64,000 bases of DNA from Myxococcota bacterium (GTDB lineage Bacteria; Myxococcota_A; Polyangia; Nannocystales; Nannocystaceae): contig JBCCHT010000040.1 in assembly GCA_039028615.1 (NCBI GenBank), positions 44,259-108,258 on the forward strand, given 5' to 3'. Shown here piece after piece: positions 1 through 64,000 of this stretch. Numbering within the stretch: position 1 is the first letter of the stretch; the number at the start of each line of letters is the position of its first letter. Made by a program: the position numbers and the translations under genes. The notes under the pieces are model-generated. The model ran no database searches, was not told the origin of the DNA, and saw only the letters and a program-made list of their open reading frames with translations.

Positions 1-59
1 ATGGCCAGCAGCCCGAGGATGAGCGCATAGGCTTGGAAGTAGAGGGCGACCGGGAACAT
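1..59 (-). CDS. 5' fragment of a putative membrane protein running off the window edge
   Basis: ATG at 59 on the minus strand reads MFPVALYFQAYALILGLLA..., hydrophobic and open to the window end; too short to assign. Confidence 0.4.
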   Translation of the reverse strand, partial: MFPVALYFQAYALILGLLA

Positions 60-146
60 GGCTGCGGCCCCGAGCCTGCGGGGCGAGGGCTCGATCGTCA
101 ACGAGATCGAGGGCCAGGCCCGGTGCGAGGCCGAATTGGGCCCACC

Positions 147-1196
147 ATGGTTCGCTTTCGGGCGTCCGGGGCGCGAGAGCGCTATCTCCCACGTGTGCTG
201 CGTCGCTGGGTCCGCCGCCTGACGATGATCGGGACCCACGCCGTGATCTGGGGGTCGATCGTGGGGCTCGTGCCGCTGTGGCTGCCGCTGGTGGGCCTGC
301 ACGATCTCGTGCGACGCAACCGCGGGGCAGGGCTACGCATGATGGTCCTTTTGGGGACCTTCTCGCTCGCCGAGCTTCTCGGGGTCTTGGGAGCGGGCGT
401 GATCTGGCTCCGCCACGCGCTCGGTCGGAGCCTCGGCTCGGATCGATGGCTCGAGGACAACTACCGACTTCAGCAGCGGTGGACCTCGGCTCTGCTCGGC
501 GCGGCGATTCGAGTGCTTCGGTTGTCGTTCGAGGTCGAGGGTGATGCCACGGCGGTGCCCGGCCCGGTGGTGGTGCTGATGCGTCACACGAGCATGCTGG
601 ACACGGTGCTGCCCGTGGTCTTCTTGGGCGCACGCCACCAGCTGCGCCTGCGCTACGTGCTCAAGACCGAGCTGCAGTTCGATCCCTGCCTCGACATCGT
701 GGGCAATCGGCTGCCCAACTACTTCGTCGACCGAGCGGGGACTACCCCGCGTGAGCTCGAGGCGCTGGGGCGGCTCGCCGATGGCCTGGGCCCGCGCGAC
801 GGGGCGCTCATCTATCCCGAGGGCACGCGCTTTTCCGTGGGCAAGCTGGCGCGGGCCAAAGAGAAGCTGGCGGCCACCAATCCCGAACTCCATGAACTCG
901 CGGCGGGCCTGCGCCGCGTGCTTCCCCCGCGTCCGGGTGGGGCGCTGACCCTGCTCGACCGCGCGTTGCCCCAAGGGGCCGACGTCGTCGTGTTCACGCA
1001 CTCGGGACTCGAGCGACTCGTGAGCTGGCGCGACATGGTCTCCGGGGAGGCGATCGGCACGACCGTGCGGGTGAAGATCTGGCGCGTGTCGGGGGCCGAG
1101 GTCCCGGCCTCGCGGGAGCAACGACTGCACTGGCTGTTCGATCGATGGCACGAGATCGATGCCCTCGCGGTCCGCCATGAAGCCGACGAGGCCTAG
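147..1196 (+). CDS. PlsC-family (lysophospholipid / 1-acyl-sn-glycerol-3-phosphate) acyltransferase with N-terminal TM helices
   Basis: HTSMLDT (HX4D), VLKTEL and YPEGTR motifs; start uncertain (147 or 225). Confidence 0.85.
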   Translation: MVRFRASGARERYLPRVLRRWVRRLTMIGTHAVIWGSIVGLVPLWLPLVGLHDLVRRNRGAGLRMMVLLGTFSLAELLGVLGAGVIWLRHALGRSLGSDRWLEDNYRLQQRWTSALLGAAIRVLRLSFEVEGDATAVPGPVVVLMRHTSMLDTVLPVVFLGARHQLRLRYVLKTELQFDPCLDIVGNRLPNYFVDRAGTTPRELEALGRLADGLGPRDGALIYPEGTRFSVGKLARAKEKLAATNPELHELAAGLRRVLPPRPGGALTLLDRALPQGADVVVFTHSGLERLVSWRDMVSGEAIGTTVRVKIWRVSGAEVPASREQRLHWLFDRWHEIDALAVRHEADEA

Positions 1197-1277
1197 ACTC
1201 GGCCTGGGGATCTCACACCGGCCAGAGGCCGGGCCGCTGCCGTCGAAGGGCGTAGCGGGACCTGCTACGTTCGCGGC

Positions 1278-2303
1278 ATGCAGGCCTACGAGATCAAGGG
1301 CGGCTTCGGGCTCGACAACCTCACCAAGGTCGAGCGACCGATGCCGGAGCCGGGTCCGGGACAGGTGCGGGTCCGCGTCACGGCGGTGTCGCTCAACTAC
1401 CGCGACCTGCTGATGGTGCGGGGCCACTACAACCCGCGGCAGCCCTTGCCGCTGGTTCCCTGCTCGGATGGCGTGGGTCTGGTGGAGGCGATCGGTCCCG
1501 GCGTGCAGGGCTTGGAGATCGGCGATCGCGTGGCCGGCCTGTTCGTCCAGCGCTGGGCGGCGGGCTCTCCCACCGCCCAGGCGCAACGCTCGACGCTCGG
1601 CGGCCCCCTCGATGGCATGCTGGCGGAGCAGGTGGTGCTCGATGCCCAGGGGGTGGTGTCCGTGCCCGAGCACCTGAGCGACGCCGAGGCGGCCACCTTG
1701 CCCTGCGCCGCGTTGACGGCCTGGAGCGCCCTGGTCACCGAGGGCGGCATACGGGCGGGCGACACCGTGCTCGTCCAAGGCACGGGCGGGGTCTCGACCT
1801 TCGCTCTCGCGTTCGCCCGCATGCACGGGGCCCGGGTCATCGCCACTACCAGCCGACCCGCCAAGGCCGAAGCGCTCCTGGCCCGCGGCGCCTGGAAAGT
1901 CATCGACTATCGAAAGGACCCCAAGTGGGGCAAGACGGCGCTGTCGCTGACCGAGGGTCGCGGGGTCGATCACGTGGTCGAGGTCGGCGGCGTGGGCACG
2001 ATGGCGCAGTCGCTCCGGGCGTTGCGCCCCGGCGGCACCCTGAGCCTCATCGGCGTGCTGGCGGGGGTGCAGGCCGACCTTTCGCTCACCTCGGTGTTGA
2101 TGAACCAGATCCGCGTGCAGGGCATCTTCGTCGGGCACCGCGAGGGCTTCCTCGCCATGAACCGGGCCATCCGCGAGCACGAGCTGCGGCCGCTGGTCGA
2201 CAAGGTCTTCGAGTTCGACGAGGCGGTCGCTGCGTTCGAGCACCTCGCCTCGGGCGACCATCAGGGCAAGGTCTGCATCAAGGTCGCGACCAGTCCAGCG
2301 TGA
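1278..2303 (+). CDS. NAD(P)-dependent MDR-family alcohol dehydrogenase / quinone oxidoreductase
   Basis: SLNYRD, PCSDGVG, LPCAALTAW, GTGGVS and GKVCI motifs. Confidence 0.93.
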   Translation: MQAYEIKGGFGLDNLTKVERPMPEPGPGQVRVRVTAVSLNYRDLLMVRGHYNPRQPLPLVPCSDGVGLVEAIGPGVQGLEIGDRVAGLFVQRWAAGSPTAQAQRSTLGGPLDGMLAEQVVLDAQGVVSVPEHLSDAEAATLPCAALTAWSALVTEGGIRAGDTVLVQGTGGVSTFALAFARMHGARVIATTSRPAKAEALLARGAWKVIDYRKDPKWGKTALSLTEGRGVDHVVEVGGVGTMAQSLRALRPGGTLSLIGVLAGVQADLSLTSVLMNQIRVQGIFVGHREGFLAMNRAIREHELRPLVDKVFEFDEAVAAFEHLASGDHQGKVCIKVATSPA

Positions 2304-3486
2304 ACGAGAAGGTGGTGCCGCCCTCGGGGGCGCTGCGGGCCCAGATCTTCCCGCCGTGCGCACGGACGATGCGGCGGGCGGTGGCCAGGCCGAGGCCATC
2401 ACCGGGGGCGTCGTCGTCGAGGCGCACGAAGGGCTCGAAGATCCGCTCGGCCTTACCCGGCGGCAGCCCGACTCCGTTGTCGCGCACGTAGAAGCAGGCG
2501 GCGCCCTCGCCCTCGTTGCGTCCGACCTCGATGCGCGCGGGCGTCTCGGAGGCCGAGAACTTCCACGCGTTGCGCAGCAGGTTGTCGAGCAAGGAGTGCA
2601 ACAGGGCCCGATCGCCGACGGCATGGAGGCCATCGGCGATGCTCCACTCGACCCTGCGGGCCGGGTTTTGCACCTTCAGTCGCTCGGCGATTTCCATCGC
2701 GATGGCGCTGAGGTCGACCGACTCGCGCGCGGGCTCGGCAGACGAGAGCCGGAACAGGCCCATCATGCCCTCGACGAGCGTGTTCATGCGCATCACGCTG
2801 GCGCGGAGCTGGGTGAGGTCTTCTTTGGCCTCGTCGTCGAGCGACGCCTCGTGCTCCTTGCGGAAGATGTCGACGTAGCCGATGGCGGCGGTCAGCGGCG
2901 AGCGAAGGTCGTGGGAGACGGCGCGCCCGAAGGCCTCGAGCTCGGTGTTGGCCGCCCGCAGATCGTCGAGTCGACGGCGTCGCGCCAGCTCGGTGCCCAC
3001 CCATTGGCCCATGAGCTGGAGCGCATCGACGTCGACCTCGTCGAAGTGCCGGGCCCGCGGCTCGGGCGAAGAGAAGTTGAGGGTGCCGAAGCACTCGCCA
3101 TCGACCGTGATCGGCACGCCGATATAGGACTCGAGGCGAAACGAGGTATAGGCGGGATGGGTCTCGTGGGTCTGACCCATGTTCTCGAAGGTGATGGGCC
3201 CCTCGGCGCGCAGGGTGAGGCTGCACGGGGTGACGCCCAGCTCGAACTCGTCGCCGTCGCTCAGGCTCAGGCTGGGCGGGGCGACGACGTGCACGATGGT
3301 GTAGCGCTCGCCTCGGATATTCGACAGCACGCCGATGTCCAGGTCGAAGCGCTCGCAGCCGAGCCTCAGCAGGCGTCGCAGCTGGTGGTCGAAGCCCTGC
3401 TCGTGCTCGCTGGTGATGGCGTAGAGCGTGCGGATGACCGCTTCACTCTTCCCGACTTCGGGCCGGTCGTCGGACGTACCCCCCAC
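2278..3486 (-). CDS. GAF-domain sensor histidine kinase (cytoplasmic)
   Basis: GAF region (ESYIGVPI...GTLNFSS), H-box SHDLRSPL, N-box NLLRNAWKF, DNGVG, GLGLA; GTG start at 3486 inferred. Confidence 0.9.
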   Translation of the reverse strand: MGGTSDDRPEVGKSEAVIRTLYAITSEHEQGFDHQLRRLLRLGCERFDLDIGVLSNIRGERYTIVHVVAPPSLSLSDGDEFELGVTPCSLTLRAEGPITFENMGQTHETHPAYTSFRLESYIGVPITVDGECFGTLNFSSPEPRARHFDEVDVDALQLMGQWVGTELARRRRLDDLRAANTELEAFGRAVSHDLRSPLTAAIGYVDIFRKEHEASLDDEAKEDLTQLRASVMRMNTLVEGMMGLFRLSSAEPARESVDLSAIAMEIAERLKVQNPARRVEWSIADGLHAVGDRALLHSLLDNLLRNAWKFSASETPARIEVGRNEGEGAACFYVRDNGVGLPPGKAERIFEPFVRLDDDAPGDGLGLATARRIVRAHGGKIWARSAPEGGTTFSFTLDWSRP

Positions 3487-3575
3487 GGCTCGCCCAGCGT
3501 ATCGGAAAGCGGTCGCGTCCGAGTCACGAGACCGCGCCTCACCGAGGTACGCGGTTTCGTCCCCGGCAAATGCCG

Positions 3576-3815
3576 TCAACCATCTCGCGGGGCGGGGGGC
3601 GCCGCTTCGCCGTCGCCCTTCGATCCACCGCCCTGCAGCAGATAGAGCAGCCCGCCCGCCGTGACGATGCCCAGGATCTTCCCCAGCGGGAGCACGAAGA
3701 TGATGAAGGCGTTGATGGCACCGAACACGAGGCCGGCCGTGCTTCCCCACGAGCGGGCGAGCCAGAGTGCGGTGATGATCGTCAGTGCGATGGCGCCGTA
3801 GAGCACGGGCGACAC
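3576..3815 (-). CDS. small membrane protein (79 aa)
   Basis: 2-3 hydrophobic segments; fits between neighbours in the same orientation. Confidence 0.6.
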   Translation of the reverse strand: MSPVLYGAIALTIITALWLARSWGSTAGLVFGAINAFIIFVLPLGKILGIVTAGGLLYLLQGGGSKGDGEAAPPAPRDG

Positions 3816-3868
3816 GGTACACCGGTCGGGGGTCGGCGCCGGTCACCGAAATGAAACGCGCGGGCTTG

Positions 3869-4132
3869 CTACCAGAGGATCTCGTCCTTCGAGGGCGCGG
3901 GGCGATCCAGCATCTCGGCCTGGCGACGCAGGTACCGTTGCAAAACGCGACGCGCCTCCCAGGCGGCCTGCCTCCGTGCCCGCCGGACCTGCACCGACGA
4001 CGGCGTGCTCCGTCGGCGGCCGACGCTCCTCTTGGTGTACTCGGCGGCGTACGAGGCTCGCCGATCCACGTCGCCTTGCGCGGTGGTCGAAGAGGAACGA
4101 AGCAGCATGGGACCGTGCTGAGAGGAGTGCAT
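3869..4132 (-). CDS. small basic hypothetical protein
   Basis: ATG preceded by AAGGAAGGAG; Arg-rich 87 aa; no recognisable motif. Confidence 0.4.
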   Translation of the reverse strand: MHSSQHGPMLLRSSSTTAQGDVDRRASYAAEYTKRSVGRRRSTPSSVQVRRARRQAAWEARRVLQRYLRRQAEMLDRPAPSKDEILW

Positions 4133-4267
4133 CACTCCTTCCTTTGCGCGTGGACCCGGGACATTACGGATTTCGTGCAATCGACAATTCGGCGCGGAGC
4201 ACTGCAACTGCAGTGGCCACCCCTGGCTCCAACCGTTGTGCTACGGCCCCGACGCGGTGGTTTGGAC

Positions 4268-5140
4268 TCATGCGCGGCTGCGCTGGCGATCGACTCGTCG
4301 CAGCAGCGCGGTGACCAGTGTTGCGCTGACTAACACCAACAATGCGTAGAGCAAGGGGATGGGCAACATCCGATCGGAAGTCGCCTCGGGGAAGCTCGCG
4401 ATGACTACTGCAATAGCCAGCGGGCTGTTCTGGATGCCGGTCTCGAAACTCACCGCGCGTCGCTGCTCGACGCCGAGCCCGAGCACCCGCGCGCCGAGCC
4501 ACCCGAGCGTCATGCCGAGCACGCCGAGCGCAAGGGCGGCGCTCACGTGCGCGGCGGGGAGCGTGAAGAGCAGTTCACGGTTTCGGACCAAGCCCGAGAC
4601 GATCAGCAATAGTAGGACTGCGATGCCCGACAACCCGCCCATGCGCTCGAGCTTCGCGGCGCGCTCGGGGTTGCGTCGTCGCAGCCACATGCCGAGCGAC
4701 AGCGGCACGAGCATCAGCGCCAGCGTGGTCGCGATGCCGCCGAAGGGGACCTCGAGCGAACCCAGCCCGAGCGACCGCGTGTACAGGTAGAGGATCGACG
4801 GCATGGCGACGACCGCCACCACCGACGAGACCACGGTCATCGTGATGCTCAGCGCGAGGTCGGCCCGCGTGTAGTAGGCGAAGAGGTTCGAGGTCGTGCC
4901 GCCCGGGGTGCAGCCGACCACGATCAAGGACAGAGCGATCAAGGGGTCGAGGCCCAGCGCGCGGCCGAGCAACCACGCGATGAAGGGCATCCATCCGAAC
5001 TGCGAGGCCAGCCCGATGAGCAAGCCCTTGGGGGCGCGGGCGACCTGCTTGAACTGCTCGACGGACAGCGCCGCTCCCATGCCGGCCATGAGCACGAGCA
5101 GGAGCACGGCGAGCGCGGCTTTTTCGATGGGACCCAGCAT
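4268..5140 (-). CDS. bile acid:sodium symporter (BASS/SBF) family transporter
   Basis: QFGWMP, GCTPGGTTSN, ETGIQNSPLA; multiple TM helices. Confidence 0.93.
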   Translation of the reverse strand: MLGPIEKAALAVLLLVLMAGMGAALSVEQFKQVARAPKGLLIGLASQFGWMPFIAWLLGRALGLDPLIALSLIVVGCTPGGTTSNLFAYYTRADLALSITMTVVSSVVAVVAMPSILYLYTRSLGLGSLEVPFGGIATTLALMLVPLSLGMWLRRRNPERAAKLERMGGLSGIAVLLLLIVSGLVRNRELLFTLPAAHVSAALALGVLGMTLGWLGARVLGLGVEQRRAVSFETGIQNSPLAIAVVIASFPEATSDRMLPIPLLYALLVLVSATLVTALLRRVDRQRSRA

Positions 5141-5229
5141 GACGAGGCTCGATCACCAGTAGCACGCCGAGCTGCCCGGGCGTGCGGGCCTCGTTGCGGG
5201 GCATACATCGAGACGGGTCGTTCGTGCGT

Positions 5230-6075
5230 ATGCTGCAGCGGATGCTCCGCCCAAGGTTTGGTTCGTGCGTGCTGGCCATCGCGATCGCCTCGTGCGCGGG
5301 CCCGCGAGAGCAACCCGAGCAGCCGCACTCGCCGTCGTCGTTCGCGACGGCGGAGCCGGCTCCGTCGGACGAGCCCGCGGCGGTCGAGGCTGCACCGGAC
5401 CCCGTGCAGCCCGATGCACGGGAGAAGGAGACTTCGCGGTCGCTGCCCTACGATGCCAAGTGGGTCGACGCCGTGCGCTCGGCGGTGGCGCTGCATGCTT
5501 CGTGGGGCCGAGTCGACGACGAGTCTCGGTGGGCGCCGTTTCTGTGCCGCATGCCACGGGCTGCACTGGCGCACCCCAGCGAGAGCGGCGATCCGAAGAC
5601 CCACGGTCACAAGCTGTACACGCTGTACGCGATGGATCCGGTGGCCTACGGCGCTCGCCCCTCGGCCATGCCTCAGGAGGCCGCGGTGCTCGAAGGCATG
5701 GAGCAGGTGGTGGTCAAAGAGTCGTTCCTGCCGCTGCCGTGGGAGCAGTTTCAGGACCAAAAGGCCGCTGTGCACCCCGGAGGAGGGGTTGGCGAGCATC
5801 GCCTGCGCCCGGCCGAACGCGACGGGCAACGGTTCGTCGCGGGGGCTCGCCAGGGTCTATACGTGATGATGAAACACGAAGGGGCGCCCAAGGACACGGA
5901 CGCGGGGTGGATCTACGCCACCGTCGAATCCGACATGATCACGGTGACCGCAGTCGGGGTGATCGAGTCGTGTGCGAGCTGCCATCGCGAAGCAGGACCG
6001 GGGCGTTTGTTCGGCTTGCCGGATCCGACCGAACCGGCGAAGGCGGCGAACTCGGCACCGTCGCCGCCGCTGTGA
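5230..6075 (+). CDS. cytochrome P460-family-like c-type cytochrome lipoprotein
   Basis: lipobox IASC; VVKES...LYVMMK...TDAGWIYA; C-terminal CASCH heme motif. Confidence 0.7.
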   Translation: MLQRMLRPRFGSCVLAIAIASCAGPREQPEQPHSPSSFATAEPAPSDEPAAVEAAPDPVQPDAREKETSRSLPYDAKWVDAVRSAVALHASWGRVDDESRWAPFLCRMPRAALAHPSESGDPKTHGHKLYTLYAMDPVAYGARPSAMPQEAAVLEGMEQVVVKESFLPLPWEQFQDQKAAVHPGGGVGEHRLRPAERDGQRFVAGARQGLYVMMKHEGAPKDTDAGWIYATVESDMITVTAVGVIESCASCHREAGPGRLFGLPDPTEPAKAANSAPSPPL

Positions 6076-6275
6076 AATGCAGCGAGAGATCTGGGGCCGG
6101 GACTGCAACGACTGCCGTCTTTTTCCCCAGTGAGGCCCAATAGGACAGCATCGACCGGCTCCAGGGCAGGGTTGTGGCCAGCCCCGGGCCGGGTGCGTGA
6201 TTGAACTCGAATTTCCGGTGACTTGCACCGCTCGTCTGAAACCGCGCCCATCGGCTACGATCTCCGACGCACCCG

Positions 6276-7223
<948 letters not shown>

Positions 7224-7293
7224 ATCGCCGTTTTTGGGCCGCACACGGGATGCGGTGATCCGCCGGGGAGGGTCGTGGACCTCTCCCGATGAG

Positions 7294-8427
7294 ATGGGCG
7301 CTCTCAAGCATTCCGTAGCCAGTCCCGATCGGCAGTCGTACATCTACGTACCGCGCTCGGTCGATCTGAACGTCGCGCGAGCGATCCGGGCGATGGTGGA
7401 CCAAGGCGAGGGGCCGTCGCGGGAGCGGATCCGCAAGATCGTCGATCCGATGGGCTTCCGCAGCCTCCGGGGCGGCGCTCGGGCAGCGTTGATGGCTCCG
7501 ACGTGGTTCGGGTTCACGGAGGAGGACAAACCGATGTTCGAGTTCATCGACGCCCAGTGCACGGCGGCGTTCGAACGGGCGCTGAAGCGTATCGCGTTCG
7601 AGAACGACGAGGGCCGCAACGGTCGTCGCATCCAGGGCGAGCTCGACAAGAAGGAGTCCGACTACGCGCTGAACAAGACCTCGGCCCGGGAGGCCGAGCG
7701 GGTCCGCCATCGCGAACGCCTGTGGAAGGAGTGCGGCATCTCGGGGGACCTGGAGTTCTCGCCGTGGATCGAACAGATCGATGGCTCTTTGGCCCACGAC
7801 ACGGAGGCGCAGGAGTACTTCGCGAAGCTCGGCGGTCGAACGATCGACAACGTCGAGGTGTCCACGGCGAAGATGCGAAGAAAGCGGCACCAGGCCGGCT
7901 ACACCCGGCAGCAGTGCCCGCTGGCGCTGGCGATTCGCGACATCGTGCGCTGGCTGAACGGGGTCTCGGCGGAGAACGCCAAGGCCGGCTTCTTCGAGAC
8001 GGTGCCCGAGCTGTTCGTGGGGGTGGACGAGATCTGGGCCGAGGGCCCCTTCGCGCTGAGCTGGGTGCGCGAGCTGGTCTTCTACGGCCACGGGCGATAC
8101 GGCGAGACCGACGAGGCCGGGTTCAAGTTCGACAGCTCCATGCTGACCACCAGCGTCTTCAACGAGCCGAAGACGCAGGCCGAGCTGGCTCATGTGTCGC
8201 TGTTCATGGCCCCGGGGTCTTCGATCTTGTTGCAGGGCTGCGACACGGGCTACGGCGCTCGCGGCAAGGAGTTCATGCACGCCTTTGCCCGCTGCATCTT
8301 CGGCAAGGACAAGTGGGGCTACATCCGAGCGAACCGCTATATCTCGGAGGTCAACGAGAACACCCTGATCATGGGCTACAAGCCAGGCAGCCCCGTGACC
8401 TACAAGTATCCCGACGACTTCCGCTAG
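7294..8427 (+). CDS. hypothetical protein with C-terminal caspase-hemoglobinase-like (DUF4347/C80-like) domain
   Basis: LVFYGHG ... ILLQGCDTG pattern; N-terminal ~240 aa unrecognised. Confidence 0.6.
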   Translation: MGALKHSVASPDRQSYIYVPRSVDLNVARAIRAMVDQGEGPSRERIRKIVDPMGFRSLRGGARAALMAPTWFGFTEEDKPMFEFIDAQCTAAFERALKRIAFENDEGRNGRRIQGELDKKESDYALNKTSAREAERVRHRERLWKECGISGDLEFSPWIEQIDGSLAHDTEAQEYFAKLGGRTIDNVEVSTAKMRRKRHQAGYTRQQCPLALAIRDIVRWLNGVSAENAKAGFFETVPELFVGVDEIWAEGPFALSWVRELVFYGHGRYGETDEAGFKFDSSMLTTSVFNEPKTQAELAHVSLFMAPGSSILLQGCDTGYGARGKEFMHAFARCIFGKDKWGYIRANRYISEVNENTLIMGYKPGSPVTYKYPDDFR

Positions 8428-8439
8428 CGGCTCGTCGCG

Positions 8440-9354
8440 TCAGTACTCGCCGACGCCGTTGGGGTCCCAGTCTTTGGGGATGGGCTTGCCGTTGCCCCAC
8501 GTCTTGCCCGGCTCCGTCTGCAGGCCCAGCACGGGCACCGCGTACTCGAGCACGACCTTGCGCCACAGCTCTTCGCCCGGGTCGCCGCGGCGGCTGCGGG
8601 AGGACTGGCGATGGGCATGGATGTACTTGATGGGGCAGCCTTCCTTGCGCCCCTCTTCCATCAGCAGCTTCACCGCCATGCGGGAGGCCTCGATGACCTT
8701 GTCGGTCAGCGGCGTGGGCGGGCGGCCATTGGCGGTGCGGCCCCCGGCGAGGCCGGCATAGTTGCCGTCGATCTCGAGCCCGAGCGAGCGGCGATTGAGC
8801 GAGTTGGCGTGGTAGACGTACCAGCGCAGCGGCGCGGCCAAGGAGATGAAGCCGTCGTGGAAGGCGAGCGCATGGCAGGCCACCTTGAAGGCACGGCGGG
8901 CCAAGGCCATGTCGCGATCACCCCCGGCAGCGGAGATCTGGTAGCTCTTGACCCCGAACTTCACCGCCGTCTGGTGAATGGTGATCGCGTCGATGCTCGA
9001 GGCGCGGCGCTGGACGGTCCGGCCCGCGACGGTCTTGGATTTCTTGTGCGGGCTGTCGGCCTGTTCGCGTAGATCGTAGACCTTGACGCTGCCGACTCCG
9101 GTCGTGCCGCGACTGGACGGTGTCGCTCTCGGAGCGGGCGGTGGCGTGGCGGGTCGGTCGAGGGCCGTGAGGACTTCGGCGGGCACCCGGGGGTCCCAGT
9201 CGATGTTCTGGTCCTTGGCGAAGCGCTGGAGCGCTTCCCAGCATTCGTCGCCAAAGTGGCCATCGCTGCCGAATCGCGGCAAGTCGTAGCCGCGACTCAT
9301 GAGTGCCTTTTGGACTGACTTGACCCTACTGCCCTTGTCTCCGAACCGGACCAT
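8440..9354 (-). CDS. peptidoglycan-binding domain + N-acetylmuramoyl-L-alanine amidase (Amidase_2)
   Basis: GDKGSRVKSVQKAL...DGHFG (PG_binding_1); TIHQTA, YHAN, SLGLEIDG, AHRQ...DPG. Confidence 0.85.
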   Translation of the reverse strand: MVRFGDKGSRVKSVQKALMSRGYDLPRFGSDGHFGDECWEALQRFAKDQNIDWDPRVPAEVLTALDRPATPPPAPRATPSSRGTTGVGSVKVYDLREQADSPHKKSKTVAGRTVQRRASSIDAITIHQTAVKFGVKSYQISAAGGDRDMALARRAFKVACHALAFHDGFISLAAPLRWYVYHANSLNRRSLGLEIDGNYAGLAGGRTANGRPPTPLTDKVIEASRMAVKLLMEEGRKEGCPIKYIHAHRQSSRSRRGDPGEELWRKVVLEYAVPVLGLQTEPGKTWGNGKPIPKDWDPNGVGEY

Positions 9355-9441
9355 GCTGTGACCACCCCTTTGCTGCGCCGCGAATCAATCGGCAGCTCAG
9401 CATCGCACGCGGTCCTCCCCGTGCTCAACCCGGTGGCGCGT

Positions 9442-11373
9442 TCAGTATCGAATCTCGGTGCGGAACCACAGGGCGCCAACCGGTCCGCCGGCCTCACCTT
9501 GGGCGTTGGCCATGCCGGCTCCCGGGAACAGCACCGCGCCCTGCAGACCAGCTTGGAGCCACAGGCCGTCCAACTCGAAGCGGCCGCGGAGCCCGAGGTC
9601 GAGCTCGGTCCCGTAGTACCGCCGATGTCCGTCGCCCCCGAGCGACGTGGTTGGCTGACCACCGTTGAGCTGCGCCGCGTAGGGGTCCACGATGGGGTTG
9701 GGTGCTGCGGCCACCAGCGGGCCGCCCCAGACCTCGAGCCGCTCGCGGAAGGCCCAGCGGGCCTTGGGGTGCACATAGAGCGCGTTACTGACCCCGCCAC
9801 GAGTCGGGATGAACTGGGTGCCGTTGCTCGGCACGCCGGTCAGGACGGGGTCGTTGGCGAGGATCTCCGAGCGAGCGGTCCGCCAGCCCATCACCTGATT
9901 GAACATGATGAGCCCGACGGTGTGGCCCGCATCGAAGGTGAAGTTGTTGATCGAGCGGTCGTCGGGATTGCCGTCGCCACTGGCGTAGCCGGCATCGAAG
10001 CCCGCGAGCCAGTGCTGGTGATCGCCGAGATAGCCTCGCAGCACCGCGCCGCCCTGGACCACCGCGTGGTCGCCTCGCTCGTCGCGAGCATTGTCGGTCC
10101 GGCCCACGATGAGCGCCCCCTCGAACGCGCCCATGAGCTGGAAGCCGCTGCGCACCCGGTACAGCCCCTGGCCCGTGAGGTCGAAGGCCCCGACCTCGAG
10201 GTCGTCGTCGTCGGGGTACAGGTCGTCGTCGTCGACCGTTCGCTGGCGCCGGTACACCGCGTAGCCGCCCAGCGAGTTGCCCGGGTGCCGGGAGGAGTCG
10301 TGGCGGATCACCAGCAGCGCCTGGCCGGCCAGGTCGCCCCGTGTCAGCTGCACACGTTCGTCGCGGAACACGAGGTCGCCACCCACCGCGAACACGAGGT
10401 CACGCAACCGCCCGCCGCCGGGGGCAAAGGGCTTGGTGGCGAGCAGCACCCGCTCGTAGATGTCACCCAGGCTGTCGCCGCCGAAGCGCATGTCGCCGAA
10501 GCGGTCGACGTTGTTGCCGTCGTTGGCCAGCATGCCCTGGCCCCACGTGAACGACTGCTGCCCTGCCCGAATGACGATGTAGGGGGTGGTGAAGGTCGCG
10601 TACAGCTCGCGAGGATCGAGCAGGAGCTGCTGGGTGTGCCCCGGGGGTTGGCCAGTGACGATGATCTCGTCGAGGACGGGATCGGTGCTGCCGATGGGGG
10701 CCCAGGCGCCATTGATGAAGTCGACGTTGCCGACGACCTCGAGCCAGTTGGACCACGACAGCTTCGGGTTCCACCGCAGCCGCCCGGTGGTGCGTGCCCC
10801 TTCCCGGTACACCTCGCCGGTTCGGTCGAGCGGGAAGTCGGAGGTCCAGCCGATCTGGTTACGCAGCTGCAGGCCGGGCTGGAAGCGGAGGCGGCCCTTC
10901 TCGAGCACCGCGACCTCGTCGGCGGGGTAGCCCCGGATCGCCGACAGCACCCGCGGCATGGTGCGAATCCCGGGCACGGGCTGGATGGTCATGACGCCGT
11001 CCGAAGACTCGGTCGGCTCCGCCTCGGGGGCGGGTGGCTCGAGCTCGATGCAGCGCGAGCCTTCCGGGCAGTGCTCCAGCCGAGGCGGCGAGTCCATGTC
11101 GAGCAGCGGCGGCGCGGGCCGGGGCTCGGGCTCGGGACCATCGACGGCGGTGGGACCCTCGTAGTCGCGCTGCGGCGAATCGGGCTCGCTCTCGACCGGC
11201 GGCTGGGCGGGGGCCTCGGGCTCGGCTTCGGCCACAGACGGGGCCTGAGCGTCCGTTTGCGGCCCTTCGGCTTCGGGGGCTGGCTCGGCCGCGCTCGCTG
11301 GGGGCTCGGAGTCCCCCGTCGGGGGGGCGAGCAGGGCGAGCAGCAGCAACGGCGAACCCAGCATCGCCGTCAC
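9442..11373 (-). CDS. outer-membrane beta-barrel protein (alginate-export-like) with Pro/Glu-rich N-terminal linker
   Basis: signal peptide, amphipathic strands, YASGD motif, GTELDLG, terminal aromatic (EIRY); start 11373 or 11364. Confidence 0.65.
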   Translation of the reverse strand: MTAMLGSPLLLLALLAPPTGDSEPPASAAEPAPEAEGPQTDAQAPSVAEAEPEAPAQPPVESEPDSPQRDYEGPTAVDGPEPEPRPAPPLLDMDSPPRLEHCPEGSRCIELEPPAPEAEPTESSDGVMTIQPVPGIRTMPRVLSAIRGYPADEVAVLEKGRLRFQPGLQLRNQIGWTSDFPLDRTGEVYREGARTTGRLRWNPKLSWSNWLEVVGNVDFINGAWAPIGSTDPVLDEIIVTGQPPGHTQQLLLDPRELYATFTTPYIVIRAGQQSFTWGQGMLANDGNNVDRFGDMRFGGDSLGDIYERVLLATKPFAPGGGRLRDLVFAVGGDLVFRDERVQLTRGDLAGQALLVIRHDSSRHPGNSLGGYAVYRRQRTVDDDDLYPDDDDLEVGAFDLTGQGLYRVRSGFQLMGAFEGALIVGRTDNARDERGDHAVVQGGAVLRGYLGDHQHWLAGFDAGYASGDGNPDDRSINNFTFDAGHTVGLIMFNQVMGWRTARSEILANDPVLTGVPSNGTQFIPTRGGVSNALYVHPKARWAFRERLEVWGGPLVAAAPNPIVDPYAAQLNGGQPTTSLGGDGHRRYYGTELDLGLRGRFELDGLWLQAGLQGAVLFPGAGMANAQGEAGGPVGALWFRTEIRY

Positions 11374-11393
11374 GCTAACACGGCGCCAGTGTT

Positions 11394-13871
11394 TTAGGTC
11401 GATGCGTCGGCCTCGGCTGCACTCGACGACGCGGCCCCTCGCACGAGTCGGGACGTGCACAGCGGCAAGATCAGGTAGCACCCTGCCCCGATGAGCAGCG
11501 TTACGTTGATGCCCCATGCCATGGAGGAGGTCAGCGCGAGACCGCTGGCCACCACGCCGCACGCCCCGTTGATGCCCCACATCCAGGGGCCCAAGGGGGG
11601 ACGGTCTTCACCACCGAGGCGCTCGACCAGCTGAAGTCCGAGCGGGAAGCCCAGGCCCAAGCCGAGGGCAGGCACGGCCACGAGCCCGAGTCCCACCAGC
11701 ACGCGCACCCCGGGGGCGGCGGCCTTGAAGTTGCCCATGAGCGGGTCGAGCAACGCCGCGGACAGCAGCACCAACGCGGTGGGCAGCAAGGGGTAGAGCC
11801 TAGCCACCCACGGGCGCATCAGCGGGATGCGACCGCTGAAGAGGCTGCCGATGCCAGTAAACAAGATGATCCCGCCCAGCAGCACGGCCAGGGCCAAGGT
11901 GGGGTGCCCCAGGAACACGTTGAGCCGCGACAGCAGGCCGATCTCCACGAACATGAAGCCCAGGCCGATGAGCGCGAAGTAGGAGCTGGCTGCCGCGACG
12001 TCGAGCCCGGCGTAGGGCGACAGGTCGCGCCGCCGCGACCACAGGGGCGCGAGCACGGCGATGAGCGTGAGCAGGGCGCTGATGGCCGTGGCGTAGACCA
12101 GGGTCTGGGTGGCGTGCAGGTTGCCCAAAAACGCGTAGTCGAGCTCGTCCACCTCTTCGGGCTGCGACAGCCAGGTGGCGGGCTTGATCATGTTGAAGAA
12201 GAACGGGCGCGCGTCGGTGGGCGGGGTGAGATCGAGGGTCTGGCTCTCGGCCCAGGCCCACATCGCCTTGCGGTCGGGTACCTCGGCCAGCTCCTTGAGC
12301 ATGGGGTTGAGGGGCACCCGCTTGGGCGACAGCAACATGTTGAAGCCCCGCTTGACCGCCTCGCGCCGCATCGTCTGGATGTCGGTATTGGTGAACGGCT
12401 TGGGCGTGACCAGGATGGTCGCGATGTTGTTGTTCTGCAGCATCATGATGTGCTGCCGTGGTTTCTCGACGCCCAGCGACCACAGGGTCTCCATGGCCAG
12501 GGCCAGCATGCGCGCGGTCTCGCCGGGCGAGTCGGGCTTGTACCAGCGCGAGACGGTGAAGATCCCGGTGGGCGTCAGCCGTCGCAAGAAGATCTGCCAG
12601 CCCTGCACCGTGTACAGGCCGTTTTCCGACAGCGAGTATGCGCCCGCGCCCGTGGAGGCCCAGGTGTCGATGAGCGACATGGTCAGCACGTCGTAGCGCT
12701 GCTTGTCGCGAGCGAAGTACGAGCGCGCCTCGTCGTTGACCAGCTTCACCCCCGGCAGGTCGGCGATGCCCGAGAACTCGCGCATCGGCCCTTCGTGCAG
12801 GTCGACGATGAGTGCGTTGAGCTCCAGGCCGATGACGGGGGAGTGGCCGACCCGGGCGGCTTCGAGCACGTCTCGGCCTCCGCCCACGCCGATCACCGCG
12901 GCGGGGCCAGTGGGGCGCAACAGGTGCGCGAAGGAGGTCACGTCCCACGACAGGTACTCGTGGTCGGCGGCCGAGCCCGGCTGGTCGTCGGTGGGATCGC
13001 GATCGAAGCTCGCCATCACCGTGCCCGCGGCCCCGTCGATCTTCATGCCGCGCTGGGGCAGGGGCTGCAGGACCTCGAGCGGGGTCAGTCGTCCGCCTGC
13101 CCACAAAAGCGGGGGCATGGCGATGGTGTGGTCCACCGTGACGCGCGAGTAGGTGTTCCAGCCCTTGAACAGGAACTGGGTCGCGGACTCGTCGTCGCCC
13201 TTGACCGAGCGCGCGCGCAGCATGGGGCTGTCGATGGTGGCGTTGACCAGGCCGAGGGCGAGCAGGGCCAGGCCCAGGCCGCCCGCGAGCTTGCGGTGCT
13301 TGGGGGCCTCGGCGTCGTCACGGGCGCTGGCGAAGGCGAAGCCGGCCACGGCGGCGAGGGCCGAGGCGATGAGCACCGCGCTCGGGGCATCGAGCACGTC
13401 GAGCAGGGGAATGACCAGGCCGCAGCCCGCCGCCGCCCCGACCAGATCGACGCCGTAGACCTTGCCCGGGGGCAGGCCCGCGCGAGTGAGCACGAGGGTC
13501 AGCACCACGCCGCTGATGGTGAACGGCACGGCCAGCGCTCCGCCGTAGCCGAGCATGGACATGAAGCCCTCGGCGGAGGTGATCGGCTGCAGCGGGATCA
13601 TCAGCGCGACCGCGACCGCCAGCGGTGCGGTCGCGGCCAGGGCCAGGCAGCCCTGGGTCGCGCGGCGGGGCACCTGCTCGTCGGAGAAGGTCGCCGGGCG
13701 CACGAACACGATCACCGCGCCCGCGGTCATGCCCAGCATCGCCAGCGAGATGACGAAGAAGGCGAGGTGATACCAAGCGACCACGCTGGTGATGCGGGTC
13801 AGCAGGATCTCCAGCACCAGGGTGGCCAACGCGACGAGGAAGACACCTACATAGGTCTTGCGATGATCCAT
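11394..13871 (-). CDS. fused MFS-like / spermidine-synthase-like (class I SAM-dependent) membrane protein
   Basis: about 7 N-terminal TMs; central VIGVGGGRD, GLELN, DEARSY, LYTVQGW; C-terminal TM block with PTDARPFFF and WGING. Confidence 0.85.
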   Translation of the reverse strand: MDHRKTYVGVFLVALATLVLEILLTRITSVVAWYHLAFFVISLAMLGMTAGAVIVFVRPATFSDEQVPRRATQGCLALAATAPLAVAVALMIPLQPITSAEGFMSMLGYGGALAVPFTISGVVLTLVLTRAGLPPGKVYGVDLVGAAAGCGLVIPLLDVLDAPSAVLIASALAAVAGFAFASARDDAEAPKHRKLAGGLGLALLALGLVNATIDSPMLRARSVKGDDESATQFLFKGWNTYSRVTVDHTIAMPPLLWAGGRLTPLEVLQPLPQRGMKIDGAAGTVMASFDRDPTDDQPGSAADHEYLSWDVTSFAHLLRPTGPAAVIGVGGGRDVLEAARVGHSPVIGLELNALIVDLHEGPMREFSGIADLPGVKLVNDEARSYFARDKQRYDVLTMSLIDTWASTGAGAYSLSENGLYTVQGWQIFLRRLTPTGIFTVSRWYKPDSPGETARMLALAMETLWSLGVEKPRQHIMMLQNNNIATILVTPKPFTNTDIQTMRREAVKRGFNMLLSPKRVPLNPMLKELAEVPDRKAMWAWAESQTLDLTPPTDARPFFFNMIKPATWLSQPEEVDELDYAFLGNLHATQTLVYATAISALLTLIAVLAPLWSRRRDLSPYAGLDVAAASSYFALIGLGFMFVEIGLLSRLNVFLGHPTLALAVLLGGIILFTGIGSLFSGRIPLMRPWVARLYPLLPTALVLLSAALLDPLMGNFKAAAPGVRVLVGLGLVAVPALGLGLGFPLGLQLVERLGGEDRPPLGPWMWGINGACGVVASGLALTSSMAWGINVTLLIGAGCYLILPLCTSRLVRGAASSSAAEADAST

Positions 13872-14010
13872 GGAGCGACCGGGCCGGAGGATACGGCAAC
13901 GGCCCGCGCCGTGGCGAATCCGAGCCCGCGCGACAAACGCAGGCCGTGCACGGCCCGTGGCCGGGGCTCCCGGTCGATCGTTGAAAGATGTCTCGCCGCC
14001 GTGATCGACC

Positions 14011-15495
14011 TCAGTACGTGAACAGACAGCGCGTCAGTGGGATGCCGACGTCGCGGGTCACGTACAGGTAGTAGTCCTCGCCGGGGGTCAGAGCCGCGGG
14101 GGTTCCTTCGGCGGGGAAGCGCTGGCTCATGCCGTTGGGCGCCTGTCCGTACACGATGTCGCCCGACGCGATCGGGGTGCCGGTCGACGGCACGTCGACG
14201 CGCCAGCGGGTGCCCTCAGGCAGGTCGAGGTTGGGGGGCACGGTGGGATTGGCCGCGCCGGCATCCAGCACGTAGACATAGCGGGCATCGGCGCCCTCCC
14301 ACGTGATGCGACCGTTGCGATCGACGCCCTCGCCGTTTTCACACGCGCCGGGCTCGTACACCATCTGGTCGTAGAGCGGGCCGCCGAAGGGCGCGTTGTC
14401 GGCGAAGCTCTCCTCGGTACGGCCGCGGCGCTCGAGCTCGGCGATGAAGAAGGCCACCATGCGCTGGGGATCGGTGGTGGGGAAGCCGGAGTGGACGCGG
14501 TCGAAGCCGTTGTTGTCCTCGGGGTCGTAGGCCCCGAACGAGGTGGAGTCGATCCAGCCCGCGCCCAAGGCCAAGCCCGTGTCCTTGAACCCGTTCATGA
14601 AGTTGCCGGGCTGGTCCGTGTACCAATTCGAGGGGCCGATGGGCGTGCCCGACTCGGTGTGGCAGCAGGTGCACGCGCTCGACTCGATCTGGTTGCGGAC
14701 CCAGGTCAGCTCGGCGACATAGGTCTCGTCCTCGAGGCGCTCGTCTTCTTGGTCGAAGCCTTCGGCAGGGGGAGCGGGGTAGTAGGGGCGCTGGGTTCGG
14801 ACGACGTCACACGAGGCGTAGTCGACGAACTTGCGGCCTTCCTCGGTCGCGCCGGAGATCGACTGCCATGTGCAGACCTGGCCGTCGGGGCCGTTGCCCG
14901 GCCCCTCCCCCGCGATGGGGTCCTGGCACTCGAGGGTGGGCTGGATGAAGACGTTGCCGCTGGGGCCGTCGCCCGGGTCGTCCTCGCAGGCGGGCGACGG
15001 GTTCCAGTCACCGCCGCCGAAGTTCTCGCAGCCGAGCTGCTGGTCGGCGCAGGTGCCCGGGTCGTCGCCGTAGATGTAGATGCTGGTGCGCCGCCCCGCG
15101 TCGTCGGTCAGCTCGCAGTTGCCGAGCAGGCCGTCGGGAGCGCACGGCACGGCCAGCTCCAGGTCGCCGCTCCACTGGTCGCAGTCGGCGGTGACGTCGG
15201 CCTCCGTCCAGTCGTCTCCGGTGTACTCGCGACACTCGTCGCCCTGGGTGAACACGCTCGTGTAGTTGCAGCTCGCGAACACCTCGGCTTGGCCACCATC
15301 GTCGCCGCCGCTGCTGTCGTCGGCCGACGCGTCGTCGCCCGAGGTCTGCTCTTCGCTGCCGTCCGAGTCGGCCTCGGGCGTCGCCGCCGTCTCGTCGCCG
15401 CACGCCGCCAAGGTCAGCGAGGTCGCGACCAGGAGCAACGCGCGTCGGAGGGGTTCGTCGGAACGGGAGAGCAGAGGCAGATTGCGCAGTTTCAT
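14011..15495 (-). CDS. Cys-rich acidic lipoprotein with a CxxCH motif
   Basis: lipobox LAAC; ACTCCHT; many paired cysteines. Confidence 0.7.
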   Translation of the reverse strand: MKLRNLPLLSRSDEPLRRALLLVATSLTLAACGDETAATPEADSDGSEEQTSGDDASADDSSGGDDGGQAEVFASCNYTSVFTQGDECREYTGDDWTEADVTADCDQWSGDLELAVPCAPDGLLGNCELTDDAGRRTSIYIYGDDPGTCADQQLGCENFGGGDWNPSPACEDDPGDGPSGNVFIQPTLECQDPIAGEGPGNGPDGQVCTWQSISGATEEGRKFVDYASCDVVRTQRPYYPAPPAEGFDQEDERLEDETYVAELTWVRNQIESSACTCCHTESGTPIGPSNWYTDQPGNFMNGFKDTGLALGAGWIDSTSFGAYDPEDNNGFDRVHSGFPTTDPQRMVAFFIAELERRGRTEESFADNAPFGGPLYDQMVYEPGACENGEGVDRNGRITWEGADARYVYVLDAGAANPTVPPNLDLPEGTRWRVDVPSTGTPIASGDIVYGQAPNGMSQRFPAEGTPAALTPGEDYYLYVTRDVGIPLTRCLFTY

Positions 15496-15675
15496 GGCGA
15501 GTGAGGGGCCGGAGGACAGCTGCCCGGGTCTGTGCGTGACGTTTCCCCGACCGGCAACGAAATCACTCGGAGGTCGCCGTATTCGTAGGCTGGCGCCCAT
15601 TTTCCGCGGCGCTTCGTGAAACGACGCATTCGCGCTGGCGCGACGAACGCGAGCCAACGACCTTACAATCGCCGC

Positions 15676-17124
15676 GTGTGGAGACCTCCGCAGCGGATTC
15701 GGCACCCCCTTCCTCCTGGTGCCTGGCCCGACGCCGAACGAGCCGGTGCCTCGCGTTGGTTTTCCCCCGTGACTCTAGGTCCGCTGACCTTGGAGCAGCG
15801 CACCTGGGTGCCGGCCATGGTGCCCTGGCGCGCGACCGAGGGCGGACTGGTCACCCCCGACGTGTTGGACTGGTACGCCCGATTCGCGCGCGGTCGACCG
15901 GGCGCGATCGTGGTCGAAGCCACGGGGATCCGCGACATCCCCAGCGGGCCGCTGCTGCGGATCGGCCACGAGCGCTTCTTGCCCGGCCTGCGCGATCTGG
16001 TGCGGGTGGTGCAGGAGGCGAGCGAGGGCCACACGCGGCTGCTGATTCAGATCATCGACTTTCTACGGATCCGTCGGCGCCCCGAGCCCGAGAAGTTCCT
16101 GCGGCGTTTTCTGGCGATCACCGACCGCCATCGGGCGGCGCTGCCCAAGGCGGGCGATGACGATGCCATCCGCGACGCGCTGGTGGCCATGTCCGACGAC
16201 GAGCGGGCCGAGGTCCTCGATGAGCGCGAGCTCCAGGCGCTGCGCTACGGCGCGCGCGAGCGGGTGACCGACCTGCAGCATCCGCACATCCGGGACCTCC
16301 CCGCGGTCTTGCCCGACCTGTTCGCGAAGGCGGCCGGCCGGGCCCGCGAGGCGGGCTTCGACGGGGTCGAGCTGCACTACGCCCACGCCTACACGATGGC
16401 GTCGTTCCTCTCGCGTCGAAACACGCGCGACGACGGCTACGGCGGGCCGCGAGAGCAGCGGGCCCGCCTGCCGCTGGAGGTCTACGAGCGCGTCCGGGCC
16501 GAGGTCGGCGACGACTACTGCGTGGGCTGTCGCTACTTGGGCGACGAGGCGATCGACGGCGGCACCGGGCCCGACGACGCGGCGTACTTCGGTGAGCGCT
16601 TCGCGGCGGCGGGCATGGATTTCCTGTCGCTGTCCCGCGGCGGCAAGTTCGAGGATGCGCTCCAGCCCAAGGTGGGGTGGTCGGCCTACCCGTATACCGG
16701 TCCGAGCGGCTACGAGTGCATGCCCACCGTGCATTCGGACGAGCGCGGGCCCTTCGGGCGCAACGTGTCCACGGCGACGATGATCCGCGAACGGATCCGC
16801 GCCGCGGGACACGAGACACCCGTGGTCGTGGCGGGCGGCATCTGTGCCTTCGAGCAAGCAGAGGCGCTGCTCGAGCAGGGCCAGGCCGACGTGGTGGGCG
16901 CGGCCCGGCAGACCCTGGCCGACCCCGATTGGTTCCGCAAGGTGCACCTGGGGCGCGGCGAGCAGGTGCGGCGCTGCAAGTACACCAACTACTGCGAGGC
17001 GCTCGACCAAAAGCACAAGCAGGTCACCTGCCAGCTGTGGGATCGCGAAGCGCTGGACGAGCCCGACGTACCGCTGGCCCAAGACGGCCGACGCCGCCTG
17101 ATCGCGCCGCGATGGGACGAGTGA
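15676..17124 (+). CDS. NADH:flavin oxidoreductase (Old Yellow Enzyme family)
   Basis: PAMVPWRA, IVVEATG, GFDGVELHYAHAY, RDDGYGG, ARQTLADP; C-terminal CKYTNYC...C. Confidence 0.92.
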   Translation: MWRPPQRIRHPLPPGAWPDAERAGASRWFSPVTLGPLTLEQRTWVPAMVPWRATEGGLVTPDVLDWYARFARGRPGAIVVEATGIRDIPSGPLLRIGHERFLPGLRDLVRVVQEASEGHTRLLIQIIDFLRIRRRPEPEKFLRRFLAITDRHRAALPKAGDDDAIRDALVAMSDDERAEVLDERELQALRYGARERVTDLQHPHIRDLPAVLPDLFAKAAGRAREAGFDGVELHYAHAYTMASFLSRRNTRDDGYGGPREQRARLPLEVYERVRAEVGDDYCVGCRYLGDEAIDGGTGPDDAAYFGERFAAAGMDFLSLSRGGKFEDALQPKVGWSAYPYTGPSGYECMPTVHSDERGPFGRNVSTATMIRERIRAAGHETPVVVAGGICAFEQAEALLEQGQADVVGAARQTLADPDWFRKVHLGRGEQVRRCKYTNYCEALDQKHKQVTCQLWDREALDEPDVPLAQDGRRRLIAPRWDE

Positions 17125-17128
17125 GTCG

Positions 17129-17788
17129 GTGAGCGGGCGCGTGCTCGTCATGGGGGTCGTGGTCGGGTGCACGGTGGCGTGCGCCGGGTCGGGAGGCTCG
17201 CGAGGTAGCCGTGAACCCGCCTTCGAGGAGGGCGAGTGCCTGGCGAGCTTCGAGGTGGAGCACGAGCACTCGCCGCTGGTCGAGCAGGGCGAGCTGGGCA
17301 TGCCCGCGGCCGGCTTCCAGGTTCGGTTTCCCGCGGCGGAGATCGACGGGCAGGCGCAGCGCCCGGTCACGGCGGTGTCCCGCGCGACGCTGGAGGGGCA
17401 ACCCGTGGTGTGGTTCTCGCCGCAGATCGACGCGGTGGTGCTCGACGCCCGGGCCTTTGCTCCGCTGCACGGGGTCGACCCGACGCGGAGCCCGGTGGGG
17501 CAGGCGTTTCGCGTCGGTCGGGTCACGGCGGCCGCTCGCGAAGCCTTCGGGGAGCGGGGCCTGACCGAGCTGTTGGTGCGCAGCGGGGTGATCCAGACCT
17601 ACTGGTACTCGGGCGCCGCGCTGTGTCTGGCCGCCGAGGACTCCTCGACTCCAGACTATCGCGCGAAGTGGCACGGGGTTCATCGCGGTGCGCCTCGCAA
17701 GGCTGACGCGGAGCCCTTCGCCTTCGGCGTGACCATCGACGATGCGGGCATCATTCATGTCACCCGCGGGGGCGTGCCCAACCCGTGA
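17129..17788 (+). CDS. hypothetical lipoprotein
   Basis: signal ending TVAC; begins 4 nt after the upstream stop and overlaps the next start. Confidence 0.6.
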   Translation: MSGRVLVMGVVVGCTVACAGSGGSRGSREPAFEEGECLASFEVEHEHSPLVEQGELGMPAAGFQVRFPAAEIDGQAQRPVTAVSRATLEGQPVVWFSPQIDAVVLDARAFAPLHGVDPTRSPVGQAFRVGRVTAAAREAFGERGLTELLVRSGVIQTYWYSGAALCLAAEDSSTPDYRAKWHGVHRGAPRKADAEPFAFGVTIDDAGIIHVTRGGVPNP

Positions 17789-19189
17789 AGACCGTCGAGC
17801 GAGCTGCCTACGGTGACTTCCAGACCCCGCTGAGCTTGGCGCGGCAGGTCTGTGCGCAGCTGGCCGCCGCGGGGCACGAGCCGAAGACGGTGGTCGAGCC
17901 CACCTGTGGTGTGGGGGCGTTCCTGTTGGCGGCGGCGGAGTCGTTCCCGTCTGCGCAGCGGTGGGGGCAAGACATCAACCCCGACTACGTGGCGCAGGCC
18001 CGGGCCTCGCTTTTGTCGGCGGGCCACGAGGCGACGATCGAACGCGGCGATTTTTTCCAGACCGACTGGGCGCAACGGCTCGCGGAGTGGTCGGATCCGG
18101 TGCTGGTGCTCGGCAACCCGCCATGGGTCACCAGTGCGGACCTCGGGGGCCTCGGCGTCGACAACCTCCCGGCCAAGACCAACGCTCAGGGGCTGGCTGG
18201 GCTCGCGGCGAAGACGGGCAAGGCCAACTTCGACATCTCGGAGTGGATGCTGACGCAATGGCTCGAGCTGGGGCAGTCGCGGCCCCTCGACGTGGCGATG
18301 CTGGTGAAGACCGCGGTGGCGCGTCGCGTGCTCGAGTCGGCGCATCGCCGAGGCCTGTCCCTGCACGGGGCCACGCTGCACCGGATCGACGCGCGGGCCA
18401 GCTTCGGCGCCGCTGTCGATGCCGGGCTCTTTCGCTTCTCCACCGCGCGGTCCGCCTCGATCGCGTGTCCGGTCTTCGCCGAGCTGGACACGACCCAGCC
18501 CGAGGCCGAGCTGGCCATCCGAGACGGACGCCTGATCGCCGACGCTCACGCCTACGACCAGGCCCAACCCGTGCTAGGGCAGGCCGATCCTCCCTGGCGC
18601 TCGGGCATCAAGCACGATTGCTCGCGGGTCATGGAGCTGCGGCGCGAGGGCGAGGGGCTCGTCAACGGTACGGGCCAGGGAGTCGAGATCGAGGCCGAGC
18701 ACTGCTTCCCGCTGCTCAAGAGCTCCGATCTCCGGGGCGAGGACGACCCGCCCGTGCGGCGCTGGCTCGTGCTCCCCCAGCTTCGGTTCGGCGAGGACAC
18801 GGCCACCCTGGCCGAGCGGGCGCCCCAGACCTGGCAGTACCTGCTCGAGCACGGCGACGCGCTCGACGGACGGCGCAGCTCCATCTATCGCAACCAGCCT
18901 CGCTTCGCGGTCTTCGGCCTCGGCCCCTACTCGTTCAAGCGCTGGAAGATCGCGATCTCCGGCCTCGTCAAGCGCTCCGCCTTCACCCTGGTCGGCCCCC
19001 GCGAGGACCAACCGGTCATGCTCGACGACACCTGCTACTTCATCGGCTTCGACGAAGAGGCGCAGGCCCGCGACGCCCTGGCGCGGCTACGCTCGGCGCC
19101 GGCTCAGGCCGTGCTGCGAGCCCTGGTCTTCCGGGACGCCAAGCGACCGGTGACCAAGGACGTGCTCGACCGCATCGACCTGGCCAAGA

Positions 19190-19203
<14 letters not shown>
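17785..19203 (+). CDS. amino (N6-adenine-type) DNA methyltransferase, gamma-class motif order, NspV-methylase-like
   Basis: GDFQTP (motif X), EPTCGVGAFL (motif I), GNPPW (motif IV); C-terminal TRD with SGIKHDCS and DDTCY. Confidence 0.88.
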
Positions 19204-21025
<1,822 letters not shown>

Positions 21026-21195
21026 CTCTACGAACCCCCGACACCAGGGGGACGTCACACGCACGAAGGGATGAAACTTTCTTTCCGTAGCGTGCGCGTT
21101 TGTTTCCCCCGTTGCGCGCTGGCCCGAATTGAAGCGACCCCGAGTCGCGGCCGTTGCGGGCGCGAACACGGGGTCGCGGGTAGGCTCGTCGAGCT

Positions 21196-22743
<1,548 letters not shown>

Positions 22744-22762
22744 CGTGTCGAAGCTCGGAGTC

Positions 22763-23698
22763 CTAGAGGAACCGATAGACCAGGTTGATCGACGTGATGG
22801 TGTCGAGGTGACGCACGCCGGGCAACGGGTCGTTGTCCATGCGGAGGTTGAACGAGGCCGACAGCGACAGCTTGCTCACCAGCAGCGTCGAGAAGGTCGA
22901 CACCCAGTTGAGACGCCAGCGTTGCCCATCGAGCAGGCTCTGGAGGTACTCGAGGTCGGTCGTGAAGGTGACCGCGTCGCTGACGTTGTTGCTGTAGCCC
23001 GCGGCTACACGAGCCGCGTGGGTGATGAAGGTGCGGTCCAGCGGAATGAACTGGCCCTGCGCGTCGTAGATGGGGTTCCCGTCGGCATCGAGCTCGATGG
23101 CCGAGTCGGGGTCGCGCACGTCGAGCTGGAAGTCGTAGCCCGCTTCGACCCGGAGCTGCTCCTTGGCCGAGCTGATGATGTACAGCGCGGCACCGGGGTC
23201 GACGTTGAGCCGCAGGTCGAGGCGCTGGAAGGGATCGTGGCGCGCGGTGACCATGCCGAAGAGCGACCAGCGCTTCGACAGGAACACGTCGTAGCGGGCT
23301 CGACCCTGGAGGTTGCCCACCGTGTCGACCGGCTCGGAGTTCACGTCCGCGGCGGCTCGGCCGTAGTTGCCGAGGAAGGTCGCGAGGAACTGGTGACGAT
23401 CGCGGCGGATCTTGAAGTTGGTGCCACCGGTGACCGCGGTGCTCCGGGCGTTGCCGGTACTGACGAGCGCGCCGAAGGACAGGCCCCACTCGAGGGTGTC
23501 GCCTGCTTCTTCGTCTTGCTCGGCCACGGTGCCGAAGGAACCCTGGCCGTCGAGTTCGGTGGAGCCGGACGAAGCCGGGTCTTTGGCCGCGGTTCCGTCC
23601 TTGAGTTCGGGAGGGTCGGCAGGTCCGGCCGCAGCGGCCACGTTGGTGACGAGGGCGGCCGTGAGCCCGGCCGCGGCGATTGCTAGGCGTCCGCGCAT
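22763..23698 (-). CDS. DUF481-type outer-membrane beta-barrel protein
   Basis: signal peptide; STGNARS, HDPFQRLDLR, terminal LVYRFL. Confidence 0.8.
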   Translation of the reverse strand: MRGRLAIAAAGLTAALVTNVAAAAGPADPPELKDGTAAKDPASSGSTELDGQGSFGTVAEQDEEAGDTLEWGLSFGALVSTGNARSTAVTGGTNFKIRRDRHQFLATFLGNYGRAAADVNSEPVDTVGNLQGRARYDVFLSKRWSLFGMVTARHDPFQRLDLRLNVDPGAALYIISSAKEQLRVEAGYDFQLDVRDPDSAIELDADGNPIYDAQGQFIPLDRTFITHAARVAAGYSNNVSDAVTFTTDLEYLQSLLDGQRWRLNWVSTFSTLLVSKLSLSASFNLRMDNDPLPGVRHLDTITSINLVYRFL

Positions 23699-23835
23699 GA
23701 GCGGCGCCCATCCTACTGCCCTTTGTCGCCCCGGGCGCCTCTTCGCCGGCCTTTTTTGTGTTTGGGGCGAAATTCCCCGCGGAACGTGCTCCCGAAGCGG
23801 CCGGCGATGGAACCCAGGGAGATCGCGACGAACGT

Positions 23836-24351
23836 TCAGGGAGCCGCTGGCGTCACTTCTACGGCGATCACGAAGTCCTCGGCGTCCGCCTCATCACCCC
23901 GGCCCGCGACCGGGATCGTGATGGTGGCCCGACCGGGCGCCGCGGCTCGGAACTCGAAGTGCTCCCGGGATCGGCCGCCGTCGACCTCCGGCGGCGGGCC
24001 TTCGGTCGTGCGGGACACGAAGCGCACCGCAATACCGTCGACCTTCGCTCGGCCCCAGCCATAGCGGTACTTGGGGTGGATGCCCTGCGACGACTCGGCC
24101 AGCTCGACGACGAGCTGATCGCCGGGATGAATGACCGGCGCGGGCTTCCCCCGCAGATCGGAGAGATCGATCGTCTTGCCCGTCGCCGGTACGGCGGCCT
24201 TGCCTGCGTCGTCGGCCTTGCCCTCGGCCTTGGCCGGCGTAGCTCCGTCGGCGGCTGGGGCCGGGCCTTCGTTGGGGGGAGCCGCCGGGCGATCGCCCGT
24301 GCAGCCCATCGTGACCGAGGCCAGGAGACACGGTGCCAGCACGCGGAGCAT
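23836..24351 (-). CDS. lipoprotein with a possible chagasin/I42 protease-inhibitor-like Ig fold
   Basis: TMGC lipobox; PGDQLVVEL...Y.W...GG...FEFRAAAPGRATITI pattern. Confidence 0.55.
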   Translation of the reverse strand: MLRVLAPCLLASVTMGCTGDRPAAPPNEGPAPAADGATPAKAEGKADDAGKAAVPATGKTIDLSDLRGKPAPVIHPGDQLVVELAESSQGIHPKYRYGWGRAKVDGIAVRFVSRTTEGPPPEVDGGRSREHFEFRAAAPGRATITIPVAGRGDEADAEDFVIAVEVTPAAP

Positions 24352-24367
24352 GCCGGCATGGTAGTCG

Positions 24368-27277
24368 CTATCGACGTCGGCGTCGCAGGCCGAGCAACAC
24401 CAGCAGGCCGAAGGCCGCGAACCCGGATCCGGGGGCGTCGTCGGTGGCTTGGCAGGCGCAGCCGCGGGGCACGAGGCCGTCGTTGGTCAGGCCACCGCCG
24501 GCTCCTCCTCCGTCGTCGCTCCCACCATCGTCGCTGCCGCCGTCGTCGGAGCCATCGTCTCCGCCGTCGTCGCCCTCGAGCAGGCAGACCGCGCTGCAGC
24601 CGTCGCCGTCGAGGAGGTTGCCGTCGTCGCACTCCTCGGTGCCTTCGATCACCCCGTTGCCGCAGGCGTTGGCGCCGGGCCGATAGCCGACCACGCACAG
24701 CTCGTCGACCGTCCAGCCGCCCATCTCGAGGCCGCCGTCGGTGCGCACGCCGAATCCCAGCTGGACCTGGCCGCCGCTGGCGGCCGCGCTGATGTCGACG
24801 TCATGGAACACCCACTGCGAGTCGCGGTGGTGGACGTTGGCGCCCTGGTTGTCGTTGGCGCTCGCGAAGTTGCTCCACGCAATCTCTTCGTTGGCGGTGA
24901 TGAAGGCCTGGTCGTAGAACCCGTCCTCGACCGTCAGCCAGCGCTGGTAGTGCAGTCGTACCGAGGCGTAGCCGGCCGGCACCGCGATGACCGGGCTGAG
25001 CACGGAGGTGTTGGAGCCGGGCGGGTAGAACCCGTCGCCGTTGAGGTCGAGGCCGAGCACGAAGGGATCGGGACCCGCGGCATCCGCCGGGTCACCCGCG
25101 AGGCCGAGCGGAACGTCGACGTCCCACGGGTTGGTGATCTCCCAGCCGTCGGCGAGGGCCTGGTCGAAGCTCGTGCAGTAGATGGGCTCGACCGGGCCGA
25201 ACCAGTGCTGGAACCAGGGGTCGCCCTGGTTGGGCGGCACGATGCGCGCGGCCCCGGTGGAGTACTCGACGAGCACTCGATAGCGCATGACTTGGCCATC
25301 GGGCAGCGGGGGCAGGACGAGCTCGTAGCCGCCACCCACCGGGGTCATCTCGGCCAGCTGGGTGCTGGAGTCGCCGTCGCGGGGGCCCCACTCGATGAAC
25401 GCGACCGCCTCGAGCGGGCAGGCGTCGAAGGAGGGCAGGTTCAGGTCCACGCGCACGCCGAGGCCCCCGGGGACCTCCTGGGCGACGACCTTCTCGGCCT
25501 CGATGCCCGTGCCCGAGAACAGCCCGTGGGAGCCGAAGGCCTGGTTGATCTCGCAGCCGTCGGGCGTGCCGTTGGCGAGGTTGCCGTCGTCGTCGTTGAC
25601 GAGCAGGGCGGCGCCGTACATCGAGGGCATGTCCACCGCGCGGCGGGTGCCCTCGTAGAAGATGATGTCGGTGCGGCGGATGCCCTCGGCCGGGCCGTAC
25701 TTCTCCATCAGCAGCGTACGCAGGTCCCACAGCGCGCCGCCGATGATCATGCCCGCCTGGTGGATCTCGCCGTCGTCCTCCGGCCACACGCGCTCGAAGC
25801 CCACCGGGTTCAGCTCGCGCAGGGGCTCTTCGTCGTAGAAGAAGCCGCGGCCCATGCCCGAGTCGCCCACGATCGTGGCGGCGAGGTAGTCGGAGATGCC
25901 CTCCGAAAGCGCGCCGTCGAAGGAGCCCACGCCGGGGATGAGGGACTGGCGATGCACCGAGTGCCCCGCCTCGTGATAGATGACGTCGGCCATCCGCCCC
26001 GTGTTCTCGCAGTTGTTGCTCGAACGCAGGAAGAACAGCGAGTCCCCGTCGGACATCGCGTTGCATTCGTCGTCGATGTTGACGGTGGCGGTGGTGCTGC
26101 GATTGAGCCACTCGAGGTCGGGGGCGAAGGCGCGGACGTAGCTCTTCACCGCCAGCAGGTGGGCGTAGGTGGTGGCCTGCGCGTCGCCGGCCTCCTCGTC
26201 GCCCTGGTTCCACACCGCCACGCCGCCGTCGGCCAGGAACAGCGTGTCGGTCAGCAGCGGCCCCGTCTCGTCGACGATCTCGGCGAAGGGGCCCTGCAGG
26301 CCCGGGCTGACATTGGCCGCGCTGCCGGGGAAGGTCACCGAGGAACTCAGGTCGGTGGTCTGCAGCTCGCCGTTGACCAGGACATTGGTCGAGGGCACGG
26401 GCAGGTTGACCCGCGGGAAGATCGGGCTGCGCGAGGAGGCGTTGTAGATGATCTGCCCCGACGCTTCGTGCATCGTGGACTGGCGAGCCACGGGCTCTCC
26501 GGTCTCGGCGTCGAGATAGACCCACCAGCGGCCCATGGGTGTTTCGGTACGAACCTCGGTCCGCACGACCTCGCGGTACTGCGGGCCCGAGCCGGTGCCG
26601 TCGTCCACGGGGAGGATCATCGGGGCGCTCACCGCCGTGTCGCTGCGCAGGGTGGCAGGCGAGAAGTCGCGGGCGATCCAGCTACGGGCCTGAGCGCGGA
26701 CGGTGGTCTCGTCGGCGGGCGCGAGCGTGGAGCTGACGAACACGTTGGACTTGGCCAGGCTCGTGATCATCACGAGTCGGTCGTGCTTGAACAGCAGGCC
26801 GATCTGCCCCCCCACGACCTCGCGGCCGCCGGCGTGTTGCGCGAAGCCGACGCTGCGGATCCCGGCCGACTCGTCGTTCGACACGAGCACGAAGTCGGTG
26901 TCGCTCGAGCCGGGGGCGAGCAGGGCGACGTGGCGTCGGAGGAGATCACGAGCGACCCGCTCCGCCTCGTCGGGCGAAGCGATGACGCCGGGCGTGGCGA
27001 GTCCGGCCGCGATGATCTGCCGGGGGTGTTCTTGTTGGTCGTCCCAGGTCGCCCATGCGGAGCCGAGCTCGGCGGTCAACGCATCGAAGGCGCGGGCCCG
27101 GGCGGGGTCGGCCGCGGTGGCCCGGAACTCGTGCGGCGCCGCGAGGTGCAGGACGTGGCCATTGGCCAGCTCGTGCTCTCCGACCGCGGCCTTGGTGGTG
27201 GCAGGGGAAGTGACGGCGAGCGCGGTGGCGGGCCACAGCGCGGTGAGAAGAGACAAAACGAGCGTTCGATTCACCAC
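24368..27277 (-). CDS. secreted M4/M36-like Zn metalloprotease with propeptide, Cys-rich repeat and MYXO-CTERM-type tail
   Basis: DVIYHEAGH, GALSEGISD, EIH; C-terminal GCAC...TM...RRRRR. Confidence 0.88.
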   Translation of the reverse strand: MVNRTLVLSLLTALWPATALAVTSPATTKAAVGEHELANGHVLHLAAPHEFRATAADPARARAFDALTAELGSAWATWDDQQEHPRQIIAAGLATPGVIASPDEAERVARDLLRRHVALLAPGSSDTDFVLVSNDESAGIRSVGFAQHAGGREVVGGQIGLLFKHDRLVMITSLAKSNVFVSSTLAPADETTVRAQARSWIARDFSPATLRSDTAVSAPMILPVDDGTGSGPQYREVVRTEVRTETPMGRWWVYLDAETGEPVARQSTMHEASGQIIYNASSRSPIFPRVNLPVPSTNVLVNGELQTTDLSSSVTFPGSAANVSPGLQGPFAEIVDETGPLLTDTLFLADGGVAVWNQGDEEAGDAQATTYAHLLAVKSYVRAFAPDLEWLNRSTTATVNIDDECNAMSDGDSLFFLRSSNNCENTGRMADVIYHEAGHSVHRQSLIPGVGSFDGALSEGISDYLAATIVGDSGMGRGFFYDEEPLRELNPVGFERVWPEDDGEIHQAGMIIGGALWDLRTLLMEKYGPAEGIRRTDIIFYEGTRRAVDMPSMYGAALLVNDDDGNLANGTPDGCEINQAFGSHGLFSGTGIEAEKVVAQEVPGGLGVRVDLNLPSFDACPLEAVAFIEWGPRDGDSSTQLAEMTPVGGGYELVLPPLPDGQVMRYRVLVEYSTGAARIVPPNQGDPWFQHWFGPVEPIYCTSFDQALADGWEITNPWDVDVPLGLAGDPADAAGPDPFVLGLDLNGDGFYPPGSNTSVLSPVIAVPAGYASVRLHYQRWLTVEDGFYDQAFITANEEIAWSNFASANDNQGANVHHRDSQWVFHDVDISAAASGGQVQLGFGVRTDGGLEMGGWTVDELCVVGYRPGANACGNGVIEGTEECDDGNLLDGDGCSAVCLLEGDDGGDDGSDDGGSDDGGSDDGGGAGGGLTNDGLVPRGCACQATDDAPGSGFAAFGLLVLLGLRRRRR

Positions 27278-27513
27278 AAAACCTGCAAACCCCAGGCATC
27301 GTTGTAGAAGTGAAGTCGAGAGGGGTCAAGGAGCGTTGCGTGCGCCGATCCGCGCATCACGATCGCACCCTCGGCCCGCATCTCGGCGGGACGATGCACT
27401 TCACGTTGTAGGCCGTCCGCAGTTGCCCGGTTACCGCTCGCCGTCGCGTCGGCGAAGTCACCGACGAAATGCCGTCGGCGAACGAATCAGGGTGAACGGA
27501 CGTGGCGTGGTGA

Positions 27514-28107
27514 CTAACCGGAGATGGGCTCGCTACGCGTCGGGCACACCAGCGCGCCGCCGTCTTCGCCCGAGCCGCAGGGCTCGCCGTCGGAGAAGTC
27601 TTCGATGCTGCGGGTGTCGACGAGCGGATCGCCGGGCCACGAGGACAGAGGGTCGACACTCTCGAGCGGATCGAGGCTCGCGAGCAAGGTCCCGCCGCAG
27701 TCGGGATCGCCCGGGTCGCACTCGCTCGACCAGCGACCTTCGTCGGAGGCGGCGGAGACCATACTCGCCGCGTCGGTCGAGCGGGCGCCGGGCTCGACAT
27801 CACCCTTGGGCCAGACCATCAGCGCGACCACGGCGGCCGCGGCCCAGATGCCGCCGGCCATGCCGATGCGTCGGGCCAGGCGGCGCGGGGCCGAGATGCG
27901 AACCGGCTCGGCTTCGAGTTCGATCTGCGCGGCGACCTCGTGCATGAGGTTCTGGAGCTCGGCTTCGTCGGCCAAGCGCTGGGCACACAGGGCGCACTCG
28001 AAGACATGGGCCTCGAGGGCTTCGGCCTGCTCGGGATCGAGGGTGTCGCTGACGTAGGCCGCCAGGTCCTCTTGGCGAGGGTGGTCGGCGATGGGAAGGA
28101 CGTTCAT
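27514..28107 (-). CDS. zf-HC2 membrane anti-sigma factor
   Basis: HVFECALC (HxxxCxxC) plus one TM; overlaps the sigma-factor stop by 4 nt. Confidence 0.85.
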   Translation of the reverse strand: MNVLPIADHPRQEDLAAYVSDTLDPEQAEALEAHVFECALCAQRLADEAELQNLMHEVAAQIELEAEPVRISAPRRLARRIGMAGGIWAAAAVVALMVWPKGDVEPGARSTDAASMVSAASDEGRWSSECDPGDPDCGGTLLASLDPLESVDPLSSWPGDPLVDTRSIEDFSDGEPCGSGEDGGALVCPTRSEPISG

Positions 28108-28823
28108 CGAAGTTTCCTCCGAGGCTCGGCGATGGCGGCCCGCATGCGCTTGCGGAGCTCGCAGACGATCTGGCGTACGCGCTGGACCGAGAGCCCCAGC
28201 TCTTGGGCGACCTCGGTCGGGGTCATGGCCCGCTCGCCGTAGAGCAGGGCAAAGACGCGTTGAGCGTTGGGCGAAGCCCGGTCGACGACCCCCCGCACGG
28301 TGCGGAGTTGTTGTCGGGCATTGAGCTGGCCCTCGGGGTCTAGGGTCAGGTTGGCGGCGGCCTGCTCTTGGCGGGGCCGGTCGAGTCGGGCGCGCCGTTC
28401 CTCGCGGCGCACATCGTCGCTGGCGAGGAAGCCGGCTTGGGTGATGACCAGGCCGGGCAGGCTGAGTTCTTTGATGAGGCCGGCGCGGTGACGATCGATG
28501 ACCCGCAGCCAGGCGTCTTGGGCGAGCTCTTTGGCGCGCTCGAGCGGCACGCCGCGGCCGACCAAGGAGACGACGACGCGACGGCCGTGGCGGCGCATCA
28601 TCTCGTCCCAGGGGACGTCGTCGACGGGTTGAGCGGGCGCGGCGTTGGCCGGCGCCTCGTGGGTGGGCACCGCCGCTTTGGACACCGTGGGCTCGGGACG
28701 GGGAGCCTCAGCCGCGGGCGCTTCGCGCTGCCGCGGCCACACACCCCACACGCTGCCGTCCCCGGCAGCGGCCGCCGCGGGGATGCCTGCACCCGGGGCG
28801 AAAATGGAGGGTCGGCTCACCAT
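28104..28823 (-). CDS. ECF sigma-70 factor
   Basis: AKELAQDAWL (region 2); TPTEVAQELGLSVQRVRQ (region 4 HTH). Confidence 0.88.
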   Translation of the reverse strand: MVSRPSIFAPGAGIPAAAAAGDGSVWGVWPRQREAPAAEAPRPEPTVSKAAVPTHEAPANAAPAQPVDDVPWDEMMRRHGRRVVVSLVGRGVPLERAKELAQDAWLRVIDRHRAGLIKELSLPGLVITQAGFLASDDVRREERRARLDRPRQEQAAANLTLDPEGQLNARQQLRTVRGVVDRASPNAQRVFALLYGERAMTPTEVAQELGLSVQRVRQIVCELRKRMRAAIAEPRRKLR

Positions 28824-28945
28824 GGATCACAACGTCGTCGAGGCTCGTAGCATATCGCGAGCGTGTTTTGCGCAACGGAAGTCTCTCGATCTATGTATGG
28901 AGAGGTGAGCAGGTGTGTGATGGCAGCGTTGGCCGGGCGCCGCCA

Positions 28946-29686
28946 CTACGAGCGCTTGCGACCGCTCGAACGCTTGCGCCCACCCGGGCGCTTGCCCTTG
29001 GGCGGGGCGTCGTCCTTGGTCAGTCGGGCGGCATAGACCGCGTGGCGCAGGCCCCCGCGACCGGGGCGAGTGCGATGCACGGAGAAGCCGGCCCGCGTGA
29101 GGCGGCGCTCGAAGCCCGCGTCGTGCTCCTCGCTCCACACCGAGAACACGCCTTGGGGTCGCAACGCGCGGGCGCTGTGCTCGATGGCGTGGCGTCCGTA
29201 GAAGGGATCGGCGTTGGCGTCGGTGCCGGAGTGCGGGCCTTCGAACAGGTCGAGCACGATCGCATCGAAGCTGCCGGGCTCGCTGCGGCGGATGAGGGCC
29301 GCGACGTCGGCCACCACGATCGTCACGCGCGGATCGGAGAGCGCCTCGCCGTTGACCGCGGCCAGCGGTCCCTCGCACCAGGTGGCGATGATGCCGTGCA
29401 GCTCGGCCACCGTGATCTGGGCGGTGGGGGGTAGCACGTCCAGCGCAGCGCGGAGGGTGCAGCCCATGCCGAGTCCGCCGATCAGCACCCGCGGCGCGGG
29501 GTGAGTGGCCAGGGGTTCGCATGCCACTTCGGCCACCGCCAGCTCCGAGCGGTTGGCGAAGCTGTTCATCAGCACGCGGCGATCGACGGTGATCAGGAAC
29601 TCGCGGGCGCCCTCGCGTCCGCGGGCGGAGAGCCCGAGCTCTCCGTCGTCCGTCTGTGCCGTGTCCAGGACTTCCCAGGGCTGCAC
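28946..29686 (-). CDS. soluble spermidine-synthase-like SAM-dependent transferase
   Basis: VLIGGLGMGCT, VAEL, FDAIVLD..GP, GVFSVWS. Confidence 0.85.
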   Translation of the reverse strand: MQPWEVLDTAQTDDGELGLSARGREGAREFLITVDRRVLMNSFANRSELAVAEVACEPLATHPAPRVLIGGLGMGCTLRAALDVLPPTAQITVAELHGIIATWCEGPLAAVNGEALSDPRVTIVVADVAALIRRSEPGSFDAIVLDLFEGPHSGTDANADPFYGRHAIEHSARALRPQGVFSVWSEEHDAGFERRLTRAGFSVHRTRPGRGGLRHAVYAARLTKDDAPPKGKRPGGRKRSSGRKRS

Positions 29687-29937
29687 GAAAAGTCGCTCCT
29701 CGCGAGAAGCGGTGGTTTACAGCAAGTCCACGCGCGCCAGCGCGGTGGCGGTGCGCGCGACGTGCGAAACCGGTCTCTGCTCCCGTACCGGGCCTCCTGA
29801 CGCCGATTTGGCGCGGTCGTGAGCTATGGCGGCGCCGGCTTCGGGCATCCTTTTTTCATCGATCACGCCCCGGTTTCGCCCCATGGGCCCATGCCTGCGC
29901 CGACCATGGGCAGGCTCGACGCTTTCGAGGATCGACC

Positions 29938-31086
29938 ATGCCTGACAAACCATCGCTCGCTCTGCTGGGATTCGTGTTCGTCGGTCTGGCCTGTGGTGAC
30001 GATGGGGGCAATGCCGATGCGGCGGCCGACGGCGCGGCGACGCTCGGGGGCGAGACGGCCAGCGCGGACGAGGACAGCTCGGCCGGCTCCGACGACTCCG
30101 ACGGCTCGTCGCCCATCACCGCCGTCGATGCGGCCGCGGACATGGCCAACGGCTTCAACGTCGGCAACGCCTTCGACTTCCCCCAGCACCCGCGGACCTT
30201 TGCCTCCGCCGGGGCGATGATCGACGCCTACTACGACGAAGGCTTTCGCACCGTTCGCCTCCCCGTGAGCTGGATCGACAGCGCCTGGGCGGGCGAGCCC
30301 CCGCTGGCCGCGACCGACGGCACCGTCGACACGAGCCACCCACGCCTGGCGGAGATCGAGTCCACCGTCGACCACGCGCTCGACAAGGGCATGTACGTGG
30401 TGCTCGACCTGCACCACGAAAACTGGCTGTACGACGAGCCCTGGAGCGACGGTCAGCTCACCCGCTTCGAGCAGCTGTGGTCGGGTGTCTGCGAGATCTT
30501 TGCCGATCGCCCCTACCAGCTGATCTTCGAGGCCATCAACGAGCCGCACGGCACCATCGAGAACGACAGCGTCGCCGTGCAGGCGCTCAACCAGACCGCC
30601 TACGACGTCATCCGCGGCTGCGGGGGCAACAACGCCGAGCGCATCCTCGTGATCGACGGCGGTCACTGGGGCAGCCGCACCGGGCTGCCCGCGATCTGGC
30701 CCGAGGTCACCGACATCCCCGGAGGCGGCGAGGACCCCTACGTCATGGCGTCGGTGCACTACTACGAGCCGCTGGTGCTGACCCACGGCGACGATGCCTC
30801 GGGGGTCGACACCATGTGGTCCGCGGCCACCATCGCCAACCACTTCCAGTTCGTCGAGAATTGGTCGCAGGGCCAGGTGCCGATCTTTCTGGGCGAGTTC
30901 GGCATCAACTGGGACCAGCACGCGCACGTCGTCAACGACAACATCCAGGGCTGGATGGGCGCGGTGGCGGACGAGTGCCGCACCCGGGGCTGGGGCTTCG
31001 CGATCTGGGACGACGGGGGTTGGTTCCGGGTGATGGATCGCCAGACGCAGCAGTTCAACGGGCTGCAAGACGCCGTCGTGCCCTGA
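29938..31086 (+). CDS. glycoside hydrolase family 5 (cellulase-like) lipoprotein
   Basis: lipobox GLAC; GFNVGN, VRLPVSW, LDLHH, INEP (acid/base), VHYY, LGEFG (nucleophile), IWD. Confidence 0.93.
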   Translation: MPDKPSLALLGFVFVGLACGDDGGNADAAADGAATLGGETASADEDSSAGSDDSDGSSPITAVDAAADMANGFNVGNAFDFPQHPRTFASAGAMIDAYYDEGFRTVRLPVSWIDSAWAGEPPLAATDGTVDTSHPRLAEIESTVDHALDKGMYVVLDLHHENWLYDEPWSDGQLTRFEQLWSGVCEIFADRPYQLIFEAINEPHGTIENDSVAVQALNQTAYDVIRGCGGNNAERILVIDGGHWGSRTGLPAIWPEVTDIPGGGEDPYVMASVHYYEPLVLTHGDDASGVDTMWSAATIANHFQFVENWSQGQVPIFLGEFGINWDQHAHVVNDNIQGWMGAVADECRTRGWGFAIWDDGGWFRVMDRQTQQFNGLQDAVVP

Positions 31087-31188
31087 CGCGGGCGTTCGAA
31101 CAAAAGAGGACACCGAGCCTCGCATTCGCGGGCCCGGTGTCCGGGAGACACGCCCTTTCGCCTGGCGTGTCGACGAAACGTGGAGGGG

Positions 31189-32364
31189 TTAGGGAACGGG
31201 GAGGACTTCGCCGTCCTCGGCGCACAGCGAGGTCTCGAGGTGCCCGGTGACGCGCAGCCCGTCGCAGGCCGCGTTGCAAAGCTCGATGGTGGAGCGCTGG
31301 GTGTCGTCGGTGAAGTGCCAGCCCGACTCGGTGCTGCAGTCGGTGATCTGTTCGATGAGCTCGTCGTCGACGCGGACCTCGAAGGAGGCGTTGTCGGGCA
31401 CGGCGACCTCGAGGGGCAGGGTGCACTCGATGCGGGCGGCGACCTCGTCCAGCGCGGTGTACAGCGCGGTCTCGTCGTCCGCCGCGTAGTAGGGCAGCTC
31501 GCCGTCACGCGCCACGCCACCCGCCAGGGCCACGTCCTCCAGCACCTCGTGGGCGTTGGCCTGGGCGTAGTCGACATACTCGTCGCGGATGTCGATGCCG
31601 ACCACGTAGGTCGGGACGCCCATGGTCTCGTACGCGGACTCGACCACCGAGGGCAGCGACTCGTCGTACAGGAACATGCCGTTTTCGTCGGCGCAGTTGG
31701 CCAGGCCGTCGGTGACCAGGAGCACGGCGCGAGGGCTGCCGTCGGCCTGCTCACTCAGGTGGTTCAGGGCGGTGACCATGCCCGCGCGGGCCGGGGTCGC
31801 ACCCTGCACCGTGGTGTCGGCGCTCGGCATGGAGGCGAGGATGTTCGCGGCGTTGTTGGCATCGGTGCGCACGTCGGGGCCGCTGTCGACCCGGCACGCC
31901 GCCTCGAAGCCCTGGTCCCAGTGCCCCGCGTCGGCGGCGGGGAACAAGGTGGCGCCGAAATCGATGGTCGCGTCGTAGGTGGTCAGCAGGTCCGAGACGA
32001 CCGAGTGCAGGCTCGACCAGCGGGTGACCTCTTCGCCGCCATGAACCCAGCGCTCGTCGCTCATGCTCGAGGACTTGTCGAGCACGAGCATGACCTGCGG
32101 GGCATTGGCTTGGAGGTCGAAGGTCTCGCTGATGCACTCCTCGGGATCGGCACTGATGCCGTCGTCCGCGGCTCCGCCTTCGGCACCCGCACTGGCGGCT
32201 CCGCCGTCGTCGAGGCCCGCGTCTTCTCCCTCGTCGTCGAATCCAGAAACGTCGATGCCGTCTCCGCCCGCCGAGGCGAACGGGTCATCGCCCGAGTCGC
32301 CGACACAGGCCCCGAGCAGGGCGGTGGCGATCAAGGAGACAGCGAACGGTGACTTCGCAAGCAT
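31189..32364 (-). CDS. vWA-domain lipoprotein (CglB-like)
   Basis: LGAC lipobox; VLDKSSSM (MIDAS), ATP, LVTDG, TYVVG. Confidence 0.85.
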   Translation of the reverse strand: MLAKSPFAVSLIATALLGACVGDSGDDPFASAGGDGIDVSGFDDEGEDAGLDDGGAASAGAEGGAADDGISADPEECISETFDLQANAPQVMLVLDKSSSMSDERWVHGGEEVTRWSSLHSVVSDLLTTYDATIDFGATLFPAADAGHWDQGFEAACRVDSGPDVRTDANNAANILASMPSADTTVQGATPARAGMVTALNHLSEQADGSPRAVLLVTDGLANCADENGMFLYDESLPSVVESAYETMGVPTYVVGIDIRDEYVDYAQANAHEVLEDVALAGGVARDGELPYYAADDETALYTALDEVAARIECTLPLEVAVPDNASFEVRVDDELIEQITDCSTESGWHFTDDTQRSTIELCNAACDGLRVTGHLETSLCAEDGEVLPVP

Positions 32365-32517
32365 GCCCACTAACGGAGCAAGACCGGGGCCACCCACATG
32401 TAGGGATCAAAAACCCTGGAATCCCGGCGACTCAGGAAGAACACCCGAGATGTCTCACACGTGGATCCACTGGCTTGTTCAATGGGTTGGCCTGGCTACG
32501 CCATTGGCCGCTAGGAC

Positions 32518-33438
32518 TCACATGTAGGCTTTCGCAATACATGCCGCCACCCGGGCGTTGTTGCGGACCAGGGCGATGTTGCTGGCGAGGCTCCGTTCAC
32601 CGGTGAGCTCGACCACCCGCGCGAGCAAGAAAGGCGTCACGTCCTTACCGACGATGCCGCGCGCGTCCGCTTCACCGAGCGCCTGCTCGATGGCGGTGTC
32701 AATCTCGTCTTGGTCCATCGCATCTGCGGCGGGGATCGGGTTGGTCACCAGGATGCCGCCGCCCAACCCGACCTGCGGATTCCACTGCATGGCCATCATG
32801 GCCGCGACCTGCTCGGGGGTGTCGAGCCTCAGCGGGGCCAGGCAACCGCTGGTCCGCGTATAGAAGGCAGGGACCTCGTCGCAGCCGTAGCCGATCACGG
32901 GCACGCCGTGGGTCTCGAGCACTTCGAGCGTGCGGGGGATGTCGAGGATCGCTTTGCACCCGGCGCACACGACGGCCACCGGGGTGCGGGCGAGCTCGGT
33001 GAGGTCGGCGGAGACGTCCAGACTGTGTTGTCCCCCACGGTGAACACCGCCGATGCCTCCCGTGGCGAACACGGCGATGCCGGCCTTGGCCGCGCACAGC
33101 ATGGTGGCGGCAACGGTCGTGCCTCCGCGCCACCCCGAAGCCAAGGCCACTGCGAGATCCCGACGGCTGAGCTTGCGGGCGTCTTCGTCCTTGGCGAGCG
33201 CTTCGAGACGGTCGTCACTCAGGCCAACCCTGATCCGTCCGTCCATGATTGCGATCGTGGCGGGGGTCGCTCCGTTTTCTCGTACGGTGGCTTCCACTTC
33301 GCGCGCCGTCTGGGCGTTGGCGGGCCACGGCATTCCGTGCGTGATGATCGTCGACTCCAGCGCAACCACGGGGCGCCCCGCTTCGATGGCGGCGGCGACC
33401 TCGGGTTCATAGACGAAGGGGTTGGTCGATGACTCCAT
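32518..33438 (-). CDS. psuG: pseudouridine-5'-phosphate glycosidase
   Basis: VALESTIITHGMP, GGTTVAAT, FATGGIGGVHR, SADLTEL, GKDVTPFLL. Confidence 0.95.
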   Translation of the reverse strand: MESSTNPFVYEPEVAAAIEAGRPVVALESTIITHGMPWPANAQTAREVEATVRENGATPATIAIMDGRIRVGLSDDRLEALAKDEDARKLSRRDLAVALASGWRGGTTVAATMLCAAKAGIAVFATGGIGGVHRGGQHSLDVSADLTELARTPVAVVCAGCKAILDIPRTLEVLETHGVPVIGYGCDEVPAFYTRTSGCLAPLRLDTPEQVAAMMAMQWNPQVGLGGGILVTNPIPAADAMDQDEIDTAIEQALGEADARGIVGKDVTPFLLARVVELTGERSLASNIALVRNNARVAACIAKAYM

Positions 33439-33490
33439 GGTCGGCCGCCGCAATGTACGATGCCCGAGCCCCGAGGGGCGAGGACTGGCC

Positions 33491-33949
33491 ATGGTCTTGA
33501 ACGTTCGACAGCTCGTGACTCTTGCCGCGTGTGGAGCTCTGCTCGGCACCGCTTCTTGTGATCCTTCGCCATCGCCGACGACCGTGTCGCGGGTCGATGC
33601 GCCGCGGCCGGATGCACACGCGGCCATGGTCGTCGCGAGCAAGCGCCTGGTCATCTCGCCCACCGCCGCGCTCGTGGCCGAAGACGGCCATGGGCGCCAG
33701 GTAACGGTGTTGCCCAAGCCTCGCTCGCTCGACGTCTACGCCAGCGAGTGGCGGGGACGCGCCCTCGATCCGGTGCTGCACATCGGCGACCTGCACTTCC
33801 ATCACTACGAGCACCCGGCCCGAGAAGTGATGCGCTTCACCATCGACGACGTCGGACGGCTGAACCGGGGGGACGAGGTCTGGCTGCAATGGGGTGACGA
33901 CGTGGCCTCACGGATCATCATCTCGCGCTCGCTGGAGGTGCCCCGATGA
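33491..33949 (+). CDS. hypothetical lipoprotein
   Basis: TASC lipobox; ATGA overlap with the next gene. Confidence 0.65.
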   Translation: MVLNVRQLVTLAACGALLGTASCDPSPSPTTVSRVDAPRPDAHAAMVVASKRLVISPTAALVAEDGHGRQVTVLPKPRSLDVYASEWRGRALDPVLHIGDLHFHHYEHPAREVMRFTIDDVGRLNRGDEVWLQWGDDVASRIIISRSLEVPR

Positions 33950-36375
33950 ACCGTCGTGTGTGGTGGCTTGGTGGGCTGGTGCTGGCGGTTGCCTGTGGCG
34001 ACGACGCGACGATGGTCGACACCGACAGCAATGGCGCGAGCGGGGACTCGGGAGCGACCGCGGCCACGGCCGACGACGCGACCGCCGATGGTCCCATGCT
34101 CGACGAATCGGCGGGCGCCTGCGTCGAGGCCTTCGAGCTCGAGTGCCCGGCCGATCAGAGCGTGCAGTGCGTGGGTCCGCAGACGCCGGTCATGGTCGAG
34201 GCCCCCGAGGCACCCTGCGAAGAGTGGACCGTCAGCGGGGAGGCACCCGAGTCGCTGCCGCCGGGCGATCACGAGGTCGAGTTCGTCATGGAGCTCGACG
34301 AGATGGTCGCCACCTGCACCACGGCGATCACCGTGATCGACGAGGACCCGCCCTTCATCGACTGCCCCGAACCCGGCACCTTGGTCCTGCGCACCGAGCC
34401 GGGCCAGGAGGTCATGCCGCCCTCGCTGTCGGCCGACGACCTGTGCTGGGACGAGCTGGAGTTCACCACCGATCCGCCCGTGCTGCCGGGTGGAGTGGTC
34501 GACGTCGAGTACACCGCGACCGACGGCAGCGGAAACTCGGCCTCCTGCACCACGCAGATCGAGGTGCTCGACGCGTTCGCCGTCGAGGGCTTCCGCATCA
34601 TCAGCGCCACGCTCACTCAATCGGGCGGCACCGACGTGACCCTGGCGTGGGAGCCGAACCCCGCGTCGCCCATCTCCGGCTATCGGGTAGAGATCGCCGA
34701 CGGCCCCGATGGCCCCTGGACCGTGCTGGACACGGTGCCCGGCGACGAGCAGCTGTACACCCACTCGATGACCGATCCCACCGCATGGTTTCGGGTGGTC
34801 ACTGAGTCCGAGCTGGGCGAGGGCGGGGCCACGGCCGGGCGCATCGCCTACTCGGTCACCGACGAGTTCTACGACATCCGCGACGTGCCCGTGCCCGGGG
34901 TGCCCTTCGACACCACGCTCTACGGCGTGGTTCGTTATCCCAGCGCGCTCGACGAGGGCCCGTTCCCGCTCATCGTCGTGCTGCACGGCAACCACGGCAA
35001 CTGTCGGGACCCCGGCGATCCCAACAGCGACTTCTGCTCCACCAGCCAGGACCACGAGTGCTCGATTGGAGGCGCGGACACGGCTCCCAACGCCGAGGGC
35101 TACATCTACTTCCTCGACACCCTGGCGGCGCAGGGCTACGTGACGGTCAGCATCAGCGGCAACGCCATGAACTGCCGCACCGACTACATCATCGAGCGCT
35201 CGCAGCTCATCGTGGAGCACCTGCGGCACTGGTCCGACTGGGGCGCGGGGCAGGGGGCGCTGGGCGGCGTGTTCTCGGGCGGGCTCGATCTTTCGCAGGT
35301 CGGCCTGGTGGGGCACTCGCGGGGCGGCGACGCCGTGTCCAACGTGCCGGGGATCTTGGCCAACAGCCCCGTCCCGGGCGTCGACATCCAGTCGGTCTTT
35401 GCCATCGCGCCCACCGACTTTCACGACGTGCAGGTGCGCAACACCGACCTGGCCGTGCTGCTGCCCGCGTGCGACGGCGACGTCAGCAACCTGTCGGGTC
35501 ATCGACACTACGATCGCTCGATCAACTTCGACGACGGCGTCGAGCAGGCCCAGGTGATGTTCATCGGGGCCAACCACAACTACTTCAATACCGAGTGGCG
35601 CCTGTCGGAGTGGGAGCTGTTCCCGGGCACGCATCCCAACTGCGAGCCGAGCTCCGCGCCGCAGCAGCGCGAGCAGACCCATATGCTCGAGGCCACGCTC
35701 GGCTCGTGGTTCGGCACCACGCTGCAGGGGGAGGCGACCGAGGCCTTCGTGATGGCCGAGGAGCCCTCGCCCAGTGCCTTCGACGCGTGGGCGCAAGCCA
35801 GCCTCGATCTACGGTGGTCCTACTCCTCGCCGGACCGGGTCAGCATCGACGACTTCACCGGACCCGAGACGCCGAACACCAACGACCTGGGCGGCACCAA
35901 TACGCTGGGCAACGATTGGTTCTTGTGGGAGGTCTGCCAGGCCACCAACTGCGACACCCGCTACCCGCACCTGCGCAACTCGCTGCGGCTCCTGTGGGAA
36001 GAGGGCAACACGCCGCTGGCTCGCTTCGAGCTCGGGGGTTACGACGCCTCCGGGGCGGGCACGCTGTCGTTCCGGGTCGTCTCGCGCTTCAGCAGCCTCA
36101 ACACCGGGCTGGCGGAGCAGGACTTCTTCATTCGGGTGATCGACACCGAGGGCGGCTCGGTGCAGCTGCCCGTGTCGGATCTCAAGGTGCTCAATCACCT
36201 CTATCCGCAGACCGACGTGCTGGAGATCCTCGAGACGGTGCGGCTGCCGATCGACACGCTGCTCGAGTACGAGCCCGCGTTGGCCGTGGATTCGCTCGAG
36301 GCGCTCGAGTTCGAGATGACCGCGCTCGATCGCTCGGGCTCGGTCATCATCACCGACCTCGAGTTTGCCCAGTAA
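33946..36375 (+). CDS. lipoprotein with HYR/FN3-like domains and an alpha/beta hydrolase domain
   Basis: AVAC lipobox; YTATDGSGNSASC (HYR); LHGNH, GHSRGG, CDGDV, GANHNYFN. Confidence 0.88.
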   Translation: MNRRVWWLGGLVLAVACGDDATMVDTDSNGASGDSGATAATADDATADGPMLDESAGACVEAFELECPADQSVQCVGPQTPVMVEAPEAPCEEWTVSGEAPESLPPGDHEVEFVMELDEMVATCTTAITVIDEDPPFIDCPEPGTLVLRTEPGQEVMPPSLSADDLCWDELEFTTDPPVLPGGVVDVEYTATDGSGNSASCTTQIEVLDAFAVEGFRIISATLTQSGGTDVTLAWEPNPASPISGYRVEIADGPDGPWTVLDTVPGDEQLYTHSMTDPTAWFRVVTESELGEGGATAGRIAYSVTDEFYDIRDVPVPGVPFDTTLYGVVRYPSALDEGPFPLIVVLHGNHGNCRDPGDPNSDFCSTSQDHECSIGGADTAPNAEGYIYFLDTLAAQGYVTVSISGNAMNCRTDYIIERSQLIVEHLRHWSDWGAGQGALGGVFSGGLDLSQVGLVGHSRGGDAVSNVPGILANSPVPGVDIQSVFAIAPTDFHDVQVRNTDLAVLLPACDGDVSNLSGHRHYDRSINFDDGVEQAQVMFIGANHNYFNTEWRLSEWELFPGTHPNCEPSSAPQQREQTHMLEATLGSWFGTTLQGEATEAFVMAEEPSPSAFDAWAQASLDLRWSYSSPDRVSIDDFTGPETPNTNDLGGTNTLGNDWFLWEVCQATNCDTRYPHLRNSLRLLWEEGNTPLARFELGGYDASGAGTLSFRVVSRFSSLNTGLAEQDFFIRVIDTEGGSVQLPVSDLKVLNHLYPQTDVLEILETVRLPIDTLLEYEPALAVDSLEALEFEMTALDRSGSVIITDLEFAQ

Positions 36376-36414
36376 TCGCGGGGCGCACGGTCGGCGGGAC
36401 CGGGCGGCGCGGGT

Positions 36415-37239
36415 TCAGAAGAACACGCGCAGCCCTCCTGTGGGGCCGTGTAGCTCGACTCGGCCCACCGCGCGCGCCTCGTAGCCGCCGAACACCTCGA
36501 ATCGACGCAGCATCACGCCGCCCGTCGCTCGAAACGAGTAGGTCCACGCGTCGCCCAGGGTGCCCACGTCTAGCCGGCTGCGCAGCACCAGGGGCCGCAC
36601 GGGATACACCGCGAGGCGAACCGTCGCATTGCTTCCCATCGCGTCGGTGCGCTCGACGGAGGGGTGGGCCCGACCATCGATCATGAAGTTCACGCCCAGC
36701 CCCACGAGCAAGCGCACCCGAGGACGTAGCAGGGGCACCATCAGGGCGTTGGCGCTGCCGAGGGTGAGGGCATCCAGCGGGCGGATCTCGAGCATCGGGT
36801 TGAAGTCGACGGCGAGCCCGACCGCCCGCCCCACTAGCTGTAGGTCGACCCCGGAGCGGACGAGCGTCGGGCTGAACCACGCCCCATCGAGGGCCACCGA
36901 GCCCGAGAACATGCGGCTGCGCGGCGCCGACTCGCCGTCCGCCACGATGCGCATCTGGCCGCGATAGCCACGCGCGTAGGGAAAGGGAGCGTAGCGGCGC
37001 TTGGCCACCAAGTCGCCGAGCCCGACGCAATCACCCGAACACGAGGCTCCCGTGCCGTCGTAGTCGTAGTCATCGTCGTCGTAGCCATCGTCGTCATCAC
37101 CGCCGAACAACGACCACGAGGAATCGTCGGAGGAGCCGCTCGTCTCCGAGCGCATATCGTCGAGGTCGCCCGCTCGAGCCAGTGAAGGAGTGCCCGCGAT
37201 CACAGCGAGCAGCGGCGAGACTTTCAACCAACGAAGCAC
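36415..37239 (-). CDS. putative outer-membrane beta-barrel protein
   Basis: signal peptide ending ARA, acidic linker, amphipathic strands, terminal Phe; start uncertain. Confidence 0.6.
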   Translation of the reverse strand: MLRWLKVSPLLAVIAGTPSLARAGDLDDMRSETSGSSDDSSWSLFGGDDDDGYDDDDYDYDGTGASCSGDCVGLGDLVAKRRYAPFPYARGYRGQMRIVADGESAPRSRMFSGSVALDGAWFSPTLVRSGVDLQLVGRAVGLAVDFNPMLEIRPLDALTLGSANALMVPLLRPRVRLLVGLGVNFMIDGRAHPSVERTDAMGSNATVRLAVYPVRPLVLRSRLDVGTLGDAWTYSFRATGGVMLRRFEVFGGYEARAVGRVELHGPTGGLRVFF

Positions 37240-37437
37240 CCCGGGGTCCGTTGCAGGAAGGGCGCCGAAGGTGCGGCGACCTCCGATCAAGCACTTGGCG
37301 CGACGAGTGTCGTGGATTCACCACAGTGTTGCCCCAGGTCGCCGCGGTCAAACGGCAACACCGACCGACTCGGCGCTCGTCGGCAAAAGAGCACAAAGCA
37401 TCAAAACTGGGTGGTGGCCCATGGCTACGTTGAGGAC

Positions 37438-37800
37438 ATGAACAACCCCCTGAAAACCACCTGGGACCGCTACGTTGCCACCTGGAAGGTCGAGTCCGTC
37501 TCGGACACGCGCGCGCTCTTCGAGGGCATCCTCGATCCCGATTGCCGCTACACCGACCCCCTGGGAGCCACCCGTGGCTGGGACGACCTCATCAGCTACA
37601 TGACCGAGTTCCACCGCCAGATGCCCGGCAGCCACTTCGTCACCACGCGCTTTTTGTCCCACAACAACCGCAGCGTCGCCGCCTGGAACATGGTCGGCCG
37701 CGACGGCTCCGTGCTCGGCGACGGGATCAGCTACGGTGAGTACAACGACGCCGGGCAGCTGGTCACCATGACCGGCTTCTACGAGTGGCCCAACGCCTGA
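37438..37800 (+). CDS. SnoaL-like / NTF2-family protein
   Basis: CRYTDP...GWDDL, terminal MTGFY; GAGGA RBS. Confidence 0.85.
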   Translation: MNNPLKTTWDRYVATWKVESVSDTRALFEGILDPDCRYTDPLGATRGWDDLISYMTEFHRQMPGSHFVTTRFLSHNNRSVAAWNMVGRDGSVLGDGISYGEYNDAGQLVTMTGFYEWPNA

Positions 37801-37809
37801 GCCCGTCCC

Positions 37810-38688
37810 ATGGACTACGCACGCCAGATCCAGCGCGGCATCGACTACATCGAGGCCAACCTCGAGTTCGACATCGAGCTTTCGCGGGTGTCGAAGGTCG
37901 CGGGGATCAGCCATTGGCACTTTCAGCGGATCTTCAAGGCGGTCACGGGCGAGACGCTCAAGACCTACATCCGCTCGCGTCGCATGGCCAATGCCCTCGA
38001 TGCCCTGCTCACCACCAAGGCCGGGATCCTCGAGATTGCATTCCGCGCTGGCTTCGAGTCCCAAGAGGCCTTTACCCGTGCGTTCAAGAAGGCGTTCGGC
38101 ATCACGCCCAACGCCTACCGCAAGCTCGGCAACGACAGCCTCTTCCTCAAGAAGGTGCAGATCGACGCCGAGTACTTGCGGCACCTGAAGAGCAACGTCT
38201 CGCTGCAGCCCGACATCGACGACGCCCCGTCCATGGTGCTCGTGGGGCTGCAGACCTTCTTCTATGGCGTCGACTCCGACAAGAACAACATCGGCGAGGC
38301 GCTGCCCCCGTTGTGGGAGAGCTTCATGGCGCGCATCGGGGAGATCGACGACGTGCGGCCGGGCGTCTGCTACGGCGTGATCCAGCCCGTGGACGCTGGC
38401 TCCGCGCGGCTGTCCTATCACGCGGCCGTCGAGGTCTCGACGCTCCCGACCTTGCCCGAGGGCATGGTCAGCGTGGAGATCCCCGCGGCCACCTACGCCC
38501 ACTTCACCCACCGCGGCCCGGCCGAGAACTTCGACCACACGGTGAATTACATCTACTCGACTTGGTTGCAGCAATCGGGGTTTCGGCACACCTACGGGCC
38601 CGACGTCGAGATCTACGGCCACGAGTACCACCCGACCTCGCCCGACTCGGTCATGGGCTACGCCATCCCCATCGCCAAGGGCAGCTGA
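37810..38688 (+). CDS. AraC-family regulator with GyrI-like effector domain
   Basis: IDYIEANL, SHWHFQRIF, GFESQEAFTRAFKK; C-terminal YAHFTHRG...DVEIY. Confidence 0.95.
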   Translation: MDYARQIQRGIDYIEANLEFDIELSRVSKVAGISHWHFQRIFKAVTGETLKTYIRSRRMANALDALLTTKAGILEIAFRAGFESQEAFTRAFKKAFGITPNAYRKLGNDSLFLKKVQIDAEYLRHLKSNVSLQPDIDDAPSMVLVGLQTFFYGVDSDKNNIGEALPPLWESFMARIGEIDDVRPGVCYGVIQPVDAGSARLSYHAAVEVSTLPTLPEGMVSVEIPAATYAHFTHRGPAENFDHTVNYIYSTWLQQSGFRHTYGPDVEIYGHEYHPTSPDSVMGYAIPIAKGS

Positions 38689-38830
38689 GCCGATGTCCGC
38701 ATGATTGACAGCGTGTCCCTCTCGCCCGTCCGTCAGAGTCCTTTTCGGCACGGGCGGCCACGCGCGGGTCCGGCAAGCGTGCGTAGGGACGTGTCTGGCG
38801 GTTGGCCCTGCCTTTGCACTCCCCTTGGGC

Positions 38831-39217
38831 ATGACCGTCCTCGGAACCCTCTCCGTACTCCTTTCGTCTGCCCTGTTCGCCACCCCCAAGCCCGCGGCTT
38901 CCGGCCCCAGCCCGACCGAGGTCGAAGTGGAGGTCGTCGAGAAGGGCGGCGCGACCCCGAGCCGGTTCTCCTTCGTGGTCCCCATCGACGGCTCCGTCTC
39001 CGCGTGGGTCGACCGCGGCGACAATGGCCGGCACTGCAAGGTCGGGGTCGACTCCGTCCGCGCGGGCCTTCGTCTCGACCTCCAGTGCAACGGCGCCGCG
39101 GGGCAGTCGCTGGATGTCCACGCCACGCGTAGCCTCAAGCGGGGCTCTCGCACCCGACTGGCGGCCATCCAGCGCCCGGGCGGCGCCAAGCGTCAGGTCT
39201 TCGTGACCTTGCGGTAG
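38831..39217 (+). CDS. small secreted hypothetical protein
   Basis: signal-peptide-like N-terminus, beta-rich, two Cys. Confidence 0.55.
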   Translation: MTVLGTLSVLLSSALFATPKPAASGPSPTEVEVEVVEKGGATPSRFSFVVPIDGSVSAWVDRGDNGRHCKVGVDSVRAGLRLDLQCNGAAGQSLDVHATRSLKRGSRTRLAAIQRPGGAKRQVFVTLR

Positions 39218-39365
39218 CCGAAGCGCACCTCGAAACCCGTGCGAGCGACCACCCGGCCCCGTCGACCGGCGCCGCGTTGTCCATGGTCGGAGGGCGCTCG
39301 GTGCAAAGGTCGAGGTTCCCTGATAGAGCGTCACGCTGCAGCGCAGGGAATCGAGGCCCGCACCC

Positions 39366-40505
39366 GTGACCAACCCGAGCACGACGAGTCACGCCAGACT
39401 GGCGATGGCGCGCACGACAACCACCCGGATGCTCCTCGAAGGTGCCGATGGTGGTCGTCGGGAGCCATCGTTCGAGGACGGCGCGTTCGCGCTGGTCGCG
39501 GTGAGCTACGCCGACGGCTCTACGAAGCCCACCTGCGGAATCTTGTCGCGCATGAGCTCCGTCTACGATTTGCTCTCGTCCCAGCCGGGCGGAGACGTCG
39601 GGCCAGGCGACTACGGACTCACTCCCGATGACCCCTGCGCGTATTTGATGGAGCTCGAGCGCGACAGCCTCGCGTCTTTGGGCTGTGTTCTCGGGTTCGA
39701 CGCCAGCAGCTTTTTCAATGGTCGGGGGCCGACCAACCCCTACCGCGGCATGCTCACCGCGCTCGCGACCGAGCTGCGTCACGCCTGGGTCCTCTTCGCC
39801 TGGTCCGATGAACGCTACGAGTGGGCTCTGGCGATCGTCGACATCACCGAGGGCCTGCCCGTCGAGCCGCGTCGCGACGACCTCCCGGTCAGCTTGGCCG
39901 AGGCCTACGAGGATGGTCGGGTTGCCGGCTTTGCCAAAGTGCTCGAGTCGGGGGAGTCCCCTGGTCCTGGAGAGCTTCACCGCGCCCTTTCTTCGCTCTC
40001 GGATGAAACCCGGGTCGAGGTCGTTGCCCTGCTCCTCGAAGCCGGGGCCGACCCCAACGCCGCGGACGTTGCGGGCGAAACGGTCTTGGCACGAGCCGCG
40101 CGGAACCCTGCCATTGGTGGGCCGCTGGTGCGCCTGCTCCTCGAGCATGGTGCCCGGCCCGACCTCGCCGCGGCGGAGGCTGCGGCCACGTTGGGGGTCG
40201 TCGGCGTGGTCACGCTTCTGCCGGTTGCCGAGCATTCCCTGCGCTACGCCGCCCGCAACAACCACGTCGATGTGGTCGAGCACCTGCTCACCCGCATCAC
40301 GGACGTGGATCAGCACGACTTCACCGCGCTGCACGGAGCCGCGGTCGAGGGGCACGTCGAGGTGTGTCGTCTCCTCGTCGAGGCCGGAGCGGATCCCGGG
40401 CGGCTCACCGCCAAAGGACAAAGCGCCCTGGACCTCGCCGTGAAGCATGAACGCCTCGAGCTGGTGCAGTATCTGGAATCCGTTCGAGGTCGCCGGGGCG
40501 ACTGA
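39366..40505 (+). CDS. ankyrin-repeat protein with unknown N-terminal domain
   Basis: LLEAGADPN, GETVL, TALHGAA..GH, GQSALDLA. Confidence 0.85.
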   Translation: MTNPSTTSHARLAMARTTTTRMLLEGADGGRREPSFEDGAFALVAVSYADGSTKPTCGILSRMSSVYDLLSSQPGGDVGPGDYGLTPDDPCAYLMELERDSLASLGCVLGFDASSFFNGRGPTNPYRGMLTALATELRHAWVLFAWSDERYEWALAIVDITEGLPVEPRRDDLPVSLAEAYEDGRVAGFAKVLESGESPGPGELHRALSSLSDETRVEVVALLLEAGADPNAADVAGETVLARAARNPAIGGPLVRLLLEHGARPDLAAAEAAATLGVVGVVTLLPVAEHSLRYAARNNHVDVVEHLLTRITDVDQHDFTALHGAAVEGHVEVCRLLVEAGADPGRLTAKGQSALDLAVKHERLELVQYLESVRGRRGD

Positions 40506-40539
40506 CGGACGGCCCCAAACCCTCGAAGCCGGACGATCT

Positions 40540-42120
40540 TCAGTCCTCTGCGTTGCGAAGGTCGTCGAACGACACCCCGCACTTCTTCCGGCACGACGCA
40601 GGCGGCCGCAGCGAGAACGCGGTGGCCTTGCCCACCGCGCGGGGCCCATCGATATCCACCTTCAGCATGCGGGGCCCGTCTTTGCTGCCCCATAGCTCGA
40701 CCAACATGGTCTCGGCATCTTCGCGTCGCAGCCGGGCGTACATGCCGGTTTCCTTGCCTGAACTCATGCCCAGCAGCTCCCCTTCGGAGTCGATCGCCGC
40801 GACCCGCCACTCGCGGCCGCACTCGCCCCCCGTGCTCAGGAGCATCATCGTGCCGCCGCCCAGATCGCAGTGATGCCACTGGTCGGCGACGATCTTGGCC
40901 CGGCGCGGCAAGTGGGGCTTCAGCAGCTCGAGCTGAGCCTCGCTCGCCTTGCCGCACCCAGGGGTGTTCCCGAGGGTGGTGGTGTCGTCGCGCGACAGCG
41001 GGGTGGTGTCGAAGCCCCAGGCCTCGAGCAGCTCCTTCGGCGGCCGTCGCTCCAATCGGTTGTACGCACGCCGCTCGAAGTCGTCGCCGTCGAGCAGCAC
41101 GGCCTGCATCGTGCCGTCATCGAGGCCCAGGATGCCCAGGGCCATGCCGAGGCCTTCTTTGTGGCGGAAGGCGCTGGTGCCGAAGGCCCCGAAGTCCCCC
41201 AGGGGCACGGAGATCCGGGTCTCGCGATCGTAGAGCTGGTAGGTGCCGCGGTGCTCACCGCACGAAGCCCAGCTCGTGTTCTCGATGAGCAACATGCGAT
41301 CGCCCTGTTTGCCGTAGACGGCGGTGCCGGGCAGCATCCGCTGGAGGCGACCGTCGACGTCGACCTGCTCGACGAACGACGCGCGGGCGTTGTGGATCCG
41401 CGCCTTGCTCTTCCACGGCGCGCCGTCGAAGGTGATGACCCGCTTGGACAGGTCGAGGTTGAGCGGAGGCCGGGGCGCACCCGTGCGGCCGTAGACTTCG
41501 AACTCGGCCAGGTGCATGGGCCCCTCGCCGTGCATCTCGATGATCTCGAGGCTGAAGTTGCGGCTGGGGATGGGCTCCCCGAGCAAGACGTGCCACGGGC
41601 GGTCGTCGTCCGGCACCTTCACTTCGGTCCAGCCCTCGTGGGTATGCATGCGCACGATGCTGGGGCGCGCGTGCGGACCCCCGCCCTCGGGCGCGGCCGA
41701 GTACAGCCGCAGCCCGGCCACGTCGGCGGGCTCGGGGAAGTGGATGCCGATGGCGCAGCTCTTTTCCTTGGTGGGCGTGCAGGTCCACGAGGTGCGCAGG
41801 TTGTCGTCGCGGGTCAGCCGTGGAGCGCCCTCGCCAGGATGGGACCACTCGGGGATCTCGATGGCGCCCGCCAGCGCGTGCAGCTTGGACAGCTTCTGGA
41901 GCGCGAAGCTCATGTGCTCGTTGGCCGTGCCGTAAAAGCGCAGCTTGTGCTCGGCCTTGGTCAGCGGCTCGGGCAGCAGCGGCGACTTTTCGGGCGTGCC
42001 CCCGGACTCGCCCGCCGCTTCCTCGGGCTTGGCCTTGGTCTCCGGTTTTTCCTCGCCGCCGTCGCAGCCGGGCAGCAACAGGGCGAGAGCGACAACCACA
42101 CGTGGAGCGAAGTCAGACAT
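40540..42120 (-). CDS. lipoprotein with a discoidin/F5-8C-like (galactose-binding-like) domain
   Basis: LPGC lipobox; DDNLRTSW...RP...HLAEFEVYG. Confidence 0.6.
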   Translation of the reverse strand: MSDFAPRVVVALALLLPGCDGGEEKPETKAKPEEAAGESGGTPEKSPLLPEPLTKAEHKLRFYGTANEHMSFALQKLSKLHALAGAIEIPEWSHPGEGAPRLTRDDNLRTSWTCTPTKEKSCAIGIHFPEPADVAGLRLYSAAPEGGGPHARPSIVRMHTHEGWTEVKVPDDDRPWHVLLGEPIPSRNFSLEIIEMHGEGPMHLAEFEVYGRTGAPRPPLNLDLSKRVITFDGAPWKSKARIHNARASFVEQVDVDGRLQRMLPGTAVYGKQGDRMLLIENTSWASCGEHRGTYQLYDRETRISVPLGDFGAFGTSAFRHKEGLGMALGILGLDDGTMQAVLLDGDDFERRAYNRLERRPPKELLEAWGFDTTPLSRDDTTTLGNTPGCGKASEAQLELLKPHLPRRAKIVADQWHHCDLGGGTMMLLSTGGECGREWRVAAIDSEGELLGMSSGKETGMYARLRREDAETMLVELWGSKDGPRMLKVDIDGPRAVGKATAFSLRPPASCRKKCGVSFDDLRNAED

Positions 42121-42192
42121 CCGCGGATCCATGGGTAACACGAGGGGCGACGCGGCGCATCGGGCGGGGCCTGGCTGTTACGATCCGGGACC

Positions 42193-43797
42193 GTGCCCCG
42201 CCCCGACCGAGCCGTCCGCGATGCGCCCCGGCGTGGTCGTGACGCATGGGTGGCGCTGTTGCTGCTGATCTCCCTCGGTGTGACCGCGCCCTACTTCAGT
42301 CGGCTGATGAACGCCAACGAGCGACCGCGGGTGCTCCAGGCGATCGCGTGGGTCGATGCGGCGGAGCTCGCCGTGGACGGGCCAGCCGCGCGGGGGATCC
42401 GCCCGGGGATCGACGTGTCGCGGTCTCCGGTCGACGGTCGTCTGTATCCGAACAAGCCGCCCGGGGCGACGGTACCCGCGGTGGTGGGCTATGCCGCGCT
42501 GCGCTTGGTCGCCGCCGTGGGCGGGCCCGAGCCGAGCCTGCGGTCCACCACCATCGCGGCGCGGGTGCTGGGCGGGCTGTTGCCGACGATGGTGCTGCTG
42601 CTGTGGTTGGCTCGGCGCCTGCGTGCTCGAGGGGCCGGGCCGGCGGGGGACGCCGCGGTGCTGATCGTCGCGCTGGCGACTCCGCTCACCAGCTATGCAC
42701 GCCTGCTCTTCGGTCACAGCCTCGCCGCGTGCCTGGTACTGCTCGGCGCCATGCTGGTGGTCGATGGCCTCCGCGAACCCGAGGGCGATGCTCGACGTGC
42801 GTTGCTCGGCGGGGTGCTGGCCGCCTCGGCGATCACCGTCGAGTACGCGGCCGCCTTTGCTGGCCTGCCCTTGGCGGTGCTGGTGATCGCGAAGTGGCGC
42901 GGCGGAACCCCGTGGCGCGTGGTCGCGGCGGCGGTGGTCGGCGCGTGCCTGCCCGTGTTGGCGCTCGCCGCCTACCATGCGGCGGTCTTCGGCAGCCCGT
43001 GGGCGACCGGGTATCACCACGTGGTCGATGCCGACTTCGCCCAGACCCACGCGCAGGGCCTGCTCGGTCTGGGGCTCCCCACGGGCACGTCGTTGTTCGA
43101 GCACGGGCTGTCGCCGTGGGGCGGGCTGCTGGTGTGGGCTCCGTTGGTCGCGGTGGGCTTGGGCGCGGGCCTATGGCAGTGGTCGAGCCTCGATCTCGAG
43201 GCACGCTTGGCCACCGCGATGCTGGCGATGTTCACCCTCATCGTACTCGGCCTGCAGCAGACCGGTGGCTGGCGGGTGGGCCCGCGCTATCTCGTGCTGG
43301 CGATGCCGCTCGCGGCGTATGGGCTCGTGCCCGCGCTGCGGTGGGCCCAGGAGCGGTCCGTGGTCGCGATGATCCTGCTCGGTGTGGCCATCGCGTCGAC
43401 GGTGCTCAATGCCCTCGCCGCCAACCTGTTTCCGCACCTGATCCCGCACGGCAATCCGCTCGCCGACGTCTTGCTTCCGCTCGTCGCCGAGGGCCGAGCG
43501 CCGTCGTCGTTGCTGCCCGGCGCATGGCTGACGCTGGTCACGGTGTTGCTCGTACCGGTTGCGCTCGTGACCCTCGCATTGGCGCAGTCTTTCGCAGACA
43601 CGAGCGCGGACGCGACCCCCGTTCGCCCGGCGTTCGTCGTTGCCATGGGGGGGGCGATCGCGGCCGCCATCCTGGCGCTTGGTTGCACCATGCCCAGTCA
43701 CCCCGAAGCCGACGGTGACCTCGCCGCCATCCACTCGATCTGGGAACCCGGCGGCGCGCGGTCACCTCGACATGTCCCGCTGACTCCACTGCCCTGA
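42193..43797 (+). CDS. polytopic membrane protein, GT-C-like (ArnT/PMT-type) glycosyltransferase candidate
   Basis: TM1 followed by NANERPR...YPNKPPG loop; GWRVGPRYL; more than 10 TMs. Confidence 0.6.
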   Translation: MPRPDRAVRDAPRRGRDAWVALLLLISLGVTAPYFSRLMNANERPRVLQAIAWVDAAELAVDGPAARGIRPGIDVSRSPVDGRLYPNKPPGATVPAVVGYAALRLVAAVGGPEPSLRSTTIAARVLGGLLPTMVLLLWLARRLRARGAGPAGDAAVLIVALATPLTSYARLLFGHSLAACLVLLGAMLVVDGLREPEGDARRALLGGVLAASAITVEYAAAFAGLPLAVLVIAKWRGGTPWRVVAAAVVGACLPVLALAAYHAAVFGSPWATGYHHVVDADFAQTHAQGLLGLGLPTGTSLFEHGLSPWGGLLVWAPLVAVGLGAGLWQWSSLDLEARLATAMLAMFTLIVLGLQQTGGWRVGPRYLVLAMPLAAYGLVPALRWAQERSVVAMILLGVAIASTVLNALAANLFPHLIPHGNPLADVLLPLVAEGRAPSSLLPGAWLTLVTVLLVPVALVTLALAQSFADTSADATPVRPAFVVAMGGAIAAAILALGCTMPSHPEADGDLAAIHSIWEPGGARSPRHVPLTPLP

Positions 43798-43829
43798 AAA
43801 TTTCTCGGCGAGTCGTTGGAACTTTCTTC

Positions 43830-43855
43830 TTGACGATGCGTCTTGCATGACGCAT
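43830..43855 (+). promoter_or_regulatory. -35-like TTGACG followed by the inverted repeat ATGCGTC-N6-GACGCAT (putative operator)
   Basis: perfect 7-bp arms at 43836-43842 and 43849-43855. Confidence 0.55.
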
Positions 43856-43867
43856 AGGAAGTTCATC

Positions 43868-43996
43868 ATGACCACGAAGCGACAGATTCTCGATCGGAGC
43901 GAAGGGCTGCAGTCGCAGTGCCATCGTTTGGATTGGAATTTGCCCGTGGCCATGCTGAGCCCAGCCGCGGGCGCAACTCACCAGTTGGGTGAGTAA
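43868..43996 (+). CDS. putative 42-aa leader peptide (uORF) upstream of the EF-Tu paralogue
   Basis: AGGA RBS 8 nt upstream; MTTKRQILDRSEGLQSQCHRLDWNLPVAMLSPAAGATHQLGE*. Confidence 0.45.
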   Translation: MTTKRQILDRSEGLQSQCHRLDWNLPVAMLSPAAGATHQLGE

Positions 43997-44023
43997 GTTT
44001 CCAAACTTCAGAATTTGCGCGCC

Positions 44024-44335
44024 AGAGGGCCCTTAGCCGTTGATTCGGCGGCCCTCTCGGTGGCCCCCGACGTTCGTCGGGCGGTGCATCGGCGCGGCGG
44101 TGGGGTCGGGATCCGAGGATAGGAGCCTGGTCCGAGCCCCCGCCGGAGCAAGCCGCATGTCGCCGGAAACGACAGCGGCCCGAGCATGACGATGGAGCTT
44201 TCGCGAAGGGCGTCCTCGACTGCATGGAGTCGAGCGGCGTCGTCGTGTTCGCCGTCTCGCGTCGGCACGCGGTGGCCCCGGCGTCGTGACCTCATGGAGA
44301 GGTTCGGCGACGCCGGGGCCGGGGCCCACTTTTCT
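44024..44335 (+). ncRNA. structured RNA (5' leader or sRNA) of consecutive hairpins, four with GGA in the loop
   Basis: hand-paired stems at 44024-44057, 44066-44081, 44096-44144, 44152-44179, 44182-44250 (13 bp with 3 G-U pairs) and 44274-44320 (13-bp perfect stem, loop AUGGA). Confidence 0.6.
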
Positions 44336-44362
44336 CGAGTGTCCACAACAACGGATAGACCA

Positions 44363-45511
<1,149 letters not shown>

Positions 45512-45587
45512 AGACGACGATTTGGCCCGGGAGGCGGTGCCCCGAACACGGGGGCCGCTCCCGGGCCGATCGGTTGGTTACGGGGCG

Positions 45588-46091
45588 CTACTTCGGCGGC
45601 CCGGCGAGCTCGGCCACGGCTTCGAGCATGGGCGGCAGCCCGGCCTCGCTGAGGCGATGATCGTCGTCGACCTCGCGCAGCTCGGCGCCGTGCTCCCGCG
45701 CGAACGCACGGCTGACGTCGATGGGGATGATGTCGTCCCGCGTGCCGTGGATGATGATCGTTCGCGTCGGTCGGCTCAGCTGCGCGACCGTCTGCGGTGG
45801 CGGCGGCAGCATGAGGGCGGGGGCGCAGAGCACCAGGCCGGGCAGCGTCATGCCGCGCTCGGACGCCATGATCGCGGCGATGAGGCCCCCGATGCCGCCG
45901 AAGCTCGAGCCCACCAATACGGGCGGCGGGTCGACTCCCTCGAGCGCTTCGAGGATGCGGGGGATGCGGGCACCCAGATCGAGGCCGCGACCGTCGGGCG
46001 CGATGACGTGGTAGCCGGCATCGATGATGGCCTGCGACTTGCGACCGATGGGGTCGCTCTCGAGTCCGTGGGCAAAGACGATGGTGGTCAT
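45588..46091 (-). CDS. small alpha/beta hydrolase (YqiA/YcfP-like)
   Basis: FAHGLES, GSSFGG, IHGTRDD, DDDHRL. Confidence 0.88.
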   Translation of the reverse strand: MTTIVFAHGLESDPIGRKSQAIIDAGYHVIAPDGRGLDLGARIPRILEALEGVDPPPVLVGSSFGGIGGLIAAIMASERGMTLPGLVLCAPALMLPPPPQTVAQLSRPTRTIIIHGTRDDIIPIDVSRAFAREHGAELREVDDDHRLSEAGLPPMLEAVAELAGPPK

Positions 46092-47761
46092 TGCAAGGCG
46101 TCCGGGGGCGCGATGGCGGCCAGCGCCATCAGGGCGTGAATGTTGTCGGGGTCTTCGTCGACCATGCGACGAAGCTCGGCAAAGGCCGCGTCCCCCTGAC
46201 CGCGGGCGGCGGCGCGCTGCAGGCTGCCCACGAGGTCGTGCGCGGCGAGCCAGCGGTAGCCGTGGCGCTCGGCGAGCGCGGCGTTCGGCCCCTGCGCACG
46301 CACGTAGATCAGCGCGCGACGGCTGGCGTGCACGAGGGTCCAGGCGGGGTCGAGGTCGAAGTGCAGCCGCGACTTGTCCATCGGTACGTTGTCGACGAAC
46401 ACCCACTCGAGCTCGCGCTCCTGCACCTCTTTTGCGAAGCTGCCGTGCTCGTGCAGCACGCGGCTGTAGTGCTCGACGAAGGAGGCGGGGTAGACCAGAT
46501 CGGTGCGCCCGTCGATGTACACGCGATGCCGCGGCCACAGGTGGAAGATGATGAAGCCGCCGAGGCCGAACTCGTTGAACAGCGCCCCCTGGGGATGCAG
46601 CTCCTCCGGTAGCGCATTGATGAAGGCCAGCCCGCGCTCGGGATAGTGCGCAGGGGTCAGCGCCGAGCCGGGCAGCTCCACCGGGCGCGCGAGGGTCGAT
46701 GCCAGCAGCACGCCCGCGGACGACACCGCGATGAGCCCCCGCAACCGACCGGTCCACGCCTTCGAGGCGGCGGCGAGACCACTGGCGGCGGGCCCGGCCC
46801 CCAAAAGCGCGAGCACGGGCAGGTGCCGCATGGAGCTGCTGCCCAGGGTCAACGCCATCGCGGCGAGCATGAGGTCCCATGGCGACCAGGGGCGGAGCTT
46901 CCACTGCCCGAGCGCGGTGCCGAGGACGGTGGCGCCGATGGTGATGAAGCTGGCCGGGGTCAGGATCGCGATGAGTTCACGGGACACGGGCGCCCACTCG
47001 GTGATGAGCGGGCTGTGTTGACCGGTCAGCGCGATGGTGGTGGTGATGATGGTGATCCCGTAGGGCGTGACCAGGCAGCCGAGGCTCGACCCGAGCGCGA
47101 CCAGGGCCGCGCGTCGCCAGTTGCGATCGCGACCGAGCCGGACCTCGACGACGGTCGTCACCGCGTAGGCCCACAGCACGACCGGCACCAACAACACGCC
47201 GCGGTGCAGGTTGGCGTTGAGGATGGTCAGCGGCACCACCCACCACAGGCCTCGCAGGCCGCGACGGTCTCGCTCCACCAGCAGCAAGGCGAGCACCAGG
47301 ATGACCAGCGAGATCGAGGCCGCGCGCTCGGTGAACCGAAACGCCACCGCATCGAGCACGGCGGCGAGGATGAGCACGGCCAGGCTGGTGGGGACCTTCC
47401 GCTCGTGGTGGATCCATCGCCACAGCAGCCACGCCAAGGCACCGAAGAGCAGGACCTTGAAGCCGATGATCACGGGCGCACCCCCGAGCTGCCACAGCCC
47501 ATGAAAGAGGATGGCCGCGCCCGCATCCTTCCAGGGCCAGGGGTTGCCGGCTTGGGTATGCGAGAACACCTCGACGCTGGTGTCCGGCTCGCCCGCGAGC
47601 AGCAGCTCGCCCAGCTTCATGTGCCACCACAGATCGAGGTCGAGCAGCGGCCGCGCTCCGTGCATGACCACCGCGCCCGCCACCAGCGCCAAAACCGCGA
47701 ACGCGAGCACCCGCGGCAGCGGAGCGGTCGGGCTCTGTCCGGGTTCGGCCACGCAGGGCAA
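46088..47761 (-). CDS. polytopic membrane protein, GT-C-like, with C-terminal soluble/TPR-like region
   Basis: DLDLWWHMKLG after TM1, NANLH.G, TEW, YIDGRTDL. Confidence 0.65.
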   Translation of the reverse strand: MPCVAEPGQSPTAPLPRVLAFAVLALVAGAVVMHGARPLLDLDLWWHMKLGELLLAGEPDTSVEVFSHTQAGNPWPWKDAGAAILFHGLWQLGGAPVIIGFKVLLFGALAWLLWRWIHHERKVPTSLAVLILAAVLDAVAFRFTERAASISLVILVLALLLVERDRRGLRGLWWVVPLTILNANLHRGVLLVPVVLWAYAVTTVVEVRLGRDRNWRRAALVALGSSLGCLVTPYGITIITTTIALTGQHSPLITEWAPVSRELIAILTPASFITIGATVLGTALGQWKLRPWSPWDLMLAAMALTLGSSSMRHLPVLALLGAGPAASGLAAASKAWTGRLRGLIAVSSAGVLLASTLARPVELPGSALTPAHYPERGLAFINALPEELHPQGALFNEFGLGGFIIFHLWPRHRVYIDGRTDLVYPASFVEHYSRVLHEHGSFAKEVQERELEWVFVDNVPMDKSRLHFDLDPAWTLVHASRRALIYVRAQGPNAALAERHGYRWLAAHDLVGSLQRAAARGQGDAAFAELRRMVDEDPDNIHALMALAAIAPPDALQ

Positions 47762-47804
47762 GGCTACGGGGAAACTGGGCCTGATTGGGGCTTGACGCTC
47801 TTGA

Positions 47805-47846
47805 ACTACGGCTGTAGTACTACACAGGTAGTACTACAGCCGTAGT
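47805..47846 (+). promoter_or_regulatory. three abutting BlaI/MecI/CopY-type operator boxes (ACTAC-N4-GTAGT)
   Basis: ACTACGGCTGTAGT|ACTACACAGGTAGT|ACTACAGCCGTAGT directly upstream of the BlaI-family gene; TTGACG at 47792. Confidence 0.88.
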
Positions 47847-47864
47847 GCATCATCCCTCCTCCTC

Positions 47865-48275
47865 ATGGCGCCGTCACCCCAGCTCAGCGACCAACAGCTC
47901 GCCTTCATGCGGGTGCTGTGGGACCAAGGAGAGGCCACTGCCCAACAGATGCAGGCGGCCTTGGCCGAGCAGGGAGTGACGTTGGCCCCCACCACGGTGG
48001 CGACCGTGCTCGGCCGCCTCGAGCGGCGCGGGCTGGTGGGGCATCGCAGTCGCGGGCGGCAGTACGTGTATCGAGCTCGCGCCGACGAGCAGGAGATCCG
48101 CCGCACCATGCTGGCGCGTCTCACCGATTTTTTCTTTGGCGGGGACCCACAGGCGTTGGTTTCCCACCTCACCGCGGGCCACGGCTTGGGCCAAAAAGAC
48201 CTGGATGAAGTTCGGCGGTTGATTGCCGAACGCGAACCGAAAAACCGGGAATCGAACGACGACGGCGATAGTTGA
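47865..48275 (+). CDS. BlaI/MecI/CopY family transcriptional repressor
   Basis: LSDQQLAFMRVLW, TTVATVLGRL, GRQYVY, FFGGD. Confidence 0.95.
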   Translation: MAPSPQLSDQQLAFMRVLWDQGEATAQQMQAALAEQGVTLAPTTVATVLGRLERRGLVGHRSRGRQYVYRARADEQEIRRTMLARLTDFFFGGDPQALVSHLTAGHGLGQKDLDEVRRLIAEREPKNRESNDDGDS

Positions 48276-48312
48276 GGTCGCCGCCTCAAACCAACCTCGG
48301 AAGCAGGACCTC

Positions 48313-50022
48313 ATGGAGTGGCTGTTGACCTATGCGGTGCATAGCACCGCACTGATCGCATTGGTGTGGTTGCTGACCACCATCATCCCCAAGATTTCTC
48401 TCGGCACCAAAGAAGCCCTATGGAAGGTAGCGCTGCTGGGTCCGCTGATGACGGCCACCGTGCACCAGGTGGCGGGCGTGCCTTCGGTGTTCGGCTCGTT
48501 GCCCGTGCCGTCGGCGTTGCGCACCGCGGTGGCCGAGAGCACGCCGCCGCAGCCGTCTGCGCCCGTGGTGCTCGCGTCCAATGGCGGCGCGGTGCAGATC
48601 GCCACGACCGCCGCCGACGGTGGGCCTTCGGTGGAGCGACGCGTCGTTCGCCATCGGGCGGGTGACCTCGAGATCACCACCATTCGCCAGCGACAGGCGC
48701 CCACCATGGCGGCGGCTCCGGCCGTGGCCGCGCCCACCGAGCCCTCGCCGTGGCCGATGGTGCTGCTCGGGCTGTGGGGCGTCGGGGCGGTGCTGGGCCT
48801 GGCTCGACTCGGTTGGTCGGCGCGACGGCTCTCCAAGCAGCTCGCCGGTCGACGCGACGTCATCGAAGACCCCGTGCTCGAGGGCTACCTCGATCTGTGC
48901 TCCAAGGCGGGGCTCAAGAAGCGCCCGCGGCTGACCGCGTCCGCTCACCTGCGCTCGCCCATCGCCCTGGGGCGCCGCGAGATCTGCGTGCCCGAGCGCG
49001 CGGTCGACAGCCTCAGCGCACCGCAGCAGCAGGGCATGCTGGCCCACGAGCTCGCGCACCTCGTTCGCCACGATCCGGTCTGGAACGTGGCGACCGCGGT
49101 GTTCGAGGCGGTGTTCTTCTTCCAGCCCCTCAACTACCTGGCGCGGCGCAAGATCCAAGAGGTCGCCGAGTTCCAGTGTGACGACTGGGCCGCGCGTCAG
49201 ACCGGCACCGGGGTGCACCTGGCCAAGTGCCTGGCCGAGGTCGCGGGTTGGGTCGAAGATGGCCCGCCCATGACCGCCGCCGCCACCTCCATGGCGGGCA
49301 GCGGCTCGCCCATCGTTCGCCGCATCACTCGCTTGCTGCACGAGCGACGCCGCGGCGGCCGAGTCCACCCGGTGGGTCGCGTGGCGCTCACCATCGGCAC
49401 CCTGGGAGCGGTCATCGCGTTGGTGCCGGGGGTGTCGCAGGCCGAGCACGACGGCGCCGCTCCGCCGCCGCGCCGCATCACCGTCGCGAGCCTCGATGGC
49501 TCACCGCGCGGCGTGGTCTTCGAGGATCGCTCCGATGCCGCCCACGACCGCTCCGTCATCCGGGTGATGGCCGGCGACGAGATGGTGGAGATCAACGTGC
49601 AGGCGCCCAACGAGGTCCCGCTTCCGCCGCCTGCGCCCGAGCCTCCGCGCGGCGATCGCATGGAGATTCGGATCCACGGTCATGTCGGCCCGTGGGGCCC
49701 CTGGGGCTTCGACGACTCTTGGCTCGGCATGCTCGGTCTCGGCTCGGGGGGCTTCGAGATCCACCTGCGCGACGACGACGATTCGATCTCGTTCTTCGGT
49801 CACGGGGGTCACGAGCACCATCGCGCCCGGGCGCAGGCGCGGGCCAAGGAACGCGCACGTGCGCGGCTGGAGCGACATCGCGAGCGACTGGAGCGGCACG
49901 CCGAGCGACTGGAGCGGCGGGCGGAGCGAATCGAGCGAGACCTCGAAGAGGCCGTGCGTGAGGCGGTGACCGGAGCATCGTGGTCCGGCGAGCCCACCCG
50001 CATCGAGGTGGTCGAGCTGTAG
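48313..50022 (+). CDS. M56 family (BlaR1-like) metallopeptidase/sensor
   Basis: TM helices, LAHELAH, FFQPL, EFQCDDWA; C-terminal region not penicillin-binding-like. Confidence 0.92.
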   Translation: MEWLLTYAVHSTALIALVWLLTTIIPKISLGTKEALWKVALLGPLMTATVHQVAGVPSVFGSLPVPSALRTAVAESTPPQPSAPVVLASNGGAVQIATTAADGGPSVERRVVRHRAGDLEITTIRQRQAPTMAAAPAVAAPTEPSPWPMVLLGLWGVGAVLGLARLGWSARRLSKQLAGRRDVIEDPVLEGYLDLCSKAGLKKRPRLTASAHLRSPIALGRREICVPERAVDSLSAPQQQGMLAHELAHLVRHDPVWNVATAVFEAVFFFQPLNYLARRKIQEVAEFQCDDWAARQTGTGVHLAKCLAEVAGWVEDGPPMTAAATSMAGSGSPIVRRITRLLHERRRGGRVHPVGRVALTIGTLGAVIALVPGVSQAEHDGAAPPPRRITVASLDGSPRGVVFEDRSDAAHDRSVIRVMAGDEMVEINVQAPNEVPLPPPAPEPPRGDRMEIRIHGHVGPWGPWGFDDSWLGMLGLGSGGFEIHLRDDDDSISFFGHGGHEHHRARAQARAKERARARLERHRERLERHAERLERRAERIERDLEEAVREAVTGASWSGEPTRIEVVEL

Positions 50023-50065
50023 GCGCCCACTGGGTCGCGATTGCTGCGACTTGGGCCACCGAACG

Positions 50066-50095
50066 ACGAAGGGCTGCACTGCAGCCCTTCGTTTT
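50066..50095 (+). terminator. intrinsic terminator of the blaI-M56 operon
   Basis: ACGAAGGGCTGC-ACT-GCAGCCCTTCGT followed by TTT. Confidence 0.8.
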
Positions 50096-50143
50096 GTGAT
50101 GTTCGCCGCCGAAAACAGGTTTCTGGGCCGGTATACTCGGGCC

Positions 50144-51619
50144 GTGACGATTGGACGATGGCGGTGGCAAGGGGCGGTGGCGCTCGCCGTGGGCTTGGCC
50201 GCGTGCGTCGACGGCAGCCCTCCGATCGAAGGCGATGGCGACGGCACGTCGGGCGGGAGCTCCACGACGGGGCCGGTGGTCGGCGATGTGACCGGCCCGC
50301 CGATGGAAGGCAGCACGGGCGGCCTGACCACCGATTCGCCGCAACCGGGGACCACCACCGTCGTCGACGACTCCAGCGGGCCGGGCTCCACGGGAAGCAC
50401 GGGCGAGCCGGGCTGCGAGGACTGCCCCGAGGCGCAGCTCGATGTCGTCTTCGTGGTCGACAACTCGGTGAGCATGGGCGCGCCGCAGCATCGCTTGGCG
50501 ACCGCCGCGGAAGCACTGATGGAGCAGTTCGCCCTGCTCGAGGCCGATCGAGGCATCGAGCTCGACCTGCACCTGATGGTCACCACCACCGATTTCGGCA
50601 ACCCGCTGTGCACGCCGTTCCAACCCGCGGGCTATAGCCCCTCGATGGGCGCGCCGATCGATACGCCCTGCGTCGATCGACTCGACGATTTCGAGTCGTT
50701 GAACGGGTTGTTGGTGACGCCGGAGATCTGCACCGACGTGTGCGGCGATTCCATCGCCCCCAGCGATCCCTTCGTGGCCGTGCGCGGAGGCGAGGACAAC
50801 GTGCCGGACGGGACCGCGCTGGACGCCCTGCAGTGCCTGCTGCCGCAGGGGCTCATCGGCTGTGGCTTCGAATCGCCGCTGGAGACCATGCTGCAGGCGC
50901 TCAACCCGGGGGCGGGGTGGAACCAGCCCGGCAATCCGTTCCTGCGCGACGACGCGGCGTTGGCCCTGGTGCTGCTCACCGACGAGATGGACTGCAGCGC
51001 CCAGGACTACTCGATCTTCGACAACCCCGAGCTCATGAATGCCAACCCCAACACGGGGTCGCCCCAGGCCTCGTCCGCGATCTGTTGGAACGCGGGGGTC
51101 AGCTGCGACGGCCCGGACGGCATGGGGATCTACAGCGACTGCATGCCGACCGTGGGCTCGGGCCTGCACGCCACGGCGCGCTATCGGCAGTACCTGATCG
51201 ACGAGCTGGTCGGTAACCAGGGCAAAGAGGTCATGATGCTGGCGCTGACCGGGGTGCCGCAGGTGGTCGAGCACTCGACCGAGCCACCCTTCGAACCGGT
51301 GGCCGGTGGCATCGACGACCTGGTCGTGCGGGACTGGATCGACTTCCCGTACCCGGCCGGCGACATCATCCCCAGCGAGTGGGCTCTAGGGATCGACGCC
51401 GCGGAGAAGACCTTCCAGCTCGGTATCGGCCCCGCCTGCACCACCGCCGACTCGGAGGGCACCTTCACGCAGGCCGTGCCCGCGCCGCGGATCCAAGAGG
51501 TATGCCAGGCGCTCGACGAGCAGGAGGGCGCGGCCCATTGTTGCATCGAGTCCGTTTGCGACGATGACTACTCGCCCGCGATGAACTGCTTGCGGGGCAT
51601 GCTGGAAACGTCGCTCTGA
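50144..51619 (+). CDS. myxobacterial Cys-rich vWA-like lipoprotein
   Basis: LAAC lipobox; VFVVDNSVSM, GCGFESPLE, FLRDDA, LTDEMDCS. Confidence 0.82.
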   Translation: MTIGRWRWQGAVALAVGLAACVDGSPPIEGDGDGTSGGSSTTGPVVGDVTGPPMEGSTGGLTTDSPQPGTTTVVDDSSGPGSTGSTGEPGCEDCPEAQLDVVFVVDNSVSMGAPQHRLATAAEALMEQFALLEADRGIELDLHLMVTTTDFGNPLCTPFQPAGYSPSMGAPIDTPCVDRLDDFESLNGLLVTPEICTDVCGDSIAPSDPFVAVRGGEDNVPDGTALDALQCLLPQGLIGCGFESPLETMLQALNPGAGWNQPGNPFLRDDAALALVLLTDEMDCSAQDYSIFDNPELMNANPNTGSPQASSAICWNAGVSCDGPDGMGIYSDCMPTVGSGLHATARYRQYLIDELVGNQGKEVMMLALTGVPQVVEHSTEPPFEPVAGGIDDLVVRDWIDFPYPAGDIIPSEWALGIDAAEKTFQLGIGPACTTADSEGTFTQAVPAPRIQEVCQALDEQEGAAHCCIESVCDDDYSPAMNCLRGMLETSL

Positions 51620-51674
51620 GCCGGAAGAGGATGCCCGAGGGCTGAGGCCGTGGCTGCGGGGGTACGATGGCCCC

Positions 51675-52352
51675 GTGGACCTTCGCGCCGCTCCGGGCAC
51701 GGCTTTGCTGATCGATGCGGCGGGGACTCTGCTGAGCCCGTCTGCGTCGATCGTCGAGACCTACGCTCGCTTCGCCCGCGGCTTCGGGGGCACCAAGACG
51801 CCCAAGGAGATCGGGGCGCTGCTGCCCGGGGTGATGGAGCGGGCGCGACCGCTGCGGGCGCGCAGGCCCGACTGGCGGCCGTACTGGGCCGAGGTGGTGC
51901 GCGTGTCCACGGGGGTCGAGTCGCCCGAGCTGCTCGAGGCGCTGTTCGACTACTACACGCGGGCCGATGCCTGGCGCGTGACCCCGGGTGCCGAAGCCTG
52001 CGCGCGAGCGGTGGCCGAGCGCGGCATGAAGGTCGCGGTGGTCTCCAATTGGGATACGCGACTGCGCCGAACCCTGGGCGAGCTACGGGTGCTGGAGTGG
52101 ATCGACACCGCGATCATCTCCGCCGAGCTGGGGGTCGAGAAGCCGGCGCCGGGCATCTTCCATCGTGCGTGTGAGCGCTTGGATGTCGAGCCCGCGTGCG
52201 CGCTGCACGTCGGCGACGATGCCAACGACGACGTGGCCGGCGCGCGTGCGGCCGGCTGTCATGCGCTGCACTGGCCCGCACAGGTGGGCAGCTTCGCCGC
52301 CCTCGCGCGTCGCTTGCTGACGCCGCGCGTCGATGCCTCGGTCTCGGGCTGA
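51675..52352 (+). CDS. HAD-superfamily hydrolase (subfamily IA)
   Basis: DAAGTL, VVSNWD, EKP, HVGD...DV. Confidence 0.92.
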   Translation: MDLRAAPGTALLIDAAGTLLSPSASIVETYARFARGFGGTKTPKEIGALLPGVMERARPLRARRPDWRPYWAEVVRVSTGVESPELLEALFDYYTRADAWRVTPGAEACARAVAERGMKVAVVSNWDTRLRRTLGELRVLEWIDTAIISAELGVEKPAPGIFHRACERLDVEPACALHVGDDANDDVAGARAAGCHALHWPAQVGSFAALARRLLTPRVDASVSG

Positions 52353-52357
52353 ACCGC

Positions 52358-52579
52358 TCAGGGCTCGAGGCCGAGCGCCCGCATCAACACCGCGCGCTCT
52401 TCCTCGCACTCGGGGCAGATCTTGCGGTGGTGCTCCATCAACGCCCGCAGCGGCCCTTCGAGCCCGCCCTCGACGAACGCGGCGAGGTGGCGGCTGAACT
52501 GGTCGCAGTCGACCTCGTCGTCGCGGGTCAGGTCGAGCAGATTGCCGAGGGTCCGGTCGGCCTCATTGGTCTCGCTCAT
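52358..52579 (-). CDS. small soluble zinc-binding (zf-HC2/ZAS) anti-sigma factor
   Basis: DCD...HRKICPEC; overlaps the sigma-factor stop. Confidence 0.85.
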   Translation of the reverse strand: MSETNEADRTLGNLLDLTRDDEVDCDQFSRHLAAFVEGGLEGPLRALMEHHRKICPECEEERAVLMRALGLEP

Positions 52580-53178
52580 GGCGTCAGCTCTCCGTCGGTG
52601 GAATCGAGCAGATCGGCCGCGGACAGGCCCCGGTCGAGCAGATGGGCGCGCAGGCGCTTGCGGCCGTCGTGCAGCATTTTGTAGAGGGCGCCGCGGCTTC
52701 GGCCCGTGCGGCGGGCGATCTCCATGAGCGGCAAGCCGCCCAGCTCGGCCATGAGGGCCTCGCGCTGGGCATCGGTGAGCACCTGCTCGATCGCCTCCCG
52801 CACGATCCGGCGTGCGTCTTCCCGCTGGAGCCTCGCGGGGCTCGGTGGCGGCTCGGCGAGCGCGGCCCGGCCGGCCTCGATCGACTCGTCGAGGCTCGCG
52901 TGGGCATGGCGTCGGCGCCGGAGCTCACCGAGAGCCCCGTTGACCGCAATCGAAACCGCCCAGGTCGTGAAGCGACTGTCACCGCGAAAATCCTCCAGGC
53001 GCTCGATCACCCGCACCAGGGCTTGCTGCGCGAGGTCGTCGAGATCCGCGTCTCCGAGTTGCTTGCCGAAGCCTCGGGCCAGCGTCTTGCGCAGGATGTC
53101 CCGAAGCTGCCGCGATGCTGCGTCGCGACGGGCGGGGTCGCGCAAGTCGGCGACCCATTGCTCGTGGCTCGGCGGCAC
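52576..53178 (-). CDS. ECF sigma-70 factor
   Basis: DDLAQQAL, FRGDSRFTTW, EIARRTG...LHDGRKRL. Confidence 0.92.
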   Translation of the reverse strand: MPPSHEQWVADLRDPARRDAASRQLRDILRKTLARGFGKQLGDADLDDLAQQALVRVIERLEDFRGDSRFTTWAVSIAVNGALGELRRRRHAHASLDESIEAGRAALAEPPPSPARLQREDARRIVREAIEQVLTDAQREALMAELGGLPLMEIARRTGRSRGALYKMLHDGRKRLRAHLLDRGLSAADLLDSTDGELTP

Positions 53179-53215
53179 GCGGCTACTTTCGGGTGGCCGG
53201 GCCCGGGGGTCAAGC

Positions 53216-54664
53216 TCATGCCCCCGGCCCCAGCTCGGACACGGCGCACTTGATCGGCGAGCCGTGCTTCATCTTCGCCGCCAGGTCCCGCAGCGCCGTG
53301 CGTACGCCCTCTTCCACCACCGGGTGATAGAAGGGCATCTCCAGGGCGCGGTCGACGGTGAGCCCCTGCTGGATCGCCCACGCGAGCAGGTGCGACAGGT
53401 GCTCGACCCGGGGCCCGAACAGCTCGGCCCCCAGCAGCTGACCGGTGTGCTTGTCGCCGTAGATCCGCACGCGGCCGGCGTTGATGCCCTGCACCCGGGC
53501 GCGGCCCTGGTCGCCGTAGTCGACCTCGCCGGCCACCGCCTCACAGTTGCCCAGGGCGGAGAAGCCCCGACCGACGATGCCGATCTGCGGATCGCTGAAC
53601 ACGATGGCCAAGGGCGTGCGGCGAGAGGTCGCGCGGACCTGCGGGAAGTGAGCCGCGTTGCCGCCCGCGAGGCGACCGTCGTCGGCCGCTTCGTGCAGCA
53701 GCGGGTGCAGGCCGTTGACGTCGCCGGCCACGAAGATCGGCGCGCCCTCGAGCTGGAGCGTGTCGGGATCGATGTCGAAGCGGCCGTTGGCCTGCGGCTC
53801 GATCCCGAGGCTTTCCAGGCCCAGCCCCCGCAGGTTGGGGCGTCGCCCGGCCGCCATCAGCAAGCGCTCGAAGGTCTCGGTGCGCTCGTTGCCCCTCGAG
53901 TCGGTGAACGAGAAGCGAACCCCGTCGTCCACCCGCTCGATGGAGTGCAGCGTGTAGTCGGGGTGCAGGTCGAGCTCGTCGGTCAGCACGCGCTTGGCCT
54001 CCGCGAGCACCTCGGGGTCGCTCAGCGGGCCCACGCCACCCCCGACGCCCACCAACGTGGTGCGCACGCCGAGTCGATGCAGCGCCTGCCCGAGCTCGAG
54101 GCCGATGACCCCCAGGCCCACGACGAGCACGCTCTTCGGCAGGTTCTCGAGCTCGAACACGTGGTCGTTGGTAATGAGCCGATCGTCGAGCCCGCGGAAG
54201 GGCGGGGGGACGAAGGGCGTGCTGCCAGTCGCGATGACCAGGCGTTCGAAGCGGACCTCGGTCTGCCCGTCCACCGACAGCAAGCCGGGGCCTTCGAGCT
54301 TGGCGCGCCCGACCAGCAGCTCGCCCGCCTCCCGGGCGTCGTCGATCACGTTGCCGACGAAGCCGACGAAGCGGTCGCGCTCCGATTGCACGCGCTTCAT
54401 CACCGCCGCCCCGTCGATGGCGACCTCGGGGACCTTCACCCCGAAGCGCCCCGCCTCGCGGGCGTGGTGGGCCGCATCGGCGGCCGCGATGAGCAGCTTG
54501 CTCGGCATACAGCCCACGCGAGCGCAGGTGGTGCCGAAGGGGCCCGGGTCGATCATCAGGACCGACTTGCCCGCGGAGGCGGCGGCCCGCCGGGCGCTCA
54601 GCCCGGCCGTGCCCGCCCCGAGGATCGCGACGTCGACGTGACGCGTTTGCGCTTTGTTCGTCAT
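53216..54664 (-). CDS. flavoprotein disulfide reductase (dihydrolipoamide-dehydrogenase-like)
   Basis: GAGTAG, TTCARVGCMPSK, IATGS, GLGVIGLE, AGD, YHPVVEEG. Confidence 0.92.
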   Translation of the reverse strand: MTNKAQTRHVDVAILGAGTAGLSARRAAASAGKSVLMIDPGPFGTTCARVGCMPSKLLIAAADAAHHAREAGRFGVKVPEVAIDGAAVMKRVQSERDRFVGFVGNVIDDAREAGELLVGRAKLEGPGLLSVDGQTEVRFERLVIATGSTPFVPPPFRGLDDRLITNDHVFELENLPKSVLVVGLGVIGLELGQALHRLGVRTTLVGVGGGVGPLSDPEVLAEAKRVLTDELDLHPDYTLHSIERVDDGVRFSFTDSRGNERTETFERLLMAAGRRPNLRGLGLESLGIEPQANGRFDIDPDTLQLEGAPIFVAGDVNGLHPLLHEAADDGRLAGGNAAHFPQVRATSRRTPLAIVFSDPQIGIVGRGFSALGNCEAVAGEVDYGDQGRARVQGINAGRVRIYGDKHTGQLLGAELFGPRVEHLSHLLAWAIQQGLTVDRALEMPFYHPVVEEGVRTALRDLAAKMKHGSPIKCAVSELGPGA

Positions 54665-54676
54665 TGTTCGTTTCTC

Positions 54677-54949
54677 TCAGGCGGCGGTGGAGCGGAGGGT
54701 GGCGACGTGGCGCCGCAGGTAGGCCACGATGTCGTCGGACTCGGGCAACAGCGTCTCGCCGTCTTCGCTGGGGATGCTGAGTACGGGCACCGTGGTGCGT
54801 CCGCGGGCGTCCAGCAGGCGGCGGCGGGCGGCCGGGTCGGCCGCGATGTCGATGAGCTCGAGCTCGATACCCAGCTCGGCGGCGGCACGGCGAACCTTCA
54901 GACAGAAGGGGCAGGTGCGCAGGTGGTAGAGGGAAAGCGTCGCGGTCAT
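54677..54949 (-). CDS. glutaredoxin
   Basis: CPFC, TVPVL, ESDDIVAYL. Confidence 0.9.
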   Translation of the reverse strand: MTATLSLYHLRTCPFCLKVRRAAAELGIELELIDIAADPAARRRLLDARGRTTVPVLSIPSEDGETLLPESDDIVAYLRRHVATLRSTAA

Positions 54950-55071
54950 ATCGCGTGTTCCTTTCACTCCGTCCGATGCACCAGCTCGGCGGGTCTTACC
55001 TGCGACGAACAAAAAACTTCGGCGGAACCCGCGCTCGGTGAATTCGAGCACCCACGGGTGCCCATGAGCCG

Positions 55072-56178
<1,107 letters not shown>

Positions 56179-56780
56179 CCGACGATTCTAACAAGCCGCG
56201 AAAAAGCACCTGCCGATCGTGGGGAGATGGACAGCGGATCGGGTCGCCACGGTCAAGCGCGGGCGCGCGGATCGGTGTGGGCGATCCCCCGCTTTTTCCT
56301 TTCGAGGCATGTCACTCGGTTGGAGGCCCGTGTGTTTGGTCGAAACCTCTTGGCGGTGAAGCTTCGCGGCCCGAGCCGATGGTCATGGCCGTCCGCTCAC
56401 GATGGGTCGCTGTTCGCGGGTTGCCTTCAACCGCGACGGAATCGAGTCTGGTAGGTCAGGACGTCGTTTTTTGGCTGCCTTCGCGGACCCTGAAAGGGCC
56501 GCGCTCGAGACTTCCGGTACGAAAACGACCCGTCGACACCGAGCGAACATCGGGACGCGTCGTCGATGGTCTGGCGCCTGCCCTTGCGCGTCACATGCAT
56601 TGTGAGCGACAACACAGCCGAGTCCGCGCATCAACGTCCACAGGTCGTGGACGGCTGGCCCCATTTCCCGCAGCCTGACGCGAGCCCGGAAGGGGCCACT
56701 GGGGCCGAACTGCTGTTGCGGCGGATGAGCAAGCCCCGGGTCGGCCCTTCCTCTCCACCTTCTTTTCCTGCGAAGCCAAC

Positions 56781-58616
56781 GTGACCGCAATCCTCGGAAT
56801 CTCCGCGTTCTATCACGACTCGGCTGCTGCGCTCGTGGTCGACGGCGAAATCATCGCCGCCGCCCAAGAGGAGCGCTTCACCCGGATCAAGCACGACCAC
56901 GCGTTCCCGATCAATGCGATCGACTACTGCCTCAAAGAGGCGGGGCTGACCAAGGATCAGCTCGACTACGTCGGCTTCTACGACAAGCCGCTCAAGAAGT
57001 TCGAGCGCCTGCTCGAGACCTACGTCAGCTACGCCCCGGTCGGCTTCAAGTCGTTTTTGCGGGCGATGCCGGTGTGGCTGCGCCAGAAGCTGCACCTGCC
57101 CCGAGAGATGCGCAAGGCGCTGGGCGGGGCCTACCAAAAGCAGTTCGTCTTCCCCGAGCACCACGAGTCGCACGCGGCCAGTGCCTTCCTGCCTTCGCCC
57201 TTCCAAGAGGCGGCCATCGTCACGCTCGATGGCGTGGGCGAGTGGGCCACGGCGAGCTGGGGCGTGGGCAAGGACAACCGGGTCGAGCTCACCCATGAGC
57301 TTCGCTTCCCGCACTCCATCGGCCTGCTCTACTCCGCGTTCACCTACTACTGCGGCTTCAAGGTGAACTCGGGCGAGTACAAGCTGATGGGTCTGGCGCC
57401 CTACGGCGATCCCAAATACACCGACAAGATTCTCGACAACCTCCTCGACTTGAAGGAGGACGGGTCCTTCCGCATGGACATGTCCTACTTCAACTATTGT
57501 CAGGGGTTGACGATGACCAATGACAAGTTCGCGGACCTCTTCGGTCGTCCGGCGCGAACGGCCGAGTCCCAGCTCGATCAAGAGCACATGGACGTGGCCG
57601 CTTCGATCCAGAAGGCCACCGAAGAAATCGTCCTGCGAATCTGCCGGCACATCCACAAGGAGACCGGCATGAAGAACCTGTGCATGGCCGGCGGTGTGGC
57701 GCTCAACTGCGTCGCCAACGGTCGAGTGCTGCGCGAGGGTCCCTTCGACGAGGTGTGGATCCAGCCGGCGGCCGGCGACGCGGGCGGAGCCTTGGGCACC
57801 GCGCTGCTCATCTGGTACCAGCTGCTCGACAACGAGCGGAAGGCGACCATGCCCGACATGCAGCACGCCTCGCTGCTGGGCCCGCAGGCCAAGGACGACG
57901 AGATCAAGGAGTACTTCGACTCGATCGGGGCGGTGTACACCCGCTACGAGACCGAGGACGAAGCGGTCGACGCCGTGTCCTCGCTGCTCGCCGACGAGAA
58001 GGTCGTGGGCTGGATGCAGGGCCGCATGGAGTTCGGCCCGCGTGCGCTCGGTGGTCGTTCCATCATCGGCGATGCCCGCAGCGAAGACATGCAGTCGGTG
58101 ATGAACTTGAAGATCAAGTTCCGCGAGTCGTTCCGGCCCTTCGCACCCACCATCCTCCGCGACCGCGTCGACGAGTACTTCGAGATGCGCCCCAACGAGG
58201 ACAGCCCCTACATGCTGCTCGTGGCGCCGGTGAAGGACGAGAAGCGTCTCGAGCAGAAGCCCGAGCACAAGGATCTGTTCGGCATCGAGAAGCTCAAGAT
58301 CCAGCGCTCGGTCGTCCCGGCCATCACCCACGTCGACTACTCGGCGCGCGTGCAGACGGTCGACGACGTCCGCAACGGTCGCTACTACAAGCTCATCAAG
58401 CGCTTCGAAGAGAAGACCGGCTCTCCGGTCATCATCAACACCAGCTTCAACGTCCGCGGCGAGCCCATCGTGTGCACGCCCGCCAACGCGTATCGGTGCT
58501 TCATGGGCACCCACATGGACGTGCTGGTCGTCGAGAACTACGTGCTGCTCAAGCCCGAGCAGCCCAAGGCCGACGTCGACCCCGAGACCTACCTCAAGGA
58601 ATTCGCGCTCGACTGA
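56781..58616 (+). CDS. NodU/CmcH-family O-carbamoyltransferase (SxtI-like)
   Basis: ILGISAFYHDSAA, QEERF.RIKH, HHESHA, DGVGE, GEYKLMGLAPYG, GGVALNC, EFGPRALG, KFRESFRPFAP, NTSFN. Confidence 0.96.
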   Translation: MTAILGISAFYHDSAAALVVDGEIIAAAQEERFTRIKHDHAFPINAIDYCLKEAGLTKDQLDYVGFYDKPLKKFERLLETYVSYAPVGFKSFLRAMPVWLRQKLHLPREMRKALGGAYQKQFVFPEHHESHAASAFLPSPFQEAAIVTLDGVGEWATASWGVGKDNRVELTHELRFPHSIGLLYSAFTYYCGFKVNSGEYKLMGLAPYGDPKYTDKILDNLLDLKEDGSFRMDMSYFNYCQGLTMTNDKFADLFGRPARTAESQLDQEHMDVAASIQKATEEIVLRICRHIHKETGMKNLCMAGGVALNCVANGRVLREGPFDEVWIQPAAGDAGGALGTALLIWYQLLDNERKATMPDMQHASLLGPQAKDDEIKEYFDSIGAVYTRYETEDEAVDAVSSLLADEKVVGWMQGRMEFGPRALGGRSIIGDARSEDMQSVMNLKIKFRESFRPFAPTILRDRVDEYFEMRPNEDSPYMLLVAPVKDEKRLEQKPEHKDLFGIEKLKIQRSVVPAITHVDYSARVQTVDDVRNGRYYKLIKRFEEKTGSPVIINTSFNVRGEPIVCTPANAYRCFMGTHMDVLVVENYVLLKPEQPKADVDPETYLKEFALD

Positions 58617-58628
58617 GGGGACTTCATC

Positions 58629-59048
58629 ATGGCCGTCATCGAGATCAACAAGGATCCATCCAAGAAGGAACTCGCCTGGTTCGGGCTGATGTTCCTCGCG
58701 TTCTTCGGCCTCATCGGCGGGATCGTGTGGTGGCGCTTCCAGCAGCCCAACGTGGCCTATGGCCTGTGGGGCGGTGCGGGCGTCATCGTGGCCCTCTACT
58801 ACGCCATCCCTGCGCTGCGGAAGCCGATCTACCTGGGCTGGCTGTACGCTGCGTTCCCCATCGGTTGGGTCATCTCCCACCTGGTGATGGGCATCATCTT
58901 CTACCTGGTGATCTCGCCGATCGCGCTCGTGTTCAAGATCATGGGTCGTGACGCGCTCGAGCGCAAAATCGACAAGAACGCCTCGACCTACTGGGTCGAG
59001 CACCGCACGGGTCACGGCGACCCGAAGCGCTACTTCAAGCAGTTCTAG
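58629..59048 (+). CDS. SxtJ-family membrane protein
   Basis: ELAWFG, TM segments, GIIFYLVISPI, GRD.L, TYW, terminal QF; conserved position after the carbamoyltransferase. Confidence 0.88.
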   Translation: MAVIEINKDPSKKELAWFGLMFLAFFGLIGGIVWWRFQQPNVAYGLWGGAGVIVALYYAIPALRKPIYLGWLYAAFPIGWVISHLVMGIIFYLVISPIALVFKIMGRDALERKIDKNASTYWVEHRTGHGDPKRYFKQF

Positions 59049-59075
59049 AGTTCTTCTCGCTGCGAGGACATTCCG

Positions 59076-59285
59076 ATGAGCGACAGCAAAGACACCAACA
59101 AGGCCTCCGACTTCGCCGCGGGGGCCCAGGAAGAATCCTCGGGCTTGATGTCCGAGTTCATGCAGTTCCTCAAGCACAACAAGAAGTGGTGGCTGCTGCC
59201 CATCTTGCTCGTGCTGCTCGTTGTCGGTGTGCTCGTGGTCCTCGGGGGCACGGCGGCCGCGCCCTTCATCTACACGCTCTTCTAG
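59076..59285 (+). CDS. DUF5989/SxtK-family single-TM micro-protein
   Basis: EFMQFL...KKWWLLP-TM-AAPFIYTLF*. Confidence 0.92.
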   Translation: MSDSKDTNKASDFAAGAQEESSGLMSEFMQFLKHNKKWWLLPILLVLLVVGVLVVLGGTAAAPFIYTLF

Positions 59286-59369
59286 CCGCCGGGCGCACGC
59301 ACCGGCCGGGATCGAGCCCCGCACCCACCCAATCCAGGAGGGCCGGGGCTCGATCGTCATCAATCCGCT

Positions 59370-60692
59370 ATGGCCAAAGTTACGCTCGAAGCCCGTCAGA
59401 TCGGCGGCGGCATCATCATCCTCGCGGGGTTGGGGATGCTGGCGTCGGCAGTCATCATCAATCCCTGGGTGGGCAAGTTCACCCGCGGCGCGACCGTCGT
59501 GGACTATGCCGACGTGCTCACCAGCTACTTCTGGTGGGCGCTCGTGCTCGGTGCCGTCACCTTCGCCTTGGGCCGCAAGGTCGCCAAGGCCAAGAGCGCG
59601 GCCGATGGGTTCTCGGTGTTCTTCCTGCTCATCGCGCTATTCGTGCTGGGCGATCGCTGGCTGCTGACCAAGTTCGGCCTGACGATCTGGGAGTACGACC
59701 CCGAGCTGCACTACGTGCATCGCAAGGGGGCTACGCGCACGCTGAACTCGGCGGGGCGCCCCGAAGACCTCATCCACATCAACGAGCACGGCTTCCACGA
59801 CACCGAGTTCCCTCGCGAAAAGCCCGAGGGTGAGCTCCGTGGGCTCATGCTGGGCGACTCGGTGACCATGGGCTTCGGAGTCACCTACGACGAGACCTTC
59901 TCCAAGAAGCTCGAGGACCACCTCGCCGAGAAGGACTCCAAGCACGAGACCCACCAGATCATGAACACGGGCGTGCACGGGTACTCGACCTTCCAGGAGC
60001 GAGTCACCTTCGAGCGCAACCTCGATCTGGACCCCGACTTCGTGGCGGTGGGCTTTTGCATGAACGACGTGACCGAGCCCTTCGTGGTCAACACGAAGTA
60101 CGGCGGCACCGGGCTCGACTACCACGGCGTCACCCAGACCCCGAACCCCATCAGCGGGCTGCTCTCCAACGAGACGGGCATCGGCCGGCTGATGCAGAAG
60201 CTCGCGCAGTCGGGCAAGTCGCTCGAGACCGCCAAGCGCTACGAGGTCTACAACGCCCGGGCGATGGCCCTGGAGTCGCGCACGAACCCCGAGTTCCAGG
60301 AGGGGTGGAAGATCGTGCTCGAGGAGATGGGGCGCCTGTACCAGGTCGCGAAGGACAACGACCTGCCCATCGTGCTGCTCATCCTGCCCTACACGTTCCA
60401 GCTCAACGACCCGGACACGCTGGAGCCGCAGAAGATCCTCATCGAGCACGCCAAGGAGCACGGGGTCGACGTCATCGACTTCATCCCGATCTTCGCCGAG
60501 GAGATTCTCCAGGAAAAAGAGCTCATCGCGCTGCTCGAGAAGCAGGGCAAGACGCCCGAGGAGATTCGCAAGTACTTCGCGTGGCGGATCAACGAGTACT
60601 TCTTCGACCAGGACCACTTCCGCGAGCCCGGCCACGACCTGGTGGCGAAGCACGTGTACGAGTGGCTGGTGGACAAGGGCCTGGCTGGCTGA
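59370..60692 (+). CDS. membrane-anchored SGNH/GDSL hydrolase-fold protein
   Basis: 3 N-terminal TMs; INEHGF.D, LGDSVTMG, NTGVHGYS, FCMND, DQDH. Confidence 0.9.
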   Translation: MAKVTLEARQIGGGIIILAGLGMLASAVIINPWVGKFTRGATVVDYADVLTSYFWWALVLGAVTFALGRKVAKAKSAADGFSVFFLLIALFVLGDRWLLTKFGLTIWEYDPELHYVHRKGATRTLNSAGRPEDLIHINEHGFHDTEFPREKPEGELRGLMLGDSVTMGFGVTYDETFSKKLEDHLAEKDSKHETHQIMNTGVHGYSTFQERVTFERNLDLDPDFVAVGFCMNDVTEPFVVNTKYGGTGLDYHGVTQTPNPISGLLSNETGIGRLMQKLAQSGKSLETAKRYEVYNARAMALESRTNPEFQEGWKIVLEEMGRLYQVAKDNDLPIVLLILPYTFQLNDPDTLEPQKILIEHAKEHGVDVIDFIPIFAEEILQEKELIALLEKQGKTPEEIRKYFAWRINEYFFDQDHFREPGHDLVAKHVYEWLVDKGLAG

Positions 60693-60713
60693 GGCTTCGG
60701 CCCCACGGAAAGG

Positions 60714-60747
60714 AAAAGCCCCACCTCGAAGGTGGGGCTTCTTTTTT
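60714..60747. terminator. bidirectional intrinsic terminator
   Basis: AAGCCCCACC-TCGAA-GGTGGGGCTT with A-tract on the left and T-tract on the right, between convergent genes. Confidence 0.88.
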
Positions 60748-60781
60748 GGCCAGCGGATGAGGCTCGATGGGCGAGCGCGGC

Positions 60782-61906
60782 TCAGATCGGGGCCCCGCCG
60801 AGGAGCGTGATGTTGTCCAAGAACACGGCGTCGAGCCCCTCGTTGCCGAACGCTTGACGATTGAAACGCCACGAGAAGGTGTGCATTCCCGCCGGCACGG
60901 GCACCAGATGGTTCGCGAGCGGTGCCACGCCTGTGGCCTGGAGGTCGAGAACTCCATCGATGCGGAACTCGAGGAAATCGAAGCCGTTGTCGCAGCTCGT
61001 GAGGTAGTCGAAGGAGATACTCCCGGCCGCGGCGAAGTCGGCGTCGATGGTGAGGTCGGTGAATCCGCCACCCGGCAGCGGGCCTGAGCGAGCCGAGTAG
61101 ATCCCGTCGATGGGGTCGACGTCATCGACGTACCAGGGGGCCGTGACGCCGACCATGAGAGCGGCGGGCATGACCCCCACCGTGTCTTCGAAGTCTTCGA
61201 AGTAGCCGTCACAGCTCGACACGACGAGCGTGCAGTCCGCGGCGCACGCCAGGGTCCCGCCACCGAAGCCCTGCGACATACACGTCTCGCCCGCCAGATC
61301 TACCCCGTCGCATTCCTCGGTGCCGTTGGTGACGCCATCGCCACAGCCAAAGCAACCCGATGTATCGAAGGTCTGGCAGCTCATCGGTTCGCAGGCGAGC
61401 GTCCCGCCCTCGAAGCCCTGTGTGATGCAGTCTTGGCCAGCGAGGTCCATGCCATCGCAGACTTCGAGCCCCGTGATCATGCCGTCGTTGCACGCCATGG
61501 TGCCGCACGCGGAGCTGTCGAAGGTGCAGTCTTCGGCACACGCCAGATCTCCGAAGTCGAAGCCTTGCGTCGTGCAGTCTTCGCCGCCCAGGTCATCGCC
61601 GTCGCACTCTTCACCGTCGTCGAGCACGCCGTCGCCACACTCACCGGTCCCGGCGGTCGTGTCTTCGGGGCTGGCGGTCGTGCTGTCTGCCGCGCTGGTT
61701 GTCGGGTCATCGGTCGCGCTGGTGGTCGGGCTATCGGTCGTGCTTTCCGCCGTGCTCGTTGGAAGCGGTGCCGTGTCGGTGCCGGACCCCGAGGTGCCCG
61801 AGGAACTCTCGCCGGCATCGGAGGCTGGATTCGGGTCGATCAGACACCCACCGACAAGAGACACCGAGCAAACCAACAAGACGCAACTCCGACGCGAATG
61901 AATCAT
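60782..61906 (-). CDS. lipoprotein with Ser/Thr-rich linker, three Cys-rich repeats and a C-terminal beta-sandwich
   Basis: VGGC lipobox; CGDG...E.CDG.DL.G..C...GF..G.LAC x3. Confidence 0.8.
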   Translation of the reverse strand: MIHSRRSCVLLVCSVSLVGGCLIDPNPASDAGESSSGTSGSGTDTAPLPTSTAESTTDSPTTSATDDPTTSAADSTTASPEDTTAGTGECGDGVLDDGEECDGDDLGGEDCTTQGFDFGDLACAEDCTFDSSACGTMACNDGMITGLEVCDGMDLAGQDCITQGFEGGTLACEPMSCQTFDTSGCFGCGDGVTNGTEECDGVDLAGETCMSQGFGGGTLACAADCTLVVSSCDGYFEDFEDTVGVMPAALMVGVTAPWYVDDVDPIDGIYSARSGPLPGGGFTDLTIDADFAAAGSISFDYLTSCDNGFDFLEFRIDGVLDLQATGVAPLANHLVPVPAGMHTFSWRFNRQAFGNEGLDAVFLDNITLLGGAPI

Positions 61907-62012
61907 TGCCTCGATTGTAGGTGCTCCGCGCTGGATGGGGTTACATCAAATGCGCGCTGCCACGATTAGAGCTTCCATCGCTGGTCATGCCTCCGTAAGA
62001 TCATCGGCGGAC

Positions 62013-63803
62013 GTGGTTCGAGGAACATGGATAGGCGCGGTCATGGGACTCGTGGTGTCGGGATGTGGGGATACCCCTCAGCTGGGTGCCGCCTCGCCCT
62101 GGCCCGACGCCTCCACGTCCGCGAGCGACGAGGAGACCACCGAGGGGGCGGTTGATCCACAGCGCCGCGAGCCGGCGGCCGATCGCGAAGGTGCAGGGGG
62201 TGAGAGCGGGGTGCGGCCGACCGAACTACCACCACCCATCGGGCCTCACTTCGTGGAGGTGACCGAAGCGGCAGGGTTGGACTACGACCCCGGGGAGCTG
62301 CTGCCGCCCCCGTTCTGCCTGTTCGACGACATCAACTGGCCGGGGCCCGGCGACTACTGCACGCCAGAGCGCTACCTCGGTGGGGCCGCGGTGGGCGACT
62401 TCGACGACGACGGTTGGCCAGATCTGTATGTGGTCCGCAAGGGTGGCCCCGGCCTGTTGTTCCACAACGACGGCGACGGGAGCTTTTCGGACGAGACGGA
62501 GACCCGCGGCCTGGTGCACGACTCCATCAGCGGCGGCGCGGCGTGGCTCGACATCGAGGGGGACGGCGACCTCGACCTGATGCTCACCGGCTTCGGGACG
62601 CTACGACACTTCCTCTATGTCAACGACGGCACGGGGTCGTTCGAGGAACAGGCACAGCCGCGCGGCGCGGCCGTGGAGACGGGCCTGATCCACGTGGGCA
62701 CGAGCATCGGCGTCGGCGACTACGACCTCGACGGCTACCTCGACATGTTCGTCGCGGATTGGCGTGCGGCGCAGATCTTGGGCAAAGAGCTCGACCACAA
62801 CCGCCTCCTGCACAACCGCGGCGCCGAGGCTCCGGGGTACTTCGAGGACGTGACCTCGCAGATGGGGATCGTCATGCAGGGACAATCGCAGTGGACCGCT
62901 TCAGGCCCCGGTGCCTTCGGGTTCGCTCCCGCATTCGTCGACCTCGATGGCGACCACTGGCCCGAGCTCTCCATCGCCGCCGACTACGGCTCTAGCCGCC
63001 TGTTCTGGAACGACGGCGCGGGTGGCTTCGTCGATGGAACGCTCGCTTCGGGCGTGAGCAACAACGCCCATGGGATGGGATCCACATTCGGTGACTACGA
63101 CGCAGACGGTGACCTGGACTGGTTCATCTCCGCGATCTGGTTCCCGGACGGCCCCGAGGGCAATCGCCTCTATCGCAACGATGGGGCAAGAACCTTCACC
63201 GAGAGCACCGACGACGTCGGCGTGCGCGATGGCGGTTGGGGCTGGGGCGCCGCGTTCTTCGATGCCGATCACGACGGTGACCTCGATCTCGGGCTGGCGT
63301 CCGGTTGGCCGTCCACCAACTTCGACGACGACCCCTTACGCCTGTGGCTCAACCAAGACGAGCATCCATGGCGCGAGGCCGCCGAGCCCATGGGGATCGA
63401 CTACCGCGGCTACGGTCGCGGCCTCGTCCCGCTCGACTACGATCGCGACGGCGATCTCGACCTGCTGGTGCTCGGCAACACGGAACCCGCCGCGCTGTAT
63501 CGCAATGACGGAGCGAAGGCCCCCTGGCTGACCGTCCGAGCCACGGGCCAGCCCCACAATCCCAGAGGCATCGGAGCCGAGGTCCGTGTTCAGACCCAGC
63601 CGGGCGGATCATGGCAGCTACGGCATATCGGAGTCGGCAGTCACCTCTTCGGCCAGCAAGACGCCGTCGCCCACTTCGGGCTAGGCAACCAAACCACCGA
63701 GGTTCATCGCGTGGAGGTCCTCTGGCCCGCCACCGGTCGACACGCAGAACTGCACCACGTCCCAATCGACTCCGCACTCGTCGTCTCCCACGACCGCCCC
63801 TGA
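62013..63803 (+). CDS. CRTAC1-family FG-GAP repeat lipoprotein with ASPIC/UnbV domain
   Basis: DFDDDGWPDL / DYDLDGYLD / DYDADGDLD repeats; RGIGAEV...HFGLG...VLWP; start 62013 or 62043. Confidence 0.92.
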   Translation: MVRGTWIGAVMGLVVSGCGDTPQLGAASPWPDASTSASDEETTEGAVDPQRREPAADREGAGGESGVRPTELPPPIGPHFVEVTEAAGLDYDPGELLPPPFCLFDDINWPGPGDYCTPERYLGGAAVGDFDDDGWPDLYVVRKGGPGLLFHNDGDGSFSDETETRGLVHDSISGGAAWLDIEGDGDLDLMLTGFGTLRHFLYVNDGTGSFEEQAQPRGAAVETGLIHVGTSIGVGDYDLDGYLDMFVADWRAAQILGKELDHNRLLHNRGAEAPGYFEDVTSQMGIVMQGQSQWTASGPGAFGFAPAFVDLDGDHWPELSIAADYGSSRLFWNDGAGGFVDGTLASGVSNNAHGMGSTFGDYDADGDLDWFISAIWFPDGPEGNRLYRNDGARTFTESTDDVGVRDGGWGWGAAFFDADHDGDLDLGLASGWPSTNFDDDPLRLWLNQDEHPWREAAEPMGIDYRGYGRGLVPLDYDRDGDLDLLVLGNTEPAALYRNDGAKAPWLTVRATGQPHNPRGIGAEVRVQTQPGGSWQLRHIGVGSHLFGQQDAVAHFGLGNQTTEVHRVEVLWPATGRHAELHHVPIDSALVVSHDRP

Positions 63804-64000
63804 ACCAACCACACGGCTGGCCGAACTCGTGTGAGCACGACCCCGCAACACCCACCCTCTTGAAGTCAGACGTAGCTTCGCGCGGTCGCTTCCAATGCCG
63901 GCCCGCTGGCAACGCTCGAGCCAAAGATCGGAAGCGAAAACCACGAGTTCAGCGGGGCCCCCGAGCCACCGACACAACCCCCGAATGACCGACGACGTCC

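Follow-up and report, generated by a model that had tools for sequence, protein, structure and literature searches.

A hairpin array ahead of a spare EF-Tu gene in Nannocystaceae is likely the fixed half of a leader-peptide control region

A structured leader upstream of a spare EF-Tu gene

What does a long array of hairpins do directly in front of a second copy of an elongation factor gene? The question is raised by a 64,000 nt stretch of a contig from a Nannocystaceae genome (the source genome, G000), which we refer to as the window, in which the ~530 nt leader of a spare EF-Tu gene has such an array as its 3′ part (Table 1). A first-pass annotation had described six stems between 44024 and 44320, and each of them folds as claimed, both alone and within a 371 nt fold covering the array. 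This fold has an energy of −197.2 kcal/mol and is more stable than shuffled sequence, as the annotation had supposed (z = −4.23; equally stable folds in 0 of 100 and 0 of 300 shuffles), and among 42 tiles of 339 nt placed across the window one reached z < −3. The perfect 13 bp stem of the final hairpin, the run of four Ts and the ACGGA motif are likewise present in the sequence. The simplest reading of ACGGA would be a Shine-Dalgarno core, and AGGA- or GAGG-type purine runs take its position in the tuf leaders of relatives. In a related strain, a single DNA contig spans the whole tuf leader with 66 differences. Two open-reading frames also lie within the array, one from 44186, which is in frame and would give a 59-codon N-terminal extension of tuf, and a short one of 10 codons at 44157, both in a region that is unalignable in relatives.

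Table 1 Features of the spare EF-Tu leader and gene (positions in the window)
Feature	Position	Strand	Basis or remark
Promoter-like site, TTGACG (−35-like), 17 nt, CATAGG (−10-like)	43830–43858	+	Putative; poor −10 match
Upstream ORF (putative leader peptide), 42 codons, 18 of 20 amino acids	43868–43996	+	Homologue of the Arg/Leu tRNA-operon leader
Long helix, start-codon region (43869–43876) with codons 26–29 (43945–43952), plus inner helices	43869–43952	+	Covariation
H0, 7 bp hairpin, invariant CAGTTG loop region, overlaps stop codon	43976–43994	+	Covariation
A/C-rich linker	43997–44020	+	Model: pairs with the 3′ half of the ORF when the 5′ end of the ORF is masked
H1 hairpin	44024–44057	+	Position kept within genus; loop without GGA
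H2 hairpin	44066–44081	+	Loop without GGA
Three stems particular to this species, GGA in the loops of two	44096–44250	+	Fold and genus comparison
H3, final long hairpin, 13 bp base	44274–44320	+	Compensatory changes in base; loop varies
Four-T run	44330–44333	+	Not conserved
ACGGA at ribosome-binding-site distance	44351–44355	+	Sequence; putative role
Spare EF-Tu, 382 aa	44363–45511	+	NCBIfam TIGR00485 above cut-off
Long GC hairpin without U-tract past the tuf stop	45524–45567	+	Probable 3′ end mark

The gene behind the array matches TIGR00485 over its full length (533.3 vs. a cut-off of 522.4 bits) and its product shares 54% identity with that of the housekeeping gene on contig C6 (tblastn). 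Searches for related loci with the spare EF-Tu mostly returned housekeeping tuf, an orthologue with 72% identity was found in a Nannocystaceae record, and in a tree of 105 sequences, which lacks the L016 sequence missed at extraction, 21 form a separate spare EF-Tu clade (FastTree support 1.0). Members of this clade have substitutions in common relative to housekeeping EF-Tu in domain 2, a region that we take to be the binding site of thiopeptide inhibitors. In one relative (G055) the orthologue sits in an array of 18 tRNAs together with a TROVE/Ro60 gene (L158, G055:C15:20000-32000); an upstream ORF of 65 codons and an intrinsic terminator stand at the head of this array. As a separate observation, a conserved 24 nt element with a GGAAAGAC-loop hairpin is found in three other genera (L159–L163 in G007, G006, G022, G069 and G023) immediately ahead of the ribosome-binding site of the spare tuf, occurs in 5 of 301 genomes, and had no Rfam match in the loci scanned.

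Conservation of the hairpin array

Orthologous tuf leaders from three relatives of the same genus also fold strongly (z = −4.1, −5.8 and −8.5). The expectation that the array would be conserved upstream of orthologues held for the positions of H1 and H3 and for covariation in H3, but failed for the middle stems, the GGA loops and the T-run, which is absent from all three relatives. In place of the middle domain (44096–44250) the relatives hold unrelated multi-stem domains of similar stability that cannot be aligned with it. In the base of H3, 52 of 52 cells are paired across the four genus leaders, with changes on both sides at three pairs, a result reached by 6 of 500 shuffles in an alignment of only four sequences. 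The Rfam scan of the window returned no family at gathering score, and across 15 loci it returned tRNAs plus sub-threshold matches only. The general part of the original proposal, a structured cis-regulatory leader of the spare EF-Tu, is thus borne out by H1 and H3 being kept in place and by the compensatory changes in H3.

In four relatives from other genera a tRNA-Tyr gene lies between the leader and tuf, the leader carrying one to four Tyr codons (Tyr codons were also found in leaders without tRNA-Tyr). This position, together with the unalignable middle stems, might point to a remnant with no function of its own, left by a tRNA gene in decay or by a palindromic mobile repeat. However, H3 is retained with compensatory changes, every relative has a strongly folded spacer, and we regard such a remnant as very improbable. 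The tRNA remnant was rejected, as no tRNA match was found in these leaders at E-values up to 0.5, and the dispersed repeat was rejected too, as blastn found no second copy of the array in the genome; the search with the intergenic region gave one meaningful second site, which matches only the front of the leader, upstream of the array.

GGA loops and CsrA

The annotation had gone further and proposed that the array is an arrangement of GGA sites for CsrA/Rsm, or a sponge-type sRNA. GGA lies inside 3 of 10 predicted loops (44096–44144, 44152–44179 and 44274–44320), and in the 44182–44250 domain, with the loop GCATGG, it straddles the border of loop and stem. The shuffle mean is 0.42 such loops and 0 of 300 shuffles reach three, a difference to be read alongside the smaller number of loops that shuffles form (Poisson P ~0.03 once corrected for loop number) and the post hoc choice of the motif. 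These loops, the GGA at the ribosome-binding site, and a csrA gene, which the genome search that had been suggested did find, would suit multivalent binding or sponging of CsrA, perhaps as a function laid over the leader in this species only. Against this, the total number of GGA in the array is ordinary (9 vs. 8.7 in shuffles), and no GGA loops are found in the orthologous leaders of the three relatives from the genus (0/7, 0/7 and 0/6, or 0 of 20) or in 18 leader spacers of the spare tRNA operons described below (0 of 70), whilst 19 other spare-tuf upstream regions hold two in all. No Csr/Rsm family of Rfam matched in the window or in the 15 loci scanned. The csrA gene adjoins fliW, and one study contrasts sequestration of CsrA by sRNAs in gammaproteobacteria with its inhibition by FliW in B. 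subtilis (bioRxiv 10.1101/2020.07.02.184341). Across the genus csrA was found in four of five genomes, the exception being G004, which has the tuf leader and is only 88% complete. A separate sRNA unit likewise found no support, as neither a promoter of its own nor a conserved terminator was found.

The array resembles CsrB/RsmZ sponges and CsrA-bound leaders in its few GGA loops and the GGA at the ribosome-binding site, but differs from CsrB/RsmZ in that it has only three such loops, which are not conserved, has no transcription unit of its own, and occurs in a genome where csrA is paired with fliW. We consider a CsrA site or sponge very unlikely, and the GGA loops are probably incidental.

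The leader front

The likely control element is the upstream ORF with its covarying helices (43868–43996), just outside the region that was first annotated. The four genus tuf leaders all have an upstream ORF of 30–46 codons with a hairpin at its stop, and in all four an invariant TTGAC precedes the start codon by 37–38 nt; TTGAC or TAGAC is also found ahead of 8 of 8 spare tRNA operons. A consensus promoter scan of the tuf leader returned no promoters. If the site at 43830–43858 is the promoter, the upstream ORF would be nearly leaderless. Overlapping the −10-like region is an ATG-N3-CAT inverted repeat (43847–43855), which most of the tuf and Arg/Leu leaders retain and which is a candidate operator.

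The second genomic site found by blastn shows the same leader front ahead of tRNA-Arg(ACG) and tRNA-Leu(CAG). Across seven aligned fronts the ORF helices and H0 comprise 29 pairs, with 93.6% of cells paired and changes on both sides at 12 pairs (reached by 0 of 500 shuffles), compared with 29–39% paired when the structure is slid along the alignment as a control, figures which lean in favour of the structure because it was derived from the same alignment. H0 itself is common to the Arg/Leu tRNA leaders, is 100% paired, and has changes on both sides in three of its seven pairs. Searching 73 genomes of the family with the stop-hairpin pattern gave 10 matches in nine genomes: four tuf leaders, four Arg/Leu operons and two chance matches with two mismatches each. 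Two further Arg/Leu operons carry a variant stop-hairpin loop. In metagenomes the pattern gave 23 matches, one before Arg/Leu tRNAs and 22 near neither tRNA nor tuf.

The codon content of the two kinds of leader differs. Arg and Leu codons make up 8–10 of 29–45 in the four tuf leaders vs. 15–18 of 32–36 in three Arg/Leu leaders, and no enriched amino acid was found in the tuf upstream ORF, which suggests that it probably senses a general slowing of elongation.

Spare tRNA operons

The source genome holds eight spare tRNA operons covering 18 amino acids, each with an upstream ORF: Ser4-Tyr, Thr-Phe-Asn-Lys2, Asp-His, Ser-Ala-Trp-Cys-Val-Ile-Ser, Met-Phe, Pro2, Cys-Gln and Arg-Leu. Spare operons for Gly or Glu were looked for and not found. 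Every one of the eight has a promoter-like site, an ORF of 25–38 codons and a spacer of 94–252 nt. Inspection of several housekeeping tRNA genes showed a hexamer resembling a promoter element 40–80 nt upstream and no comparable ORF. The spare tRNAs are divergent, sharing 54–58 identical positions with housekeeping copies of 75–86 nt.

The in-frame codons of the eight upstream ORFs match the amino acids of their own tRNAs, in seven of the eight significantly. When the peptides are assigned to the tRNA sets in all 40,320 possible ways, the real assignment scores best, and for single operons the P-value for cognate codons runs from 4e-9 to 0.008, except for Pro (P = 0.26; 4 of 37 codons). Over 16 leaders, 171 of 489 codons are cognate in frame vs. 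45 of 473 and 54 of 473 in the other two frames, and of 20,000 permutations none reached the observed match in frame, compared with 13,308 and 6,942 off-frame. The match is confined to the reading frame, which argues that the upstream ORFs are translated. A rule blind to codons gave 30 candidates, which include all eight tRNA leaders as well as that of tuf.

A second leader family, whose loci were chosen by an RNA pattern and not by their codons, gave a similar result. The pattern matched 13 times in 7 of 73 genomes, 12 of these before tRNA operons, the one match inside a long ORF being removed prior to the counts. For the eight loci outside the source genome, 3 of 100,000 permutations matched the observed pairing, and over all 12 loci 37 of 39 tRNA amino acids occur in the peptide cores. 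The composition of the leader peptides shifts with tRNA content between genomes. These codon matches come from related genomes, with tRNA sets read within 1.5 kb flanks and ARAGORN run slightly relaxed.

Leu tRNAs typically have a long variable arm, and spare tRNA-Leu genes of 74–79 nt lacking one were found at G000:C43:37444-37520 (−), L036, L038, L040, L168 and L169, the one in the source genome being Leu(CAG). The first tRNA of the seven-tRNA operon, tRNA-Ser(CGA) at G000:C27:172144-172280 (−), has an apparent insertion of ~55 nt in the D-arm and a short variable arm. Rare anticodons occur in tRNA-Thr(AGT) and tRNA-Arg(GCG) of spare operons (L047, G002:C4; L036, G002:C159). Another locus, G000:C24:74960 (−), has a promoter-like site, a 37-codon upstream ORF and a canonical U-tract terminator, and is modelled to switch on stalling; the start of the gene that follows appears to resemble a tRNA-binding domain. 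Five rtcB-family loci are present in the source genome (contigs C4, C8, C16, C25 and C28), and no comparable leader was found at the rtcB homologues inspected.

Terminators, Rho and modelled ribosome positions

We modelled 11 states of the tuf leader with a ribosome at different positions. H0 is lost from codon 35 onward, and the mean unpaired probability of the linker varies between 0.32 and 0.80 with the modelled position. The pairing probability of H1, H2 and H3 stays at 0.92–1.00 in all states, so that the model offers no route from ribosome position to these hairpins; the 44096–44144 stem is the only array stem that is weakened (0.22–0.98). The energy models do not account for control of the array stems by a ribosome 30–280 nt upstream.

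A U-tract terminator was found in none of the four genus tuf leaders, and Rho was found above cut-off in none of 73 Nannocystaceae genomes, nor was its RNA-binding domain found in the source genome, meaning that neither classical off-switch is visible. The same search found Rho in 8 of 14 controls and in two of five genomes from other families of the class, G045, G053 and G054 being the three without a match above cut-off. Its apparent absence is unusual for large, high-GC Gram-negative genomes. Rho-dependent attenuation was rejected on this ground, and the first 45 nt past the ORF stops are not consistently richer in C than in G. Between convergent genes (from crude gene calls), a hairpin of −20 kcal/mol or below is present in 272 of 358 gaps vs. 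68 of 300 segments inside genes. A run of at least five Ts on either side accompanies just 51 of the 272, which makes long, U-poor hairpins the usual mark of a gene end here. H3, the other array stems and the hairpin past tuf resemble them.

The same sensor could instead act on RNA stability or processing, with the stalled ribosome and the stems shielding the precursor from nucleases and the array serving as a stabiliser or processing spacer. In keeping with this, neither Rho nor a U-tract was found, the array is mostly insensitive to modelled ribosome position, and the Arg/Leu tRNAs also follow long structured spacers (z = −2.1, −4.4 and −4.8). However, convergent genes here often end in long hairpins poor in U, orthologous spare-tuf leaders elsewhere do have intrinsic terminators, and we judge this reading unlikely. 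An upstream ORF followed by a U-tract terminator was found in 5 of 20 spare-tuf leaders scanned (L016, L019, L020, L081 and L090), a sixth flagged hairpin, in L012, being positioned upstream of the promoter. In the model, which was run without a shuffle control, the terminators form with no ribosome or with the ribosome at the stop, and at least one stalled position displaces the terminator in five of six terminator-bearing leaders, namely the five just listed and that of the G055 array (L081 is unchanged).

This stall-on switching also bears on a reversed logic, in which fast cognate decoding (a feast after predation) would give read-through, stalling would shut transcription off, and the long hairpin that the second leader family forms on stalling would be the terminator. 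The most stable U-less hairpin of that family forms in the model when the 5′ part of the ORF is masked and is lost with the ribosome at the stop, and it resembles the gene-end hairpins. Against it stand the modelled switching of the terminator-bearing leaders and the stress induction of supernumerary tRNA arrays and of tuf3 elsewhere (PMC8421152, PMC7157823), and we hold the reversed logic to be very unlikely.

A model for the leader

We consider it likely that a ribosome-mediated leader-peptide region controls the spare EF-Tu, with the array as its static 3′ half, and that this gene belongs to a back-up translation system whose units are dispersed. A tiny upstream gene would probably turn on the spare EF-Tu when ribosomes slow. 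At the level of sequence, the front of this region combines a conserved promoter-like site, an upstream ORF, covarying helices and a stop hairpin, and is common to the Arg/Leu operon. A ribosome reaching the stop of the ORF would melt H0, and transcription would end within the leader, whereas a ribosome slowed inside the ORF would leave H0 intact and RNA polymerase would read through. For each spare tRNA operon the signal would be slow decoding of its own codons, and for the spare EF-Tu a general slowing, such as that caused by EF-Tu inhibitors, toxins or tRNA damage. The long stems would most likely be U-poor terminator or pause hairpins, like the gene ends of this Rho-less family, or would stabilise the tuf message at its 5′ end. 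The relatives on which the model draws are not independent, and the tuf leaders of the genus type number four.

A bolder reading, which we regard as unlikely, is that in Nannocystaceae a stress tRNA array has been split into codon-specific ribosome gauges across the genome, for 18 amino acids plus a general gauge for EF-Tu, read out by termination or antitermination with neither Rho nor a U-tract. In such a readout the stop hairpin, with its invariant loop, might work on RNA polymerase or on some factor and so take the polymerase past the array of long U-less terminator hairpins. On the likelier model of a leader-peptide control region, this chromosome appears to control its spare tRNAs per amino acid and its spare EF-Tu generally, by means of leaders read by the ribosome. 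The mechanisms behind differential regulation of bacterial tRNA genes are described as largely unknown in PMC8421152. In the literature open to our search, largely open-access papers, we found no account of leader-peptide control of tRNA genes or operons, or of a spare tuf. The codons of these leaders vary between genomes in step with what the operons contain. Codon-specific tRNA induction could be tested by simple reporters. The leaders also raise the question of how attenuation works in a family apparently without Rho, where leaders have no U-tract terminators.

Comparison with known systems

Leader-peptide attenuators include those of pheST, ilv and thr, and the Rho-dependent tnaC and mgtL. 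The trp and his attenuators (PMC1183508) share with the system described here a short upstream ORF and, as regards the tRNA operons, cognate codons, as well as what would here be putative alternative pairings around the stop and multivalent sensing. They differ from it in that the targets here are tRNA genes and a spare EF-Tu, with eight operons dispersed in one genome, in that the tuf leader has no cognate bias, and in that the genus leaders have no U-tract terminator. As neither a U-tract terminator nor Rho was found, we do not file the tuf leader as a classical attenuator.

A second parallel is the long tRNA array (L-array). The trn operon of Anabaena is such an array, stress-induced and controlled at its promoter (PMC8421152), and TrcR is reported to be its repressor (PMC10272220). 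Both systems comprise supernumerary, divergent tRNAs, and the relative G055 even holds the spare EF-Tu inside an 18-tRNA array; however, the published control is by a promoter-binding repressor acting on one array, whereas here the tRNAs are distributed over small operons and a separate codon-matched upstream ORF precedes every one of them.

In Streptomyces (PMC7157823, PMC12309360), tuf3 belongs to the WblC/WhiB7 regulon, which ties a second EF-Tu and spare tRNAs to translation stress, wblC is itself under upstream-ORF attenuation, and EF-Tu3 is reported to be resistant to GE2270A. The parallel would be physiological, in the response to translation stress. The architecture differs: in Streptomyces one sensor drives a transcription factor, whereas here each operon appears to have a sensor of its own.

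What the first reader, a model, noticed from the sequence alone, without database searches (positions are those of the whole stretch)
56781..60692. Candidate MBOAT-free trans-membrane carbamoylation relay using a DltX-like tyrosine shuttle peptide
Seen: a tight, terminator-bounded operon of a cytoplasmic NodU/CmcH carbamoyltransferase, an SxtJ-like membrane protein, a 69-aa single-TM DUF5989 peptide and a 3-TM-anchored SGNH protein with intact GDS/G/ND/DxxH blocks. The peptide has KK before its TM helix (N-in, C-out) and ends FIYTLF-COOH (59265-59282). Established: in D-alanylation of teichoic acid (DltB-DltX-DltD) and O-acetylation of alginate and peptidoglycan (AlgI/AlgJ, PatA/PatB), a C-terminal hexapeptide (FIYNEF in DltX, FLYFQF-like in AlgI/PatA) carries the acyl group on its Tyr from an MBOAT to an extracytoplasmic SGNH-type transferase. 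NodU/TobZ enzymes form carbamoyl-AMP in the cytoplasm. Inference: the same shuttle logic is used here for carbamoyl groups, with the carbamoyltransferase plus SxtJ replacing the MBOAT, DUF5989 as Tyr-O-carbamoyl carrier and the SGNH protein transferring the group to a periplasmic or surface glycan. This would give roles to SxtJ and SxtK, which as far as I know are uncharacterised. I cannot verify whether the link has been published.
Basis: partly seen in the sequence, partly recalled or inferred. Interest (0 to 1): 0.9.

Follow-up and report, generated by a model that had tools for sequence, protein, structure and literature searches.

The report
Tyrosine-tail carbamoyl relay without MBOAT
Four adjacent genes encode a carbamoyl-adding enzyme, two small membrane proteins and an outward-facing esterase-fold enzyme, and the smallest protein ends in the tyrosine motif that other bacteria use to hand acyl groups across the membrane, so the set likely passes a carbamoyl group from enzyme to tyrosine to esterase and on to a still unknown molecule outside the cytoplasm.

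Summary
Observation confirmed. The operon (carbamoyltransferase, SxtJ, DUF5989 ending FIYTLF, 3-TM SGNH) has the gene order of saxitoxin sxtIJKL. Tyr-4 is kept in 53 of 53 peptides found without using the tail. 77 of 80 genomes with this carbamoyltransferase carry the peptide.

New evidence: (1) natural SGNH-DUF5989 fusion proteins; (2) two membrane-free versions (soluble ~110-aa carrier, 11 loci; basic ~35-aa peptide, 4 loci), each with Tyr-4 and a TM-less SGNH, implying that the carbamoyltransferase loads the tyrosine directly; (3) these enzymes form one clade apart from stand-alone NodU-like ones; (4) in a cassette-less genome the same SGNH subfamily sits behind an MBOAT ending FIYFAF; (5) published single deletions of gvgA, B, F and G, the likely four equivalents, each abolish FVG.

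Best reading: a carbamoyl-Tyr relay to an SGNH transferase (0.7). Not shown: any chemistry, how the tail crosses the membrane, or the acceptor (a glycan is unproven). An SGNH lies nearby in only 23 of 80 loci, and 2 cassette genomes showed none. Not found in the papers searched; this scan noted the membrane version six times on other genomes.

The parts
56781..58616 (+). NodU/CmcH-family O-carbamoyltransferase, 611 aa, of the SxtI/GvgF-like 'relay' clade, with a C-terminal extension ending EFALD
   Evidence: Pfam PF02543 + PF16861; GdmN, TobZ structures E<=2e-74; below the NodU equivalog cut-off, 154 vs 1000 bits; clade
58629..59048 (+). SxtJ-family membrane protein, 139 aa, about three hydrophobic helices and a conserved basic C-terminal tail; inferred adaptor
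   Evidence: PF19588; invariant columns; C-terminal half homologous to the small ORFs after the carbamoyltransferase in gvg-like loci
59076..59285 (+). DUF5989 single-TM peptide, 69 aa; inferred carbamoyl carrier
   Evidence: PF19451; conservation
59265..59282 (+). C-terminal hexapeptide FIYTLF (Tyr66 at 59271-59273), matching the FXYXXF acyl-shuttle motif
   Evidence: sequence; motif as defined in PMC12148441
59370..60692 (+). SGNH protein, 440 aa, three N-terminal TM helices, predicted to face outward; S164-D413-H416 triad
   Evidence: PF13472; alignment; AlphaFold model pLDDT 93.5; best PDB fold match CgnD 8a2n; basic RKVAKAK loop between TM2 and TM3
60716..60740 (+). intrinsic terminator-like hairpin followed by a T run

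Best explanation
The operon likely encodes a three-step carbamoyl relay: the cytoplasmic carbamoyltransferase would make carbamoyl-AMP and carbamoylate the invariant tyrosine in the peptide's FIYTLF tail, and the outward-facing SGNH protein would take the group on Ser164 and pass it to a hydroxyl acceptor outside the cytoplasm. SxtJ is inferred to be the membrane adaptor that holds enzyme and peptide together. The tail is inferred to swing through the membrane between loading and unloading, because its last 28 residues are never charged. Shown here: gene content, motif, conservation, co-occurrence, fusions and clade structure. Established from papers: Tyr-shuttle chemistry in DltX and PatA. 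Recalled: carbamoyl-AMP formation by TobZ-type enzymes. Inferred: every carbamoyl-transfer step, the membrane crossing (about even odds within this reading) and the acceptor (envelope glycan more likely than small molecule, but unknown).
For: 1) Tyr-4 in 53 of 53 peptides found next to the carbamoyltransferase with a profile lacking the last 8 residues, 146 of 148 representatives at 50% identity, and 119 of 120 closest homologues. 2) Only 6 of 9321 genes in the genome end in the motif, 4 of them MBOATs. 3) The peptide is in 77 of 80 genomes with this enzyme (52 in the locus, 25 of the other 28 elsewhere); in one genus the same 11 of 18 genomes have both. 4) Natural SGNH-3TM-DUF5989 fusion (L109:7075-8613; PF13472, PF16822 and PF19451 over cut-off): 17 metagenome loci, 12 complete and all ending APFIYTLF, no MBOAT in any. 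5) Membrane-free versions keep Tyr-4 and always come with a TM-less SGNH: 11 of 11 soluble carriers, 4 of 4 basic peptides. 6) 34 relay enzymes form one clade (FastTree support 0.997) with 10 stand-alone enzymes outside; the 9 stand-alone loci scanned had no SGNH and no credible carrier. 7) The SGNH subfamily is in 8 of 11 cassette genomes vs 1 of 7 cassette-less genomes of one genus, and that one lies directly behind an MBOAT ending FIYFAF; 30 of 32 cassette genomes without an adjacent SGNH hold one elsewhere. 8) Deleting gvgA (SGNH), gvgB (Lys-rich 27-aa ORF), gvgF (carbamoyltransferase) or gvgG (47-aa TM ORF) each abolishes FVG and is complemented in trans (10.1101/080572). 9) Complex prediction of enzyme + SxtJ + peptide: weak support, score 0.40, best control 0.01 (enzyme replaced), contacts agree at least 84%, partner pLDDT at least 68; the mark was reached by 116 of 157 solved and 2 of 215 mismatched pairs, but at 0.60 or under by only 18 solved pairs and by both mismatches.
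Against: No chemistry was tested. An SGNH gene lies within the flanks in only 23 of 80 loci. G263 (96% complete) and G771 have enzyme and peptide but no SGNH match at E<=0.001, and G758 only generic weak ones. No channel is evident: SxtJ is 139 aa with no invariant catalytic residue, and a buried enzyme site must reach a tail predicted to lie outside. Published assignments differ: SxtL as decarbamoylase (proposed, untested) and CgnD as a slow protease (shown in vitro, 20 uM, up to 96 h). FVG itself carries no carbamoyl group (from its name; recalled structure). I did not see the sequences of SxtK, GvgB, GvgG or CgnK, so their match to the three carrier types rests on position, size and composition. 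The tail pattern for the membrane-free carriers was loosened (last residue F/W/Y/H/R) after seeing the data; it matched 33 of 8870 reading-frame ends, true carriers included. Genomes compared are related and not independent, and the fusions may be a single event.
Confidence: 0.7

Rival explanations
1. Current saxitoxin-type reading: the carbamoyltransferase acts directly on a cytoplasmic small molecule or sugar, SxtJ and the peptide only anchor or activate it, and the SGNH is an optional decarbamoylase.
For: Stated for SxtI/J/K/L in PMC2679770 and PMC3037375. SGNH missing from most loci (57 of 80) and not found in 2 cassette genomes. GdmN and TobZ, the closest solved enzymes, act directly (recalled).
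Against: Does not explain an invariant Tyr four residues from a free C-terminus on three unrelated carriers, the SGNH-peptide fusion, the same SGNH subfamily behind an MBOAT with the same tail, or loss of FVG when gvgA is deleted.
Confidence: 0.12
2. RiPP-like reading: the peptide is the substrate; its tail is carbamoylated and the SGNH cuts it off as a small product or signal, as CgnD releases the Ile-Tyr-Trp core of crocagin.
For: Best fold match of the window SGNH is CgnD, shown to release a C-terminal IYW core. Basic GvgB-like peptides resemble leader plus core.
Against: Crocagin has its own precursor, CgnA. CgnD binding to it was undetectable, and the four carbamoyltransferase-free crocagin-like clusters list no CgnD-type hydrolase, which ties CgnD to carbamoylation rather than cleavage. 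A 512-aa SGNH fusion would be consumed per turnover. The tail matches the known catalytic shuttle motif.
Confidence: 0.08
3. Relay without crossing: the tail is re-entrant and stays on the cytoplasmic side, and the SGNH site also faces in or meets a lipid-linked acceptor at the membrane, as in the TM-less versions.
For: 15 of 15 membrane-free cassettes work with a TM-less SGNH; the tail is wholly apolar; complex score depends on the cytoplasmic enzyme.
Against: Positive-inside pattern of the window SGNH (RKVAKAK between TM2 and TM3) and of the fusion (basic loops before the last helix) puts SGNH domain and tail outside. The TM peptide, full SxtJ and TM-anchored SGNH vary together.
Confidence: 0.1

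Closest known systems
DltB-DltX-DltD (teichoic acid D-alanylation)
   Same: Single-TM microprotein with a C-terminal FXYXXF motif and an SGNH-type partner (PMC12148441, passages).
   Different: No MBOAT and no DltC here; the loader is inferred to be a soluble carbamoyltransferase; the group is carbamoyl; the 28 residues before the end are never charged, whereas the four MBOAT tails of this genome have charged linkers.
PatA-PatB and AlgI-type MBOAT-SGNH pairs
   Same: Same tail motif; the window's SGNH subfamily also occurs directly behind an MBOAT ending FIYFAF; weak profile hits to PatB, AlgJ, AlgX.
   Different: The tail is a separate gene or is fused to the SGNH rather than to an MBOAT; MBOAT within the flanks in only 3 of 80 loci.
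Saxitoxin sxtI-sxtJ-sxtK-sxtL
   Same: Same four-gene order: carbamoyltransferase, two small proteins, GDSL lipase; SxtJ Pfam match.
   Different: No other saxitoxin gene was seen in window 50000-64000; no mechanism is published for SxtJ/K in the papers searched; SxtL is called a decarbamoylase. SxtK = DUF5989 was not checked on a sequence.
FVG cluster gvgA/gvgB/gvgF/gvgG (Pseudomonas fluorescens WH6) and gvg-like clusters
   Same: SGNH, small ORF, SxtI-like carbamoyltransferase (55% to SxtI) and small TM ORF, all essential; the authors noted that small TM ORFs travel with carbamoyltransferases. In gvg-like loci the ORF after the enzyme is the SxtJ C-terminal half and the ORF after the SGNH ends [ST]-[IT]-Y-P-[LM]-[RF].
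   Different: SGNH and carrier lack TM helices, so the module is cytoplasmic; no tyrosine carrier was proposed in the passages read.
Crocagin CgnD / CgnI / CgnK
   Same: CgnD is the best PDB fold match (E 8e-8, TM-score 0.41 by query) and shares a cluster with a carbamoyltransferase and an unassigned gene, cgnK.
   Different: CgnD is soluble and assigned as a leader-peptide protease; the CgnK sequence was not seen.
Stand-alone NodU / TobZ / GdmN carbamoyltransferases
   Same: Same two-domain family.
   Different: Lie outside the relay clade, lack the C-terminal aromatic-xxx-[FY]-x-LD extension, and have no SGNH or carrier next to them in the 9 loci scanned.

Membership tests
MBOAT-SGNH tyrosine acyl-shuttle systems (Dlt, Pat) | C-terminal FXYXXF with invariant Tyr | tested here: met
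   FIYTLF; Tyr-4 in 53 of 53
MBOAT-SGNH tyrosine acyl-shuttle systems (Dlt, Pat) | MBOAT protein in the module | tested here: not met
   6 MBOAT hits in the genome, none on contig C40; MBOAT in 3 of 80 related loci and 0 of 17 fusion loci. It is therefore not a member, though it likely works like one.
MBOAT-SGNH tyrosine acyl-shuttle systems (Dlt, Pat) | Membrane-anchored extracytoplasmic SGNH with intact triad | tested here: met
   sidedness predicted from charge only
MBOAT-SGNH tyrosine acyl-shuttle systems (Dlt, Pat) | Covalent acyl-Tyr and acyl-Ser intermediates | not testable with these tools
   needs MS or radiolabel
sxtIJKL-type cassette | Order carbamoyltransferase, SxtJ, small TM ORF, GDSL/SGNH | tested here: met
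   against the gene tables
sxtIJKL-type cassette | Peptide is homologous to SxtK and SGNH to SxtL | not tested
   no Sxt sequence was compared; sxtK is 165 bp and TM-predicted
Saxitoxin gene cluster | Core genes sxtA, B, G, S, U etc. nearby | tested here: inconclusive
   the neighbours scanned are a radical SAM protein, an oxidoreductase and an FG-GAP protein; the genome was not searched for sxt core genes
NodU (NCBIfam NF041651 equivalog) | Score above curated cut-off | tested here: not met
   153.7 vs 1000 bits
NodU/CmcH carbamoyltransferase family | PF02543 + PF16861 and the GPRALGGRS site named in PMC3037375 | tested here: met
   GPRALGGRS present in the translation and near-invariant
RiPP precursor with SGNH protease (crocagin type) | Tail is cleaved off as product | not testable with these tools
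   only indirect arguments

The most novel reading that the evidence does not exclude
A whole clade of NodU-type carbamoyltransferases never touches its final substrate: it loads a tyrosine on a micro-carrier and an SGNH 'hydrolase' does the substrate-specific transfer. The module exists in cytoplasmic forms and in a trans-membrane form in which an uncharged tail flips the carbamoyl group across the bilayer with no channel enzyme, one core serving many dispersed SGNH proteins per genome. SxtL, GvgA and CgnD would then be carbamoyl transferases rather than a decarbamoylase, an esterase and a protease.
Probability: 0.4. Interest if true: 0.92.

Novelty: new variant of a known kind. Interest (0 to 1): 0.82.

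Why it matters
It would add a third way to load the bacterial tyrosine shuttle (after MBOAT and AT3 loaders) and a first route to carbamoylation outside the cytoplasm. It would give functions to DUF5989, SxtJ and many unannotated 30-110 aa ORFs, and to a large SGNH subfamily (up to 27 copies in one genome). It reassigns steps in studied pathways (FVG, crocagin, saxitoxin) and may explain why these carbamoyltransferases need small partner genes. The family is wide: 5222 representatives at 50% identity, across Planctomycetota, Acidobacteriota, myxobacteria and Alphaproteobacteria, including Sinorhizobium meliloti 1021. The soluble version in this same genome makes the chemistry testable with three purified proteins.

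Tried and rejected
AlphaFold model of the SGNH-DUF5989 fusion (13 sequences): residues 477-512 had pLDDT below 50, so it says nothing on where the tail docks. The three TM helices inside the fusion are not detectably SxtJ-like (probability 0.2%); that idea was dropped. The first MBOAT profile was seeded from a wrong reading frame and rebuilt. Longer DUF5989 forms from the protein search (21 hits, 17 read) look mostly like mis-called starts or frameshift read-throughs and were not used. The crocagin locus was not found in 401 class genomes, so CgnK could not be read. The Gvg sequence file (.faa) could not be read, and bioRxiv supplements were closed; both bear on the GvgB and GvgG assignments. 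The C28 110-aa protein as a single query found no convincing relative in 301 genomes or in the Atlas; relatives appeared only by position. Pfam knows none of the soluble or basic carriers. No match in phages. No RNA holder was listed. Literature: 10 searches; 'DUF5989' is in 0 papers, and 'carbamoyl' occurs 0 times in PMC12148441; most subscription journals are not covered. Pfam neighbour scans covered 254 of 256 first and second neighbours. L185 and the second L177 enzyme fell out of the tree on a length filter; the Agrobacterium and Acinetobacter gvg-like hits were not fetched.
Full report
Observation. The genome holds one DUF5989 gene and six MBOAT matches, none on this contig. Of 9321 genes called with a codon-usage script, six end in [FWYL]-x-Y-x-x-[FW]: four MBOATs (FIYFQF or FIYFNF), this peptide and one lipoprotein-like ORF. 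PMC12148441 (passages read) defines FXYXXF as the acyl-shuttle motif of DltX and PatA and never mentions carbamoyl.

Conservation. The closest homologues are picked by shared words, so I anchored on the enzyme instead. Eighty GTDB loci were fetched with the carbamoyltransferase (the best 80 of 577 confirmed, from a scan that stopped early). A profile lacking the last eight residues found 53 peptides in 52 loci; all 53 end P-F-[IVL]-Y-x-x-[FW]. Of the 28 genomes without the peptide in the locus, 25 have it elsewhere. None of 53, 148 and 119 peptides in three sets has D, E, K or R in its last 28 residues. In one genus, enzyme and peptide are present in exactly the same 11 of 18 genomes.

The SGNH link. 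An SGNH gene lies within the flanks in only 23 of 80 loci, an MBOAT in 3; many loci are cut short by contig ends. Neighbours are mostly unrelated housekeeping genes, with glycosyltransferases or sugar epimerases in about ten loci and an exopolysaccharide cluster on one plasmid. The link is nevertheless real at genome level. The SGNH subfamily was found in 30 of 32 cassette genomes that lack an adjacent copy, in 8 of 11 cassette-bearing and 1 of 7 cassette-less genomes of the test genus, and in 1 of 18 other genomes without an enzyme match at 1e-100. That last genome carries a split enzyme and a diverged peptide ending FFYAIF. The one cassette-less exception has its SGNH directly behind an MBOAT ending FIYFAF, which places this subfamily among likely acyl-Tyr acceptors. 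Of the three cassette genomes missed, G158 has a diverged SGNH next to the peptide, G075 has weak hits elsewhere, and G263 has none; G771 also has none and G758 only generic hits. These genomes are kin, and large genomes hold more SGNH genes, so the counts are not a statistical test.

Fusion. A second DUF5989 match in one genome proved to be the end of a 512-aa protein: signal anchor, SGNH domain, three TM helices, then DUF5989 ending APFIYTLF. It is a family: 17 metagenome loci (16 at 50-73% identity, one identical), 12 complete and all with the same tail, a SxtJ half-gene upstream in 13, the enzyme in 3, no MBOAT. Charge distribution puts tail and SGNH domain on the same, outer side. It may be one evolutionary event.

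Membrane-free versions. A second cassette in this genome (C28) reads TM-less SGNH, enzyme, 110-aa ORF ending SLYVMF. Among the 30 loci closest to that enzyme, 8 have this layout, the C28 locus included; the other 22 have SxtJ and/or DUF5989. With three plasmid loci, 11 of 11 such carriers have Tyr at -4 (e.g. FVYVMY, FVYEMF, NYTFF) and a TM-less SGNH. A third layout occurs in gvg-like clusters of Ralstonia, Pantoea, Streptomyces and Photobacterium: a TM-less, CgnD-like SGNH followed by an unannotated basic peptide ending SIYPLR, STYPLR, SIYPMF or SIYPMF (4 of 4 fetched). In the Ralstonia and Streptomyces loci the ORF after the enzyme is the C-terminal half of SxtJ (probability 95-97%). Nine stand-alone enzyme loci had no SGNH; three loose tail-pattern hits there were the enzyme's own end or frames overlapping it. 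In a midpoint-rooted FastTree of 44 enzymes, all 34 relay types form one clade (support 0.997) with 10 stand-alone enzymes outside. Because the soluble carriers have no membrane partner, the enzyme is inferred to load the tyrosine directly. The complex prediction agrees weakly: 0.40 against a best control of 0.01 with the enzyme replaced, contacts at least 84% alike, pLDDT at least 68; 116 of 157 solved and 2 of 215 mismatched pairs reach the mark, but at 0.60 or under only 18 solved pairs and both mismatches do, and no interface was given.

Published genetics. In P. fluorescens WH6, clean deletions of gvgA, gvgB, gvgF and gvgG each abolish FVG and are complemented in trans; the authors note that small TM ORFs accompany such enzymes and suggest a common mechanism, without naming one (10.1101/080572, passages; gene table in PMC8067088, passages; aldgamycin homologues in PMC8064604, passages and one supplement search). 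I did not see the Gvg sequences; gvgB is matched to the basic peptide by position after gvgA, length and lysine content. The saxitoxin cluster has the order sxtI-J-K-L with sxtL a GDSL lipase proposed as decarbamoylase (PMC2684587, PMC2679770, passages). Lyngbya wollei has a truncated sxtI, lacks sxtL, gained an acyltransferase and makes no carbamoylated analogues (PMC3037375, passages), which fits both readings. PMC5132012 and 10.64898/2026.06.11.731795 (passages) add no mechanism. The best fold match of the window SGNH is CgnD, described as a slow protease with no measurable substrate binding; four related clusters without a carbamoyltransferase list no CgnD-type hydrolase (PMC10070186: passages, section 9, supplement 1 parts 6-7). 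PMC4010436 (passages) reports transposon hits in both the SGNH and the enzyme of the Pantoea cluster.

Mechanism. Most likely: carbamoyl phosphate plus ATP gives carbamoyl-AMP in the enzyme (family knowledge, recalled for TobZ); carbamoyl passes to Tyr66 of the peptide held by SxtJ (inferred); the uncharged tail swings outward (inferred, weakest step); Ser164 of the SGNH takes the group and carbamoylates a hydroxyl acceptor (inferred by analogy with DltD and PatB). An aryl carbamate is a plausible activated donor (chemical reasoning). The acceptor for this operon is unknown. One carrier gene against eight SGNH subfamily genes in this genome suggests one core serving several transferases.

Verdict. 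A real, widespread module that fails membership of the MBOAT-SGNH systems (no MBOAT) but likely works like them with a new loader and a new group. It was not found in the ten paper searches listed under Tried and rejected. Six earlier notes of this scan reached the membrane version on other genomes; they are not independent support, and a second look-up found no note with the GvgB or CgnD link. Interest 0.82.

Noticed in passing
G000:C2:82102-82503 (L114:2100-2504, +): Lipoprotein-like ORF (signal with LGVAC, cysteine-rich) that ends EEFIYFQF, the same tail as three MBOATs of this genome, downstream of an AMP-ligase-like gene; no Pfam match. Possibly a free-standing extracytoplasmic acyl carrier.
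   Followed up: partly
G000:C28:59262-69612 (L113): Second, membrane-free cassette (polysaccharide deacetylase, TM-less SGNH, carbamoyltransferase, 110-aa Tyr-tailed ORF), followed by an unknown multi-TM protein and, on the other strand, carbamoyl-phosphate synthase-like large and small subunit genes.
   Followed up: yes
G000 C42:74882, C3:307761, C20:89927, C9:182517, C1:691971, C2:591580: Six orphan SGNH genes of the same subfamily with no enzyme or MBOAT beside them; five are TM-anchored, C42 is not and lies next to a glycosyltransferase-like gene.
   Followed up: partly
L071:10001-12883, L028:5926-8121, L076:11434-12828: Relay-clade carbamoyltransferases fused to a small Cys-containing domain and a SAM methyltransferase-like domain (read by eye, not scanned); could point to methyl-carbamate chemistry.
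   Followed up: no
L057:223-2949: A stand-alone-type carbamoyltransferase fused behind a glycosyltransferase-like domain, upstream of a complete enzyme-SxtJ-peptide cassette.
   Followed up: no
L169:9788-13990 (S. meliloti 1021 pSymB): Full cassette in a laboratory model: divergent TM-anchored SGNH, SxtJ, 49-aa peptide ending APFIYTLF, enzyme; in strain Ak57 an acyltransferase gene lies about 2.5 kb from the SxtJ-like gene.
   Followed up: partly
L052:6160-6614: Two tandem DUF5989 copies with different tails (FIYPLF, FVYTLF).
   Followed up: no
L047, L064, L076, L202: Carbamoyltransferase split into two ORFs; sequencing error or pseudogene not decided.
   Followed up: no
window 55072-56178 (-): Divergent radical SAM gene 600 bp upstream; a radical SAM gene holds the same place in the closest relative, L002.
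   Followed up: no
window 60782-61906 (-) and 61935-63803 (+): A secreted-looking protein with repeated CDG/DLxG cysteine motifs and no Pfam match, and an FG-GAP plus ASPIC/UnbV protein, directly after the terminator.
   Followed up: no
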